The notes: generated by a model from the letters alone, not told the origin. A stretch of DNA of 64,000 nucleotides from Candidatus Levyibacteriota bacterium (GCA_016186625.1 JACPLG010000003.1:98576-162575); one strand, 5' to 3'; positions 1 to 64,000 are shown, counted from the first letter of the stretch. Numbers and translations are program-made.

Positions 1-187
1 TCTATGAAGCATACAGAAATAAAAAGGATGCGAAAAGAAGAGAGTTATATTTAAAATCCAATCGCGGGAGAACTACTCTTATGACCATGCTAAAGGAGTA
101 CTTTAGCATGAGTCAGGTATAGAATTGTATCTGACAATGTTGAAAGAATATTTTGTCAAAAACAATAAGTAAACTGAGCAAAGCTAC

Positions 188-385
188 ATGGGAACAATTG
201 AGAGGGGCGAGCGCAACCCAACCCTTATGAAGGTTTACAACATCGCAAAAGCCCTCAATAGCTTATCAACCGTAGCCCCGCCTGCCGAAGCTATGCTTTG
301 CATTGCGGGCAGGGAAAATCGTCAGTTCGACAAGCTCACTGCTATAGCCCACGGGGGAGCAAAAGTTCTTGACAACCTTCCTTAG
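188..385 (+). CDS. hypothetical small protein; C-terminal part resembles the end of an XRE-type HTH domain; possible fragment
   Basis: ORF track 65 aa (ERNPTLMKVYNIAKALN motif); no clear RBS; at the window edge. Confidence 0.2.
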   Translation: MGTIERGERNPTLMKVYNIAKALNSLSTVAPPAEAMLCIAGRENRQFDKLTAIAHGGAKVLDNLP

Positions 386-440
386 TAGTGATAATATGCC
401 CCATAGTTCTTTTCTGCCCGATTCCTGCCCCTAAATTATC

Positions 441-674
441 ATGTTAGTTTGGCTTTTGGCTTTTTTAATTTTTGCTTTTGGTATTGCTGCCCCGACTTTT
501 GCCGCCTCCTATAATTCTGCCGGTGGTTTGGTTATTAATAAAGCAGCAATCAAAGCGGTTGACAATTCCCCGGTTTTAACTTCTTGTGAAGAAGACAAGC
601 GCTGTGACGAGCCCGAAGGTCCGGGTAAGTCCCAAGATGCCGGCCCGCCCGGCGGCGGCCCCGGCCCACATTGA
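441..674 (+). CDS. small membrane or secreted protein with hydrophobic N-terminus and Pro/Gly-rich C-terminus
   Basis: 77-aa ORF; N-terminal TM/signal-like MLVWLLAFLIFAFGIAAPTFAAS; low-complexity tail. Confidence 0.3.
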   Translation: MLVWLLAFLIFAFGIAAPTFAASYNSAGGLVINKAAIKAVDNSPVLTSCEEDKRCDEPEGPGKSQDAGPPGGGPGPH

Positions 675-792
675 AGTATTGACCCAGGATGGCTTGACAA
701 ACCTGATTTTATGGAGGATAATCCACGCAAACACTTTGGGAAAGCCCACCTTCGCATGAAGCTATGGTGGGTAAAGGAGGTGAAGAAAGAAA

Positions 793-1335
793 ATGATTAA
801 TAAAAAAATTTGGGCAGCAATAGGTGGCGCAGCACTTTTGGCAGCTGTTGCATTACCGGCACTGGCAGCAACCGACCAGGGCGTTACTGCGACGGTCACT
901 CCTCAGAATATTTCTATTATCGTTTCGCCTACGTCTGTTGACTATGGCACAGTCGCAGTCCCTTCAGTGGACCTCGTTCCTACGGGTGATACGATTATCG
1001 GTGCCACCAATGATGGAAACATTACAGAAACCTTTAACATTAAAGGTGCCAATGCTACTGGTACAACTAAAACATGGACTATCGTCGATGGAGCGCCAGG
1101 TGGAGCGGAGACATTTAATTACAACCACAAATACGCTGATTGTGGTGTTGGTGACTCAACTTGTACAACCCAAGATGCAGTTAACAACATGACCACCGGT
1201 TACGAAACCCTTGAAGCTGGTGTAGCAGCAGGATCTAGTGATTACTTTAGGTTGAGACTTAGCACACCGACTGAGACTGGCGGTGATACTAGCGAACACT
1301 CAACCACGGTTACTGTTCAGGCAGTGGCAACCTAA
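793..1335 (+). CDS. secreted protein with signal peptide, unknown function, upstream of subtilase
   Basis: Strong SD AAGGAGGTG 8 nt upstream of ATG; N-terminal signal peptide AALLAAVALPALAA; Thr/Gly-rich mature region. Confidence 0.6.
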   Translation: MINKKIWAAIGGAALLAAVALPALAATDQGVTATVTPQNISIIVSPTSVDYGTVAVPSVDLVPTGDTIIGATNDGNITETFNIKGANATGTTKTWTIVDGAPGGAETFNYNHKYADCGVGDSTCTTQDAVNNMTTGYETLEAGVAAGSSDYFRLRLSTPTETGGDTSEHSTTVTVQAVAT

Positions 1336-1446
1336 AGCGGTTGCGGGACGTACCATTCGGTACATCCTTAAAAGTTGCGGATTTGGGGAGGAAAAATCTA
1401 GGACGTCAGGCGTTCTTGTGATATAATTGCCGCGCTCAGGAGATTT

Positions 1447-3624
1447 ATGCGACCGCTTTTTGCTGTTCAGTTAACAATTTTCTTTCTTTTTATCGCCTTT
1501 TTTGTTCTTGCCCTGAGCATGTCGAATGGGTTTGCCCAGGAAAAGAGAGAGCCCCAAGTAACTGTCACTTCTGAATTTTTTCAAGCTCCTCAAAAATTTG
1601 ATAAAGTTGACCGCAATGCCAACAAGATTCTAGAAGACTTAGAAGAGTTGATCGGTCCCGCAACGCCCCAAGATCGTTTTGATGTTATTGTTATGGCAGA
1701 AAAATCAATTGATGAAATTTTGGGGAACCTAAAATCTCGCCATGGAGAATTTTCCGAAACTTTTACCTACCCTTCCATTAACGGTTTTGCCGCCAATTTA
1801 ACCAAAGGCCAAATTATCGCATTTTCCCAAGATCTCGATATTAAACAAGTTGAATTTGACGCGCCCGTCTACCCGCATCTTGATACTTCTCAACAATGGT
1901 TCGGCACTACCAAAGCCCGCAGTGATTTTGGCGTTGACGGAGATAAAGCCAACAATGGTGCAAAAACCTATTCCAAAGACGATATTGTGGTTGCCGTTTT
2001 GGACACCGGCATTGATCCCAACCATGTAGATTTGGGGCCGGGCAAGATAATCGGCTGGAAAGACATCAATAACAATCAGGCCGGGCCGTATGATGAAACA
2101 GGCGCCTGCGGCGGTCACGGAACCCATGTTTCCTCAATGGCCACGGGTGAAGGTGACGGAAACGCCAATCTTAAGGGAGTAGCTCCGGCTGCTGCTCTGG
2201 TTGGCATAAAAGTTTTAAGCGAGCGGTTTGTCCAGGGTGCGATTCGCTGTACTGCTAGCCTTTCCGAGGTTGTAGCCGGAGTCCAGTGGATGATTGATAA
2301 TAAAGCCACTTATGGAATTGAGGTTGGCAATATGAGCTTGGGGGCAGCCGGTTGTTCCGACGGCACGGATTCGCTTTCAACAATTGTCAACACTGCGGTG
2401 GACAACGGCATTGTGATGACTGTTTCTGCCGGCAATGAAGGACCCAAACCTTGTTCTATTGGTTCACCGGCGGCGGCCGAAAAAGCTATCACCGTTGGCG
2501 CCATGGCCGATGTTACTCCGGGAGCTTCCTTTGCCAATGCCTGCGGCGACAATGACCTGCCCAATGCCGGCTTTTATCTGGCTTGTTTTTCATCAAGAGG
2601 GTTAACCGCAGATGGCAGAATCAAACCCGACATCGCCTCACCCGGTGTTTTTATTCGGGCAGCCAAAGCCGGAACAACCAGCGATTATATTGTTTATTCC
2701 GGCACCAGCATGTCCTCCCCGTTTACGGCCGGAGTTGCCGCTTTGATGCTTGATGCCAACTCCGCACAAACCCCGGCTCAAATAAAACAGAAAATCGGCG
2801 ACACTGCCCTGGATTGGGGACCGGCCGGCAAGGATGTCGATTACGGCTCCGGCCGTCTTCAGGGGTATGAAGCCGTTAAATCAGCCGGTTCATTTTCCGG
2901 CACCGGCCCCAGCGTTCCTGCCCACTTTTTTAACCAAGGGACTATAACCGCTTCCGACCCCCAGGACATTTGGAGCATCAATGTTACCGACGCTTCGCTT
3001 CCTTTAGCCATTACCATGATCATGCCGGATTGGTCAGGTGCCAGAAATCCGGATTTTGATATGCAGCTGCGCGATCCGGACGGTAACTTAATTGCCACCT
3101 CGCTTAGTGCCACAAGACAGGAAACAATCGGAGTCCAGCCGGCAAAAACAGGTACCTATCAGTTAAGAGTTTATAGATACGCTGGATCAGGGTCTTATTT
3201 TTTCGATGTCTCCTTTGGCGAGGCGGCGGTGGCCATCTCTCTGACAACCGACGGAACGACTCCCTTTGGCATTTTGCCCCTTGGTGCAACCCGCGATACC
3301 ACGCCAACCGGCACCAATGATGTGCAGACAGTCCAAGTTGATACAGGCCCGGCTAATCTTTCTGTCCGCTCAACTGCTTTTTCAGATGGAGCCGATATTT
3401 GGACGCTTGGGGCTACAAATGGATCAAATCAGGTAAAATGGGAGTTTTCCAAAGACGCAGCTGCCTGGAACACTTTTTCTTCTGCCGACACTCTATTCAC
3501 TCTTGATAACAATGTTGCACAAGGCGCTACTCGTGACCTATACTTAAGATTAACCATGCCAACATCAACAGCATCTAATAATGAACACGCGGGAACTGTT
3601 ACAATAGTTGCAAGTTCACCCTAA
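1447..3624 (+). CDS. secreted subtilisin-like serine protease (peptidase S8) with C-terminal pre-peptidase (PPC) domain
   Basis: Catalytic triad motifs VAVLDTGID (Asp), HGTHVSSMATG (His), GTSMSSPFTAGVAAL (Ser); signal peptide; AGGAG SD; C-terminal QLRVYRYAGSGSYFFDVSF PPC-like region. Confidence 0.9.
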   Translation: MRPLFAVQLTIFFLFIAFFVLALSMSNGFAQEKREPQVTVTSEFFQAPQKFDKVDRNANKILEDLEELIGPATPQDRFDVIVMAEKSIDEILGNLKSRHGEFSETFTYPSINGFAANLTKGQIIAFSQDLDIKQVEFDAPVYPHLDTSQQWFGTTKARSDFGVDGDKANNGAKTYSKDDIVVAVLDTGIDPNHVDLGPGKIIGWKDINNNQAGPYDETGACGGHGTHVSSMATGEGDGNANLKGVAPAAALVGIKVLSERFVQGAIRCTASLSEVVAGVQWMIDNKATYGIEVGNMSLGAAGCSDGTDSLSTIVNTAVDNGIVMTVSAGNEGPKPCSIGSPAAAEKAITVGAMADVTPGASFANACGDNDLPNAGFYLACFSSRGLTADGRIKPDIASPGVFIRAAKAGTTSDYIVYSGTSMSSPFTAGVAALMLDANSAQTPAQIKQKIGDTALDWGPAGKDVDYGSGRLQGYEAVKSAGSFSGTGPSVPAHFFNQGTITASDPQDIWSINVTDASLPLAITMIMPDWSGARNPDFDMQLRDPDGNLIATSLSATRQETIGVQPAKTGTYQLRVYRYAGSGSYFFDVSFGEAAVAISLTTDGTTPFGILPLGATRDTTPTGTNDVQTVQVDTGPANLSVRSTAFSDGADIWTLGATNGSNQVKWEFSKDAAAWNTFSSADTLFTLDNNVAQGATRDLYLRLTMPTSTASNNEHAGTVTIVASSP

Positions 3625-3693
3625 ACCCATCGTGGTTTGGGGCTGCGCCGTAACCGTTAATAGCGCGGATTTTGCGGTTGCAGGGAGGTGATA

Positions 3694-4335
3694 ATGATGA
3701 GCAAAAAACTTTTGTCTATATTACTAATAATTTCAGCGGTTTTTGCGTTTACTTTTGCGAATTCCGCGGTTGCCAAGATTGGTGTGGGAGTCGGTTTGGG
3801 AAAAGTTCAAATTGATGAGAAGCTTTCTCCCGGCGGAATTTATAAATTGCCTACTCTTCCTGTTCTAAACACAGGCGATGAGGATGGAGATTACGAAGTT
3901 GAAGTTACTTATCTTTCCGACCAGCCGGAATTTCAGCCACCGGGTGAGTGGTTTACCTTCACTCCCCAAAGTTTTTCCCTTGATGCCGGCGGTTCACAAT
4001 TGGTTGAGGTATCATTAACTCTTCCGGTTGATGCCAGACCCGGCAATTATTTTGCTTTTTTGGAAGCCCATCCCAAGGCCAAGGGTGAAGGGGTGACTAT
4101 TGGCATTGCCGCTGCCACCAAGCTTAATTTTACAGTTAAGCCTGCCGGTGTATTGGGCGCTGCTATTGAGAGGCTGAGAAGCCTTCTTGAAAACAACGCT
4201 CCTTTCTCTTATATTATTATTGCCGTTGTTGGTGGTGTTTTAGTTCTAAGTTTATTGGTAGTAGTCGGCAGGAAATATTTAGCGGTGCAAATTCGCTTCA
4301 AAGGTAAGTCCGCTAAAAATAAGGAGGGAGGCTAA
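3694..4335 (+). CDS. cell-surface protein: signal peptide plus C-terminal TM anchor with basic tail
   Basis: SD GGGAGGTG; ORF-track start is GTG 3688, ATG 3694 more likely; N-terminal signal; C-terminal IIIAVVGGVLVLSLLVVVGRKY...KGKSAKNKEGG. Confidence 0.6.
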   Translation: MMSKKLLSILLIISAVFAFTFANSAVAKIGVGVGLGKVQIDEKLSPGGIYKLPTLPVLNTGDEDGDYEVEVTYLSDQPEFQPPGEWFTFTPQSFSLDAGGSQLVEVSLTLPVDARPGNYFAFLEAHPKAKGEGVTIGIAAATKLNFTVKPAGVLGAAIERLRSLLENNAPFSYIIIAVVGGVLVLSLLVVVGRKYLAVQIRFKGKSAKNKEGG

Positions 4336-4337
4336 AG

Positions 4338-4799
4338 TTGAGAACATTGGGAATCATCGCTAGTGGTTTTTTACTGCTAGCGACCGCTTTGGGGCCGGTT
4401 CATGCCCAGGGCGGTACTGTTTCCGCTACTGTCAGGCCTAACCCGCTGACTGTTTCTGTTTCCGCTCCCGACCCTGTCACTGTTGGCCAGTGGTTTTATA
4501 TCAAAGCCGAAGTAACCAATTTAGGTAATCAGGCCATCACCAACACCGTGGTCACCATCAATACACCAGCTGGGATAATCGTCCGGGGACAGAAAAAAAT
4601 TAAGATTGGCGATCTTACCGGCAGCCAGACTCAAACAGTTACTTGGCTCGCCAAAGCCAATAGCTCCGGTACTTTTATCATTCAGGTTGAAGCAACGGGT
4701 GATTTGGCCGGTGAACAAATCTCTTCATCCGATTCTCTCAGCATCTCCGCCGTCAGTTCTCTTGCCGCTTTCCTGTTCCGGCTAATCTTTAATGTCTAA
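4338..4799 (+). CDS. secreted DUF11/CARDB-like repeat-domain protein
   Basis: TTG start with AAGGAGGGAGG SD; signal peptide; motif EVTNLGNQAITNTVVTINTPAG typical of DUF11/CARDB adhesin-like domains. Confidence 0.55.
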   Translation: MRTLGIIASGFLLLATALGPVHAQGGTVSATVRPNPLTVSVSAPDPVTVGQWFYIKAEVTNLGNQAITNTVVTINTPAGIIVRGQKKIKIGDLTGSQTQTVTWLAKANSSGTFIIQVEATGDLAGEQISSSDSLSISAVSSLAAFLFRLIFNV

Positions 4800-5160
4800 A
4801 GTGTTCATGAAGAAGGTTTTCATCACCGTCCTTGTAGCTATCGTGATTGCTTTTGGCGCCAGTCTCATCTTATTAAACCGTCAACCGCCAAAAGACGAAT
4901 CCTACGCCCATGCTCCCGATTATTCTTGGGTTACCGGACAACTTCAATATCAGGACATTGAGGGTGGTTTCTGGATAATACGTTTTGGCAGCAGGGATGC
5001 TCCCTACAATGGCCAATTCGTTTTAGGAAAAGACTCGCGTTTGCAAAATTTTAAAAATGGCGATTTGGTAAAAATTACAGGCAAAATATCGCAGGACCAA
5101 ATTAGCATTTATCAAGCCGGTACCATTTACACCCTTCAGTCTATCGAATTTCTCAAATAA
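4792..5160 (+). CDS. membrane-anchored hypothetical protein
   Basis: 122-aa ORF with N-terminal TM helix; 8-nt overlap with upstream gene (operon). Confidence 0.45.
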   Translation: MSKVFMKKVFITVLVAIVIAFGASLILLNRQPPKDESYAHAPDYSWVTGQLQYQDIEGGFWIIRFGSRDAPYNGQFVLGKDSRLQNFKNGDLVKITGKISQDQISIYQAGTIYTLQSIEFLK

Positions 5161-5214
5161 ATCCCCTTATCCCACACCAGTATGTGCAGACACATAGGGA
5201 TTCGGTGGCGATAA

Positions 5215-5511
5215 TTAACATTTTACCTTCCCACATTCCATGTGGGAATACATTTTTCGAAGCTCTTTTTTTGCTTTTTCTAAAATTTTCTTTCTTTCGG
5301 GCGCTAAATTTTTACCGGCGCGGTTAATATAAAAATTAAGCATACTCATGGCGGATTGAAAAGGAGAGGCTTTCCGTCTGGTACTGACATCTGCTGAACG
5401 CTTAAGGCTCAAAGCAATTTTTTTGGGATCATCCCAGGTAAAAACCCCCTCCTCTAAATCCAGTGCGATACTATGTTTGGTAACCTCTCCTGACCATTTC
5501 TTTTTACTCAT
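5215..5511 (-). CDS. DUF3175 family protein
   Basis: Pattern KKWSxEVTxHSxALDLE...SAMSMLNFYINRAGKNL matches DUF3175; C-terminal 8 residues are encoded by the hairpin repeat at 5228-5248. Confidence 0.6.
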   Translation of the reverse strand: MSKKKWSGEVTKHSIALDLEEGVFTWDDPKKIALSLKRSADVSTRRKASPFQSAMSMLNFYINRAGKNLAPERKKILEKAKKELRKMYSHMECGKVKC

Positions 5512-5543
5512 ATAAGATTTACAGTTTTATCTTTGGTAAATTT

Positions 5544-6194
5544 CTATTCTGTTATTATGCGGATTCTTGATGAGACAAGATTTGCCAAGACATTAAGCTG
5601 CGATTTCATTTGCACTTGATATAGTCTTGGGCCTCTATCATAAATTAGTGCCGGGGAGATAAACTGATATGTGTCCTTAGTTCCGTCTCTGGTTACTTCC
5701 GAATTCCAAACGGCGTAATTATCGGTTTTATTAAAAAGTCGGACAGATACCTTTCCATTTGCAGTAGGAACATTAATGAATGCTTCAAAATGTACCTCTT
5801 TAATATTTTCGTAGGCGGCTATATCTGCTGTAGTAAGCGCTCCTCCTACATCTGCCCAATCAAGTGATTGATTAGTTCCGGAGCCAATATTAATATAGTA
5901 TTCCTTGGAGTCTGTTTTTTTGTTTACCTCTGTGGTAACTGGTTTGGGTGTTGGAGTGGGAGATGGTGTGGCAGTTGGTTCTTGAGAGATTGAGGGAGTT
6001 GCATTAATTATTGTAGCCGGCTCGTGGCTTTTTTTTGATTGAAGAATGAGATAGAAGATTCCGGCAAGTGAGATTAAAATAATTATCGAGATTATGGCAA
6101 ATGCTACTGCTACCCTTTTCTCGTCCCTGTGAAGTTCCTCTTCTTCTTCGTGAAGTTCCTCAAGAATTGAAGAATTGCCTATTTCTTTTGTCAC
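5544..6194 (-). CDS. membrane-anchored hypothetical protein with Pro/Thr-rich linker
   Basis: 216-aa ORF; N-terminal acidic region, one TM, PTPTPKP linker, extracytoplasmic domain. Confidence 0.55.
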   Translation of the reverse strand: MTKEIGNSSILEELHEEEEELHRDEKRVAVAFAIISIIILISLAGIFYLILQSKKSHEPATIINATPSISQEPTATPSPTPTPKPVTTEVNKKTDSKEYYINIGSGTNQSLDWADVGGALTTADIAAYENIKEVHFEAFINVPTANGKVSVRLFNKTDNYAVWNSEVTRDGTKDTYQFISPALIYDRGPRLYQVQMKSQLNVLANLVSSRIRIITE

Positions 6195-6249
6195 TTTTTA
6201 AGCTTATAAAAGAATTTTTAAAAAGTAAAGAATCCCCTCCGAAAACGGA

Positions 6250-6357
6250 GTGCTATAATTGCCCCAATGAATGATAGAATCTTGCTTCCCACATTCCAAG
6301 TGGGAAGGTACATTCAGACACCAAAAACCCTAAGCACAACTCTGCTACAATTGCCCC
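6250..6357 (+). repeat. ~110-bp interspersed repeat, copy 1: promoter-like motif at both ends, central hairpin CTTCCCACATTCCAAGTGGGAAG, embedded short ORF
   Basis: Near-identical to 12758-12865 (a few mismatches); hairpin at 6285-6307. Confidence 0.8.
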
Positions 6358-6435
6358 AATTTTCTTGTTGACAATATTTTTCTTTGGGAGTATGTTGCAA
6401 ATACAACCTATACAAGAAAGGGGGTGAAGAAATAA

Positions 6436-7197
6436 ATGGGTATTTCACAAACAAAGTGGACTTTGGGAATTGTTGCCATAGTAATAATTGCCGTTGCAGC
6501 AATTTTTGTCTACCAATCCAAAGTAAGTAACATTCCCTCAACTCAACCAACTTCGCAAGAGTCAACGACAATCGGTAAAATAACTGATATTACGTTTGTA
6601 AATCATATACAGGCAAAGCTACCTGAGCAGGACGTTTTCATTCAAAGTAAGGATGACTCTTCAAAGGTAATACGTGTTGAAGGCGAAACGGCAAGCGATC
6701 CATCAGTATTAGCTCAAACTGTCTATGCGACAGCTGTTGAAACACCGCATGACCCTTTTAAAGTGGGCGACAATCCCTTGGGGCCTTTTCAAAAAGGTGT
6801 TAATCTAGGATTCAACTTAGAAGACTGGCTGGCAGCAACGGGTAAAGGTACGTACAGTGTTGATGGCGATGATGCAGAGCTTTCTCTCTCATTTACAAAC
6901 CTTGTGCCAAATAGCACTTATACTGTTTGGTGTTCACGAATCACTTTCCCACCTACTCCAAATGTGGTGGACAGGCCATGTGGTGCAGCGGATGGCTCAG
7001 AGAATGTATTTACAACAGATGAGAATGGGAATGGTTTATTTTCAGTAAAAATGGAACCATTAGAACCAAGCACCAAAGAAACAGTATCGGCTATTGCACT
7101 TGCTTATCATAGTGATGGAAAAACATACGCGGAAAGTCCTGGCAATTTTGGACTTAACAGCCACGTACAGATTTTCTATCTTTTGCCGGCACAATAA
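6436..7197 (+). CDS. membrane-anchored hypothetical protein
   Basis: SD AAAGGGGGTGAAG; N-terminal TM; 253 aa. Confidence 0.6.
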   Translation: MGISQTKWTLGIVAIVIIAVAAIFVYQSKVSNIPSTQPTSQESTTIGKITDITFVNHIQAKLPEQDVFIQSKDDSSKVIRVEGETASDPSVLAQTVYATAVETPHDPFKVGDNPLGPFQKGVNLGFNLEDWLAATGKGTYSVDGDDAELSLSFTNLVPNSTYTVWCSRITFPPTPNVVDRPCGAADGSENVFTTDENGNGLFSVKMEPLEPSTKETVSAIALAYHSDGKTYAESPGNFGLNSHVQIFYLLPAQ

Positions 7198-7383
7198 TAG
7201 TTAGATAGATATCTGTCTCATACCTGTATGTTTATCTAGCCATATATTTTTTTGTGATAAAGTTGGTTACTTCCCTTGCCCTTCAGGGTGAAACCTTCAG
7301 GATGAATCCCTCGAAGTTCAGCATTGCATGAACGAAGTGGGGTGCTATAATTGCCCCAAAATTTTGCTATCCAAATTACATAG

Positions 7384-7758
7384 CTAATTTTTATTTAGTT
7401 TTTGTCTTTTAATACGAATGCCTGAGAGGGAAATTATAATCAAATTCCCTGAATAATCATTTTTCCTAAGTTTACTTAAGGCAGATTTTACAGCTTTATT
7501 AATGTAACCAGTAGAAAGTTCGTTTGGGAATCGTAGAATTACAATTCCACTATGAGACCCAAGCGGAAAGTTTAATATGTTTGAAAATCCTAAGTCAGCG
7601 GAAAATAAAACAGCTTTATTACCTTTGGCAAACTTAAATATTTCTATATCTGCCTTGCCTCTTAGGCCATGGTCTCTAACATCAAATACATTAAATCCTA
7701 GATTCGAGAGTACATTTGCTAAAGATTTGTGAAGATCCTCATCTATTAAGGCATTCAT
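7384..7758 (-). CDS. DUF5615-family (PIN-like) putative toxin
   Basis: Sequence pattern of DUF5615; 4-nt overlap with upstream DUF433 gene. Confidence 0.65.
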   Translation of the reverse strand: MNALIDEDLHKSLANVLSNLGFNVFDVRDHGLRGKADIEIFKFAKGNKAVLFSADLGFSNILNFPLGSHSGIVILRFPNELSTGYINKAVKSALSKLRKNDYSGNLIIISLSGIRIKRQKLNKN

Positions 7759-8012
7759 CTGAGGGCGACTTCTTCTTCCTCAACAAGTTTTGTGGCGTAC
7801 TTTAAAGCCGCTAAGACTTGCTGGCGAGTAAGTTCGTACTCTTTCATAACCTCATCTACGCTCATCCCTCCGGCAATTTTACCCACAACCACGTCAACCG
7901 GTACGCGCGTTTTTTCAATAATTGGTTTTCCAAAACGTACTTTTGGATCAACAATAATATGTGGAAAAATTTGCTTTTTCATACGACCACTAGTATAGCA
8001 TAACTTAATCAT
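7755..8012 (-). CDS. DUF433-family putative antitoxin
   Basis: IVDPKVRFGKPIIEKTRVPVDVVVGKIAGGMSVDEVMKEYELTRQQVLAALKYA is the canonical DUF433 pattern; start ATG 8012 is more plausible than ORF-track GTG 8036. Confidence 0.65.
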   Translation of the reverse strand: MIKLCYTSGRMKKQIFPHIIVDPKVRFGKPIIEKTRVPVDVVVGKIAGGMSVDEVMKEYELTRQQVLAALKYATKLVEEEEVALR

Positions 8013-8157
8013 GGTTTTTTCTTTGCATTTTTGCACTAGTTAAAATAACGACAGGTTTTCCTGATCGAGTGATTAAAACCTTTTTGTTTCCATAAAATAC
8101 CTCGTTTATTATTTCAGAAAAATTTTGTCGAGCCTGTTTTGCTGTTACCGTTTTCAC
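8005..8157 (-). CDS. Phd/YefM-like antitoxin N-terminal domain (50 aa), not in ORF track
   Basis: Manual translation VKTVTAKQARQNFSEIINEVFYGNKKVLITRSGKPVVILTSAKMQRKNHD parallels E. coli YefM (ARQNLS...ILITRQNG...VLMS); GTG start; its stop overlaps the ATG of the DUF433 gene (cATGATTAA). Confidence 0.5.
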   Translation of the reverse strand: MKTVTAKQARQNFSEIINEVFYGNKKVLITRSGKPVVILTSAKMQRKNHD

Positions 8158-8222
8158 ATCCTGATTTTATTTAACGCGATTACAAAAAAAGTTATAGAGT
8201 TATCTCTGCTATAATTGCCCCA

Positions 8223-8897
8223 ATGGATTTGGACAATAAAAGTGTGGTAATAGTTGGCGCCTCAAGCGGTTTGGGCAAAGCTTTGGCTAAACTTTTGTCC
8301 AAAGAGGGCACAAACTTATTTCTTATCTCAAGAAAAGTCGCCTTATCAAATATTCCCTCCGCTATAAAAATTGCTGCTGATGTAAGAAAAGCCGAAAATA
8401 TAAAAATAGCATTTGAGGAAATTGACAAACACACAGGTAGCATAGATCTTCTAATCAATTGTGCAGGCATAGGTCTTTTAAAAGATTTAAGGGAATCGAC
8501 AATAGAGGAAATAAATGATGTTATTGATACGGATTTAAAAGGGGCAATTTACGTAGCTCAGGAAGTTTATAAAAGAATGGCGGAGAAAGGATCGGGACAT
8601 ATCATAAATATTGTCTCTACTTCGGGACTCCGAGCCAGACCCATGGAGACAGTTTATTGCGCTGCAAAATGGGGACTTCGGGGATTTACAGAAAGTCTCC
8701 AAGTCGCTGGAGAAGAAACAGGAGTTAAGGTAACCGGAGTCTATCCGGGCGGAATGAAATCTGAAAATTTCTGGAAAATAACTCCAGGAAAAGATATAAG
8801 CGGCTTTATGGACCAAAATGAAGTCGCCCAAAAGATTATAGATTTAATCAAGGGGGATTACCAAAAAGAAGTAACAATAGAGCGTCCCAAAAAATAA
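8223..8897 (+). CDS. short-chain dehydrogenase/reductase (SDR) family oxidoreductase
   Basis: VVIVGASSGLGKA (TGxxxGxG), YCAAKWG (YxxxK); ATG 9 nt after TATAAT of the repeat motif. Confidence 0.85.
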   Translation: MDLDNKSVVIVGASSGLGKALAKLLSKEGTNLFLISRKVALSNIPSAIKIAADVRKAENIKIAFEEIDKHTGSIDLLINCAGIGLLKDLRESTIEEINDVIDTDLKGAIYVAQEVYKRMAEKGSGHIINIVSTSGLRARPMETVYCAAKWGLRGFTESLQVAGEETGVKVTGVYPGGMKSENFWKITPGKDISGFMDQNEVAQKIIDLIKGDYQKEVTIERPKK

Positions 8898-8906
8898 CTT
8901 CTCTGC

Positions 8907-8912
8907 TATAAT
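8907..8912 (+). promoter_or_regulatory. copy of TGCTATAATTGCCCC motif with no ORF downstream; candidate sRNA promoter
   Basis: Followed by ~110 nt of non-coding sequence ending in a perfect 10-bp palindrome TCAATGATTT/AAATCATTGA plus AGTTTT (9003-9028). Confidence 0.4.
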
Positions 8913-9050
8913 TGCCCCATTTATCCTTAGCCTCAAAAGGTCTCACCTTGCAAGGCTAAAACTCCATCGTCTAGTCTACGGTCTTATCTTCCATGGATTA
9001 ATTCAATGATTTAAATCATTGAAGTTTTCAGCTTCTGCTATAATTGCCCC

Positions 9051-9773
9051 ATGGACTCAGGAGATTTTCAGAGACGTTTTGAACAAGCACACAAACTCCT
9101 CACCCAGGAGACAACCAACCGAGAGAAATTTGAGGGAGTACGAACTTTGATAAAAGGTTATAATCCCAAAGTTGACAGCGCTTTAGAAAAAGTCTCCGGT
9201 GCTTTGTCTGATCTTGAAAAGCTTAAGGAAGGAGAAATAATTGAACTTAGCGCTCAACATTTACCCGAAAATTCGGAAGAAGAGAAGGAAAGAAAAAAGA
9301 AACTTTTAGCTTTTATTCGTTATTGGAAAGATTTAACTTCAGAAGTTGAAAGAGTTAGAAATGAGCTTTCTTCGCAAAACAACCAAAGCCCGTCCCAACA
9401 AGTCTCTGCTTTTGGAAAAATTGTCAAACTTGCAAAAGGACCATTTGGGGCAGTTACAATTGCTGCAGTTGCTATCGTTGCCGTACTGGGATTTATTAAT
9501 TTTCAAAAACCACCGGAAACGGTTCAGAATCAAGCGATCGATGAAAGTCCAAAACAAAAGATCCAAGTTATTGTAGTAGATGACAAAAAAATTCCTTTAA
9601 GCGAAGTTAGATCTGCAACTGGGAGTGAATGTGAAGGAAAAGCCCATTACCATGCAAGGGAGAATGGTGTTGCTGTGGCAATTGATGGAACGCAAGTCGT
9701 TGATCCAAATCCAACAAGCTGCGGCTATGGAAAAGTGGAAGAAGTTAAGATTGAAGAAATAGAACAACCCTAA
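9051..9773 (+). CDS. hypothetical bitopic membrane protein (cytoplasmic coiled-coil N-domain, one TM, extracytoplasmic C-domain)
   Basis: ATG directly follows the TGCTATAATTGCCCC motif; TM GAVTIAAVAIVAVLGFI. Confidence 0.5.
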   Translation: MDSGDFQRRFEQAHKLLTQETTNREKFEGVRTLIKGYNPKVDSALEKVSGALSDLEKLKEGEIIELSAQHLPENSEEEKERKKKLLAFIRYWKDLTSEVERVRNELSSQNNQSPSQQVSAFGKIVKLAKGPFGAVTIAAVAIVAVLGFINFQKPPETVQNQAIDESPKQKIQVIVVDDKKIPLSEVRSATGSECEGKAHYHARENGVAVAIDGTQVVDPNPTSCGYGKVEEVKIEEIEQP

Positions 9774-9793
9774 ACTTCTGCTATAATTTATGT

Positions 9794-10369
9794 ATGGCAG
9801 TAACATCTACAATGCTTCCGCTTGGCACAAAGGCACCGGATTTTAGTTTACCTGATGTTGTTTCAAATAAAACTGTAAACCTTGAAATCTTTAACGATAA
9901 AAAAGCACTTCTTGTTATGTTCATTTGTCGCCATTGTCCATATGTAAAACATGTCCAAAATGAAATAGCAAAAATCGGAAAAGATTATGAGGATAAAGAT
10001 TTGGGGATTGTCGCAATTAGTGCAAATGATGTTTCGGTTTATCCTGAAGACGGGCCGCAAAGTTTGAAAGAAATGGCAGATGAGTTAGGGTTTACTTTTC
10101 CCTATTTATATGATGAAGCACAAGAGGTTGCAAAAGCATACACTGCAGCTTGTACTCCGGATTTGTTTTTGTTCGATCATGATAGAAAATTAGTTTATAG
10201 AGGACAACTCGATGGGAGTCGGCCAGGCAATAACGAACCTGTAACTGGAAAAGATATAAGAGCGGCAATTGATGCGGTGCTTAATGATAGTGAAGTTTCA
10301 AAAGGCCAAAAACCGAGCATGGGCTGCAGCATTAAATGGAAGATCGGTAATGAACCTTCGTATTTCTAA
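9794..10369 (+). CDS. thioredoxin-fold (redoxin/TlpA-like) protein with CxxC
   Basis: KAPDFSLPD...LVMFICRHCPYV redoxin pattern; ATG 6 nt after TATAAT. Confidence 0.7.
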   Translation: MAVTSTMLPLGTKAPDFSLPDVVSNKTVNLEIFNDKKALLVMFICRHCPYVKHVQNEIAKIGKDYEDKDLGIVAISANDVSVYPEDGPQSLKEMADELGFTFPYLYDEAQEVAKAYTAACTPDLFLFDHDRKLVYRGQLDGSRPGNNEPVTGKDIRAAIDAVLNDSEVSKGQKPSMGCSIKWKIGNEPSYF

Positions 10370-10378
10370 AGAACTAAT

Positions 10379-11140
10379 TTATTTGTATTTTTTAATCAGT
10401 CCTTCAAAAGCGCGGAGCACTTCAAGAGGAGTTACGAAAACTATAGTGTTACTTTTGTCGGATGATAATTCCGAAAGAGTCTGCAGAGTACGGACGTGGA
10501 GACCTCCTGTAGTTTTGGCAAGCCTTCCAGCTGCAATAGCAATATTTTCCGCTGCTGCTTTTTCTCCTTCAGCCCGAATAACAATTGCCCGGCGCTCCCT
10601 TTCTGCTTCAGCCTGGCGTGCTATAACTCTTTTCATCTCTTCTGGCAAAATAATATCTTTTAACTCCACTGACTCTACCTTAATACCCCATGGATCTGTA
10701 GCCCTATCTATAATTGTCTGAATTTTTTTGGCAACTTGATCGCGCTTTGAGAGTAAATCGTCAAGAGAAGTTTCTCCAATTACATTTCTCATAGTTGTTT
10801 GAGCCAGCTGGGACACTGCATAAAAGAAATCCTCTACCTGCAAAACCGCCTTTTTTGCCTGATCTACGCGGTAATAAATGACAGCATTAACGCGGGCTGA
10901 AACATTATCCCGAGTGATTGCTTCCTGATCCGGAACGTCTACTGCCTTTACCCTGATGTCAATTCTTTGCCAGCCTTCTATAATAGGCCAAACAATTCTC
11001 CATCCGGGAACCATCTCGTCTCGAAATTTTCCAAAGCGGAAGCGGACTCCGCGCTCATATTGATTAACCTGTTTTATAGAGGGAATAAGAATTACCAAGA
11101 AAAAGATAATAATCCCAAGTGAAAAGACTGCAAAATCCAT
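10379..11140 (-). CDS. SPFH/band-7 (stomatin/prohibitin-like) membrane protein
   Basis: N-terminal TM plus ERGVRFRFGKF...; typical SPFH domain and coiled-coil tail. Confidence 0.85.
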   Translation of the reverse strand: MDFAVFSLGIIIFFLVILIPSIKQVNQYERGVRFRFGKFRDEMVPGWRIVWPIIEGWQRIDIRVKAVDVPDQEAITRDNVSARVNAVIYYRVDQAKKAVLQVEDFFYAVSQLAQTTMRNVIGETSLDDLLSKRDQVAKKIQTIIDRATDPWGIKVESVELKDIILPEEMKRVIARQAEAERERRAIVIRAEGEKAAAENIAIAAGRLAKTTGGLHVRTLQTLSELSSDKSNTIVFVTPLEVLRAFEGLIKKYK

Positions 11141-11229
11141 TTGGGAAGTATATTACATCAAAACATTTACATTATCAAATTAAGAAAACAGATTTTGAAA
11201 TTTCTATTCTCTGCTATAATTGCCCCGGT

Positions 11230-11667
11230 TTATTGCTTTATATACCTTTCTATTTCTTTTAGAAAATCATCCGGTGTTAGAATTTCTATTTGACGAAAGG
11301 TTTTCAATGTTAATAAATCACTATCTCCTGTTACAATAAAGCCAGATTTACCTTCAATTGCTGCTTCAAGTACTCTATTGTCGTCCTCATCTTCAAGGAT
11401 ATAAATAATTTCATCTGGATGGATAATTTTAAAATGTTTTTTTATGATTTTTTCTAACTGCTTGACTCTGATCAGCTCAAAATTAAATTTTTTGGTTAAA
11501 GTTTCTGTTAATTCAGCAAGGAGCACTGGAGAACTTATCCCAATAATTTGTTTTTCTAAAATGAGGCTATAAACTTGTTCTGGTTTTCCGCCAAATACTA
11601 GAGCGGAGATAATAACATTTGTGTCGAGGACTGCTTTAGGAGGCTTTTTTACCATGCCTAAATTCAT
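11230..11667 (-). CDS. PIN-domain toxin (VapC-like)
   Basis: VLDTNVIISAL N-terminal PIN motif; acidic residues D...E...D; overlaps upstream RHH gene. Confidence 0.75.
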   Translation of the reverse strand: MNLGMVKKPPKAVLDTNVIISALVFGGKPEQVYSLILEKQIIGISSPVLLAELTETLTKKFNFELIRVKQLEKIIKKHFKIIHPDEIIYILEDEDDNRVLEAAIEGKSGFIVTGDSDLLTLKTFRQIEILTPDDFLKEIERYIKQ

Positions 11668-11887
11668 AAACGATCTTATTTACTTCCTTTTCGCTTTTAA
11701 TCCCCATTTTTTTACCAACTTTTTTGCCATAGTCTAAAAGATCATTCCATTCCTGCCTGTCTTGCAAATAAACTCTTAAAGCCTCACGAATTAGCTCGCT
11801 TCTGTTGCGATATTCTTTTTTAGCAAGAATGTCTACTCTTTTGACTAAGTCTTTTGGAAGAGCAATGTTTAATGTTTGTGTTGCCAT
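11636..11887 (-). CDS. ribbon-helix-helix (CopG-like) antitoxin
   Basis: MATQTLNIALPKDLVKRVDILAKKEYRNRSELIREALRVYL RHH pattern; the matching minus-strand promoter is listed separately at 11896-11924. Confidence 0.65.
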   Translation of the reverse strand: MATQTLNIALPKDLVKRVDILAKKEYRNRSELIREALRVYLQDRQEWNDLLDYGKKVGKKMGIKSEKEVNKIVYEFRHGKKAS

Positions 11888-11895
11888 ATACAAAT

Positions 11896-11924
11896 ATTGT
11901 ATGTAATTGATATATCTTTGTCAA
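11896..11924 (-). promoter_or_regulatory. consensus sigma70-type promoter for the RHH-PIN operon (leaderless)
   Basis: Minus-strand TTGACA (11919-11924), 17-nt spacer, TACAAT (11896-11901), 8 nt to ATG at 11887. Confidence 0.6.
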
Positions 11925-12007
11925 CACTCAAAAACCATCATCTGCTATAATTGCCCCAAATTGCAAACAGCCCATTTTGCACTATTTAATCTCCCAGAAT
12001 AATTGTA

Positions 12008-12035
12008 TTGACAAAGTATGTACAGTTAGTATAAT
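12008..12035 (+). promoter_or_regulatory. consensus sigma70-type promoter for brnTA (leaderless)
   Basis: TTGACA (12008-12013), 16-nt spacer, TATAAT (12030-12035), 6 nt to GTG start 12042. Confidence 0.6.
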
Positions 12036-12041
12036 ATGTAA

Positions 12042-12323
12042 GTGAAATATAAGTTTGATTATTCGCTAGAGAAAGATTTAATTCTTAAAGAATCAAGAGG
12101 TGTTAGCTTTAGAGAAGTAATTCAAGCATACAGAACTGGGAAAAAGCTTGCTGACTATGAAAACAAAAGCAAAAAACACCCTAATCAAAGACTTTTAATT
12201 GTTAATATCAAAGGCTATGCATACGTTACGCCATATGTTATAGATGAAAAAAGGAAAAGAGTATTTTTAAAAACTGTATATCCAAGCAGCAAATTAACTA
12301 AGGAGTACATAAAAAAATTATGA
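12042..12323 (+). CDS. brnT: BrnT-like toxin (DUF497 ribonuclease)
   Basis: KFDYSLEKDLILKESRGVSFREVIQAY...RLLIVNIKGYAYVTPYV pattern of BrnT/DUF497; 4-nt overlap with downstream antitoxin. Confidence 0.65.
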   Translation: MKYKFDYSLEKDLILKESRGVSFREVIQAYRTGKKLADYENKSKKHPNQRLLIVNIKGYAYVTPYVIDEKRKRVFLKTVYPSSKLTKEYIKKL

Positions 12324-12628
12324 AAAAGAAAAAATTTGATCCATTTAAAAATCTTAAACTAGATAAATACGAACAGGAAATAGAAGATGCTCTTGAAAGA
12401 GAGGAATTTGTTCCTGTAGAAGACTCTTCGGAAATTAATAAAATATTGACAGAGGCTGCAAAAAATTATACCGAGCTTGAAAACAGCAAGAGTATAACTT
12501 TAAGAATTAAAAATATAGATCTAATAAAATTAAAAGCAAAAGCCGCAAGAAATAAAATTCCCTATCAGACTCTTATAAATTTACTTATAAAAGAATACAC
12601 AGAAGGCAAAACAAAAATATCATTGTAA
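12320..12628 (+). CDS. brnA: BrnA-like antitoxin
   Basis: Typical position and size after brnT; ITLRIKNIDLIKLKAKAARNKIPYQTLINLLIKEY matches the BrnA C-terminal RHH-like region. Confidence 0.6.
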   Translation: MKKKKFDPFKNLKLDKYEQEIEDALEREEFVPVEDSSEINKILTEAAKNYTELENSKSITLRIKNIDLIKLKAKAARNKIPYQTLINLLIKEYTEGKTKISL

Positions 12629-12757
12629 ATTCCTCAATTCTCATAGTTTGAAAAGGTGAGGGGTGCTTGCCCTGTTTACCCTGAACACTTGGAGGGAGCA
12701 ATGCCGAAGGGTTTACGCAGAGCGAAAGTGGGGTGCTTGCCCTGAGCAATGCCGAAG

Positions 12758-12865
12758 GACTATAATTGCCCCAATGAATAATAGAATCTTGCTTCCCACA
12801 TTCCAAGTGGGAAGGTACATTCAGACACCAAAAACCCTAAGCACAACTCTGCTATAATTGCCCCA
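12758..12865 (+). repeat. ~110-bp interspersed repeat, copy 2
   Basis: Near-identical to 6250-6357; hairpin 12792-12814; preceded by internal direct repeats GGGGTGCTTGCCCTG...GCAATGCCGAAGG x2 (12660-12758). Confidence 0.8.
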
Positions 12866-12867
12866 GA

Positions 12868-13083
12868 TCATTTTAGTCTTAAGAATTCTTCTTCGCTAGA
12901 CTCCGCTTGTTTGATTATGCCTCTTACTAGTCCTTTTTTGAGTTCTTTGGTGTGCATTGGAACAGGAATAATCTTCTTTGATTTGGGATTATACATAATA
13001 AGATGACTGCCGGTTTGTCTTTTCTTAATGTATCCGAGTTTTTGAAGAATTTTGACTATCTCTCTTGCTTTAAAACTAGCCAT
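12868..13083 (-). CDS. hicA: HicA-family mRNA interferase toxin
   Basis: REIVKILQKLGYIKKRQTGSHLIMYNPKSKKIIPVPMH is the canonical HicA (YcfA-like) pattern. Confidence 0.75.
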   Translation of the reverse strand: MASFKAREIVKILQKLGYIKKRQTGSHLIMYNPKSKKIIPVPMHTKELKKGLVRGIIKQAESSEEEFLRLK

Positions 13084-13347
13084 TTATAGAGATACTGCTG
13101 GATTTTGTACGGAAATTTGCGTGATGACAACATTTGACCCTTCTTGTGGAATTTCTTGCTTCTCTTCTTTAAGAACCTCTAAATACCCTTTCATAGCGTC
13201 TTTTATCATAGATACCGCTTCCTCAAAAGTCTCACCTTGACTTACACAGCCGGGAAGAGCTGGAACACTAACTACATAACCGCCTTCTTCAGCCGGTTCA
13301 AAAATAACAGTATATTTTAAGATTTTTTTAGAAAGAGATTTAGCCAT
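13084..13347 (-). CDS. hicB: HicB-family antitoxin
   Basis: YTVIFEPAEEGGYVVSVPALPGCVSQGETFEEAVSMIKDAMKGYLE HicB N-domain pattern; TATAAT 6 nt upstream of ATG (leaderless). Confidence 0.75.
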   Translation of the reverse strand: MAKSLSKKILKYTVIFEPAEEGGYVVSVPALPGCVSQGETFEEAVSMIKDAMKGYLEVLKEEKQEIPQEGSNVVITQISVQNPAVSL

Positions 13348-13586
13348 GCTCTAATTATATCACACCCAAACCTTATCTTCCTTGCCCCTCGAAGCTTTTT
13401 GCGAAGTGGGGTGCTATAATTGCCCCCCAAAAAAAGCCCTAATGGATAATATACTTCATTACTTTAAAGTATTGAAGTATATAATAATTTTTCCCTTTTT
13501 CCTCGTAGCATTTCTGTTTACACTGAGTAAAACCGAAGTGCTATAATTGCCCCGGGGGTTATTAATAAAAAAAATGACCCCTGAAT

Positions 13587-13898
13587 ATGTTTAATTTCTT
13601 ATCTGATTTAATCTATTTAATATTAGTTGGCTCAATATCGCTATTAACAATAATAGTTACAAAAAATAGCTTGTCAAAAAAGATATTAGCAAAAGATCCC
13701 AAGGCATTACTTATCAATAATTCCTTAATTATCTTTGGAATTATATTAATAATTATTGTATTTATTAAATATTCGTGGATTGCTGGAATTACAACAATAA
13801 CTATTGCTTTAATCATTTATATTATTATTGCTAGAATATTAGCACGTGCTCTCGAGAAAAATTTATTTGAGTCTCATAAAAAAGAAGGGCAAGAGTAA
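13587..13898 (+). CDS. small polytopic membrane protein (3 TM), unknown function, in AT-rich islet
   Basis: 103 aa, highly hydrophobic; local GC about 25%. Confidence 0.4.
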   Translation: MFNFLSDLIYLILVGSISLLTIIVTKNSLSKKILAKDPKALLINNSLIIFGIILIIIVFIKYSWIAGITTITIALIIYIIIARILARALEKNLFESHKKEGQE

Positions 13899-13978
13899 AT
13901 TCTTCAAAACATCTATAAAAACTTGACTCCGAGGCTAATGAATGGGAAAATGAGCGAGTATTATAGCTGTGGAATAAA

Positions 13979-14503
13979 ATGTTTGTTCCAAATATTAAAA
14001 CCAAAAATAAATTATTCGTACTCTCTTTTTTATCCTTGATGGCTATAATTATTTTTTTAAGTCTAAATAAAATGACAGTAAATTATAGGCTTTCGGCATT
14101 TCTAAGTTTAGCTGCAACTCTAACCTTTTTCTATACATATTTTAAAGAGGCAATATTTGATTGGCATGCTGATCCAAATAGTCAAACCATTAAAAAAATT
14201 AATGGTAAATTAGAAAAAACCTGGTTAGATAAACGAAAAGAATTGAAAGATAAAGAATCATTTATAAAAGATGCTCCTGCTGCTTGGGTGATTGAAGGAT
14301 ATATTCACGTGTTCCTAGGTTTAGCATTGGGCTGGTTTTTCTTTTGGATACTTTTAAATAGATTAAAATTTTTTGATGGAAAATTGGACCTCTCTTCATT
14401 AGGACTACCAGATCTAATTCTATTAATTGCTGGTTGGATCGGAATAAATGGTAGATTACCAACTATTGCTCACGCTGTCCAAGAATGGTTTAAGAGAAGC
14501 TAA
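13979..14503 (+). CDS. polytopic membrane protein (about 4 TM), unknown function
   Basis: 174 aa; AT-rich islet. Confidence 0.45.
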   Translation: MFVPNIKTKNKLFVLSFLSLMAIIIFLSLNKMTVNYRLSAFLSLAATLTFFYTYFKEAIFDWHADPNSQTIKKINGKLEKTWLDKRKELKDKESFIKDAPAAWVIEGYIHVFLGLALGWFFFWILLNRLKFFDGKLDLSSLGLPDLILLIAGWIGINGRLPTIAHAVQEWFKRS

Positions 14504-14571
14504 TAAATTTTAGCATTCTGATATACTTTCTTCTTGTAATCCCCGTAAAAGGATGTTATACTAGTATCAAC

Positions 14572-15351
14572 ATGCACGACATCAATCGCTTGCCACTATC
14601 TCAAATAAAACTATTGCTGCGTTTTTGGAATAATCCCAATAAAATAGGATTTGCTGAGGGAAGAGAAGAGGGAGGTAGTGTAAAGGAATTAAACAAAAAG
14701 GGTCTGATTGAACCAGCAGGGAAAATAGGGCGTAGAGTTAGATGGAGATTAGTCACTGGTAAACTCAACAGTCGAGATATTGATGTAATGATTGGCTTAA
14801 TCAAACACTCTCCAATTCCTGCCGAAGAGGAAAGCTTGATAGTTGAGCTTATAGGGGAAGCAAAAGATCTAGCGATACTAATATCAAGAAATATAGGTAC
14901 AAAAGGTTATCATTATTTTTTACAATCTTTTTTCTTGGTTCTTCGACAAATGGGCTATTTTTTTACTGAACACTCATCAACTATATTTCACTATAGCTCA
15001 GCTCTCTCTCAAGCCGAGGTAGAGATCTTGGAAAAAATCAGAGATATTCGTGATGCAATAGGACACCGAGAATCTCGAAAGAATTTTCTAACAGCTAATA
15101 TTAAACTAGTTGGAGGAATGTTTTTCAAAAATAACGATGTAGAAATTCAATATGGTAGAAATAAAATTTATTTAGTGGGTGAGATTCTTGCGATACATAA
15201 AAAAATGAGAAAGCTTTTTTCTAGCGCAGACGAACTCGCTTTTTTAAGTAGAAGCTATGGATGGCAGTATGACGAAAAAGAACTCCGAGAAGCCGAAAAA
15301 CAGTTGATAGAAAAACTCAAAAATCCAAAAGCTCTTATAAATTTAGAATAG
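14572..15351 (+). CDS. hypothetical cytoplasmic protein, possible N-terminal winged helix and R-x4-H (HEPN-like) motif
   Basis: 259 aa; motif IRDAIGHRESR; no recognisable enzyme family; assignment tentative. Confidence 0.45.
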   Translation: MHDINRLPLSQIKLLLRFWNNPNKIGFAEGREEGGSVKELNKKGLIEPAGKIGRRVRWRLVTGKLNSRDIDVMIGLIKHSPIPAEEESLIVELIGEAKDLAILISRNIGTKGYHYFLQSFFLVLRQMGYFFTEHSSTIFHYSSALSQAEVEILEKIRDIRDAIGHRESRKNFLTANIKLVGGMFFKNNDVEIQYGRNKIYLVGEILAIHKKMRKLFSSADELAFLSRSYGWQYDEKELREAEKQLIEKLKNPKALINLE

Positions 15352-15636
15352 TATTTTTTTAAAAACTAATTCTTACAAAGCTCTTGCATTATATTCCTTG
15401 ACATGTATACAGGTCGCTTTGCTCCAATTTCTAATTTCTAGTTACTAATTTCTAATCAATTCCATACAGAATTTCTATTGATAATTTTTTAAGAATGTTT
15501 AGAATATAAATATGAAGAAAAGTGCCATGACAGAGGGCTGGAATTCATCTCTTAACAAACTCGCCCGATCTTTATACTGATTTGTGCTCAATTTTAGTCT
15601 ATGCTAAGCTAAATACGGTTATTGTTTGCCTTGAGT

Positions 15637-17508
15637 ATGAATATAAAAAATAAGCTTTTGGGTTTTATTCAGCTTCCTATTCTTATTATCCTTATTGCTA
15701 CCGGGGCACTGGGTACTTTTACAGTAGTCAAAGGCCCGGAGCTTGTTGAGGAGTATAAGCAGGGACAGCTTCAAAAAGAGTTGGCACAAAAAAGCCTGCC
15801 TCAGGGCGCTGCAACTGCGGATACAATTCTTGTAGGATTTAGAACCGGAGTTCCCACCACCCAGCGGGATTTTATTCATCAAAAGCTTAGCATCGCTCTC
15901 AAAAAAAGAGTAAATCAAATAAATGCGGATGTTATTAACGTTCCTGCTGGGACGCCGGTTTCGGAACTTATTGATAAATACAGACAAAATCCTCAGGTGG
16001 AATATGCAGAGCCCAATTTCCTTGCCGCCGCATTTTTAACGCCAAATGACCCATATTACGGGAGCCAGTGGAATCTGCAAAAAGTTTTAGTGGAAGAAGC
16101 ATATGATCTTGCCAAAGGAGGAGGGGCGCTTATTGCTGTTGTTGATACGGGTGTTGACGGGAGCCATCCTGATCTATCGGGACTTGTTATTGAGGGATAT
16201 AACACAATTGATGAAAATAACAATTCTTTTGATGATCACGGTCATGGGACGCATGTTGCAGGAATTGCATCAGCCCAAACCGACAACGGGAGCGGTATTG
16301 CAAGCATGTCCTTTGCATCAAGTGTCCTGCCGGTAAAAGTACTCAATAAAGACGGAGTAGGCACATACGCCGATGTTTCGGAGGGGATAATTTATGCTTC
16401 GGACAACGGCGCCCGGATTGTCAATTTAAGCCTGGGCGGAAGCTCAGACTCAGAAACACTTAAAAGAGCTGTAAGATACGCACAGTCAAAGGGAAGTATT
16501 TTAGTTGCGGCGGCAGGCAACAGCGGTAATGATGCGCCTGTCTACCCGGCCGCCTATGAGGGTGTTTTGGCGGTTTCCGCATCAGATAAAAATGATAATT
16601 TGGCGCCGTTTTCAAGCTATGGCAGTAATATTTTTGCCGCATCTCCGGGCGTTTCTATTACCTCATCTGTTCCAGGAAGCGACTACAAGCAAGCAAGCGG
16701 AACGTCCATGGCAGCGCCGCATGTCTCAGGGCTTTTAGCTTTATCAATCTCTCACAAACCGGAATTATCCAACTCGGAACTTATTGATCAGATAAAACAA
16801 AACGCTGAAAAGGTGGGTCAATACAGCTACAATGAAGACGGATGGAACCCTTATTTTGGTTACGGCAGAATCAGTGCCGGAAAAACTCTTACTGCAATTT
16901 CATCGGATGAAACAACAGAAGAAGAGCCGGAGCCAACATTAGATACATCCTCTTCCTCCCGTCTTTCCAAACAGGCAAAAGTGCCCCAGGCATATTCATT
17001 TTCCTTTGACTTGCAGGGTGCTGTTGAGGCAGTGAACACCTTTGATAGCAAACTTACCCTGAAAGTGGGAGGAGGAACACCAAATGTTATGGAACGGCTT
17101 TCAGGCAATCTTATTGATGTATATATCAATTCACAAACCAGAATAAAATATCAAGGCAGGACAATTTCATTAACCCAGGTTTCAAGCGGTTCACAGCTTA
17201 ATATAAAAGGCAACATTATCCAAAACAGGCTTGTGGCGCTTGAAATAATTGTTCAATATCTTGCAACAGGACAGCCTATTGAGGCATTGCCAAATCAAAA
17301 TCAGAATCCTGGACAGGAAAATATCCCGCAATCCCAACAACAGGGTGAGCAGTCTCCTCAAGATTCAGGTCAATCATCGCAAGGCGGTGGAGCACCCCAA
17401 GTGCAATTGCCTCCTCAGGCAGGACAAGGTAAAGGAGTAAAGGGTATTTCTGTAATTTCATGGCTTCAGTTTATTCAGGAAAAAGCATTCGGATTATTTA
17501 ATAAGTGA
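15637..17508 (+). CDS. secreted subtilisin-like serine protease (peptidase S8) with Gln/Pro/Gly-rich C-terminus
   Basis: IAVVDTGVDGSHPDL, HGHGTHVAGIAS, SGTSMAAPHVSGLLAL; ORF-track TTG 15622, ATG 15637 preferred. Confidence 0.9.
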   Translation: MNIKNKLLGFIQLPILIILIATGALGTFTVVKGPELVEEYKQGQLQKELAQKSLPQGAATADTILVGFRTGVPTTQRDFIHQKLSIALKKRVNQINADVINVPAGTPVSELIDKYRQNPQVEYAEPNFLAAAFLTPNDPYYGSQWNLQKVLVEEAYDLAKGGGALIAVVDTGVDGSHPDLSGLVIEGYNTIDENNNSFDDHGHGTHVAGIASAQTDNGSGIASMSFASSVLPVKVLNKDGVGTYADVSEGIIYASDNGARIVNLSLGGSSDSETLKRAVRYAQSKGSILVAAAGNSGNDAPVYPAAYEGVLAVSASDKNDNLAPFSSYGSNIFAASPGVSITSSVPGSDYKQASGTSMAAPHVSGLLALSISHKPELSNSELIDQIKQNAEKVGQYSYNEDGWNPYFGYGRISAGKTLTAISSDETTEEEPEPTLDTSSSSRLSKQAKVPQAYSFSFDLQGAVEAVNTFDSKLTLKVGGGTPNVMERLSGNLIDVYINSQTRIKYQGRTISLTQVSSGSQLNIKGNIIQNRLVALEIIVQYLATGQPIEALPNQNQNPGQENIPQSQQQGEQSPQDSGQSSQGGGAPQVQLPPQAGQGKGVKGISVISWLQFIQEKAFGLFNK

Positions 17509-17531
17509 GAAAATGAAAAGGAGGTGAGAAA

Positions 17532-18242
17532 ATGTTAAAGAAACTAATATTATTAGTGCTTGCTTTATTTTTGTTTGCCGGAGTAGCGCAAGCCCAAACT
17601 GAAGAGTTACCGGATCCCGGTATTACACCGGACAGCCCGCTATATTTTTTTGATACCTTGGGAGAAAACATTGGTTTGTTTTTTGCTTTTGGAGATGAAG
17701 CAAAAACAAGAAAAGCTGTTGAAATTGCAAATGAAAAAGTAGCCGAAGCACAGGCAATGGCTGAAAAAGGTAATGAGGATGCGGCAGAAATTGCAGCAGA
17801 ACGTTATGGTAAGGTAATAAGTACGGCTGCTGAAAGTCTTGCAGCTTCGGCAAGAAGCGGTGAAGGCTTTGATGAAGCTTTGGCCCAGCTTATTGCACAG
17901 GCAACATCCATCCATTTAAGTGTTTTGGCCGATGTATATGACAGGGTTCCTGATCAGGCAAAGTCATCCATTGAGCGGGCAATGCAGGAAAGCGTTAGAG
18001 GAGGAGAAGAAGCATTGAATGCTGTTTCGGGAGAAAAACGAGAAGAGGTAATGCAACAAGTTGAGGAGAAAAGGCAAGAGGTTAAGCAAAAACTCGATAC
18101 CTTGCGTAAAGAAGGAAAACCAATTCCAAATATCCAAACGGGTAATGAACAGGGAGCGCCTGAAGGAGCAGGAGGAGCTGGTGGCGGAAACAGCGGAGCC
18201 CAAAATGTTGGAAGACCAGAGCAAGTTCCGGGAAGACCGTAA
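17532..18242 (+). CDS. secreted Ala/Glu-rich protein; possible in-frame continuation to 18385
   Basis: SD AAAGGAGGTGAG; signal peptide LLVLALFLFAGVAQAQ; the same frame continues after TAA 18240-18242 for 47 more protein-like codons. Confidence 0.55.
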   Translation: MLKKLILLVLALFLFAGVAQAQTEELPDPGITPDSPLYFFDTLGENIGLFFAFGDEAKTRKAVEIANEKVAEAQAMAEKGNEDAAEIAAERYGKVISTAAESLAASARSGEGFDEALAQLIAQATSIHLSVLADVYDRVPDQAKSSIERAMQESVRGGEEALNAVSGEKREEVMQQVEEKRQEVKQKLDTLRKEGKPIPNIQTGNEQGAPEGAGGAGGGNSGAQNVGRPEQVPGRP

Positions 18243-18426
18243 GAAGGTAAAGCTCGTGAATGGCGGATTAGTTCGCCAGAAGAAGGAAGACCCGGATTAT
18301 CAGATGCTGAAATTAAAGATCGGTTAGAAAGAACAGGATTGCCTGGTGACCAGGTTAAGTATTTCCTGAAAAGAATGGCTACCTAAGTTTATAGCCTAGA
18401 GATTTCTCTGATATAATAATTCCCCA

Positions 18427-19392
18427 ATGAAGAAAGTTATTCTGCTTTTGATTATTTTCCTCGCAGTTTTGGGACTACTTTTTTATTTTTTAAGTCTGCT
18501 TCTGCCTACCGGCAAAAGTGATAAAGTTGAAATAGTAATTTTAAAAACACAAAGAGGCGACTCCACGGCACTTGTCCTTGAAGAGAAAGGCTTTATCCGC
18601 TCTTTTGCGGCATTTAATGTTGCCTACATAATTTTAGGAAGTCCCAAAATTGAAGAAGGGGGATATTATTTTTCAAAAAATATGTCTACTTGGAAAATAA
18701 TTGATGAGCTAGCAGATGGTCCTGACTTAAAAGAAGTGGTAATCACAGAAGGCTTGCGAAAAGAGCAAATCGGTGAAAGACTTGGGAAAGTGCTGGGATG
18801 GACAGACGAGGAACTGGACAAATGGAATAATGTCTATACTGAAATGAAACCGGAATACACCGAGGGTGTATATTTTCCGGACACCTATCTTATTCCGGTT
18901 AAAGAAAGCGGTCCGCTTGTTGCTGCACGAATGATTAATAATTTTAATGAAAAATTTGCGCCATATTTTGAACAAGCAGCAGCAAAAAATATCAAGTGGA
19001 CTACAGTTTTAAAAATTGCATCTCTTATTGAGCGAGAAGCTGCAGGAAGAGAGGACATGTCGCTAATCTCAGGGATTATCTGGAATAGGCTTGAGAATAA
19101 TCAAAGACTGGACATTGATGCAACCATTCAATATGCTATTGGCAAAAGAAGTGGAAATTGGTGGTCACGAGTTAGTGGGTCTGATATTAGAAACACTGAC
19201 TCAGTATATAACACCTATAAATACTCCGGTCTTCCGCCAACACCTATTGCCAATCCCTCCCTTTCGGCAATCAAAGCTGCACTAAATCCCAGGCAAACAG
19301 AATGCTTTTATTACCTTCACTCAAGTGGCCAAATTTACTGCTCCGTTACTTACGAAGAACATTTGGAAAACATTAAAAAATATTTGAATTGA
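18427..19392 (+). CDS. mltG: endolytic murein transglycosylase MltG (YceG family)
   Basis: N-terminal TM; YceG-like motifs EREAAGREDMSLISGIIWNRL...YNTYKYSGLPPTPIANPSLSAIKAALNP. Confidence 0.85.
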   Translation: MKKVILLLIIFLAVLGLLFYFLSLLLPTGKSDKVEIVILKTQRGDSTALVLEEKGFIRSFAAFNVAYIILGSPKIEEGGYYFSKNMSTWKIIDELADGPDLKEVVITEGLRKEQIGERLGKVLGWTDEELDKWNNVYTEMKPEYTEGVYFPDTYLIPVKESGPLVAARMINNFNEKFAPYFEQAAAKNIKWTTVLKIASLIEREAAGREDMSLISGIIWNRLENNQRLDIDATIQYAIGKRSGNWWSRVSGSDIRNTDSVYNTYKYSGLPPTPIANPSLSAIKAALNPRQTECFYYLHSSGQIYCSVTYEEHLENIKKYLN

Positions 19393-19394
19393 TT

Positions 19395-21008
19395 TTAGTG
19401 CCAGAATTTTCGCTGCCCCGTGAAGACCATTGGAATTTTTGCTTTGTTCGCCATATCGATCGATGCCTGATCATTGACAGAACCCCCTTGTTGAATAATT
19501 GCTCCGATACCTGCTTTTGCTGCGAGTTTTACTGAGTCAGCAAACGGGAAAAAACTGTCACTTGCCAGAATTGCATGGCGAGCCAACTTACCCGCTTGCT
19601 CAAGTGCAATTTTTGTGGCCCTAACCCGGGAAGTTTGGCCAGATCCAATTCCTCTTGTCATAGGTAAATCTTTGTCAACAATAATTATGGTGTTTGAGCG
19701 AATTCTTCCGATAAATTTCCATGCTATTTTCATTTGTTCTAATTGTTTTTTTGTCGGCTTAAACTTTCCGGCAACTTTCCAGTTTAAAGAATTAAACCTA
19801 TCATCCCAATCCTGCATAACAAACCCGCCGTCAAAAAAACGCAAATGCTTTTTATTTGATCTTTTTCCTGGGATTTTTCCGAATATATAAATTCCCGTAC
19901 TTTTTCTGACATTTTTTATAAACTCCGACGCTTTATCTTCAATTGCTGGCGCTGCGATAATATCTATTAAAACCCCACTCTCTTCTTTAAATGCTGCAAA
20001 AGTTTTAGCTGTCTTAAAATCAATTGGCTTATTAAGAACAATTACTCCGCCAAAAGCTGACTGCGGATCTGCTTCAACAGCTCGTTCAAGCGCTTGTGAT
20101 GTTGAACTTCCCAGCGCGATTCCTGAGGGACTGTTGTGTTTTATGACAACGGCGCATGGTTCTTTAAAAATTCTCACTGATTCAAGTCCTGAGAAAATAT
20201 CTGTAAAATTTGTTGCCGAGAGGTCTCTTCCAGTTACTTTCTCAAGGTTTGCAAGAGGAGAATTTGTATTTGGCTCTATGTAAACAGCAGATTTTTGATG
20301 AGGATTATCACCATATCGCAAGTCGATCTTTTTTCTTCCCGGAATTGCTATTTCCTGGGGAAATTTATTTTTATTCGGCTCAAGATATATTGAAATTTGC
20401 GAATCGTAAAAAGATAAATGTCTAAATGCTTTTGCCGCAAGTTTTTGTCTTAAACGATTTGTCAAAAGTATACTACTATGTAGTAGTGTACTTAATGACT
20501 CATAATCTTTTGGGTCAACAATAACTAAAACGTTCTTGAAGTTTTTTGCTGCTGCTCTAATCATAGTTGGTCCACCAACATCAATACTCTCTATTGCATC
20601 TCCTACTTTAACTTTTGGATTTGCAATTGTTTGCTCAAAAGGATAAAGGTTGCAAACGACTATCTCAATATTTTTTATTTTTAATTTTTTTGCTTCTTTA
20701 ATGTGTTTTCTGTTTCTTCGGTCAAATAAAATTCCACCTTCTATTTGAAAACTGATGGTTTTCATTCTTCCGTCAAAACTTTCAGGATTACCGGTTATTT
20801 CTTGGATTGGAATAACCTTCAAACCCGCATCGATTAAAACTTTAGCAGTTCCTCCGGTTGAAATAATTTTATATCCGAGCAGACTAATGATCTTTGCAAA
20901 ATCTATAATTCCCGACTTATCAAAAACACTGATAAGAGCATATTTTTCCAAAGACTTCGAACTTTTGGCAGTTCCTTTGGGGATTTTCTTATTTGCTGCC
21001 ATAAACAA
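19395..21008 (-). CDS. purH: bifunctional AICAR transformylase / IMP cyclohydrolase PurH
   Basis: MGS-like N-domain ALISVFDKSGI...ISTGGTAKVL and AICARFT C-domain; 537 aa. Confidence 0.9.
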   Translation of the reverse strand: MFMAANKKIPKGTAKSSKSLEKYALISVFDKSGIIDFAKIISLLGYKIISTGGTAKVLIDAGLKVIPIQEITGNPESFDGRMKTISFQIEGGILFDRRNRKHIKEAKKLKIKNIEIVVCNLYPFEQTIANPKVKVGDAIESIDVGGPTMIRAAAKNFKNVLVIVDPKDYESLSTLLHSSILLTNRLRQKLAAKAFRHLSFYDSQISIYLEPNKNKFPQEIAIPGRKKIDLRYGDNPHQKSAVYIEPNTNSPLANLEKVTGRDLSATNFTDIFSGLESVRIFKEPCAVVIKHNSPSGIALGSSTSQALERAVEADPQSAFGGVIVLNKPIDFKTAKTFAAFKEESGVLIDIIAAPAIEDKASEFIKNVRKSTGIYIFGKIPGKRSNKKHLRFFDGGFVMQDWDDRFNSLNWKVAGKFKPTKKQLEQMKIAWKFIGRIRSNTIIIVDKDLPMTRGIGSGQTSRVRATKIALEQAGKLARHAILASDSFFPFADSVKLAAKAGIGAIIQQGGSVNDQASIDMANKAKIPMVFTGQRKFWH

Positions 21009-21075
21009 CTAGTTTTATATATGAAATTGGCCCACGGTGTCAAGAAGTTTAAAAAGTGCTATAATTCCACTCACT

Positions 21076-21663
21076 ATGGCTGTCAGAAAAGTTATCCAAG
21101 CAGGAGACAAAAAATTAAAAGCAAAAAATAAAATTGTTACAGATTTTAAAGGTGCAAAAATTCAGAAACTTATTAAAGATCTGATTTCTACCAATGAAAA
21201 GGCAAATTTAATCGGTATTGCCTCTCCTCAAATTGGAGAAAATTATATGGTCTTTGTAACTTATCCCAGAAATACAAGAGCTAGAAAACTTGGAAAAGGC
21301 GATAAATTAAGAGTTTATATAAATCCCAAAATCACATATAAATCCAAAAAGCAAAATTTGATTTACGAGGGCTGTGGTAGTGTTGCCAGTGGTGCAATTT
21401 TTGGACCAGTAAAGAGACCTGAAGAAATAGAGGTTGAGGCAATTGATGAAAAAGGGCAGAGATTTAGTCTGCGAGCGGACGGAATTTTAGCTCGGGTTAT
21501 TCAACACGAATATGATCATCTCCAGGGAATTGAATTTATTCAAAATGTGAACGATTATTCAAAAATTGTAGTTGAAGAGCATTACAGAAAAAATATAAGG
21601 AATTCTGCACAGCAGAAAAAGAATTCTTTAATTACTAAAATTGACTACAAGGTAGTAAAATAG
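21076..21663 (+). CDS. def: peptide deformylase
   Basis: Motifs IGIASPQIG, EGCGSV, QHEYDHLQG (HExxH); ATG 11 nt after TATAAT 21059-21064. Confidence 0.8.
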   Translation: MAVRKVIQAGDKKLKAKNKIVTDFKGAKIQKLIKDLISTNEKANLIGIASPQIGENYMVFVTYPRNTRARKLGKGDKLRVYINPKITYKSKKQNLIYEGCGSVASGAIFGPVKRPEEIEVEAIDEKGQRFSLRADGILARVIQHEYDHLQGIEFIQNVNDYSKIVVEEHYRKNIRNSAQQKKNSLITKIDYKVVK

Positions 21664-22586
21664 TCATAAACTGCTTTTGAGAAATTTGCAATAGACTCGA
21701 TTGCTTTCTTTACGTCATTTGTATCTGTCAAGACCACAATTATATAATCTCCTTTTGAAGAATAAACTATTCCTGCGTCGTGCTTAGCATTAAACAGCTC
21801 TCCAGTTTTGTGAGCCACCGGAGTATTTTTTTGTAAATATTTCGGTATTCTGTCATTTAGGGTTTGATTTTTAAGAATATCAACCATTTTTTCTGAATAA
21901 TCCTTATCAATGATTTCTCCTTTATAAAGTTTTTCAAAAAATAAGGAAGTATCCTCAGCAGTTGTCTGAGGCGGCTGCCGGAAATTTGAGTTTTTAAAAT
22001 TATAGTCTTTTAAAAATTGGATGACATTTGTTGTCCCTGAGCGGGAGGCAACAAGAAGAGCTGCATAATTATCAGAGATCGTAATCATCCGCTCAATTGC
22101 ATCACCAGTACTCATACTAATAAACCTCGGTTCTTCTTCCAGAGATGGGCTGGGGCTAAATCCTTCAAGGGTGGGTGTTGGAGTTGTTGTTGAAAGTGTA
22201 TCATCTAAATAACTAAGAGGAAGGGTAAGAACATCATCCTCACTAAGTAATCCATCCTTAATTTTCTGAAACGCAACTGCCATTATCCAAAGTTTATAAA
22301 GGCTGGCAGAATTAAATTTTTTGTTTTCATTATAAAAATAATTCTCTCCTGTTTTTAAATTTTTTATAACAATTGCATATTCCCCACTGTTGTTTAATAA
22401 ATGCTTCTCTGCAATATCCGCAAGTTTACTTTCACGGGTATCTGCTGGTAAAACAATAGCTCGGGATAAATTTTCTCTTTTTAAATTCTCCTCATTTTGC
22501 AAATTAGCTAAATAATAAATAACTGAAGGAATAAGAAATAGGGCCGATATAAAAAATAAGAGGATAATTAGCAATTTTATTTTCAC
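21645..22586 (-). CDS. class A beta-lactamase-fold serine hydrolase, membrane-anchored
   Basis: SxxK (SASLYK), SDN (ISDNYAA), KTG (HKTGE) motifs; N-terminal TM. Confidence 0.7.
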   Translation of the reverse strand: MKIKLLIILLFFISALFLIPSVIYYLANLQNEENLKRENLSRAIVLPADTRESKLADIAEKHLLNNSGEYAIVIKNLKTGENYFYNENKKFNSASLYKLWIMAVAFQKIKDGLLSEDDVLTLPLSYLDDTLSTTTPTPTLEGFSPSPSLEEEPRFISMSTGDAIERMITISDNYAALLVASRSGTTNVIQFLKDYNFKNSNFRQPPQTTAEDTSLFFEKLYKGEIIDKDYSEKMVDILKNQTLNDRIPKYLQKNTPVAHKTGELFNAKHDAGIVYSSKGDYIIVVLTDTNDVKKAIESIANFSKAVYDYFTTL

Positions 22587-22635
22587 TCACCAAATTTAAA
22601 CACAATTCGAGGTGTCAAACAAGTCCGAAAAATGA

Positions 22636-23022
22636 TTAAAATCCAAACTCCCTGGCAAACAAATCTGCCTCTTTTTCCTGTTTCCTAATTTCTTTTTTAG
22701 ACTGTCTCTCAAGTACGGAATTTCTATGCCCAAGAATTACATGTCCAATCTCATGTGCAATTGAATGGTAAATTTGTTTTTTGTTTTGTAATAAAAGATC
22801 ATCGCTTAAAAAAATAAGATGCTGACTTTTTAAGTCATCTCCTGTAAAAGTAAAAGCCCACGCATCTTCCAAAGAAGACATAAACCAGCATGTTTTTGTA
22901 ATTTTCGAAGTGATGTTTTTTGGCATCTCTGACAAAACCTCACAAACTGCTAGTTTCATCCTTTTAGTACCAACCAATTTGCCATTAAATTCATGATAAA
23001 TTTCACTTACATCTTTTTTCAT
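22636..23022 (-). CDS. small HExxH zinc-metallopeptidase-like protein (ImmA/IrrE/SprT-like)
   Basis: AHEIGHVILGH motif; 128 aa. Confidence 0.45.
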   Translation of the reverse strand: MKKDVSEIYHEFNGKLVGTKRMKLAVCEVLSEMPKNITSKITKTCWFMSSLEDAWAFTFTGDDLKSQHLIFLSDDLLLQNKKQIYHSIAHEIGHVILGHRNSVLERQSKKEIRKQEKEADLFAREFGF

Positions 23023-23068
23023 TTTAAAAATTATATCAGAAGACTGAAGGGGTTAAATGTGGCATCTG

Positions 23069-23554
23069 CTATTCATAACGAATTTCTATTCTGTCGCCGT
23101 CGCGCATATGGTAATTTTCAAAATCCCTATTTGCCTTTCCATTAACCAACATTTTAACAGCGGCCTCTGAGGAATTTTTAAATTCAAAAATTTGAGATGA
23201 ATTAAATTGCTTTTCCCAAATTTCAAAAAATCTTCCTAATCGAGTTTCATCTTTGGTTACTAATCCATTCATCTCCATATGAAGGATTCCTTCTGGAGCG
23301 TCATCGTGAGTATGGATCTCTTCGTGCTTTGTGGGCAAAATTCCAATATTCGCAGGGGTTTCTTGTTTTTCTCCGTTTACATAAATTTCAAGTCTTGGAT
23401 GCCAATGAAGCCCGTTTTCCGCCACAATTTGCTCTTCCGGAACAGAAGAGTTGTTGTTGCTTGATAATAGAAGAGCCCCGCCTATTAATATGGCAAGTGT
23501 AAAAATTCCTATCCCTCCTATAATTTTTATATCTTTGCTAAGTTGTATGCTCAT
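23069..23554 (-). CDS. membrane-anchored His-rich extracytoplasmic protein
   Basis: TM then HWHPRLEIYVNG...HEEIHTHDDAPEGILHMEMNG; start trimmed to avoid 90-bp overlap with upstream gene (uncertain). Confidence 0.4.
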   Translation of the reverse strand: MSIQLSKDIKIIGGIGIFTLAILIGGALLLSSNNNSSVPEEQIVAENGLHWHPRLEIYVNGEKQETPANIGILPTKHEEIHTHDDAPEGILHMEMNGLVTKDETRLGRFFEIWEKQFNSSQIFEFKNSSEAAVKMLVNGKANRDFENYHMRDGDRIEIRYE

Positions 23555-24131
23555 GACCTGTTCCACCGCAAGCATCGGAAATGTCCCAAAGATTGGCAAT
23601 TTGCTCAGAATCCCATCCGAAGTCAGCAATTAATTTCTTTGCTAATCCCTCATATGCGTCCCAATGCCAGCATTTGCAGCAGCACGGTCCTCCTTCATCA
23701 GACATTTTCATGGCTTCATTGTAGATAGTTTGCTGCTCGGAAGTTAATTCAATCTCCTCAAAAAATTTAAAAAGCTGTTTTGCCTGAGATGCTGAAATAT
23801 CATACGGATCGGTGGGGATAATCGAAATATCCTTATATTTTTTTAAACCTTCAATTTGCTCCTGATAAGCATGGCGATCCATTTTATCACAGCATGAACC
23901 CTGGATTCTTTGATCATCAGGATAATTAAAAACTATCTCCTTTTGAAGACCGCAATTATTACTTGTTTGCGAAACTAGATAATTAAACTTTTGGTCCGAA
24001 CCCGAAGCTGCATTTGCATCACCAAGCTCAATTTCTCCCTGAACATTATTAGTCGGTTTTTCCCAGTTAAAAGCCAAATATCCCAATACTCCAATTACCC
24101 CAATAAGCAGTAAAACTAAAAGATAACGCAT
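23538..24131 (-). CDS. membrane-anchored Cys-rich protein (SCC, PCCCKC, CGG motifs)
   Basis: Start ATG 24131 overlaps the stop of the upstream gene by 1 nt (TAATG); ORF-track upstream extension is unlikely. Confidence 0.5.
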   Translation of the reverse strand: MRYLLVLLLIGVIGVLGYLAFNWEKPTNNVQGEIELGDANAASGSDQKFNYLVSQTSNNCGLQKEIVFNYPDDQRIQGSCCDKMDRHAYQEQIEGLKKYKDISIIPTDPYDISASQAKQLFKFFEEIELTSEQQTIYNEAMKMSDEGGPCCCKCWHWDAYEGLAKKLIADFGWDSEQIANLWDISDACGGTGHEHTT

Positions 24132-24667
24132 TATTTTGTTACTCCCATCTCCTTCATGCTTTTGGAAACAAAATACAATGAAAAAGCAATAAGAACAAGA
24201 GCCAAAAGTGAGAACTCCAAACCCCGCAGGGGAAAAACGGCCAGTCCTCCTGAAACGCCTAAAAGTCCGATAAGTGCAGTATTGCATGCGGAACAGGCGG
24301 CACCAAAAGCCCCACCAAATATTCCGAAAAATCCGAAAACATTTGTGCGCCCAATAAATACCTTTGTTGTTCTTGTTTTAAGAATAACAAGAGAAATATT
24401 GAGTCCTGCCAGAAAAGAGACAAGAACAACCGCCAAAACATTTACCGGTCCTGCAATTTCCCAAACCATTTCAACTTGATTTATAAAAACCTTCCATAAA
24501 ATAGAAGGATCATAAGTTATTGCCAAAATTGAGGTGAAAACAGAAAAGCTGTTAATTACAATGTAGAAAGTAAAAAGAAAGATTGTTAAGATGCCAGTCA
24601 GGGTAACATAGGCTGGTTTATGTAAAAGAAGATTAATAGCGGCGATGAGTATTACAACTTTACTCAT
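24131..24667 (-). CDS. polytopic membrane protein with intramembrane CxxC (ACSACN)
   Basis: 178 aa, about 5 TM; lies between the DsbA-like and Cys-rich genes; possible redox partner (inference). Confidence 0.5.
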   Translation of the reverse strand: MSKVVILIAAINLLLHKPAYVTLTGILTIFLFTFYIVINSFSVFTSILAITYDPSILWKVFINQVEMVWEIAGPVNVLAVVLVSFLAGLNISLVILKTRTTKVFIGRTNVFGFFGIFGGAFGAACSACNTALIGLLGVSGGLAVFPLRGLEFSLLALVLIAFSLYFVSKSMKEMGVTK

Positions 24668-24673
24668 TTAATT

Positions 24674-25477
24674 TTACTGGATTGTATCAAGGGCTGCCTT
24701 AAATGACTCGAAAGGCTGGGCGCCCACAAGGATAGTTCCTTGGAATTTACCTTGTGAATTCGATTTTCCTATAAAAAACGTTGGAGTTCCGTTAGCACCA
24801 TACGCTGATGCGTCTGCCAAATCTTTATCAACTTCCTCCTTATACTTTTCAGAATCAAGACATGATTGAAGCGCACTGCCATTTAACCCTAAATCATTTG
24901 CAATAACCGATAATTGATCGAGTGCAAGTCCTGTTCCGTTTGATGTTGTCCGTTTAAAAATCTCATCGTGGTATTTGAAATAAGCAGTGTCTCCACCCTG
25001 TTCTCTAGCACACTCGGCAGCTTGGGATTCTTTATGTGCATTTTGGTGGAAATCTAAAGGTAAATCGCGAATTACAAGCTTAACTTTTCCAGTATCTATA
25101 TATTCACTTTTAATCTGAGGCAGTGTCTCATCAAAAAATCTTTTACAAAAAGGACACTCATAATCAACAAATTCAATCATCGTAATAGGAGCGTTTTTAT
25201 CTCCCATAACAGGATCATCATCAACTGAAACTTCAATCGGGCCTGTGGGCTGTTGTGGGGCTTGGGGATCTAAACCTTGAGCTATAGAAGAATTATTCCC
25301 AGATACGTTTTTTTCAAGATAAGTTACTTTTGTATATAAAACTCCAATTAAAAATGATGCAACAATGAGAAGTATTCCTAGAACATAGATAATATTTAAT
25401 TTGGAAATTTTAGAAACAATTGATAAGGCATTACTTTTTAATAAATTATTCCCAGATTTTTCACTTTCTGTTGGCAT
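24674..25477 (-). CDS. DsbA-family thiol:disulfide oxidoreductase, membrane-anchored
   Basis: FVDYECPFCKRF active site (CPFC); DsbA-like thioredoxin domain; N-terminal TM. Confidence 0.8.
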   Translation of the reverse strand: MPTESEKSGNNLLKSNALSIVSKISKLNIIYVLGILLIVASFLIGVLYTKVTYLEKNVSGNNSSIAQGLDPQAPQQPTGPIEVSVDDDPVMGDKNAPITMIEFVDYECPFCKRFFDETLPQIKSEYIDTGKVKLVIRDLPLDFHQNAHKESQAAECAREQGGDTAYFKYHDEIFKRTTSNGTGLALDQLSVIANDLGLNGSALQSCLDSEKYKEEVDKDLADASAYGANGTPTFFIGKSNSQGKFQGTILVGAQPFESFKAALDTIQ

Positions 25478-25528
25478 ACTACAAAGTGTAGTAGAATTTC
25501 CCTAAAATTGTCAAGTGGTAATAAATTA

Positions 25529-26536
25529 TTATTCCCGGGGTGTATAAAGGAATGAGGCATTTAATTTATCAAAAGATTTATTAGAGGAGTTTTCAAAGTA
25601 AGCTTTGCTGTAACTTTGAGAAGAACTGCAGGAATTTACACATTGATTAATATTACTGCATAGCATCAAAATATCTTGGCTTTCATCATGAATTTCATCT
25701 GCATACACAGGAGTTATTACCATAATAATAACTGCTACTGAAGATAGTAAGGTGAGAAAGAGATGTTTTAAACGAAACTGTCTGCGGTTATAATTTTTAT
25801 TTACCAATGAATAAATTCGAGGCTCAAGAGTCTCATAGTCGGCGATTGCCGCAACCGGAATTGTTTCAACTATAGGATATGACAGAAGTTTTTTGAGTGC
25901 TGAGATAAGCGGTTTCCTATCACCAATTCTAGCAACTGCAAATTTATCAGCTTTTATTTCTCGTTCAATTCTATATTTTCTAATAATATCCGAAAGCAGG
26001 GGGAAAAAGGGGAAAAATGAATGAAGAGCTGAGGCAACAAGCATTATAAAAGTATCATGATTTTTTAAATGATACTCTTCATGAAGAATTACCGCCTTTA
26101 TTTCTTTTTTTGAGAGGCGAGAAAGGAGCGCTTCTGATATATAAATTTTTTGTGCTCTTATGCCAAAACAAAAAGCAAACAGCTTATTTGATTCAATTAT
26201 TACTATTTTTTCCTTCAATCCATAATTTTTTATAAACTCTTTTTTTGAATAATCAATTTTTACTTTGTCAATAAGTTTATTTTTTAAAATTTGTATCCTG
26301 ATTATTAAAATTATAAATTTGATAACATAGATTGCTATTATAAGAAAAAATCCTATAAGAGGAATTATACTTAAGTAGTGGGGGATGTGAATTATAAAGC
26401 TACTTATAAATGACTGACAGTAATATATTGCGTGACCTATTAAAGGGAAGAGTTTTTGAATAATAAACAGTAGTGTTATTCCAAGTATTGCAAACAATCC
26501 TAAAAACAAAGCGAGATTTTTATTTATTCTTATCAT
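25529..26536 (-). CDS. BlaR1/MecR1-like M56 peptidase transmembrane domain protein, no penicillin-binding sensor domain; Cys-rich C-terminal tail
   Basis: 4 TM plus ILHEEYHLKNHD (HExxH of M56); 335 aa versus about 585 for full BlaR1. Confidence 0.7.
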   Translation of the reverse strand: MIRINKNLALFLGLFAILGITLLFIIQKLFPLIGHAIYYCQSFISSFIIHIPHYLSIIPLIGFFLIIAIYVIKFIILIIRIQILKNKLIDKVKIDYSKKEFIKNYGLKEKIVIIESNKLFAFCFGIRAQKIYISEALLSRLSKKEIKAVILHEEYHLKNHDTFIMLVASALHSFFPFFPLLSDIIRKYRIEREIKADKFAVARIGDRKPLISALKKLLSYPIVETIPVAAIADYETLEPRIYSLVNKNYNRRQFRLKHLFLTLLSSVAVIIMVITPVYADEIHDESQDILMLCSNINQCVNSCSSSQSYSKAYFENSSNKSFDKLNASFLYTPRE

Positions 26537-26900
26537 GTTCTTCTAGAATCTTTAAAAAATACTTTTTCTTTTTCTGGGGCAACTTATCTACACTTTCCGC
26601 AAACGAGGCAATTGCGCTGTCTCCAAACGAATTAATAAATCGTTTCAAAAATGTCTGAGCAACATTTTTAGTGTATGATTCTCTGCTTACTTTAGGCGAG
26701 TAAACATATCCCTCTTTCTCTATTTTTTTAATAACTAAACCTTTTTCATTCAAGCGATTAAGAAGCGTGGCTATTGTTGTGTATGCGTATTTTTTATCTT
26801 TATTTATTTTGTTTAGAACATCTCTTGTAGAGCATTTTTTAAATTCCCAAACTATATCCATTACTCTCTGCTCTAAGTTGCTTAAGGATTTTAATTTCAT
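26520..26900 (-). CDS. BlaI/MecI/CopY-family transcriptional repressor
   Basis: LSNLEQRVMDIVWEFKKCSTRDVLNKI...YAYTTIATLLNRLNEKGLV winged-helix penicillinase-repressor pattern; overlaps the M56 gene by 17 nt. Confidence 0.8.
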   Translation of the reverse strand: MKLKSLSNLEQRVMDIVWEFKKCSTRDVLNKINKDKKYAYTTIATLLNRLNEKGLVIKKIEKEGYVYSPKVSRESYTKNVAQTFLKRFINSFGDSAIASFAESVDKLPQKKKKYFLKILEEHDKNK

Positions 26901-26940
26901 ACTACATATTGTAGCAGATATTTAATGGTTCTTTTCTATC

Positions 26941-28389
26941 CTATATGCAACAACTTAACTTTGTAATATCTTGGGTAAATGAAAGCGCAACGAGTTTGAT
27001 TGACTCGGAAAGCGTTGGAAACATAGGTAGGGAATTAGCAACATCATCTATAGTATTTTTGTTTTTGATAAGCATCATCGCCTCTGCTATGAGTTCACCC
27101 GCATTAGGAGCTAAAATATGAACTCCCATAATCTGTTTTGTATCGGGATGAATTGCCATTTTAATAAGTCCTTCTGTTCTATTGAGGATTAAAGCTTTTG
27201 GAACATCTTTAAAAGAGACAGTCTTACACATACAAGTACCAAACTTTTCCATTTGCACTTCTTCGGTAAGTCCTACCCCTGCCAGTTGCGGATCCGTAAA
27301 AATAGTCCAGGGAACTGAGTTATAGTCTATACTGTTCTGCGTATCTTTGAGGGCATTTTCTGCTACCAGTGTTCCTTCTCTGCCTGCTGTTGTTTCTTGT
27401 CTTATAGGTAGATTGGTAACATCACCAACTGCAAAGATATGAGCTTGAGAAGTTTGAAAATGTTCATTTACTCTTACCGCTTGCTTGTCGGTAATTTCTA
27501 CTCCGGCTTTGTCAAGACTTAATCCTTTCGTATTTGGCGTTTTACCAGCTGCGAGTAAAATTTCATCGCCTGATACTTCTTCCACTTTACCATTAATACT
27601 ATAAGAAACAATCTTTTTGTCTCCTTCTTTTCTAGCACTCTTTACTTGGACATTTGTTTTAATGGAAATACCCTCTTCTGTAAGTATTTCTGTTAGTCTT
27701 GTAATTAGTTCTTCTTCTCCTCGGAAAATAGATGGTCCCCGGTGAAGAACTGTTACTTTTGTGCCAAACCGGGCATACATTTGAGCAAACTCAAGTCCTA
27801 CCGGTCCTGCTCCAATGACAATAAGTTCTTTTGGCTGTTGCTTAAGCTTTAAAGCCTCGATATGGGTTATATAACCTGTTTCTTTTATTCCTTCAATTGG
27901 AGGAACAGTCGCAGTTGAACCGGCTGCAATGATGAACTTCTTGGCTTGATATCTTTTTCCACCTTGTCCTGCCTGTCCGCCTCTGGAGGAAGATGTCGAA
28001 GGATCAACTTCTATTTCATTTGGGGAAACAAATACAGCCTGTCCTTCCAAATGAGTAACATTCTCTAAGTTACTGAGAACTTTTTCATATTTTTCAGCTC
28101 GTAATTTCGCCACCAGATCAAGTTCATATTGGACAACTCTTGCAAAATCAAAGTTTTTAATCTCAAGTTCTACTCCGGGAATACCATGGTGCTTTGCCTG
28201 ATGCATGATTTCACCTGCCCAGAGAAGTGTTTTAGATGGCACACAACCTACATTGACACACGTTCCACCAAGGGGCAAACCTTTATTTACCATTAAGGTT
28301 TTAGCTTTCAGTTCGCTTGCTTTAATGGCAGCGGCAAATGCTCCAGCTCCTCCGCCAATAATTATTAAATCAAAATTATTAATACTCAT
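26941..28389 (-). CDS. merA: class I pyridine nucleotide-disulfide oxidoreductase, mercuric reductase-like (core MerA without NmerA)
   Basis: GGTCVNVGCVPSK redox-active disulfide; FAD/NAD Rossmann motifs; C-terminal KLSCCI vicinal Cys pair as in MerA (LSCCAG). Confidence 0.6.
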   Translation of the reverse strand: MSINNFDLIIIGGGAGAFAAAIKASELKAKTLMVNKGLPLGGTCVNVGCVPSKTLLWAGEIMHQAKHHGIPGVELEIKNFDFARVVQYELDLVAKLRAEKYEKVLSNLENVTHLEGQAVFVSPNEIEVDPSTSSSRGGQAGQGGKRYQAKKFIIAAGSTATVPPIEGIKETGYITHIEALKLKQQPKELIVIGAGPVGLEFAQMYARFGTKVTVLHRGPSIFRGEEELITRLTEILTEEGISIKTNVQVKSARKEGDKKIVSYSINGKVEEVSGDEILLAAGKTPNTKGLSLDKAGVEITDKQAVRVNEHFQTSQAHIFAVGDVTNLPIRQETTAGREGTLVAENALKDTQNSIDYNSVPWTIFTDPQLAGVGLTEEVQMEKFGTCMCKTVSFKDVPKALILNRTEGLIKMAIHPDTKQIMGVHILAPNAGELIAEAMMLIKNKNTIDDVANSLPMFPTLSESIKLVALSFTQDITKLSCCI

Positions 28390-28440
28390 ACTTTAACCGC
28401 AATTCGGACACATAATCTTTCACCTCCTAAAAATCATAAA

Positions 28441-28746
28441 CTACGACATGAATTCTTTTAATGTTTTGGTAAACTCATTTTTCTTCATAGAATAATAGAC
28501 TGTCTGAGCTTCTTTTCTCCTTGTAACAAGCTCCAACTCCAAGAGTCTCTTGACGCTATGTGAGACAACAGAAATAGAAGTATCCAGAATTTTTGCCATT
28601 TCGCCAACAGAAATTTCAGGATAATGACAAAGAAGATAACAAATCTTTAAGCGAGTAGTATCTCCCACAACTCCTAATTGCTTGGCACAAGCAATAAGCT
28701 CCTTCTTATTTTTTAATTCCCTCTTGATTTGCAGATAGTCAGACAT
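28441..28746 (-). CDS. ArsR/SmtB-family metalloregulator
   Basis: HTH ICYLLCHYPEISVGEMAKILDTSISVVSHSVKRL; start set at MSDYLQ (ORF-track start 28794 possible). Confidence 0.6.
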   Translation of the reverse strand: MSDYLQIKRELKNKKELIACAKQLGVVGDTTRLKICYLLCHYPEISVGEMAKILDTSISVVSHSVKRLLELELVTRRKEAQTVYYSMKKNEFTKTLKEFMS

Positions 28747-28856
28747 GTATTTGAACGTATATTCAAATATACAAGCTGGGAATAGTAATGTCAAGAGGAT
28801 TAATTAATTCTTTCATACAGTAATTAAGTCTTTTTCAGCGCAAGTTTCATAATATT

Positions 28857-30932
28857 TTATAATTTTGTTCGCCGGAGTAGTAGGGCATTTGCAACTACAA
28901 TGATTGACGATGCAGACATTAAAACCGCGGCCCATTCGGGGCGAAGCAGTATTCCAAATGCGGGAAAAAGTACGCCCGCTGCCGTAGGTATTGCAAAAAC
29001 ATTATATCCTGTTGCCCATGCAAGATTCTGAACCATTTTGAAGTTGGTTTTGCGGGAAAGTGAAATTGCCTTAACAACATCTTGCAGATTATTTTTCATA
29101 AGTACTATTTCTGCTGATTCTACGGCAACGTCAGTTCCTGCCCCTATTGCAATTCCCATGTGTGCCTGAGTAAGACTTGGCGCATCATTCACGCCGTCCC
29201 CAACCATTGCCACAATATAGCCTTTATTCTGGAGTTCTTTGACTTTCTCAACTTTGTTACCAGGTAAAACTTCTGCAAAAACCGTATCAAGATTTAAAGC
29301 AAGACCAACTTCATCTGCCACTTCTTTTTTGTCCCCTGTCAGCATTGCTGTTTTTATGCCCATTTCGTGGAGCTTGTCAATCGCGGGACGGGACTCATCT
29401 CTTATTAAGTCGGACAATACGAAAGCGCCTGATAACTTTTTATCAATAGCAATATAAACTATTGTTCCTGCTTTTTTTGTCTTAAGTCTATTAATATCTT
29501 CTTTCTTAATACCTATCTCTTCCATCATGCGGCCGTTTCCCACAATAATTTCTTTATTATCAACCGTGCCCAAAGCGCCTTTGCCCGGATAAGATTTAAA
29601 ATTTTTAGGAGAAGGGGTCATAATTTTATGCTTTTTTGCTTCATTTACTATACCCATTGCTATTGAATGCTGGGAGGAGGATTCAACAGCTGCAGCAAGC
29701 CTTAATAGCTCCTCTTCCTCAACTACTGAATCTGATACGCGAACTGACTCTGCTATACCAAACTCTCCACGGGTAAGTGTCCCTGTTTTATCAAAAACTA
29801 CATAATTTATTTTCCGCGCTATCTCCAACCCTTTCATATCTTTTATTAAAATGCCGTTTTTAGCACCAAGTGTTGAGGTAATTGTTGTAACAGTTGGAAT
29901 AGCAAGGCCCAGCGCATGCGGGCAAGCAACAACCACAACCGCAACAGCAAGGGTTGATGCAAAGACTGCGCCTTGAGGATTAATAATTAGCCAATATATA
30001 AATGTTCCTGTTCCAATGGTTATTGCGGTTATTGTCAAAACGTTTGCGGCGCGGTCTGCAAGCTCCTGAACCTTTGGTTTTGATTCCTGTGCGTGTCTTA
30101 TCAAATCCATAATTTGGGAAATTGCCGTATCACTCCCTGTCTTTGTAACCTGAATCGTAAGCGACCCGTCCTGATTAATGGTTCCGCCTATAACTTTGTC
30201 TCCTTTTAATTTTCCTACGGGGCGGGATTCGCCTGTCACCATTGATTCATTAACAGAGCTTTCTCCATCCAAAACCTGTCCGTCAATTGGAATTTTTTCG
30301 CCCGGCTTGACAAGGAGTTTGTCACCTGATTTTACTTCATCGGTTTTAACATCAATAACCTTACCCTCTTTTAAAAGATGGGCTTGGGGCGGGATAAGTT
30401 TTGCAAGTTCTGAGAGCGCACCAGTTGTTCCACGAACCGCCCTCATCTCAAGCCAATGTCCAAGCAAAAATACTGAAATAAGAGTTGAAATTTCCCAAAA
30501 CAAAGACTCTCCGGGAAAAAGGAATGTAGCGGCAACTGAAAATGTATACCCAACAGTTATTGCCAGGGCAACAAGCGTCATCATTCCCGCATTCTTTGCA
30601 AAGAGTTCTCCCTTTGCGCCCCTAAAAAAAGGAACTCCCCCATAGAAAAATATAAATGTGCCAATGAAAAAAAGTGCAATTTCCCGGCCGGCAAAATCAA
30701 TACTTAATGAAAGCCAATTTTGAATATTTGGGGACAGAATCATTGCAAGAATAACAAAAGGAAGAGTTATGAAAAAACGCTTTTTGAATTCCTGCTCCAT
30801 TGAGGAATGATCTTCATGCTCAGACGCAGCAAGCGGGACAAGCTTCATTCCGCATTTTGGACAATTACCCGGTTTGTCCAGAATTATATCCGGATCCATA
30901 GGACAGGTATAAATTTTGTTATTCATATCCAT
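28857..30932 (-). CDS. heavy-metal translocating P1B-type ATPase (CPH-type, CopB-like) with N-terminal zinc-ribbon/YHS-like motif
   Basis: CPMDPD...CPKCGMKL; TGES; intramembrane CPH; DKTGTLT; GDGVNDAP. Confidence 0.9.
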
Positions 30933-30937
30933 TGTTG

Positions 30938-31237
30938 TTATTTTTTTGCCAGCCTGTTATATAATTCTACAAATGCGTATGACGTTACCCATGTTACTGC
31001 GGAAATTGTTACCAGCCCGTAAACAAGAGTTCCTAACGAAAGCTGAGTTTTTATTTTAATTGCTTCCAGGTTTAGCGAATGAACCCATGAATTTCCAATA
31101 CCAGCTACTAAGTCCGGAGCAACATAAGACAAGAGTGCGCAAGCTATAAAAAATATTGCTATAACTATTGTCGCAGCATTTGCAAAAGCGATAGATTTAA
31201 GCATAATTTTCACCTCCTTTACCCGCCGCTCAAGCAC
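30938..31237 (-). CDS. small membrane protein (3 TM)
   Basis: 99-aa hydrophobic ORF immediately upstream (in operon) of the ATPase. Confidence 0.4.
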
Positions 31238-31304
31238 TCTTTAAGGCGTGTATGGATAATACTGAAAAGCCTTAAAGTAAGCTTAGGCGGGCCTTTTAAA
31301 AAAC

Positions 31305-31733
31305 TTAGTATCCCCAACTCTTCTGCCACTCCGTCATCATGTTAATTTCACTCGTCTGGGCTTTTATGATGTCATCGGCAAGATTTTTTATTTCATCATG
31401 GCTTGCATTTTGTTGAGCCAACTTTGCCATCTCAATTGCTCCCCGATGATGAGGAATCATTTGCTCTATAAATGCTTTGTCAAAATCATCCCCTGTTTTT
31501 CCTTCTAATGCATTAACCATGCCACTCATGGACATTTCGTCTTCTCCCATCATCTGATCATGCATTTGACTCATTCCTTGAGAAAATAAATCCTGGTTAT
31601 TAACCATCTGGCGCATCCCCATCATTCCCATCATTCCCATATTATTAGAATTAACTGCGTTATTTGCAAAAATAACAGTAATAACTATTCCCGCAAGAAA
31701 TCCAATTATTGCGTATAAATATTCTGTTTTCAT
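31305..31733 (-). CDS. DUF305-family protein with Met-rich (MGMMGMMGM) segment
   Basis: PHHRGAIEMAKL DUF305 motif; N-terminal TM; Met-rich copper-binding-like stretch. Confidence 0.65.
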   Translation of the reverse strand: MKTEYLYAIIGFLAGIVITVIFANNAVNSNNMGMMGMMGMRQMVNNQDLFSQGMSQMHDQMMGEDEMSMSGMVNALEGKTGDDFDKAFIEQMIPHHRGAIEMAKLAQQNASHDEIKNLADDIIKAQTSEINMMTEWQKSWGY

Positions 31734-31737
31734 TTTT

Positions 31738-32580
31738 TCACCTCCTTTTGATTTTTTTAAAAATATAATAAATTAGTCCAAAAATTAAAATCAAAAATAA
31801 GATATTTAAGAGAAAATTATTGCCCAGATAATCATTAACTAGTATTCCCGCGTCCTGAATTACTTTTGCAAATCTCTCACTTTTTGCCATCGAAAGCTGA
31901 CCGCGAAGTGTTAGAACAAAAATAAAAATCCCGGCAGTTATAAAAATAGTGAAAGAAATAAAATTACTTACACTTACAAAATATTCCCTTCCAAATATTT
32001 TTAGAACAGTTAATTTGCTTTTTAGAATTTTAAGTTTGTCTATTTTGTCCGATAGGAAAAGAGAGATTAGAAGAAGAGGAACTATCATTCCCAAAACATA
32101 AACACCGCCTATAAGAAGTGATCCAATGAAGGTTGGTGACAAAAATGCCAGTGCTAATATACCGATTAGAACAGGTGCACAGCATGCGCTTGTTATTCCA
32201 GAGAAAATTCCAAGCGTAAATATAGACAAAACATCTACTTTTCCCTCATTCCTTGTAGGAAGATGAATCATAATAGGCGATTTAAGGCCAAGAAGTGAAG
32301 CAACTGCTACCAAAATCATAACAATTCCGCCAAGTATATATATAGTATCGTGATTTCTGTATAGAAATTGAGATATGAGCGCAACTCCTAAAACTGCGGG
32401 CATGAGTACTACAAAAATTCCTGCGCCAAAAACCAGAGTCATAGAGAGAACTTTTTCTTTCTCTTTAAATACGCTTCCTAAATAGGCAGGAAGTAGGAAT
32501 GTTATGCAACAAGGAGCAAAAAGCGCAATCATTCCTGCTACAAATGCCGCAATAAGTGAGATTTGAAAAATTCCATCCAT
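31738..32580 (-). CDS. CcdA/DsbD-fold transmembrane protein with vicinal Cys-Cys pairs in two TM helices
   Basis: FAPCCITFLLPAYLG and SACCAPVLIGIL occupy the positions of the CcdA TM1/TM4 cysteines; 280 aa, multi-TM. Confidence 0.6.
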   Translation of the reverse strand: MDGIFQISLIAAFVAGMIALFAPCCITFLLPAYLGSVFKEKEKVLSMTLVFGAGIFVVLMPAVLGVALISQFLYRNHDTIYILGGIVMILVAVASLLGLKSPIMIHLPTRNEGKVDVLSIFTLGIFSGITSACCAPVLIGILALAFLSPTFIGSLLIGGVYVLGMIVPLLLISLFLSDKIDKLKILKSKLTVLKIFGREYFVSVSNFISFTIFITAGIFIFVLTLRGQLSMAKSERFAKVIQDAGILVNDYLGNNFLLNILFLILIFGLIYYIFKKIKRR

Positions 32581-32582
32581 AT

Positions 32583-33518
32583 TTATGCCGAGCAGCTCCC
32601 TCCTTCTCCATCAAGACTTGGCCAGGGGATTTGTCCTACTCTTTCTCTAACCACGCCATATCCGTCTGAGCTTGAGAAAGTTTTGGATAAAAGCTCTTTA
32701 GGAGAAACTTTTGCAAACTCTCTTCCGTTTTCTTCAAAAAAGTAAGCAATATCTAAATATGTATCTGGAAACCAATATGTATTGAGTGCTAAAGCAGCTT
32801 TATAAATCTCTTCTTGTGATTTTCCTTGAGAAACCATCAACTCAATTAGCCCAAGCATTGCCATTCCGTGATTGCAATCGGGAAATGCTGTTGAGTTCCC
32901 ACAACATGGCCTGTAAATACTGCCTGCTATCTCCGAAACTGCTTTTTGCTGATCTTTAGAAAGTGTAATATAAGAATGTCCGGAATAATGATCCATTGGA
33001 TCTCCTACCCCCAAACTCCATCCGCCAGTTGATGCAAAAATTGAAGGATCACTCTCCACCATCATCTCTCCTTCTTCCAAGATCCGATTTCTATTGGCAA
33101 GTCCCAGTCCCCACAGTATATCTACCCAAAATTGCGAATTTTCCAAATTTACTTCTATTTGATCTTGTCCTTCTTCAAAATATTTATCCAAATCTTTTGG
33201 AAGCTCATCTCCCCCTGTTACTGCCTGAGCTAACTTCACCTTATCAATAACTCCATCCTCAACCATTCTTCTTCCAAGATCTGCCCATTTAATATTCAAT
33301 ACATAACTGTCTTTAATTACTTTGTTTTGTAGGGCAGAGAGTTTTTCCTCATCAATATTTTGTGATACATCAAAATCCGAAGAGTTGGAATTTTTTGAGG
33401 TTGTTTTTTCAAAAAGAACGCCAAGAAGAAACGTTGTAATAGAAAAAAGAATAATTAAAAGAATTTTCAAAAGAATATCCAAGACATTCTTCTTAAATTT
33501 TCTAATTTTTACTTTCAC
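32583..33518 (-). CDS. membrane-anchored hypothetical protein with PCC/C motif
   Basis: 311 aa; N-terminal TM; RPCCGNSTAFPDCNHG motif. Confidence 0.5.
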   Translation of the reverse strand: MKVKIRKFKKNVLDILLKILLIILFSITTFLLGVLFEKTTSKNSNSSDFDVSQNIDEEKLSALQNKVIKDSYVLNIKWADLGRRMVEDGVIDKVKLAQAVTGGDELPKDLDKYFEEGQDQIEVNLENSQFWVDILWGLGLANRNRILEEGEMMVESDPSIFASTGGWSLGVGDPMDHYSGHSYITLSKDQQKAVSEIAGSIYRPCCGNSTAFPDCNHGMAMLGLIELMVSQGKSQEEIYKAALALNTYWFPDTYLDIAYFFEENGREFAKVSPKELLSKTFSSSDGYGVVRERVGQIPWPSLDGEGGSCSA

Positions 33519-34024
33519 TTAACAACATTCCCTTCAAAAGAAAATTCAACGTAGGGATTGTCCGGATCATTTGTTTCAAAACTGACAAACCTTGAAATTT
33601 TACCTACTCCCTGTGGTCCATGATAAGCAGGATCAAACGCAGCAACTACTTCTCCCTCTTCTCCCGGCCGGAGTATTCCTTTCCAATCTGATGGAGCAGA
33701 CATTCCTTTCATTCCAAAACTTGGTCCGTCTTTTCCATTTTGCCTTAGAAAAACTTTTGTACACATACAAGAAGTTGTCATATTTGCTATCTCTAAATCT
33801 TTAGTTCCATTATTTCTAATAGGAAAACTGTGATATAGAATTCCGTCCGAAAAGCCTATATCGCCTACTGTTTTAGCGGCATGATCAATTAAAACCTCTG
33901 CTCCAGATATTGAGGAAAGCATCGCTTTTGTTTCTGTTTTGGATTTTGATGAAATAAAAATAGCTCCAATAATAATTGTGCCTACAACTAGACCTAGCAT
34001 GACAAAAAGTTTTAAATTATTCAC
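33515..34024 (-). CDS. DUF1573-domain protein, membrane-anchored
   Basis: FPIRNNGTKDLEIANMTTSCMCT matches the DUF1573 signature (N.G...L.I..v..sCgCT). Confidence 0.6.
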   Translation of the reverse strand: MNNLKLFVMLGLVVGTIIIGAIFISSKSKTETKAMLSSISGAEVLIDHAAKTVGDIGFSDGILYHSFPIRNNGTKDLEIANMTTSCMCTKVFLRQNGKDGPSFGMKGMSAPSDWKGILRPGEEGEVVAAFDPAYHGPQGVGKISRFVSFETNDPDNPYVEFSFEGNVVK

Positions 34025-34032
34025 TATTAATT

Positions 34033-34560
34033 TTATAAATATTTATTCGGACTCTTCTTAAATGTTTCAAAACATCCTGATGCACAGAAATAATATGAAA
34101 GGCCGTTTAAATCCAAGGCATATGATGCTGTTTTTGGACTAAGTCTCATTTTGCACACGGGATCATTAGTTAGAGGAACTAGATCTGTCATTTTTTTGGT
34201 AAGATTTTCCATTAAAGGATCGTTTTTACTTTTATGCTGCTCTACTAGAATCTCCCTCATTAAATCACTTGCTTTTATAAAATTTTTATGGGCAATTTTG
34301 TAGTAAATTTGCTTACCGTTTCTTTTTGTTGTTACAACATTTGCCTCTCGCAGAACTTGAAGGTGCTGGCTTAAATTTCCCTGTGGCAGGCTTAACATTT
34401 CCTGAATTTCACCAACAGTTAATTCCTGACTTCGAAGAAGCTGAAGAATTTCCAAGCGTTTTGGGTTGGACAGTGCTTTAAGCAGTTTTGCATGTAGACT
34501 AAACACTTCTGAATACATATTCGATATTTCGAATATATCATGGCGACAGACCACTGTCAA
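34033..34560 (-). CDS. ArsR-family regulator fused to C-terminal TRASH/YHS metal-binding domain
   Basis: ArsR HTH LSNPKRLEILQLLRSQELTVGEIQEML...HLQVLREANVV; C-terminal DPVCKMRL...YYFCASGCFETF (C-x19-C-x3-C). Confidence 0.75.
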   Translation of the reverse strand: MTVVCRHDIFEISNMYSEVFSLHAKLLKALSNPKRLEILQLLRSQELTVGEIQEMLSLPQGNLSQHLQVLREANVVTTKRNGKQIYYKIAHKNFIKASDLMREILVEQHKSKNDPLMENLTKKMTDLVPLTNDPVCKMRLSPKTASYALDLNGLSYYFCASGCFETFKKSPNKYL

Positions 34561-34591
34561 TATCTAAAATGGTATAATTTATTACGACCCT

Positions 34592-35125
34592 GTGAGATTT
34601 AATCCAAGAATATTAATTATAGTAATTATTGCAATTTCACTTATATTTATCGGTATATTTTATTTATTCAATTCCAAACAGAGTAACCAATCACAGACCT
34701 CATCCACTACTCAAAATTCGTCTGAGATAACATCAGAAAAATTTGATTATAAGGCTTCCTTTGCAATTTATACTAATGGCACTTTCAGAATCTTCGAAGA
34801 TCCAAAATATCACAATCTCTCAGAAGATGTTTATATTGGTTCCAGTAATCCGAACATTGTAAATATTAAAAAGGCAAATATAACATGGGATAATTTTTTC
34901 AAAACTCTTCCTATGAGTTTAAGAAAGGATTGTTTAACTACCGGAACAATCCAAACTTTTTGTACAAATGGAGAGTTTGTTTTGCAATTTTATATAAATG
35001 GTACTCGAAACCAATCTGCGCTTGATCAAGTGATAAATCTTGGAGATAAACTGCTTGTAACTTTTGAGCGAGAAAATTCACCAGTAATCCAGAGTCAGAT
35101 TTCTTCAATTCCGGACTCTAACTGA
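34592..35125 (+). CDS. membrane-anchored hypothetical protein
   Basis: 177 aa; N-terminal TM; followed by hairpin ACCTGCCTTTAGAGGCAGGT. Confidence 0.5.
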   Translation: MRFNPRILIIVIIAISLIFIGIFYLFNSKQSNQSQTSSTTQNSSEITSEKFDYKASFAIYTNGTFRIFEDPKYHNLSEDVYIGSSNPNIVNIKKANITWDNFFKTLPMSLRKDCLTTGTIQTFCTNGEFVLQFYINGTRNQSALDQVINLGDKLLVTFERENSPVIQSQISSIPDSN

Positions 35126-35360
35126 AAATTCTTTATGATACCAAATATGCTAATATTAACCTGCCTTTAGAGGCAGGTGATAACAAATGAGTAGAAATAT
35201 TTTAATTGCAATTGGAGTTGTTTTCTTGCGAGTCAACAAAACAACAAATCCGCTGATTCACTAGTGCAAAAAGAAGAAAAAACATCGTGGATAAGTCCGG
35301 AAACGAGATTACTAGATGGAATGGCACAGATTTTGAAGAAGTAATTGCTAATATTAAATA

Positions 35361-37103
35361 ATGAGTTTGCTTTTGATATTCGCTTTAGTCTCTGGGCTAA
35401 TTACAATTCTAGCGCCGTGTATATGGCCGCTTCTTCCTATTATTCTCTCTGCAACTGCAACAGGCGGACATAGAAAACCTCTTGGAATAACACTTGGAAT
35501 AATTATCAGTTTTGGGATCGTAACCTTAACAATTTCATATATTGTCAGAATTATTCCGTTTGATCCAAATATTCTTCGTATATTTTCAGTAATTGTGATT
35601 ACAACTTTGGGATTAACGCTCCTTATTCCAAAACTCTCAGGAATTTTAGAAGGCTATGTCAGTAGGCTGTCAGGAAAATTTGCAATTCAGCGTCAGGGAA
35701 ACGGATTTTGGGCGGGGCTGATTACTGGTTTTGCCCTGGGAATTGTTTGGACTCCATGTGCCGGACCAATTCTTGCAACAATTGCAACTCTTGCTGCAAC
35801 ACAGCAGGTAAATAGCTCAATAATATTAGTTACTATTGTATATGTAATTGGCGTTGGAATCCCTCTTTTTCTTTTTGCAATCCTTGGAAGAAGAATTTTC
35901 TCAGGTTCCAAACTTTTATCTCCCTATCTAGGAAAAATTCAACAGGTGTTTGGGGCGATTATGATAATAACTGCAATTTTAATATTTACAAATTATGATA
36001 AGACACTTCAGGCAAAACTTCTTGATCTTTTTCCTTCATACGGAAATTTTATTATTAATCTAGAAAGTAATGAAAAAGTTAAAAAACAGCTTGATAATTT
36101 AAGGGGTGGAACAAACAAGGGAGACGAGATGATTGGAAAACCTTTTGAAATGCCAAAAAGCAACAACCTTCCCAATTTGGGAACAGCACCTGAGTTTGTG
36201 GGAATAAGTAATTGGCTTAACAGTAAACCTTTGATGATGGAGGGGCTTAAAGGAAAAGTAGTTTTGATAGATTTTTGGACTTACACTTGTATTAATTGTA
36301 TTAGAACTCTTCCCCACGTAACTTCCTGGTACAACAAATATAATGATCAGGGATTTGTAGTGGTTGGTGTTCATACTCCTGAATTTGAATTTGAAAAAGA
36401 TACAGGAAACGTTGAGAATGCCATTGCCCAATACAAAATTCTTTATCCAGTTGCGCAAGACAATGACTATGCCACTTGGAATGCCTACTCTAATCAATAT
36501 TGGCCGGCAAAGTATTTGATCGACAAAGATGGTAATATCCGATATGCACATTTTGGAGAAGGAAAATATGAAGAAACAGAGAAAGCAATTCAAGAACTGC
36601 TCAGGCAAGCTGGCCAAAAAGTAGATTCCTCTTTAGAACAAATGCCGGATCAGACACCAAGGATGCGGCTTTCACCCGAAACTTATCTTGGATCAGCACG
36701 AATGCAATACTATTATCCTTCAGGAACCTTATCGAACGGAAAATCCAATTTTAAACTCGAAGAAAACCCATCGCCTAACTCTTTTAGTCTGGGCGGAGAA
36801 TGGGAAATAAGCGATGAGTATTCCGGTCCTTCTAAAAATTCAACTTTAACAATTAATTTCTACGCAGACAAGGTTTTTCTTGTTTTAAAACCGCAAAGTT
36901 CAAATTCTGCGACAAGAATTTATATAGATGGTAAACTCGTGGATTCTAATAATCAAGGAACAGACGTAAAAAACGGAATTATGAATATTGATTCTGATAG
37001 GCTTTATAATTTAGTAGACCTACAAAACGGACCGGAAACACACACCTTAAAAATCGAATTCTTAACTCCTGGGGTAAAAGCTTTTGCTTTTACTTTTGGT
37101 TAA
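35361..37103 (+). CDS. DipZ-like protein: CcdA/DsbD transmembrane domain fused to thioredoxin-like and C-terminal beta-sandwich domain
   Basis: ILAPCIWPLLP and WTPCAGPILA (CcdA TM cysteines); thioredoxin-like WTYTCINCIRTLPH. Confidence 0.85.
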   Translation: MSLLLIFALVSGLITILAPCIWPLLPIILSATATGGHRKPLGITLGIIISFGIVTLTISYIVRIIPFDPNILRIFSVIVITTLGLTLLIPKLSGILEGYVSRLSGKFAIQRQGNGFWAGLITGFALGIVWTPCAGPILATIATLAATQQVNSSIILVTIVYVIGVGIPLFLFAILGRRIFSGSKLLSPYLGKIQQVFGAIMIITAILIFTNYDKTLQAKLLDLFPSYGNFIINLESNEKVKKQLDNLRGGTNKGDEMIGKPFEMPKSNNLPNLGTAPEFVGISNWLNSKPLMMEGLKGKVVLIDFWTYTCINCIRTLPHVTSWYNKYNDQGFVVVGVHTPEFEFEKDTGNVENAIAQYKILYPVAQDNDYATWNAYSNQYWPAKYLIDKDGNIRYAHFGEGKYEETEKAIQELLRQAGQKVDSSLEQMPDQTPRMRLSPETYLGSARMQYYYPSGTLSNGKSNFKLEENPSPNSFSLGGEWEISDEYSGPSKNSTLTINFYADKVFLVLKPQSSNSATRIYIDGKLVDSNNQGTDVKNGIMNIDSDRLYNLVDLQNGPETHTLKIEFLTPGVKAFAFTFG

Positions 37104-37230
37104 ACTTATCTTCCTGTCCCTCTTCTTCTTCCTCTTTTTCTTTTAGCAAACTGGCCTTTGCCAAGCCTTTTTCTTTTTGACCTCGCCATATCCCTCCTTT
37201 ATTTTATTTTAACATAACATTGATTTTGTT

Positions 37231-38214
37231 TTGATTAAATTTTATAATTCCGCAATGAGTTTGGAACGGGAAGGCAGAGCAGATTTCTCAACTGAAACTT
37301 ATCAAATAGGTGCAATGGGGGTTAAAGTCAGCTCAAGAGTTTTGCTTCCAAGTCAAGAGGGAATGATCATTCCCGATAGAAGGATTTTAGAAGAATCAAT
37401 AGTTTTCTTGCCAGGTTGGGGAGTAGATTCAAATTCTAGATCCGCATCTTTAATCGGACAATCTTTTGCTGATGCCGGCGGACAAAGTACGCTAGTTGTT
37501 GATACACAACCAAATGGTGTAGCAAGAGACTCTCTTTTTAGAGAATCTGTGGCTATTGCTGATTTTTTACGAAATCTAGGACTAAGAAGAATAACTTTAG
37601 TGGGTTACTCTGAAGGCGGGATTAAGGCTGCTAATTTAGCTGTTATATTACAGGATTCAGAAATAGAAATTGATGGACTAGTTTTAATGGATCCTATGGG
37701 ATTATACCGGCAAAAACAAACTGGTTTATTTTTGGGTTTTTTTAAAAATGCTTTTCGAAGTGCTCAAAGCCTAAGAGATACTAATATCGTAGATAGACGG
37801 GATTTATTCAGTCGCGGATTCCAATCAGCCGGAGATCTTGCGCTTAATCTTTTAAGAGAAGCTATAAGAATGAAAGGAAAATATCCAAAGAGAATTGTAT
37901 CCCAAGCCAAAAATATGGCAGCAGCAAATCCTAGATTTGGTGAGGTTGATCTGCCCATTGTTTTAATACAAGGAGCTCAAGATCCAGTGTCTAATCCAGA
38001 TCGAACTCTCCCGGGATATAAGGATAAAAAACCGATTGAGAGACAGGAAGCTCTTCAGAGAACTATTTTCCCAAGGAGTCCCTATATCAGAATGGTTACT
38101 GGAGAAAAGTCTCCCATTCATACAATGCCTATATTAAGAGCCGAACAAATTGCTAGAGTTTCACTAAGATTAATCGGGAGATTTCAAAAAGGACAAGTCA
38201 ATTCTCCAACCTAA
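37231..38214 (+). CDS. alpha/beta-hydrolase fold protein
   Basis: GYSEGG nucleophile elbow (GxSxG); 327 aa. Confidence 0.55.
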   Translation: MIKFYNSAMSLEREGRADFSTETYQIGAMGVKVSSRVLLPSQEGMIIPDRRILEESIVFLPGWGVDSNSRSASLIGQSFADAGGQSTLVVDTQPNGVARDSLFRESVAIADFLRNLGLRRITLVGYSEGGIKAANLAVILQDSEIEIDGLVLMDPMGLYRQKQTGLFLGFFKNAFRSAQSLRDTNIVDRRDLFSRGFQSAGDLALNLLREAIRMKGKYPKRIVSQAKNMAAANPRFGEVDLPIVLIQGAQDPVSNPDRTLPGYKDKKPIERQEALQRTIFPRSPYIRMVTGEKSPIHTMPILRAEQIARVSLRLIGRFQKGQVNSPT

Positions 38215-38776
38215 TTTTATATTCGTCTCTAACTTCTTCACCAAATTTTTCCATTAACTTCTTAAGTTTTGGCGTTATTACATAAGTGCAATACGGCGCA
38301 TCTTTATTTTTTTCAAAATAGCTTTTGTGGTAATCTTCTGCAATATAGAAGTTTTTGAACGGCTCTATTGTTGTAACAATTGGCCGAGAGAAAACCTTTT
38401 CCTGTTCTAAATCTTTTATAAACTTTTGAGCAATATCATTCTGCTTTGCAGAATGATAAAAAACAACCGATCTATACTGCTCTCCAACATCATTTCCTTG
38501 CTGATTTGGCGTTGTGGGGTCATGGGTATAGAAGAAAACCTCAAGAAGCTTTTCATATGCGATTTCCGAAGGGTCAAACTCTATCTGGATTGCCTCGGCA
38601 TGCCCAGTTGTGCCTTCACAAACTTGCTCATATGTTGGGTTTTCGATCGAACCTCCGCTATATCCGGGCAAAACCGAGGAAACGCCTTTTAATCTTTTAA
38701 AAATTGCCTCCGTACACCAAAAACAACCGCCTCCGAAGCTAGCTATTTCGTTATTAGTTTTTTGTGTAACCAGCAT
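38198..38776 (-). CDS. msrA: peptide methionine sulfoxide reductase MsrA
   Basis: [13 protein letters not shown] active-site motif; full-length 192 aa. Confidence 0.9.
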   Translation of the reverse strand: MLVTQKTNNEIASFGGGCFWCTEAIFKRLKGVSSVLPGYSGGSIENPTYEQVCEGTTGHAEAIQIEFDPSEIAYEKLLEVFFYTHDPTTPNQQGNDVGEQYRSVVFYHSAKQNDIAQKFIKDLEQEKVFSRPIVTTIEPFKNFYIAEDYHKSYFEKNKDAPYCTYVITPKLKKLMEKFGEEVRDEYKIRLEN

Positions 38777-38816
38777 TATAGTATAAAATAATTAACTAAT
38801 AGAATTTTCATATACA

Positions 38817-39938
38817 TTATTTTTCAAAAGTTTCAATAGAATTAGCCGCACGCAAATAAAGGGCGGCGCTCCACATTTGTTTTTTCTCACCATGACCTCT
38901 TCCATCAATAGGATTATACCATTCATAGAAACCTTCAAGCCGGTCCCAAATAGCCATCTGCTCTCTTGCCAAATCGAAATGTTTCATTTTTACTAAAGCT
39001 AAAATAGCATACCCATGGATAAAAGGCCAAACAACCGAAAATTGATTTGTCCTCTCATGCGGTTGAAATTGGGAAAGCTCATGCGGAAACTGCATATCAT
39101 TTGCTTTGTATCCAAAAGGTGTTTTCATATCCTCCAATTTTTTTATAATTTTCCCATGTCGATCTTCCGGAATAAAATCCCACAGTATCGCAAGCGAGTG
39201 ACCAAGTGTGTCAAAGGTAAAACTTCCAGGAGTATCATTATAAAAATATCCATTCCAGAATTTTTCCTCGATGTTTGTTTGTAATATTGCCGCTTCAGAA
39301 CTCTTACCATTAAGAATATATGCCCTCCAAAGCATAAGATTTACACTAAAAACAAATTTATCAGATAAAGTATAGACAATATCGCGCCAATCAGATCCTA
39401 CAACTAAACCATCCTGCATCAAGTGTTTCTTGATATAGTTAAATGCCTTACTTATATGGGGAACAAGTAAATTATTAACATTGACATCAGCAGTCCTCTC
39501 TATATATTCATAAGAGGCTATAATGAATAAAATTTCGTTATCAGCATACCAAAAAAGCCATCTGCGAAAATTAAGCCGATTGGAGGCAATTGCATACTTC
39601 TGAGACAACATAAGCTTGCGGAATAAAAACTCCCATTCGCTTGCAATTTCTTCTTTGAATAATTTTAGGGCAAAAAGAGTACGATTTTTTGTAAATCTAG
39701 CTGGGATACTCCCTGATCGATGCTGCCTAGCGGCAATAGCGGAAAGATGTTTGAGGGCAATATTGCGATTTTTCAATTCTAGTAATGCGTTAAGACCTGC
39801 TAAAGCAAAATCGCGTGTCCAATATTGATCTCGATAACGATCACAGCCTGCTGAAATACCCAAAGTTCCAATAGAGCAATTAACAATTGATTGTGCCTCT
39901 CGTAACTTGTTTATCCGTTCTTTAAAGTTTAAACTCAT
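38817..39938 (-). CDS. six-hairpin glycosidase-like protein (GH100/GH63/amylo-1,6-glucosidase-like)
   Basis: Trp/aromatic-rich (alpha/alpha)6-like pattern; family assignment tentative. Confidence 0.45.
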   Translation of the reverse strand: MSLNFKERINKLREAQSIVNCSIGTLGISAGCDRYRDQYWTRDFALAGLNALLELKNRNIALKHLSAIAARQHRSGSIPARFTKNRTLFALKLFKEEIASEWEFLFRKLMLSQKYAIASNRLNFRRWLFWYADNEILFIIASYEYIERTADVNVNNLLVPHISKAFNYIKKHLMQDGLVVGSDWRDIVYTLSDKFVFSVNLMLWRAYILNGKSSEAAILQTNIEEKFWNGYFYNDTPGSFTFDTLGHSLAILWDFIPEDRHGKIIKKLEDMKTPFGYKANDMQFPHELSQFQPHERTNQFSVVWPFIHGYAILALVKMKHFDLAREQMAIWDRLEGFYEWYNPIDGRGHGEKKQMWSAALYLRAANSIETFEK

Positions 39939-40195
39939 ACAAAAACTATTTTTAATAGCAGCAGTTACGGTGGGCTTTCTCCATCATGGGCAATAACATC
40001 TCCTGCAAGAGTTGCTTTTTCCATATTATTATTATTATAACGTATAGAAAATTATAGAATGAGGCCGGACAAGAATAATATGAAGTTTTAAAGTTGTTTG
40101 CAATTGGATTTGCAGTAGAATCTACGGGGATTACCATTGCAATTATTTTGTTTGTATTTGCTTATAAATAATTAAAATCTCAAAATTCTCCCAAC

Positions 40196-40292
40196 AATTA
40201 CTCCAATAATGGTTGCATAACCGAGGAAACGCCCTTTAATCTTTTAAAAATAGCTTCCGTGCACCAAAAACACCCGCCTGCCACGGTTGCCC
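40196..40292 (-). pseudogene. duplicated fragment of msrA 5' end (encodes about [18 protein letters not shown]), no start codon
   Basis: About 80 nt about 85% identical to 38672-38745 inside msrA. Confidence 0.55.
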
Positions 40293-40352
40293 TGGCATAG
40301 CGGGCAGGCCCGCCTGCAAACGTTGCCTTCTCCACTAGTTAATTATAGCATC

Positions 40353-41174
40353 CTAGGAGGTCGTTACGCTTTGAGCCGAGTCTACTTCTACTCTTCGGGG
40401 AATTAAATTCTTTCTTCTTCTCGGCCTTTTGACTTCTATTGGCCTGTATTTATCGACATTATCAATCTCAACTCTTGGTTTCATTGATATGACAATTCCT
40501 TCAACAGGAACTCCATCAACAATTAGTTGAGCGAGTCTTCTGTTTCTCCTTGCCTCATCCGTCCTTTGCAGTAAGTGCTCTTTTAAAAATCTCTCATCTA
40601 CTCCTCCGCCAAGAAGAGCGTACCTTATTATTCTAACGGCACTTTGTGGAGTAAGTCTGGTACCATCCGAAGTTTCCAGCTCGCCATCAAACGTCAGTGC
40701 AATAACAGTTCGGGGAACATAAACTTGTCCAGCAGCCTCCTCACCAATTGACTCTTTTATTACTGGATCATCAAACAAAACTTCTCTTTGAGCTACAGCA
40801 TTAACATTAAAATTTCCATGATCGGGATCCCTATGAATACCAATAACTCCTAATTCTCCTGCATATAATATTATCCCTTCTTTAACTTCCGGAAGCCTCT
40901 CATCATGTTGTTGTTCAATCCAAGCTGCTTCTCTACCCATGGTATCAAGAATTACGACTTGATCAGAAGTTATACCTGATGTATCCGTTCCTCTTTCAAC
41001 TCTTAAAGAAACGCCTTGTATGTCCGTTGGCGCATCAACAATTTTGCTACGCCTTGGCTTTGATAATCCTAATTGCTCTTCAGCCCAAGCCTGAACTTCT
41101 GGAGCTATTCCTGTTACTTCCGCTGGAATTGGTGGTCTCTCTCCTACTGCCATAGTCATTGGATTATAGACCAT
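40353..41174 (-). CDS. hypothetical protein, unknown family, basic C-terminus
   Basis: 273-aa ORF with good codon structure; no recognisable motif; flanked by the msrA fragment and a GC-rich palindrome. Confidence 0.45.
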   Translation of the reverse strand: MVYNPMTMAVGERPPIPAEVTGIAPEVQAWAEEQLGLSKPRRSKIVDAPTDIQGVSLRVERGTDTSGITSDQVVILDTMGREAAWIEQQHDERLPEVKEGIILYAGELGVIGIHRDPDHGNFNVNAVAQREVLFDDPVIKESIGEEAAGQVYVPRTVIALTFDGELETSDGTRLTPQSAVRIIRYALLGGGVDERFLKEHLLQRTDEARRNRRLAQLIVDGVPVEGIVISMKPRVEIDNVDKYRPIEVKRPRRRKNLIPRRVEVDSAQSVTTS

Positions 41175-41231
41175 AAACTTAATCTGTCAAGCAAGGATCA
41201 AACCATCAAACTTTTATGCTATAATTTAGCC

Positions 41232-41840
41232 ATGAAAAACACTTTTTCTCCTAGCGTGTTTTTTGATTTGTCAGACTTCAAACATAAGGAGATTTTTGAA
41301 GTAGAGAATGTTTGGGAGACAGTTTCAAAAATTTCTGATTTTATACGCAACAATAATGGGCCAAAGAATGTTGTCATAGGAAAAGGAACAGTTATTGAGG
41401 AAGGCGCTTTGATTAAAGGTCTGGCAATAATTGGTGATAATTGCTTTATTGCCCACGGAGCTTATATCAGAGAAGGTGCAATAATTGGTGACAATGTAAA
41501 AATTGGCCATTGCGTTGAGATTAAAAATAGCGTTATTCTTAATAATACCAATGTTGCCCACTTCAACTATGTAGGAGACAGCATAGTAGGAAACGATGTA
41601 AATATTGGCGGTGGAGCAATTATTGCTAACTTTAGGCTTGATGGTCAAACAATAAAAATTAAATACAATGGGAAGCATTTTGACACTAATCTTAAAAAGC
41701 TTGGTGCAATTGTAGGAGATAAAAGCAAAATTGGCGTAAACTCAGTTTTGAATCCCGGGACAATTCTCTCCAGAAACTCCAAAGTTTTTCCATTAACCAG
41801 TGTTTTTGGAACTCATTTTAACGAAGATGTAATCAAATGA
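41232..41840 (+). CDS. left-handed beta-helix (hexapeptide-repeat) acyl/acetyltransferase-like protein
   Basis: Repeating [LIV]GxxxxI hexapeptides (IGDNCFIAHGAYIREGAIIGDNVKIGHCVEIKNSVI...); ATG 7 nt after TATAAT. Confidence 0.7.
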   Translation: MKNTFSPSVFFDLSDFKHKEIFEVENVWETVSKISDFIRNNNGPKNVVIGKGTVIEEGALIKGLAIIGDNCFIAHGAYIREGAIIGDNVKIGHCVEIKNSVILNNTNVAHFNYVGDSIVGNDVNIGGGAIIANFRLDGQTIKIKYNGKHFDTNLKKLGAIVGDKSKIGVNSVLNPGTILSRNSKVFPLTSVFGTHFNEDVIK

Positions 41841-42454
41841 GAGGCAAAAGAATAATCCTATTTGACATTGATGGAACTATTTTTGATGCTTTATCATTTA
41901 TAGAAGGCTTCTATCAGACTATTTCTCAAGTTTTTAATTTATCAGATCAAGATATTGGTAAGATAAAAAAAATCTACAAAAAGACTAAAGAAAAATATGA
42001 CTATTTTTATCCCCCTTATTTTGAAAGCAAAATCACAAAGATATTTCCTAAAATTCTGGGAGATGAACTTCATAAAATCCTTTGGAATGTTGATTTATTT
42101 GAAAAAAACGTGTATAAAGACGCTTCTGCTATTAATAGCTTAACAAACATAGTAATTGGAATACTCTCAAAAGGAGATTCCGATTTCCAGAGACAAAAAA
42201 TAAAATTCATAAAAAACTTAGCAGAAGAAAACATTCATGTTTTTAAGAATAAAATTGAAAATCTTGGGCAGGTTTTAAAAAAATACAATGATTATGAAAT
42301 CTTTCTTGTGGATAATGAGACTGAGGTCTTAAGAAAGGCAAAAGCTCTAAATCGCAGCGTTATTACAATACTTATTAATAGGAATGGTAAACAACAGGAA
42401 GATAATGGGATTATTAAGATAAAAAATCTTGAAGAGATTAAAAAAATAATATGA
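41837..42454 (+). CDS. HAD-superfamily hydrolase
   Basis: ILFDIDGTIFD motif I; 4-nt overlaps with neighbours (operon). Confidence 0.6.
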   Translation: MRGKRIILFDIDGTIFDALSFIEGFYQTISQVFNLSDQDIGKIKKIYKKTKEKYDYFYPPYFESKITKIFPKILGDELHKILWNVDLFEKNVYKDASAINSLTNIVIGILSKGDSDFQRQKIKFIKNLAEENIHVFKNKIENLGQVLKKYNDYEIFLVDNETEVLRKAKALNRSVITILINRNGKQQEDNGIIKIKNLEEIKKII

Positions 42455-43440
42455 CAAAAATTCCAAAAGTTGTAACAATTGGCGGAGGCACAGGAAGTTA
42501 TGTTACTTTAATGGGACTTAAAAAGTATGATTTTAAGTTGACCGCAATAGTAACAATGACTGACACAGGAGGGTCAAGCGGAAAACTGCGAGATGAACTT
42601 GGAGTACTTCCTCCGGGAGACGTAAGGCAATGTCTTGTTGCTCTTTCTGAATCTTCCAAACTTTTGCGGGACATGTTTAATTACAGATTTGAGGAAGGCG
42701 CATTAAAGGGTCACAGTTTTGGAAATATTTTCTTATCAACTCTTGAAAAAAATACGGGGAGCATGAAAAAGTCAATTTCTGAGATTGGGAAAATTCTTCG
42801 AATTAAAGGTAGTGTTGTTCCTATCACATTTACAAAAAATACAAATCTTTGTGTTGATCTTTCGGATGGAAAAACTATTGTTGGAGAAACCCACATTGAT
42901 GTTGTTGAAAAAATGCAGCACAGAGCAAGAATTGTTAGGGCTTATCTAAAGCCGGAAGCACAGCTTAATAATGATGCAAAATTAGCTATTGAAAAAGCGG
43001 ATTTTATTGTCATAGGACCAGGGGACTTATACACAAGTATAATCCCAAATATTCTTGTCAAGGATGTTCCTAATGTTATCAAAAGTTCAAAAGCCAAGAA
43101 AATATTTGTAATGAACTTAATGACAAAATTTGGCCAAACAACTAACTATAGCGCCCGGGATCACATTGATGCTTTGGAAAAAACCTTAGGAAAAGGAATA
43201 CTTAATTATGTCTTGATAAATTCAAAGTTGCCTCGCCGGACAACCTTAGCCTGGTATGAAGAATATGGAGAAGAACCGGTTGCAGATGATTTAACGAAAA
43301 CAGATTTTAAAGTAATTAGAAAAAGTCTAATAAGAGATGTCATTATTAAGGCAGATGAAAACGACGCGCTGAGGAGGGGAATTATCAGACATGATCCGGA
43401 AAAATTAGCAAAAGAAATTATTAGGATAATCTATGGATAA
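42451..43440 (+). CDS. yvcK: gluconeogenesis factor YvcK/CofD-family protein (UPF0052)
   Basis: VVTIGGGTGSYVTLMGLKKY...AIVTMTDTGGSSGKLR signature. Confidence 0.85.
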   Translation: MTKIPKVVTIGGGTGSYVTLMGLKKYDFKLTAIVTMTDTGGSSGKLRDELGVLPPGDVRQCLVALSESSKLLRDMFNYRFEEGALKGHSFGNIFLSTLEKNTGSMKKSISEIGKILRIKGSVVPITFTKNTNLCVDLSDGKTIVGETHIDVVEKMQHRARIVRAYLKPEAQLNNDAKLAIEKADFIVIGPGDLYTSIIPNILVKDVPNVIKSSKAKKIFVMNLMTKFGQTTNYSARDHIDALEKTLGKGILNYVLINSKLPRRTTLAWYEEYGEEPVADDLTKTDFKVIRKSLIRDVIIKADENDALRRGIIRHDPEKLAKEIIRIIYG

Positions 43441-43536
43441 AAAAAACGAATATAACTGGCTTAAAACTTTAACAATAGGTTTTGGGGTTGCTTCTTTAGG
43501 AATTGCACTGGCAATTTTTCTCTATTTTATTTCAAA

Positions 43537-44043
43537 CTAAACTTTAAATAATCTTCCTACAACTAATCCTATTAAAGTTGCCGCGCCTCCTAAAATAAAA
43601 ATTTCAATTGCACTTTTAAAAGGATTGACTTTAACAATATGAGCTTTAAGATAACCAAGAATGAATAATCCACATAATGCAAAAACTACGCTAATAGTTA
43701 TGGATAACGGAAGTTTAAATAAGATTATTGGCGTCAGCGGAACAAGACCTCCTAGAAAATAAGAGAAAAACATGAGGCCTCCAACAAGATATAAGTTGTC
43801 TGTGTGTTTTCCTGATTTATCCATTTGATGAACTGCCTTCTCGCTCATGTATTGTCCTGCTCCCATAGATAAAGACTCTACTGTAATTGTGACTAGTCCT
43901 GCAAGAATTACCAGTTCTTTGCTGTTACTTCCGGCCGCAACTCCTGCAATTACTCCGGTAGTTGAAACTAATGAATCTTGAAAACCGAATATGATACTTC
44001 TTAGATAATCTTCATGCATATCTAAATTTCCTAAAAATCTCAT
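43537..44043 (-). CDS. VIT1/CCC1-family membrane protein (iron/manganese transporter-like)
   Basis: GFQDSLVSTTGVIAGVAAG motif; 168 aa, multi-TM. Confidence 0.7.
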   Translation of the reverse strand: MRFLGNLDMHEDYLRSIIFGFQDSLVSTTGVIAGVAAGSNSKELVILAGLVTITVESLSMGAGQYMSEKAVHQMDKSGKHTDNLYLVGGLMFFSYFLGGLVPLTPIILFKLPLSITISVVFALCGLFILGYLKAHIVKVNPFKSAIEIFILGGAATLIGLVVGRLFKV

Positions 44044-44096
44044 CTTTTATATTTTAACAAATTGACAAACTATTTATATTCTGGAATAATTTTTAA

Positions 44097-44270
44097 ATGG
44101 CAAAGCCTAGAAAGAATTATGGAAAAAGGCCTCTTTGGCAATGGGTTGTTTTTTATCTAATTATTGGAGGGGTGATATATGCGCTGATTTACTATTCAGG
44201 AGTTATTAAGGCAGGAAATAACAATTATTCTACGAATTATGATTCAGCCCTCTACGACTTAGTGGAGTAA
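44097..44270 (+). CDS. small single-TM protein (57 aa), not in ORF track
   Basis: TTGACA at 44062 and an AT-rich -10; ATG about 7 nt later; MAKPRKNYGKRPLWQWVVFYLIIGGVIYALIYY. Confidence 0.35.
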   Translation: MAKPRKNYGKRPLWQWVVFYLIIGGVIYALIYYSGVIKAGNNNYSTNYDSALYDLVE

Positions 44271-44319
44271 AAATCATAGTTTACATCCCGTCCTCTTGGT
44301 AATATACTACATAGCATTG

Positions 44320-44739
44320 ATGGAATTTATTAAGAAAAATTTTGCGCAGCTTGCTCTTCTTCAGGCCCTCTTAGCAACTTTAGGCAGTCTTTATTTTAGT
44401 GAAATTTTAAAATTTCCTCCCTGTGTCCTTTGCTGGTATCAGCGAATTTTCATGTACCCTTTGGTAGTAATTCTTGCTGTCGGAATTTGGAAAAAGGATA
44501 AGAATCTTCCCTATTTTGTTTTACCTCTTAGCGTCTTAGGAGCGGCTACGGCAATTTATCATAACCTCTTATACTATAAAATTATCCCTGAGTCGCAAGC
44601 GCCTTGCACTCTTGGAATCTCATGCACAACTAAATTTATTGAGTGGGCGGGGTTTATAACAATTCCATTTTTGTCTTTGTCTTCTTTTATAACAATTACA
44701 ATCCTAATGCTTCTTTACAAAAAATATTCAAAATCTTAG
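44320..44739 (+). CDS. DsbB/BdbC-family disulfide bond formation protein
   Basis: PPCVLCWYQRIFMYPL (CxxC in TM1 as in DsbB CVLCIYER); 4 TM. Confidence 0.75.
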   Translation: MEFIKKNFAQLALLQALLATLGSLYFSEILKFPPCVLCWYQRIFMYPLVVILAVGIWKKDKNLPYFVLPLSVLGAATAIYHNLLYYKIIPESQAPCTLGISCTTKFIEWAGFITIPFLSLSSFITITILMLLYKKYSKS

Positions 44740-44749
44740 AAATATCTTT

Positions 44750-45145
44750 ATGGAACTTTTGATAAACTCTGTGACTAAGGATCAAGTTATTGATATTACC
44801 CAAAAAGTGAGCAAATTAATTTCGGAAAAAAATTTTAAAAAGGGGATCTGTTCTATTTTTGTAAAACACACAACCTGTGCAGTTACTACTGCAGATCTTG
44901 ATCCGGGAACAGACAAAGATCTGATTAATTTTCTTAGAAAAATCTCTCCAAATATTTCCTATAATCATCCTCATGATCCCACTCATACTCCTGACCATCT
45001 TCTTTCATCAGTGATTGGAACCAGTGTGGCAATACCTGTTGAGAATAGGGAACTTGAATTGGGAACATGGCAAAGAATTATTTTGGTAGAATTGAATGGC
45101 CCAAAGCAAAGAAAAATAAAAATAAGTTTTTTAGAAGAAACATAA
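44750..45145 (+). CDS. YjbQ-family protein (UPF0047, secondary thiamine-phosphate synthase-like)
   Basis: ICSIFVKHTTCAVTTADLDPG...HPHDPTHTPDHLLSSVIGTSVAIPV pattern. Confidence 0.75.
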   Translation: MELLINSVTKDQVIDITQKVSKLISEKNFKKGICSIFVKHTTCAVTTADLDPGTDKDLINFLRKISPNISYNHPHDPTHTPDHLLSSVIGTSVAIPVENRELELGTWQRIILVELNGPKQRKIKISFLEET

Positions 45146-45216
45146 TCCATTTTGCGACAGGCAAATGTTACAAAATGGACAAAAAATCTAGGGAAAATAA
45201 GAAAAGATCTAGCCTA

Positions 45217-46299
45217 TTAACCTAAATAATCTTTGAGTTTGTTTCCACGGGAGGGGTGGCGAAGTTTTCGCAAAGACTTTGCTTCAATTTGTCTTATTCG
45301 CTCTCTGGTTACCGCAAACATTTTTCCTACTTCTTCCAAAGTTTTTGGACGTCCGTCTTTTAGTCCAAATCTTTCTTCTAAAACTCGTCTTTCCCTGTCA
45401 GATAATGTTCCTAAAACCTGGTCCACCTGTTCTTTCAAAAGTTCCCTACTGGCAGAGTCAAAAAGAGTGGGTGCAGCAGCATCATGGATAAAATCTCCAA
45501 GTCGCGAATCCTCTTCATCAGAAACCGGTGACTCAAGGCTTGCCGGTTCTTGAGAAATTTTTATAATTTCAAGTGCTTTATCAGGATCAATCTCCAAAAC
45601 TTTTGCAACTTCCTCTGGAGTTGGTTCACGGCCTAATTCTTGCATTAATTTTCTTGAGGCTCGCAAAAATCTATTGATATTCTCAACCATATGTACCGGA
45701 ATTCTAATTGTTCGCGCCTGATCTGCAATTGCACGAGTAATGGACTGCCTAATCCACCAAGTTGCGTAAGTTGAAAATTTAAATCCTCTTCTCCAATCAT
45801 ATTTTTCAACTGCCCTAATTAAACCCTGATTCCCCTCCTGAATTAAATCAAGTAAAGTGAGTCCGCGGCCAACATATTTTTTGGCAATTGAAACAACCAA
45901 ACGAAGATTTGAATTAACTAATATTTTTTTTGCTTCCTCGTCTCCCTTCTCTACTCTTTTGGCAAGAATTATTTCCTGATCAAAATTAAGAAGTGGAATC
46001 CTTCCAATTTCCTTAAGATACATTCTGACAGGATCACTTACTGTTCCTTCTGTAAGAACAGTAAGTGCTTCCAACTCTTTTTCTAAATCTTCTATTGGCT
46101 TTTCATTTTCTGCTCCTTCTGCTACCGATTCAAAAACATCAATATCCGACTTTAATAATTTATCGTACAAAGAATCCAACTCTTGGATGTGTTCCTCAGG
46201 TTTTGGAAAAATTGATAGAATTTCCTCCTGGGTTATGTACCCTCGTTTTTTTGCTGAATTAACAATATCTTGTAAAATATCTGGGATATTTTTTGTCAT
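45217..46299 (-). CDS. rpoD: RNA polymerase primary sigma factor (sigma-70 family)
   Basis: Regions 1.2-4 present; [34 protein letters not shown]. Confidence 0.9.
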
Positions 46300-46335
46300 A
46301 GTAATATTTTAACACAGAAGCTTCTCAATTTAAAG

Positions 46336-48087
46336 CTAAGCCGAGGCAATTTGAGAGACAATAGCTGAGATTTCTTCTCGAAGTTTTTTTATTTCCCAAT
46401 CATTCTTTTTTGTATTTTTAAAAGTTTCACTTATTTCTCTTATTCTGTTTTTGAGAAAAAAAACCCTAAGCTCTTTAGAAACTTTTATTGCTTCTTCGCT
46501 CACTTTTTCTGCATTTTCAAATTTTGGTAAAAGCATCAAAAAACACTTATCAAAAACAGGAAGAAGCTCTTTTGCCAAATTTTTAGATAGGTTCTTTATA
46601 TCAAACTGTTTAAATTTTTTAGACAGAATAAGAAATTCTGAAAGAATTTTCCCTATACTGGGGACTAAAAACTCATAATTTATAAGGATTTCTTTTGATT
46701 TTAGATATTCGTCTTTTGGATTTTTGCTTTGAATAATTAAAGCAAGCAAATATTCTTCAAGCATTTCACGTCTATCTAATTTTTTAAGTTTTTGAAAAAC
46801 TTTCTCATTTTTCCCTTCAGTTTTTCTATCTAATTGTCTAAGAAGAGATTCATATGAAGTGTTTACTTCCCTACTTAACTTCTTAAGGTAATGTTCTTTG
46901 ACAATTTCATTTTGGATCATGGAGATTAACGGAAGTAATTCATCGGTTACTGCTTTTTTACCACTTGCTGAGTTTATATCATTTTCGGAAGTTAGTTTTG
47001 AAATAAAAAAATCATAAATTTCTATATCATTCTTGATTGCTTTTTTAAATGCCGAAGGATTCTTTTTTATTGCCTCGTCTGGATCTTTTCCTGAAGGGAC
47101 TATTACTGAGACCATAAGTCCCCTTTTTTCCAAAAAAGGTATGCTTCTTTTCATTGCCAAAATCCCGGCTGAATCTTGATCAAGACAAAGTGCAGTTTTA
47201 GGAGCAAAACGGGAAAGTAAAAGTGCCTGAGGCTCTGTTAGTGCTGTGCCTTTGAGCGCTACAACATTTGTGATTCCTTCTTTGTATGCTGAGATAACAT
47301 CAAACTCGCCTTCCATAACTATTGTTGATCCCTGCTTTTTAATTTCATCTTTTGCCAAATTCAATCCAAAAAACATACCGCCCTTGTGGTATACAAGTGT
47401 ATCTTTGGTGTTTATGTATTTAGGTCCAAAATCTTTCTCAGTTAGAGTTCTTCCGGAAAATCCAGCCACATTGCCTCTATGATCAATTAGAGGAAAAATA
47501 ATTCTTCCTCTAAAAAAATCAATGACTCTATTTTCTCTTTGGAACGAAAGTCCTGCTTCAATTAGATCATTTTTGCTAAATTTCTTTTTATTAATTAGAT
47601 AGTTGGACAGGTCTTCTCCCCTAAAAGGAGCAAAACCGATATTAAAAGTTTTAATTAACTTATCTGTAAGTTTTCTATGCTTAACCAAATACTCCAATGC
47701 TTCTTTTCCTGCAGAGTGCTTTGTCAAAACAAAATTATAATATTCAGCCGCCAATTTATTCAAAGAATAAATAAGTTCTTTTTTGGAAGAGGAAAAAGGC
47801 GTACCGTAAGTTTTAATCTCAATCCCTGCTTTTTTGCCTAAAATTCTAAGGGCTTCGATAAATTCCAAATTTTCATATTCCATGAGAAACGTGAAGGCAT
47901 CTCCTCCTTTTCCGCAGCCAAAACAATGCCAAATCTGCCTCTCAGGAGAAACAACAAAGGAAGGAGTATTTTCGCTGTGAAAAGGACAAATTGTCGTAAA
48001 ATTCCTTCCCATTTTTTTTAGAGGAAGGTATTCGGAAATAAATCCAACAATGTCTATTTTTTCGCGAACTCGGGATGCCTGGTCCAT
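46336..48087 (-). CDS. dnaG: DNA primase DnaG
   Basis: Zinc-binding CPFHSENTPSFVVSPERQIWHCFGCGKGGD; TOPRIM EGEFDVIS...; classic dnaG-rpoD order. Confidence 0.9.
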   Translation of the reverse strand: MDQASRVREKIDIVGFISEYLPLKKMGRNFTTICPFHSENTPSFVVSPERQIWHCFGCGKGGDAFTFLMEYENLEFIEALRILGKKAGIEIKTYGTPFSSSKKELIYSLNKLAAEYYNFVLTKHSAGKEALEYLVKHRKLTDKLIKTFNIGFAPFRGEDLSNYLINKKKFSKNDLIEAGLSFQRENRVIDFFRGRIIFPLIDHRGNVAGFSGRTLTEKDFGPKYINTKDTLVYHKGGMFFGLNLAKDEIKKQGSTIVMEGEFDVISAYKEGITNVVALKGTALTEPQALLLSRFAPKTALCLDQDSAGILAMKRSIPFLEKRGLMVSVIVPSGKDPDEAIKKNPSAFKKAIKNDIEIYDFFISKLTSENDINSASGKKAVTDELLPLISMIQNEIVKEHYLKKLSREVNTSYESLLRQLDRKTEGKNEKVFQKLKKLDRREMLEEYLLALIIQSKNPKDEYLKSKEILINYEFLVPSIGKILSEFLILSKKFKQFDIKNLSKNLAKELLPVFDKCFLMLLPKFENAEKVSEEAIKVSKELRVFFLKNRIREISETFKNTKKNDWEIKKLREEISAIVSQIASA

Positions 48088-48201
48088 ATCCTGAAAATTT
48101 CTAAATCCTAATTTCTAATTTCTAAACATTTAGGTTAATTAGGTCAATTTCTTGGCTATTGTACCACGCCTAACTTGCAAGTGCGAGTCAAGTTGGGGTA
48201 A

Positions 48202-50239
<2,038 letters not shown>

Positions 50240-50266
50240 GGAAGATATACCTGGTATATTAGTCCT

Positions 50267-51625
50267 ATGATATCGAAAATGAAAAACCTAATTAATACTC
50301 TAAATGCAATCTCTCCGATTGACGGAAGGTATAGAAATCATGTTGAAGAATTATCGGATTACTCATCTGAGTTTGCTTTTATTAAATATCGAACAGAAAT
50401 TGAAATCCGCTATTTGATCGCTCTTTCTAAAATCGGAATATTTCGAAAATTAAGTAATAACGAACAAAAAATTTTCAATAAGCTGATTGAAAATCTTGAC
50501 ATTGATGAGGCAGAAAAAGTTAAAGATATCGAAGAAACCACACGACACGATGTTAAAGCTATCGAGTACTATCTTAAAGAAAAACTTTCAAACACAACTC
50601 TCTCAGATATTTTAGAATTCATTCATTTTGGCCTCACTTCGGAGGATGTAAATAATCTGGCAATTAGACTCATGTTAAAAGATGCAATCCAAATTGTTAT
50701 TTTGAAGAAATTACAAAACTTAAGTAAGGAAATTTTAAATCAAACAAACAAATACAAAAAACTCCCAATGCTTGGAAGAACTCATGGACAGGCAGCGCTC
50801 CCAACAACTCTAGGAAAGGAGTTTTTAGTTTTTTACGAAAGAATTAATATCGAACTAAAGATACTGCAAGCTTTCAAATTAAAGGGAAAGTTAAATGGCG
50901 CTGTTGGTAATTATAGCGCGCTAAATTTTGCCTATCCCAAAATTGACTGGAGAAAATTTTCAAAAGACTTTGTTACTTCTTTTGGTTTGGAAGTGAATCA
51001 AACAACAAATCAAATTGCGCCTTATGAGGATATAATTTATATTTTTCAAACTCTTCAGAGAATAAACGGGATTTTGCTTGATTTTAATCAGGACATGTGG
51101 CGATATATTTCAGATGGATGGTTAATCCAAGAAAATAAAAAGGGAGAAATTGGCTCCTCAACAATGCCCCAGAAAATAAATCCGATTATGTTTGAAAATA
51201 GTGAAGGAAACTTGATAATTGCCAACTCATTAATCGAAGGGTTTACGAGTAAACTTCCACTCTCTCGTTTGCAACGCGATTTATCAAATAGCACAATTTC
51301 AAGAAATTTCGGACTAACCCTTGCCTATTGTTTATTGGCCTACAAGAATTGTTTATCAGGACTGCTTCGCATCAAAGTAAACGAGAATAAGATTATTGAC
51401 GACCTAAACAGTGATTGGTCAATTCTTTCGGAAGCGGTTCAAATTTATCTTAAGAAACAAGGAGTTAAAAAAGGATATGAAATATTAAAAGACTTAACTC
51501 GGGGAGAAAAAATGGGCAGAGATGATTTTCTAAGAATGGTTGATAAACTTCCGCTCAATAAAAATCAGAAAGACGAACTTAAAAAGTTAACTCCTCAAAA
51601 CTATATCGGTATTACTTATCCATAA
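50267..51625 (+). CDS. purB: adenylosuccinate lyase
   Basis: ISPIDGRYRN...; fumarate-lyase signature SSTMPQKINPIMFEN. Confidence 0.85.
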   Translation: MISKMKNLINTLNAISPIDGRYRNHVEELSDYSSEFAFIKYRTEIEIRYLIALSKIGIFRKLSNNEQKIFNKLIENLDIDEAEKVKDIEETTRHDVKAIEYYLKEKLSNTTLSDILEFIHFGLTSEDVNNLAIRLMLKDAIQIVILKKLQNLSKEILNQTNKYKKLPMLGRTHGQAALPTTLGKEFLVFYERINIELKILQAFKLKGKLNGAVGNYSALNFAYPKIDWRKFSKDFVTSFGLEVNQTTNQIAPYEDIIYIFQTLQRINGILLDFNQDMWRYISDGWLIQENKKGEIGSSTMPQKINPIMFENSEGNLIIANSLIEGFTSKLPLSRLQRDLSNSTISRNFGLTLAYCLLAYKNCLSGLLRIKVNENKIIDDLNSDWSILSEAVQIYLKKQGVKKGYEILKDLTRGEKMGRDDFLRMVDKLPLNKNQKDELKKLTPQNYIGITYP

Positions 51626-51675
51626 TGACCATGGCATACCTCGATTGCAAAAACCTTTGGAAATTGTTTTTTATT

Positions 51676-52539
51676 TTAAGAAGTGGTGACGCTATCCCAA
51701 TCAGAGGAAAATTTTTCAATTCCTTTATCCGTTAGGGTATGTTTTATATCAAACTGATCCCAATTATTTTCTAAATTAAGCTCCTTATACGAAATGTTTA
51801 AAAGTGAACCTTTATTATATTCATAACTTTCCAAACCTTCTAAATGGCGTTCCCCAAGTTCTTCATAAATTTTTGCCGGTGCAGTTATAATATCTGATCC
51901 TAATTTTACAGCATATTTAAGATGGTCAATACTTCTAACACTTGCAGTCAAAACTTCAACATGTCTATCACTATCCTTAAACATTTTAATAATATTTTTT
52001 ATAAGATCCATGCCGTTTTCTCCTATATCATCTAGTCTTCCGATAAAAGGAGAAACAAAAACATCACCTTTTTTTGCTCCTTTTGTTGCACAGTAAACTG
52101 CTGCTGCCTGTTCCTGGGAAAAACAAAGTGTCATATTAACTCTTATACCTAAATCGATTGATCTTCTTGCGGCAATTAACCCTTCTCTGTTAATCGGAAA
52201 TTTAATATGTGCATTTGGAATCCAGGTATACATTTCTTTGGCTTGGCTTAGCATTTCATTTGCAGTTGAATCCTTATCTGCATAAACTTCAATTGACACA
52301 AATCCTTCTGGAATTAATTTTGATATTTTCCCAACAGTGTCTTTGTAGAAATTTAAAAGCTCTTCCCGCTTTACCTTCTCTCTTCCACTTAATAAACTTT
52401 TAATAGCTGGATTTTTAATAGCAAGAGTGGGATTTGTAGTCTGACCGTCAAGCCGGCCAATTAATTTTATTACTTCCGCTGTTTCATTTGGATCGGCGCT
52501 GTCTAAAAATAATCTTGTTTTTATATTGTTAAGGCTCAT
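51676..52539 (-). CDS. tal: transaldolase-family protein
   Basis: LFLDSADPNE and GQTTNPTLA motifs. Confidence 0.8.
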   Translation of the reverse strand: MSLNNIKTRLFLDSADPNETAEVIKLIGRLDGQTTNPTLAIKNPAIKSLLSGREKVKREELLNFYKDTVGKISKLIPEGFVSIEVYADKDSTANEMLSQAKEMYTWIPNAHIKFPINREGLIAARRSIDLGIRVNMTLCFSQEQAAAVYCATKGAKKGDVFVSPFIGRLDDIGENGMDLIKNIIKMFKDSDRHVEVLTASVRSIDHLKYAVKLGSDIITAPAKIYEELGERHLEGLESYEYNKGSLLNISYKELNLENNWDQFDIKHTLTDKGIEKFSSDWDSVTTS

Positions 52540-52643
52540 TTTTTATGATATTTACTTGTCACATTTTAGCTTCCCACTTGACATGTGGGAACTCGGGTAT
52601 AGTTCTTGTTTGGTATCTTCTAAAATTGGTATAAAAAGTTTAT

Positions 52644-52892
52644 TCATATTCCTAGAACATTATTTATTTTTTCTTTGTCAAAACCCAAAATATTTACTAC
52701 CGTTCCATCGTCTTTTGTGATATGAGTACAAGGCACACCCATTGATCCGCATGAATCAATTGACGCCTGCATTTCTTCGGGCTGCTGATCAATTAAAACA
52801 TCTTCAAATTGAATATTTTTCTCACTTAAGTATTGTTTTAACATTTTGCAATAAGGACATGTTGTTGTTGAGTAAATTTTTACTTTTGGCAT
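52644..52892 (-). CDS. glutaredoxin/NrdH-like redoxin
   Basis: VKIYSTTTCPYCKMLKQYL (CPYC). Confidence 0.8.
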   Translation of the reverse strand: MPKVKIYSTTTCPYCKMLKQYLSEKNIQFEDVLIDQQPEEMQASIDSCGSMGVPCTHITKDDGTVVNILGFDKEKINNVLGI

Positions 52893-52916
52893 ATTACTAA
52901 TTCACCTCCTTTAGTT

Positions 52917-53201
52917 TTATTTTACACTTTTTAAATTAAATTTCTCATCAGGATCTAAATAATCATTATCCTCATAACACCAGATAAATGAGTGTTCATC
53001 AGCCGGATATGAGGCCATAACTTGATGTCCTGTTTTTGCTGCATGAATCCTCATATGCTGGGCGCATGAATCACAGCAGCCAACATATCCGCAAGTCAAA
53101 CAAACTCTCTGGCCGAAAGGACAAAAATGATTTTCTTCGCACTTTTCAACTCTTGGACCAACAAATTTTTTTGGTAAATGCTTACACTCGGCTATCTTCA
53201 T
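52917..53201 (-). CDS. UBP-type zinc-finger (zf-UBP) domain protein
   Basis: CxHL...C..C...C-C..C..H...H Cys/His spacing of the Znf-UBP domain. Confidence 0.55.
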   Translation of the reverse strand: MKIAECKHLPKKFVGPRVEKCEENHFCPFGQRVCLTCGYVGCCDSCAQHMRIHAAKTGHQVMASYPADEHSFIWCYEDNDYLDPDEKFNLKSVK

Positions 53202-53206
53202 ATTAA

Positions 53207-54196
53207 TTAATTCCTATAAAGCTCTGTATCGGGATGAAACGCCGCCCAGGCAAACCAGAAAAGACGAATTGGTATAACTTCCTCTTGCGTTTGTAAATTT
53301 GTGGCTTTAATCTGTCCAGAATCAGTTCGTTCCAATCTAATCGACGTGTTTCCAACAGTATCCTCTATTATTTTTTTCTTATCAAAAACGCTTTCAGGAT
53401 AGGCTTTTGATAATCCATCTAACTCAACACCATAAACTACGGTTTTTATCTGGAGTTGTCTGTTTAAATCCTTAACTCCAAAGTAAATTTCATCATCCTG
53501 CTCATAAGTGCCATAAGGGTATTGATCATAATTCCTTGAAAAACCTGTATCCCTTGATAAAACCAAAGTATCAGGGTGTTCTTTATACCACTCTCCCCAG
53601 GTAGTTGTAACAATAGGAATTTGTTTTAATTTTTCGTTTCTTCTTGCCCCGGGACCAACAATTGCCTCGCCTGTGATTTGCTGCCATAAATTCCCTTCAT
53701 ACCTGTCATACATAACCAGATCTGAGTTATGGAGTTTTCCTGATACCCCAAATTCGGTTATTACCCTGTTAACCTTTCTTTCAAACGCAACAGCTGAGCC
53801 ACAAAGAGGACAAAAAGTAACAGCAACAGGTTTATTCAGGAGAGTATCATTTACTATTTCATGCCAGTTCATTATTCTCTGAGGATACGCTCTTTGTACG
53901 CCCTCATAATCAATTGCAAAGACTATATCATTGTCATTTAACCACCCAGCTTCATTTGCGCTTTCAAATTTTGGATTATCTATTGATGGAATACAGTCTT
54001 TTCCTCCAAAGCATCCTTGTAAAAGGTCTTCTGGTTTTATTTTTGCACCGGAAAAATCAGTTTGAAATGAAACTTTGTTAACAACAGTAGAACCTGGCTC
54101 TGCTTCTTCAAACGATTGGAAACTATACTGCCCTCCTATCCATGTTAGTAAGGTTGATAGAAAAAATATGGGAATTAAAAAAATCATGTTAAACAT
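53207..54196 (-). CDS. DUF3179-like secreted/membrane-anchored protein
   Basis: IPSIDNPKF and CPLC motifs; N-terminal TM. Confidence 0.5.
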   Translation of the reverse strand: MFNMIFLIPIFFLSTLLTWIGGQYSFQSFEEAEPGSTVVNKVSFQTDFSGAKIKPEDLLQGCFGGKDCIPSIDNPKFESANEAGWLNDNDIVFAIDYEGVQRAYPQRIMNWHEIVNDTLLNKPVAVTFCPLCGSAVAFERKVNRVITEFGVSGKLHNSDLVMYDRYEGNLWQQITGEAIVGPGARRNEKLKQIPIVTTTWGEWYKEHPDTLVLSRDTGFSRNYDQYPYGTYEQDDEIYFGVKDLNRQLQIKTVVYGVELDGLSKAYPESVFDKKKIIEDTVGNTSIRLERTDSGQIKATNLQTQEEVIPIRLFWFAWAAFHPDTELYRN

Positions 54197-54644
54197 CTTT
54201 TATTTTTTCCAGTATCAGATCGAAATTTCCACCTACCCATCTATCTAATTCGCTGTCGTTTTCGTCAAGTAAAATGAGCGTTGATTGCATTGTAACCTTA
54301 TGCTTTGATTTCATTTTCTTATCATTATCATAATCAACTTTAAGAATTGTGGTATTTCTTGGTAGTTCTCCTGCCCTTTCTTTAATTTCCTTATCTAGGA
54401 CGACACAATTGACACACCATCTTAATGCTGCAAAAAATAATAAAGTTTTCCCATTCTTTTGAGATAGCGCTAAATTACTTTCAGAATAGTCACGGTAATT
54501 TTTAAGATCCATTAAAACTCTGTTTGAGGATTTATCTAAATTACTTTCTTTTTGGGATTTACTAAAGCCATCTTTAAGAAGTAGAAAAGCAGCCACAATT
54601 AAACCGAGAGCTATAAAAATAATAAAAAAATTAAACGATTTCAT
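54189..54644 (-). CDS. membrane-anchored thioredoxin-fold protein (WCVNC)
   Basis: N-terminal TM; LLFFAALRWCVNCVVLDKE CxxC. Confidence 0.6.
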   Translation of the reverse strand: MKSFNFFIIFIALGLIVAAFLLLKDGFSKSQKESNLDKSSNRVLMDLKNYRDYSESNLALSQKNGKTLLFFAALRWCVNCVVLDKEIKERAGELPRNTTILKVDYDNDKKMKSKHKVTMQSTLILLDENDSELDRWVGGNFDLILEKIKDV

Positions 54645-55060
54645 ATTTTTTTAAGTTTTTCAAGTAAACTCAAAATTTTATTTGTTTCACTATTTCTGAT
54701 AATGAAGTAGCAAATTAGCTGTCCGCATTTTCTAAAGTCCACCAGTCCCAGATCTTTTAAGCTTGACAGAGCATGGGATATTGCTGACTGTGATAAATCA
54801 AGAGTAATAGAAATATCGCTTACAGAAATTTCTTCCACTTCATTAAGCAATAAGTATATTTTTAACTTAGTTGGATCCAAAAGATATCTTGCAATCCTAT
54901 GAATTTTTTCTTCTTCTTGCAAAAGTCTCATTTTTCTTTGAAAAGATTTTATCTTCCCATCAGGAAAGTAATGTGGATGCCCTTTGTGGGAATCTATATA
55001 TGAACGTATGAACATATATTCATATATATACACCTTTTCACCTTCTTTGTCAACCAACAA
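54641..55060 (-). CDS. ArsR-like HTH transcriptional regulator
   Basis: LLLNEVEEISVSDISITLDLSQSAISHALSSLKDLGLV winged HTH. Confidence 0.55.
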   Translation of the reverse strand: MLVDKEGEKVYIYEYMFIRSYIDSHKGHPHYFPDGKIKSFQRKMRLLQEEEKIHRIARYLLDPTKLKIYLLLNEVEEISVSDISITLDLSQSAISHALSSLKDLGLVDFRKCGQLICYFIIRNSETNKILSLLEKLKKI

Positions 55061-55102
55061 TTAAGTTTTATAACATGAGATGATATTTGGTATTATATTG
55101 AT

Positions 55103-56629
55103 ATGCTTGCAAAGGTTAATTCCGCAGCTATTATTGGGCTAAATGCCACTCCTGTTGAGGTAGAAGTAGATATCTCATCCCAAGGTCTTCCCTCTTTTAC
55201 AATTGTTGGACTTCCGGACAAAGCAGTTGAAGAAGCAAAAGAAAGGGTGAGGTCTGCTCTTAAAAACACCGGTGCAGAATTTCCGGCAAAACGAATTACA
55301 GTTAATCTTGCTCCAGCAGATCTTCCAAAAGAAGGAGCACTTTATGACCTTCCAATTGCTTTGGGGGTTTTAATTGCAAGCGAACAAATAAGGGTAAAAA
55401 TCGGATATTTTCTTTTCATGGGAGAATTATCTTTGGAGGGAAAATTAAGACATACTCCAGGAGCTTTGTCCATGGCGATTCTGGGAAAAGAAAAAAAATT
55501 AACTTCATTTTTTCTTCCTCATCAAAATGCAAAAGAAGCAGCAATCATAAAAGGGATTGACATAATTCCACTAACTTCCTTACATGAGCTTCTTGATCAT
55601 TTGTCAGAAACAAAAATTATCAAAAAACAAAAACATACATCTCTTGAGAATTTCTCAAAAGAAGATTTTGAATTTGATATGAGAGACATAAAAGGACAGG
55701 AACAGGCAAAGAGGGCCATGGAAATCTCCGCTGCAGGAGGACATAACATTATTTTAAAAGGCCCGCCTGGTGCGGGAAAAACCTTACTTGCCCGCACTTT
55801 CCCATCAATTCTTCCCAAACCAACTTTTGAGGAGGCAATTGAAATCACAAAAATTTATAGCATATCAGGCCTACTTGACAGAGAAAGTCTTGTTATAAAA
55901 CGTCCCTTCCGCTCCCCCCATCATACTACCTCCCATATTGGACTTATTGGCGGAAGCAATGTTCCAAAACCTGGAGAAATTTCTCTTGCTCACCGCGGTG
56001 TTTTATTCTTGGATGAATTTCCTGAATTTCCCCGTCACGTTTTGGAAGCAATGCGCCAACCCATGGAAGACGGATTTGTAACAATTTCTAGAGCCTCCGG
56101 AAGAATTACTTTTCCTGCAAAATTTATATTAGTGGCAGCCCAAAACCCCTGTCCTTGCGGATATTTAGGAGATCCCACGCACGAATGCCGTGACTCAACT
56201 TCTGAAATCTTGCGCTATCAAAAGAAAGTTTCAGGCCCAATACTGGATAGGATTGACATCCATCTTGATGTTCCAGCTGTAAAAGTGGAAAAGTTAACAG
56301 AACAAAAAACACCATCTGGCCCTACTTCTTCTGAGGTTAGAAAAATAATCCAAAAAGCAAGAGACTTACAAACAAAAAGATTCAGAAAAGAAAAGATTCT
56401 TTCAAATTCAGAAATGAATAACAAGTTAATTAAAAAATATTGTCAGCTTTCCAATGAATCTTTGGAAATTTTAAAGCTTGCAGTTACCAAGCTAAATCTC
56501 TCTGCCCGCTCTTACAATAAAATTATAAAAGTAAGCCGCACCATTGCAGACCTTGATAGTTCGAAAGAAATCAAACCCAACCACATCGCAGAAGCTTTGC
56601 AATATAGACCTAAATTAACAGAGATATAA
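55103..56629 (+). CDS. comM: YifB/ComM-family Mg-chelatase-like AAA+ ATPase
   Basis: Lon-like N-domain; Walker A GPPGAGKTLLAR; 508 aa. Confidence 0.85.
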   Translation: MLAKVNSAAIIGLNATPVEVEVDISSQGLPSFTIVGLPDKAVEEAKERVRSALKNTGAEFPAKRITVNLAPADLPKEGALYDLPIALGVLIASEQIRVKIGYFLFMGELSLEGKLRHTPGALSMAILGKEKKLTSFFLPHQNAKEAAIIKGIDIIPLTSLHELLDHLSETKIIKKQKHTSLENFSKEDFEFDMRDIKGQEQAKRAMEISAAGGHNIILKGPPGAGKTLLARTFPSILPKPTFEEAIEITKIYSISGLLDRESLVIKRPFRSPHHTTSHIGLIGGSNVPKPGEISLAHRGVLFLDEFPEFPRHVLEAMRQPMEDGFVTISRASGRITFPAKFILVAAQNPCPCGYLGDPTHECRDSTSEILRYQKKVSGPILDRIDIHLDVPAVKVEKLTEQKTPSGPTSSEVRKIIQKARDLQTKRFRKEKILSNSEMNNKLIKKYCQLSNESLEILKLAVTKLNLSARSYNKIIKVSRTIADLDSSKEIKPNHIAEALQYRPKLTEI

Positions 56630-56668
56630 ATATCATTACGGATATACTAGTATATCCGTATTAAACAC

Positions 56669-57556
56669 ATGGAGAATCAATTTTCTAATAATCAAGCCTC
56701 ACCGAATTATTACAAGAGGAGAATTGCTGCAATCTTTGTTTTTGCAATTTTTTTTATGTTCCTTGGTCGTCATCTCACATTTCTTCCAACAATTAATCTA
56801 TCCACAAATCCTAAAGAAGTTGATTTAAAAAATGACATTGAAAAAATTATAAAAGATAGGAAGGGTTTTTATTCCATCTATTATAAAGACATAATGTCTG
56901 GAATTTTTTTTGCAATGGATGAGAAACAGATTCAAACTGGCGCATCAATTAATAAACTCCCGATAATTTCGGCACTTTATTATTTAGATAAAAACGGGAA
57001 ATTAAAACTCGATGATAAAATTACAATTCAAGAGTCTGACGTACAAGATTATGGAACAGGATCCATTCGTTATCAAACTATGCCACAGACTTATTCTCTG
57101 CGAAATCTTGCAAAGCTTGCATTAAAAGAATCTGACAATACAGCAGCCCACGTTTTGTCATTAAAAATTGGAGAAGAAAACGTACAAAAACTGGTTGACT
57201 CATGGGGGCTTAAGCAAACCAGCATGGTAAATAATAAAACTACAGTTTATGACATGGCAATTTTATTTGAAAAAATTTACAAAGGAGAAATTGCCAATCC
57301 AGAAAATTCTAAAGAGCTTTTAGAATTCTTAACAGATTCAAACATCGAAGACCGCCTTCCTGCTAAGTTACCATCAAACACAAAAGTTTATCATAAAACC
57401 GGAGACGGAGAAGGATTTATCCACGACATTGGAATAATTGAAACAGAAAAAGGCGCTTATTATCTAGGGGTCATGACATCAGATATTGGAGATCAAGAAG
57501 AACAAACAAAATCCACTATCGCCGAGATTTCAAAAAAAGTCTTTACCTATTTTTAA
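56669..57556 (+). CDS. class A beta-lactamase-fold serine hydrolase (paralog of 21645-22586)
   Basis: SxxK (GASINK), SDN (ESDNTAA), KTG (HKTGDGEG); N-terminal TM. Confidence 0.7.
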   Translation: MENQFSNNQASPNYYKRRIAAIFVFAIFFMFLGRHLTFLPTINLSTNPKEVDLKNDIEKIIKDRKGFYSIYYKDIMSGIFFAMDEKQIQTGASINKLPIISALYYLDKNGKLKLDDKITIQESDVQDYGTGSIRYQTMPQTYSLRNLAKLALKESDNTAAHVLSLKIGEENVQKLVDSWGLKQTSMVNNKTTVYDMAILFEKIYKGEIANPENSKELLEFLTDSNIEDRLPAKLPSNTKVYHKTGDGEGFIHDIGIIETEKGAYYLGVMTSDIGDQEEQTKSTIAEISKKVFTYF

Positions 57557-57980
57557 CCTGTTCCTTAATGCTTGAAAAAACGTGGTCAACAACACTGTCT
57601 TGAATTGTGCTTCCTCTTGCTTGACTAGACATATTGGGGTCTCGTAGACCTAGATGGCCTGCTAAAGCAAGGTCATAATTTTCACCAAATGCATACCCAA
57701 TCGGAGCAGAATCAAATTCGAAAAAGTATCCATCACGAGAACTATCTCTTTTAATTTCTACAAATGAAAGTATAAATTCATTCCTCCCCACAACAAGCAT
57801 GTATCCAACATTTCCTGTCAACTCTGCTATTATTTGCTCATTTCTTGCAATTACCACTAATCCTCCTGAAAAAGAAATTTCTGTTCGGCGATGGACGCGG
57901 TCTTTCCTCATTTGACGAACTACCCTACCTTCGGCATATTGAAATGTTTGTATAGAACTAAGTCCTTGTTCTACCGCCAT
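57543..57980 (-). CDS. hypothetical protein, possibly LURP-one-related/tubby-like fold (DUF567)
   Basis: 145-aa ORF; weak pattern similarity only. Confidence 0.35.
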   Translation of the reverse strand: MAVEQGLSSIQTFQYAEGRVVRQMRKDRVHRRTEISFSGGLVVIARNEQIIAELTGNVGYMLVVGRNEFILSFVEIKRDSSRDGYFFEFDSAPIGYAFGENYDLALAGHLGLRDPNMSSQARGSTIQDSVVDHVFSSIKEQVKNR

Positions 57981-58024
57981 ATAATAGTCGATGGATTATA
58001 GGTTTGAGGGTAGTAAAAGTCAAT

Positions 58025-59059
58025 CTAGAGGAGTTTTTGTTGGGATTTGCTCGAAGTGTCCTCAAACGGCAGACCGAAATGTTGGTAGGCAAATTTTGTG
58101 GCAACGCGGCCGCGAGGAGAACGCTTAATAAAACCGAGCTGCATAAGATATGGCTCAATTACATCCTCAATTGTTGAAATATCTTCAGAGATGGTGGATG
58201 CCATTGTTTCAATTCCCACAGGTCCTCCCCCGTGTTTTTCAATTAAAGCCTTTAAATATCTAATATCATTATTGTCCAAACCAAGTGAATCAACTTCCAG
58301 CAGACTGAGCGCTTTGTCGGTTAAGTCTTTTGTAATTTTCCCTTCTCCATGAACTTGAGCGAAGTCGCGAACTCTTTTCAAAAGCTTTAGCGCAATCCTT
58401 GGTGTACCCCTGGCTCTAATTGATATTTCTGAAATCGAATCCCTATCTATTGCTGTTTTTAATTTTTGCGCACCGCGCTTAATAATCTCCTCAAGTTCTT
58501 TGGGGCTATAAAAATTAAGTCTGTGAACTACTCCAAAACGGTCTCTAAGAGGAGCGGAAAGAAGACCAATTCTAGTAGTTGCTCCTACTATTGTAAATTG
58601 AGGCAGATCCAAGCGTAGCGTCCTGGCACTAGGTCCTTTGCCAATGACTATGTCCAGGGCATAATCTTCCATAGCCGGGTACAGCGTTTCCTCAACGACT
58701 TTGTTGAGACGGTGCACCTCATCAATAAATAAAATGTCTCCTTTCTCAAGATTTGTAAGAATTGATGCCAGATCTCCCGCCCGTTCAATTGCCGGGCCAC
58801 TTGTTACTTTAATGTTTACTTCCATTTCTTTGGCAATAAGGTGAGAAATGGTGGTTTTCCCAAGCCCCGGAGGGCCATATAATAGTATGTGTTCTATTGG
58901 CTCTTTTCTTTTTTTGGCAGCGGAAATTGCTATTTGGAGTGCTTTTTTTATGTTTTCTTGACCAAAAAACTCCTCCCACTCTTTAGCCCGTAGCGATACG
59001 AACAAAACCTCTTCTTCGGGCGTTTCGTTTTCTGTCTTCTTTTTAGTTGGCTTAGCCAT
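58025..59059 (-). CDS. ruvB: Holliday junction branch-migration helicase RuvB
   Basis: [18 protein letters not shown] Walker A; AAA+ plus winged-helix. Confidence 0.9.
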
Positions 59060-59065
59060 AAATTC

Positions 59066-59185
59066 TGTTATCTGTTTTCAGTTGTCGGTTATCAGTAATT
59101 TGTCTGCCAGTTTTCAGTTTGTCAGTCGGATTAACTGAAAACCGATTAACTTGTATCCGAAAACAGAAAACCGAGAACCGATAAC
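59066..59185. repeat. imperfect long inverted repeat in the ruvB-ruvA intergenic region
   Basis: GTTATCTGTTTTCAGTTGTCGGTTATCAG... pairs with ...CTGAAAACCGATTAAC...CGAAAACAGAAAACCGAGAACCGATAACTG. Confidence 0.5.
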
Positions 59186-59187
59186 TG

Positions 59188-59757
59188 CTACTTACCTAAA
59201 AATTTCAGTGCTAACTTGATCTTCTCCTCTGCTGTTTCAGCTTTGGAATCAATATTTTTTAGAGCTTCTCGAGCTTCTTTAGATGAAAATCCAAAACTTT
59301 GAAGAGCTTGTAAAGCCTCACTATTTTCGGGAGATTCTTCGCTTGAAAGATCCAGACTGCCAGTATCTCCAAGCTTACTTTTAAGCTCGATTATTATTTT
59401 CTGAGCATTTTTCTTGCCCAATCTTGGAATTCCCTCAAAAACACTTGTATCTCCTTTTATAACTGCATTTACTACCTCTTCCCGGGTTAAAAAAGAAAAA
59501 ATTGACATTGCAGTTCTTGGTCCAATTCCGGAAACAGAGAGTAAATTTTCAAAAAGTTTTAAATCAGCAAGTTCAGAAAATCCAAAAAGCTCCAACGCAT
59601 CTTCTCTAACATGGGTGTAAGTAAAAAGTGAAACTTCGCTATTTGTTTTTGATAAAACTTTTGAAGACACCAATACTCTGTAGCCTACCCCTCCTGTCTC
59701 TACCAAAATATGATTTCCATCTGTAAGTATAATTTTTCCCCGAATTGAACCAATCAT
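59188..59757 (-). CDS. ruvA: Holliday junction DNA-binding protein RuvA
   Basis: MIGSIRGKII...GGVGYRVLVS; HhH motifs. Confidence 0.9.
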   Translation of the reverse strand: MIGSIRGKIILTDGNHILVETGGVGYRVLVSSKVLSKTNSEVSLFTYTHVREDALELFGFSELADLKLFENLLSVSGIGPRTAMSIFSFLTREEVVNAVIKGDTSVFEGIPRLGKKNAQKIIIELKSKLGDTGSLDLSSEESPENSEALQALQSFGFSSKEAREALKNIDSKAETAEEKIKLALKFLGK

Positions 59758-59775
59758 AAAAAAAGTTACTAGATA

Positions 59776-60282
59776 CTAGTTATTAGATATTAGTTTGCCA
59801 AGTTTCGAACTAAAAGCATGAGTTATGGCAACTGCCAAAGCATCAGAAGTATCATCTATTTTTGGAATTTTTTCAAGTTTCAAAATCACTTTTACCATTT
59901 GGCCTATCTGATTCTTATCTGCCCTACCATATCCGGTTAGCGCCATCTTTACCTGAAGAGGCGTATAGATCGCGACATCAAGTTTGTTTTGCCCGGCCAG
60001 AAGCAATACTACTCCCCTGGCTTGTCCTACTGTAAAAGCCGTTTTTGCATTAGTGCTGAAAAATAACTCTTCAATACTTAGCACATCAGGCTTATATTCT
60101 TTTATGAATTTTTCAATCTGCGAACTTATTATAAGAAGCCTCTCCTCAATCGGCGAATTCGCCCTAGTCTCAATACACCCAGAGTTTCGAATTTCGAGTT
60201 TCGAATTTCGAGTTTCTATGATTCCCCATCCGCATCTTCCAATCCCCGGATCAACACCTAAAATAATCATAATTTCAAACAA
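59776..60282 (-). CDS. ruvC: crossover junction endodeoxyribonuclease RuvC
   Basis: ILGVDPGIGRCGWGIIE RNase H-fold; contains an internal 14-nt tandem repeat at 60177-60212. Confidence 0.85.
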   Translation of the reverse strand: MFEIMIILGVDPGIGRCGWGIIETRNSKLEIRNSGCIETRANSPIEERLLIISSQIEKFIKEYKPDVLSIEELFFSTNAKTAFTVGQARGVVLLLAGQNKLDVAIYTPLQVKMALTGYGRADKNQIGQMVKVILKLEKIPKIDDTSDALAVAITHAFSSKLGKLISNN

Positions 60283-60333
60283 TTATAACAGACCTTGTGT
60301 TCGATCAAGCTTTTTTGTTAAAATATCAGGATC

Positions 60334-61098
60334 ATGAAACGGTTTTTGCTAACTGCTGAGAAGCGAAAAATTACGGGAAAACAAGTTAAAAAGCTTAGGC
60401 GTGAAGGGATACTTCCTGCAAATGTTTATGGAAAAGACATAAAATCCCAATCCCTACAGCTTCCTCTGACAGAATTTCAAAAAGTTTTTTCAGAAGCTGG
60501 AGAAACAGGATTGGTTGACCTTAAAGTGAATGGGCAGACAATACCGGTTCTAATTCACAATCTTCACACAGATTATAGGAATACTCCACTTCACGCCGAC
60601 TTTTTCAAAGTAAATCTCAAAGAAAAAGTTACTGCTATGATTCCAATCGAATTTGTGGGTGTTGCAAAAGCAGAAACTGACAAAATTGGACTTTTGGAAA
60701 AAATTACAAATGAGATTGAGGTTGAAGCGCTACCAACAGAGCTTCCTGAAAAATTTGAGCTAAATGTTGAACCACTCGCCAACATTGATGATCAAATTAC
60801 AATTGAAATGCTTCACCGACCAAAGGATGTTGAAATCCTGTCTGATCCGAATCTAGTTATTGCTAAAATTGGAGAATTAGTAACTAAAGAGGCGGCAGAG
60901 CAAGCAGCCGCAGAGGCAGCGGCAGCCGAGGCAGCGGCAGCAGAAGGCGCTCCTGAGGGAGAAGAAGGAGAAGCTGCGGAAGAAGAAGCACCAGCTGAAG
61001 GTGAAGCTAAACCAGAAGGCGAAGGCGCAAAGCCTCCAGAAGGTGGACAACCTCAAGCGCAAGACGAACCTAAGTCAGAAGAAAAGCCAAAAGAATAA
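60334..61098 (+). CDS. rplY: ribosomal protein L25/Ctc with Ala/Glu-rich C-terminal extension
   Basis: TAEKRKITGKQVKKLRREGILPANVYGKD. Confidence 0.85.
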   Translation: MKRFLLTAEKRKITGKQVKKLRREGILPANVYGKDIKSQSLQLPLTEFQKVFSEAGETGLVDLKVNGQTIPVLIHNLHTDYRNTPLHADFFKVNLKEKVTAMIPIEFVGVAKAETDKIGLLEKITNEIEVEALPTELPEKFELNVEPLANIDDQITIEMLHRPKDVEILSDPNLVIAKIGELVTKEAAEQAAAEAAAAEAAAAEGAPEGEEGEAAEEEAPAEGEAKPEGEGAKPPEGGQPQAQDEPKSEEKPKE

Positions 61099-61201
61099 TT
61101 TTTAAATTAACCTAATTAGTCTAATTGCTCTAATTTCTAAACAAATCCCAATTTCAAAATCCCAAAATTTAGGTCAATTAGGTCAATTAGGAATTAGAAA
61201 T

Positions 61202-61633
61202 TTAAAAATTGCTCAGCAACTTTTCCAGCTCTCTCCCCTCCTCAAAGTTAGGATCAAATTCCAGACTTTTGTCAAGATTATTTCGGGATTCATCAATATT
61301 CTTAAGTTGAAAACTTAAAAGAGCAAGGTTAAAATAAGCATCTCTAAACTTAGGGTGTGTTCTTACTTCGCTTTCCCAGAAAGCTATTTCATTTAAAACC
61401 TTAGTTTTCTCATCAATTAAGATTTTTTGCTTGATAAAATTTGAATACAAATCTAAAGATATTATTAGGATTGCAGCAAGGATAACGACAAACCCAACAA
61501 AAAAAACAGTCTCATCCCGATTAAGTTTCTCGGGAATAATTCGGTAAATACTCGGGAATTGTTTGGATTCCTTCGCTTTCCCCTTCTTGTAAACTTTCTT
61601 TGTTTGTTTTCTTTTAAATTTCATTGTAATCAC
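61202..61633 (-). CDS. membrane-anchored hypothetical protein with TPR-like C-terminus
   Basis: 143 aa; basic N-terminus, one TM. Confidence 0.45.
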   Translation of the reverse strand: MITMKFKRKQTKKVYKKGKAKESKQFPSIYRIIPEKLNRDETVFFVGFVVILAAILIISLDLYSNFIKQKILIDEKTKVLNEIAFWESEVRTHPKFRDAYFNLALLSFQLKNIDESRNNLDKSLEFDPNFEEGRELEKLLSNF

Positions 61634-61667
61634 TGAATCACAGAATTGTCCACTGAACCAACAGAAT

Positions 61668-64000
61668 TCAATTTTCAGTGTTTTCTGTGGACTTCTCAGT
61701 GCTTTTCTGCGCTTGCAAGGGCCACGGCTCTGTAATTAATAACCGATTATTTCCCGAGAATTTCCCGAATATCTCTTCGGTAATAAACGGCATGAAAGGA
61801 TGAAGAAGCGCAAGTTGAATCATGAAGCATGAATTAAGAATTAAGAAGGAGTTCTCGTTAATCCGTTTCTTGACATCTTCAATATATTTATCCGCAAACT
61901 CGTGCCAAATAAATTCGTAAAGTCCCTCAGCTGCCAGATTAAATTCAAACTTCTCAATATGCCTAGTGGTTTTTTCAATCAATTCCTCTACTTTATCGAC
62001 CATTTCTTTATCGACTTTCTCAATTGCTAAATTATTCAATTGTTCGATTGTTAGGCTATTTGGAATTTGTGATTTGGGATTTAGGGCTTCCCGTTTCATT
62101 GAAATGAAACGGGCAATGTTCCACAATTTATTTGAAAAATTTCTTGCAGCTTGAAGCTTTCCATAAAATAGCGCTTGATCATTCCCGGTTGCATTACCAT
62201 AAATTAGCGCGAAGCGAATAGAATCAGCTCCATACTCATCGACGAGTTCGAGAGGATCCACTACATTTCCCTTGCTCTTGCTCATTTTCTTGCCATACGG
62301 ATCTTTTACCAAGCCATGAAATAAAACTTGTTTAAAAGGAACTTCCCCAGTAATGTAAATTCCAAGCATTACCATGCGTGTTACCCAAGCCTTTAAAATA
62401 TCATAAGCAGTCTCCATAATACTTGTTGGATAAAAGGTTTCAAAAAGTGTCTCTATATTTTCTAATTCTTCAAGAGGACGAAATTCATAAGAGTATGAAT
62501 AAGCCTTTGTTTTAGGATTGACTTTTGCATTCTGATTTCTTAGCTTTAAAGCTTTTATTAACTCATCTAATGATTTATAGGTTTTAAAATGAGATTCATC
62601 TTTATAGTTGATCTTCTCAATAATTGTTTCTTCTGCTTCCTTGACAATTCCATATCCAAATAGTTCACCTGTTTGAGTATTTTTAAACAAAACCTTATCC
62701 CCAACTTTGAAATTATGATCTCTTAATCTATAAGTTTTTGTTTTTCCTTTTAGAACCTGATCAGCCACATCTTCATCAAAACCCATTTTGGGAAGTGAAT
62801 AATTCGTTTTTAAAGTCACATATGGCCATTGGCCTGAGGAAAACCAAGTATCAAAGGTGTCTGTGTCTTGAGTTAATTTTTTGGAAGTACACTTCGCACA
62901 TTTTTTGGGAGTTTCTCCTTCCGTAACAATCCAATGGGAATTTTCGCATTTCCAGGCAGGAATCCTAATCCCCCACACAATTTGGCGGGAAATATTCCAA
63001 TCCTCAAGCCCCTCAAGCCATTGGAAATAAATTGATTCAAAATTTTTAGGGTAGATTTTAATTTTTCCTTCTTTTACCACTTTTATTGCTCCTTTTTTAA
63101 GGCCCTCAACTTTTACAAACCATTGCTCCAATGGAAGCGACTCAATGGGATTTTTGCATTTATAACAAAGAGGGGTTCTATTGATATAACTCTCGTCTAT
63201 TTTTTCAAGCATTCCTTTTTTCTTCATCTCCTCAACTACTTCCGTTCTGGCTTGTTTGATATATAGTCCCGAAAACTTACCGGCTTTTTCGTTCATTTTG
63301 CCATCGTAATTTATTACCTGAACAAGGGGAAGATTGTGGCGCTTTCCTACATCAAAATCCTGGAAGTCATGTGCCGGAGTTATTTTTACAACTCCCGTTC
63401 CAAAAGAAGGATCTACAAACACATCAGCAATAACTTTTATTTTTGCTTTTCCTATGACTGTCTCAATTTCAATTTCTTTTCCAATATACTCTTTATACCT
63501 TTTGTCCGCAGGATTGACTGCAACGGCGGTATCACCAAATTTAGTTTCTGGCCTGGTAGTTGCCAAAACTAGGGGCCCGTACTTTATGTAGTAAAGCGGG
63601 TTTTTTCTTTCTTCATAAATTACTTCCAAATCAGAAAAGCTTGTTCCGTCATATGTACAATAATTTACCAATCGATAGTCTCTGTAAATTAAGCCATCGT
63701 CATACATTTTTTTGAATGTTTTATAGACAAGCCTAACAATATCAGGATCTAGTGTATATTTTTGCCGCGACCAGTCTAATGAAAAACCTAAACGCCTAAG
63801 TTGGCGCTCAATCCCTCCCCTATTCTCATTTACATAATTTTCAATCATTTTATAAAGAGTTTCTCGGTCATAATCTAATCTTGACTTCCCTTCTTCTTTA
63901 AGTTTTTTCTCAAAAACAAATTGGGTTTCAATTCCAGCGTGATCTGTCCCCGGAAGCCACAAAGACTTATCTCCCTTCATTCTGTGGTATCTAATAAGAA
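61668..64000 (-). CDS. valS: valyl-tRNA synthetase, N-terminus lies beyond the window end
   Basis: LPGTDHAGIETQ, WNISRQIVWGIRIP, KMSKSKGNVVDP; the ORF is open at 64000. Confidence 0.9.
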   Translation of the reverse strand, partial: LIRYHRMKGDKSLWLPGTDHAGIETQFVFEKKLKEEGKSRLDYDRETLYKMIENYVNENRGGIERQLRRLGFSLDWSRQKYTLDPDIVRLVYKTFKKMYDDGLIYRDYRLVNYCTYDGTSFSDLEVIYEERKNPLYYIKYGPLVLATTRPETKFGDTAVAVNPADKRYKEYIGKEIEIETVIGKAKIKVIADVFVDPSFGTGVVKITPAHDFQDFDVGKRHNLPLVQVINYDGKMNEKAGKFSGLYIKQARTEVVEEMKKKGMLEKIDESYINRTPLCYKCKNPIESLPLEQWFVKVEGLKKGAIKVVKEGKIKIYPKNFESIYFQWLEGLEDWNISRQIVWGIRIPAWKCENSHWIVTEGETPKKCAKCTSKKLTQDTDTFDTWFSSGQWPYVTLKTNYSLPKMGFDEDVADQVLKGKTKTYRLRDHNFKVGDKVLFKNTQTGELFGYGIVKEAEETIIEKINYKDESHFKTYKSLDELIKALKLRNQNAKVNPKTKAYSYSYEFRPLEELENIETLFETFYPTSIMETAYDILKAWVTRMVMLGIYITGEVPFKQVLFHGLVKDPYGKKMSKSKGNVVDPLELVDEYGADSIRFALIYGNATGNDQALFYGKLQAARNFSNKLWNIARFISMKREALNPKSQIPNSLTIEQLNNLAIEKVDKEMVDKVEELIEKTTRHIEKFEFNLAAEGLYEFIWHEFADKYIEDVKKRINENSFLILNSCFMIQLALLHPFMPFITEEIFGKFSGNNRLLITEPWPLQAQKSTEKSTENTEN

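Follow-up and report, generated by a model that had tools for sequence, protein, structure and literature searches.

What passes through a CcdA-like membrane protein whose membrane cysteines are doubled, and does the protein serve mercury, as a merA gene close by might suggest, or another thiophilic metal? The question is raised by a gene at 31738..32580 on the minus strand of the window, the whole 64,000-nucleotide stretch of DNA from Candidatus Levyibacteriota bacterium that was analyzed. The gene encodes a CcdA/DsbD-family protein of 280 residues with seven predicted transmembrane (TM) helices and a four-cysteine center, here called CC-CcdA. A MAG of Candidatus Levybacteria (Patescibacteria) encodes it at 100% identity, annotated as hypothetical.

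A CcdA scaffold with two vicinal cysteine pairs

The translation holds exactly four Cys residues, arranged as two vicinal pairs, and soluble domains are absent from the 280 residues (translation, Pfam). Read from the DNA, Cys24-Cys25 lie in TM1 (FAPCCITFLLP; codons at 32506..32511, minus strand) and Cys133-Cys134 in TM4 (SACCAPVLIG; codons at 32179..32184, minus strand); both pairs are invariant. Searched as a single sequence, CC-CcdA gave no match in Pfam or NCBIfam even at E ≤ 10, and its CcdA homology is visible only through a family profile. The profile, built from 18 members, matched Thermus thermophilus CcdA (PDB 5VKV, E = 5.7e-8), with 'aPCc' placed on 'sPCV' and 'aCCaP' on 'pCigP'. Alignment to DipZ, the canonical CcdA-thioredoxin fusion that the window also encodes (35361-37103; APCI and TPCAGP), gave the same Cys register. 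Cys24 and Cys133 are thus the canonical CcdA cysteines, and Cys25 and Cys134 are additions. Precomputed matches to PF02683 (DsbD/CcdA; TC 5.A.1) exist for many homologs, P0148 scores 3.3e-13 and P0123 9.2e-5, and CC-CcdA shows the features of that family, namely sequence similarity via the profile and TM1 and TM4 cysteines in Pro-containing motifs. The preliminary description had proposed a CcdA/DsbD scaffold with vicinal pairs at both canonical positions, and the DNA, the profile match and the alignments to 5VKV and DipZ confirm this.

The AlphaFold2 model of CC-CcdA was poor (pLDDT 57, from an alignment of 18 sequences), too much so for conclusions on geometry. Its top Foldseek match in the PDB was again 5VKV (probability 0.91, TM 0.38-0.45), from a query model of only pLDDT 57. 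Comparison of the N- with the C-terminal half by hhalign gave no signal for an inverted repeat. Hydropathy and the helices of the same low-confidence model (pLDDT 57) indicate six core TM helices followed by a beta-hairpin, an amphipathic helix and a seventh TM helix. The positive-inside count of Lys and Arg predicts an outside N-terminus and an inside C-terminus, and would place loops 34-43, 99-116 and 178-203 as well as the tail KIKRR in the cytoplasm.

The doubled cysteines are a trait of the family

Both CC pairs were kept in 120/120 close homologs (58-100% identity). When 1.84 billion cluster representatives (50% identity) were searched with the profile, 1279 matched at E ≤ 0.001. The best 150 of these representatives include 99 with CC at both sites, 36 fragments showing one CC site and 12 single-Cys proteins, all 12 at rank 105 or lower; no full-length mixed form, with CC at one site and a single Cys at the other, was seen among them. 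We conclude that the double CC is a family trait and not chance. The concern that CC variants might be common in ordinary CcdA proteins holds for TM1 alone, where actinobacterial proteins read SPCC...TPCxGP, whereas the double form is confined to a copper-linked clade. For the single-Cys sister P0254, the sole sister for which gene context was retrieved, the gene adjoins a DsbA-like gene and copper genes are absent from the locus (L095).

A motif search was enough to detect the double-CC protein in at least 558 genomes at species level, and the number of proteins recovered exceeds 2000. Databases label them 'cytochrome c biogenesis protein CcdA' or 'hypothetical', and all Streptomyces homologs are called 'CcdA family protein'.

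CC-CcdA lies in a copper operon

On the minus strand of the window, co-directional genes follow one another in the order ArsR-YHS, DUF1573, X311, CC-CcdA, DUF305/CopM-like, DUF5676 and CopB-type ATPase. The first encodes an ArsR/SmtB-type metalloregulator with a C-terminal YHS/TRASH domain (34033..34560, minus strand; HTH_5 6.4e-15, YHS 1.4e-10, HTH_metalloreg 9.9e-26), and is followed by the genes for a membrane-anchored, Ig-like DUF1573 protein with the CxC motif TSCxCT (33515..34024, minus strand; Pfam 2.9e-09) and for X311, an extracellular protein with a membrane anchor, from a family not described so far and without a Pfam or NCBIfam match (32583..33518, minus strand). Downstream of CC-CcdA lie the genes for a Met-rich DUF305/CopM-like protein (31305..31733, minus strand; Pfam DUF305 1.5e-19; NCBIfam CopM 4.9e-19, which is below the cutoff), a DUF5676 protein with two TM helices (30938..31237, minus strand; Pfam 5.3e-18) and a CopB-type P1B ATPase (28857..30932, minus strand; NCBIfam ATPase-IB1_Cu 1.6e-173), the translation of which shows an N-terminal CPx..CPxC heavy-metal binding motif and CPH in the membrane.

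Between 34560 and 28857 the genes overlap or follow one another closely, with a single strong promoter-like site at their head (34532..34560, minus strand; TTGACA-17-TATATT with TG, 11/12 matches). Only two terminator-like matches were found on this strand, both within the CopB open reading frame. These genes form a copper operon that contains CC-CcdA. The mechanically assigned TTG start of the regulator falls on the -35 hexamer, and the true start is therefore probably the ATG near 34518.

A MerA gene (26941-28389, minus strand; TIGR02053, 2.1e-150, above the cutoff) lies outside this cassette. Together with an ArsR-type regulator (28441-28794, minus strand) it forms a separate unit headed by its own promoter-like site (28794-28766, minus strand; 11/12 matches); this site and the one at 34560-34532 are the best on the minus strand. 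The distance from CC-CcdA to MerA had been given as two open reading frames and is in fact four (DUF305, DUF5676, CopB and ArsR, then MerA). The DUF305 gene is adjacent, as had been described, but CopB lies two open reading frames away.

The copper cassette is conserved across species

We sampled 80 species-representative loci with a close relative of CC-CcdA, nearly all of them from Patescibacteria. DUF1573 was present in 79/80, upstream of the CC-CcdA gene, and X311 in 71/80, DUF5676 in 39/80, and the CopB-type ATPase in 58/80 (43/52 where both flanks reach at least 5 kb). A regulator was found in 59 of the 80 loci, 56 being CsoR, which takes the head position of the cassette there, and three ArsR-YHS; the latter type also heads the cassette in L007, L075, L076 and L096. 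The CsoR proteins carry a C...H...C set of the Cu(I) type (first Cys and His in 56/56, second Cys in 50/56), a pattern that we take, from what is established for the CsoR family, to mean Cu(I) sensing. Neighbors in the cassettes include a copper ATPase, a CopM-like protein and a multicopper oxidase, and the context was copper-specific in 80/80 loci. True MerA (at least 400 bits) was found within 10 kb in 1/80. We conclude that in hundreds of bacterial species CC-CcdA is part of an operon for copper stress, and not of a mercury system.

The two most constant companions are themselves cysteine proteins. In DUF1573, C86 and C88 of the TSCxCT motif are invariant, which makes it a candidate extracellular partner of CC-CcdA. 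A selenoprotein form of DUF1573 (UGC) is listed (PMC9312934), and our literature search found no paper linking DUF1573 with copper. X311 carries the invariant motifs RPCCGNSxxFPDCNHGMA and, C-terminally, GGxCxA. Its invariant residues include R203, C205, C206, D214, C215, N216 and H217, and a further invariant Cys stands three residues before the C-terminus, on a low-confidence tail of the AlphaFold2 model. The X311 model as a whole is confident (pLDDT 89.3), and no relative was found in the PDB by sequence or by Foldseek, so that the prediction points to a novel fold. The family counts more than 5247 homologs, all named 'hypothetical' and without a Pfam domain, among them a homolog with a Tat-like signal in a Burkholderia copper island.

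Cultured relatives and domain fusions

Relatives of CC-CcdA are carried on plasmids of Streptomyces, Rhodococcus, Cryobacterium, Rubrobacter, Burkholderia, Paraburkholderia, Microvirga and Ralstonia, where almost all are annotated 'cytochrome c biogenesis protein CcdA'. The CC motifs were present in all three sequences read (Streptomyces liliifuscus, JEQ17_RS48510; Rhodococcus pseudokoreensis, JWS13_RS03370; and Burkholderia contaminans, LXE92_RS39725). At each of these three loci the CC-CcdA gene overlaps a downstream gene for a membrane-anchored AhpC/TSA-Redoxin protein with CQPC. Next comes a gene for a small CxxC protein that resembles glutaredoxin or thioredoxin. Each of these loci is a copper island, with CopC/D, CueR, multicopper oxidase, P-type ATPase, DUF305, DUF2933 and BlaI/CopY plus M56.

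Several relatives extend at the C-terminus, by HMBD (P0123), by HMBD and a CPH-type P1B ATPase (P0125, also P0158) or by a YHS/TRASH domain (P0150, including DPANN archaea). These fusions fit the predicted topology, in which the C-terminus lies inside. P0148 is a fusion of CC-CcdA with a redoxin in a DipZ-like build, which would need an extra anchor helix; its redoxin motif is CxxxC, and the Trx-fold partner Sl_Prx gave a weak SCO1 match. Among 314 full-length members, 106 have CC, CxxC or CH within the last 45 residues or an ATPase fusion, with CC in 83; tails read, for example, HECCEP in Patescibacteria and ADCCD in Streptomyces. The window protein ends in KKIKRR, and a Cys tail is absent. 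The fusion locus L096 retains the entire cassette and contains a Rhodanese-DUF1573 fusion.

A possible electron relay under copper stress

The reading that we favor, although we put it at somewhat below even odds, is that CC-CcdA serves as a CcdA for copper stress and supplies Cys proteins outside the cell with reducing power. As in CcdA, the Cys cluster would face the cytoplasm and the outside in turn. Thioredoxin would reduce the cysteines on the cytoplasmic side, and on the outside reducing equivalents would pass to membrane-anchored Cys proteins, here presumably the CxC motif of DUF1573 and X311 (CC..C.H plus the C-terminal Cys). In Actinobacteria and Burkholderia the acceptor would be the TlpA-like CxxC redoxin. 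As a result, copper-handling thiols would stay reduced under copper stress, comparable to the action of ScsB via TlpA or ScsC. The two extra cysteines might form a second cross-helix pair or might confer copper tolerance.

We favor an electron relay because of the CcdA homology and Cys register, the conserved, copper-linked cassette with its operon structure, the pairing with redoxin and glutaredoxin genes and the redoxin fusion P0148. Such a relay would also be favored thermodynamically, since reducing equivalents would move downhill on their way out. An Ig-like CxC acceptor such as DUF1573 is plausible, given that DsbD itself has an Ig-like redox carrier in its alpha domain. A precedent exists in ScsB, a DsbD-family protein that hands electrons to TlpA and to a peroxiredoxin and thereby confers tolerance to copper (PMC3322552). 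The ordinary thiol-redox setting of the single-Cys sister P0254, with its DsbA-like neighbor, also speaks for this reading.

Several observations count against an electron relay. A dedicated thioredoxin-like partner is absent from the cassette in the window, and, to our knowledge, none of the known electron-carrying CcdA/DsbD proteins needs four membrane cysteines. The cytoplasmic Cys tails and the HMBD, YHS and P1B-ATPase fusions (106/314) typify the hand-off of metal and not thioredoxin-driven reduction. Partners with a Trx fold or an Ig-like fold and a Cys motif can also be copper chaperones (Sco-like, CopC-like).

Other cargoes

The principal alternative is a relay of Cu(I) by thiolates, which we regard as possible but less probable than electron export. 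The four-Cys center would bind Cu(I) and pass it on by alternating access of the CcdA type, and copper may move in either direction between the Cys sites of DUF1573 and X311 and cytoplasmic thiolates (CC/CH tails, HMBD, YHS or the ATPase N-terminus). Mechanistically this would resemble MerP-MerT-MerA, for copper. It is supported by the four-Cys center itself, by the invariance of both pairs, which switch together, without full-length mixed forms among the best 150 representatives, and by the independent recurrence of cytoplasmic metal-binding additions (HMBD in P0123, HMBD and P1B ATPase in P0125 and P0158, YHS in P0150). The CC, CxxC or CH tails occur in both Patescibacteria and Actinobacteria, are not obviously needed by an electron carrier and would lie in the cytoplasm, where the seventh helix puts the C-terminus according to the positive-inside count. 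In addition, the whole cassette is kept at the fusion locus L096, the regulators of the cassette are of the Cu(I)-sensing type, and true metal carriers occur within the LysE/DsbD superfamily (PMC4608589).

On the other hand, a carrier without an energy source should be unable to push copper out against the outside copper that causes the stress, and it would be futile to import copper only for CopB to export it again. The window protein itself lacks a Cys tail, and the tightly coupled partners in the cultured relatives are redoxin- or glutaredoxin-like, which is the classic arrangement of an electron relay. We also know of no copper carrier that works by a Cys relay.

A relay of sulfur or persulfide seems improbable. 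Here, sulfane sulfur would be moved, or persulfides would be reduced outside, for example to precipitate copper sulfide, under a CsoR/CstR-type regulator. The Rhodanese-DUF1573 fusion of L096 agrees with this, as do weak NCBIfam matches of neighboring genes, which include a rhodanese/DsbD fusion (TsoB) and TsoR, and CsoR-family regulators are known to govern sulfur modules on Arthrobacter plasmids (PMC6305408). The CsoR proteins of our loci, however, show the Cu(I) C-H-C set and no CstR-like pattern, a rhodanese domain was found in only one domain-inspected cassette (L096), and the neighbors are a copper ATPase, a CopM-like protein and a multicopper oxidase.

The preliminary description had proposed a MerT-like Hg(II) importer that supplies the nearby MerA, a function that we now consider very improbable. 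Its appeal lies in the vicinal Cys pairs in TM helices, as in MerT and MerF, and in a true MerA (TIGR02053, 2.1e-150) 3.3 kb away on the same strand, within an island where another Hg transporter is not apparent. Moreover, CcdA-domain proteins of actinomycete mer operons are annotated 'mercury transporter' (PMC12195606). The survey for co-occurrence with merA nevertheless returned MerA at a single one of the 80 species-level loci, and the ArsR-MerA pair as arranged in the window was found at one other locus only, L029. In the window, ArsR-merA stands under its own promoter-like site and the cassette regulators are copper sensors. Models of MerT, MerF and MerC gave no match to CC-CcdA (NCBIfam scan, E ≤ 0.01), so that neither sequence nor a mer-operon location places it in those families; the TM pairs of the MerT-like Cys pattern are present, while the cytoplasmic pair is absent from the window protein. 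The CcdA-like gene of the mer operon in L093 is of the single-Cys kind and barely similar to the single-Cys representatives of the family. What survives of the proposed transfer of a thiophilic metal is the tight linkage to thiophilic-metal genes, in the sense of copper; mercury does not, and import has no supporting evidence.

Ordinary cytochrome c biogenesis is less probable still: the databases give the family that name and the CcdA homology is real, but cytochrome c maturation genes occurred in none of the inspected loci, DipZ is already present in the window and the context is copper-specific in 80/80 loci. Gene context across the 80 loci led us to reject this reading as well as that of a mercury importer.

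Significance

The presence of a CcdA scaffold in an operon for thiophilic metals has precedents: roles of the DsbD family in mercury and copper resistance are already listed (PMC4608589). The novelty claimed for such a role is accordingly narrower and applies to the double-CC form with its DUF1573/X311 cassette, which is undescribed in the literature that we found; no paper describing a CcdA with CC at both sites turned up in our search. In practice, the double-CC subfamily is a marker of a copper-stress module, and an easy mis-annotation as a mercury importer, invited by the nearby merA, is corrected. Two partner families of the module are likewise uncharacterized, DUF1573 and X311, the latter with more than 5000 members and a confident predicted fold that has no solved relative.

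If CC-CcdA carries electrons, the DsbD mechanism is extended. If it carries Cu(I), it would be a thiolate-relay copper transporter with no known precedent, that is, a DsbD-fold copper carrier with ligand exchange via a four-thiolate membrane site, which would span hundreds of Patescibacteria, Actinobacteria, Proteobacteria and DPANN archaea. Since cultivable Streptomyces, Rhodococcus and Burkholderia carry relatives on plasmids, the question of the cargo is directly testable.

Comparison with known systems

With CcdA (T. thermophilus 5VKV and Bacillus subtilis CcdA), CC-CcdA shares a predicted six-helix core by homology, and the motifs P-C...P.Y of TM1 and C..P.L of TM4 are in register. It differs by an extra Cys immediately after each canonical Cys and by Ala where CcdA has Pro preceding the TM4 Cys. 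It also adds the beta-hairpin, the amphipathic helix and the seventh TM helix, with a C-terminus predicted to be cytoplasmic. Its sequence falls below Pfam thresholds, and its gene lies in a copper operon and not beside cytochrome c or ResA genes.

The likeness to MerT and MerF consists of a vicinal Cys pair in a TM helix, an external Cys-motif partner analogous to MerP and, in about one-third of the CC-CcdA relatives, a further Cys pair facing the cytoplasm. The sequences are not homologous, CC-CcdA has seven predicted TM helices in comparison to two or three, and it is not linked to merA, its regulators sensing copper. Closer in fold is the CcdA-like 'mercury transporter' of the mer operon of Rhodococcus oxybenzonivorans plasmid pRB29 (L093), which also contains ArsR, a MerF-like two-helix CC protein and a Trx-like CGEC lipoprotein. 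Both are CcdA-fold proteins of a thiophilic-metal operon, the L093 gene stands beside the Trx-like CxxC lipoprotein, and its C-terminal D-C-C tail resembles that of Streptomyces CC-CcdA. The L093 gene, apparently frameshifted, has in contrast a single Cys in TM1 (NPCGF) and in TM4 (LSCTFG) and is linked to mer and not to copper. Compared directly, the window CC-CcdA gave no match to it, and the L093 protein is only marginally similar to the single-Cys representatives of the family.

The ScsB-ScsC/TlpA systems and the module described here both have DsbD-superfamily membrane proteins in copper-tolerance loci with extracytoplasmic Cys-motif partners, and the cultured relatives of CC-CcdA likewise have a TlpA-like redoxin downstream. 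In ScsB the periplasmic alpha and gamma domains are large and the membrane cysteines single, whereas CC-CcdA has neither domain and four membrane Cys. It therefore lacks the alpha/gamma-flanked beta domain of the ScsB type while having the copper-linked operon with an extracytoplasmic thiol partner, and in Patescibacteria it is paired with DUF1573 and X311 in place of Trx-fold proteins.

Probable transcription units and partner proteins of the copper cassette

Two near-identical promoter-like sites (TTGACA-17-TATATT) were found on the minus strand of the window, at 34560-34532 and 28794-28766, each lying on the TTG codon that was mechanically taken as the start of one of the two ArsR-type ORFs. 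Translation of these ORFs therefore probably begins further in, at ATGs near 34518 and 28746, and the cassette and the ArsR-MerA unit are probably transcribed separately.

Among the partner proteins, X311 (32583-33518, minus strand; a further copy lies at 14129-15079 of L088, a locus in another genome) belongs to a very large, unnamed family with more than 5247 matches. No Pfam domain was found in X311, and sequence and Foldseek comparison returned no PDB relative; its predicted structure (AF2) is confident (pLDDT 89.3). The family carries the invariant motif RPCCGNSxxFPDCNHGMA and an invariant Cys close to the flexible C-terminus, and the copy on a Burkholderia contaminans plasmid has a Tat-like signal (TRRRFL).

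The DUF1573 protein of the window (33515-34024, minus strand) shares the motif TSCxCT with every DUF1573 protein of these cassettes, some loci encoding two or three paralogues. In one locus (L096, 5058-5786) DUF1573 is fused to a Rhodanese domain, a domain arrangement that hints at extracytoplasmic sulfur-transfer or redox chemistry.

In many GTDB records that carry the Patescibacteria-type cassette, the title reads "uncultured Gammaproteobacteria" or "Rikenellaceae" (L007, L009, L011, L013 and others); these labels are probably placeholders or the result of mis-binning.

Neighbors of the copper islands

In several lineages, the CC-CcdA gene is directly adjoined by small Met/Gly-rich or DUF2933 membrane peptides (L001, 8847-8990; L006, 8930-9109; L088, 7529-7777; L096, 5795-6001). 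The same copper islands encode other DsbD-superfamily proteins (L006, 1817-3205; L087, 3312-4412). One is an HMA-DsbD_2-cupredoxin fusion; the other gene, annotated as "sulfite exporter TauE/SafE family protein", adjoins a small gene annotated as "cation transporter". These additional proteins suggest a wider, uncharacterized role of the fold in metal handling.

A pair formed by a BlaI/CopY-type repressor and an M56 peptidase repeatedly adjoins the islands in both Patescibacteria and Actinobacteria (window, 25529-26900, minus strand; L087, 6562-7907; L089, 6248-7584; also L037, L042, L046, L071 and L082). Pfam detected no penicillin-binding sensor domain in the window copy, which ends in a Cys-rich tail (CSNINQCVNSCSS) and may sense metal or thiol stress.

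Further extracytoplasmic thiol-redox genes border the window island, encoding a DsbA-like protein (24674-25477, minus strand), a canonical DipZ with CcdA and thioredoxin-like domains (35361-37103, plus strand) and MsrA (38198-38776, minus strand). An unannotated secreted protein of 177 aa (34592-35125) is encoded upstream of DipZ.

The MerA module and an actinobacterial mer operon

The window MerA has no HMA domain at its N-terminus, and its last residues are LSCCI. Its sole partner is an ArsR-type regulator (26941-28794, minus strand), and no Hg transporter was recognizable nearby. In one Daviesbacteria locus (L029, 13888-15700), this two-gene module again lies directly after CopB. The actinobacterial mer operon of Rhodococcus oxybenzonivorans pRB29 (L093, 3581-5411, minus strand) includes a CcdA-like gene, apparently split by a frameshift and absent from the plasmid gene table, and additionally encodes a 107-aa two-helix protein, which carries CC both in the membrane and at the C-terminus, along with a Trx-like CGEC lipoprotein.
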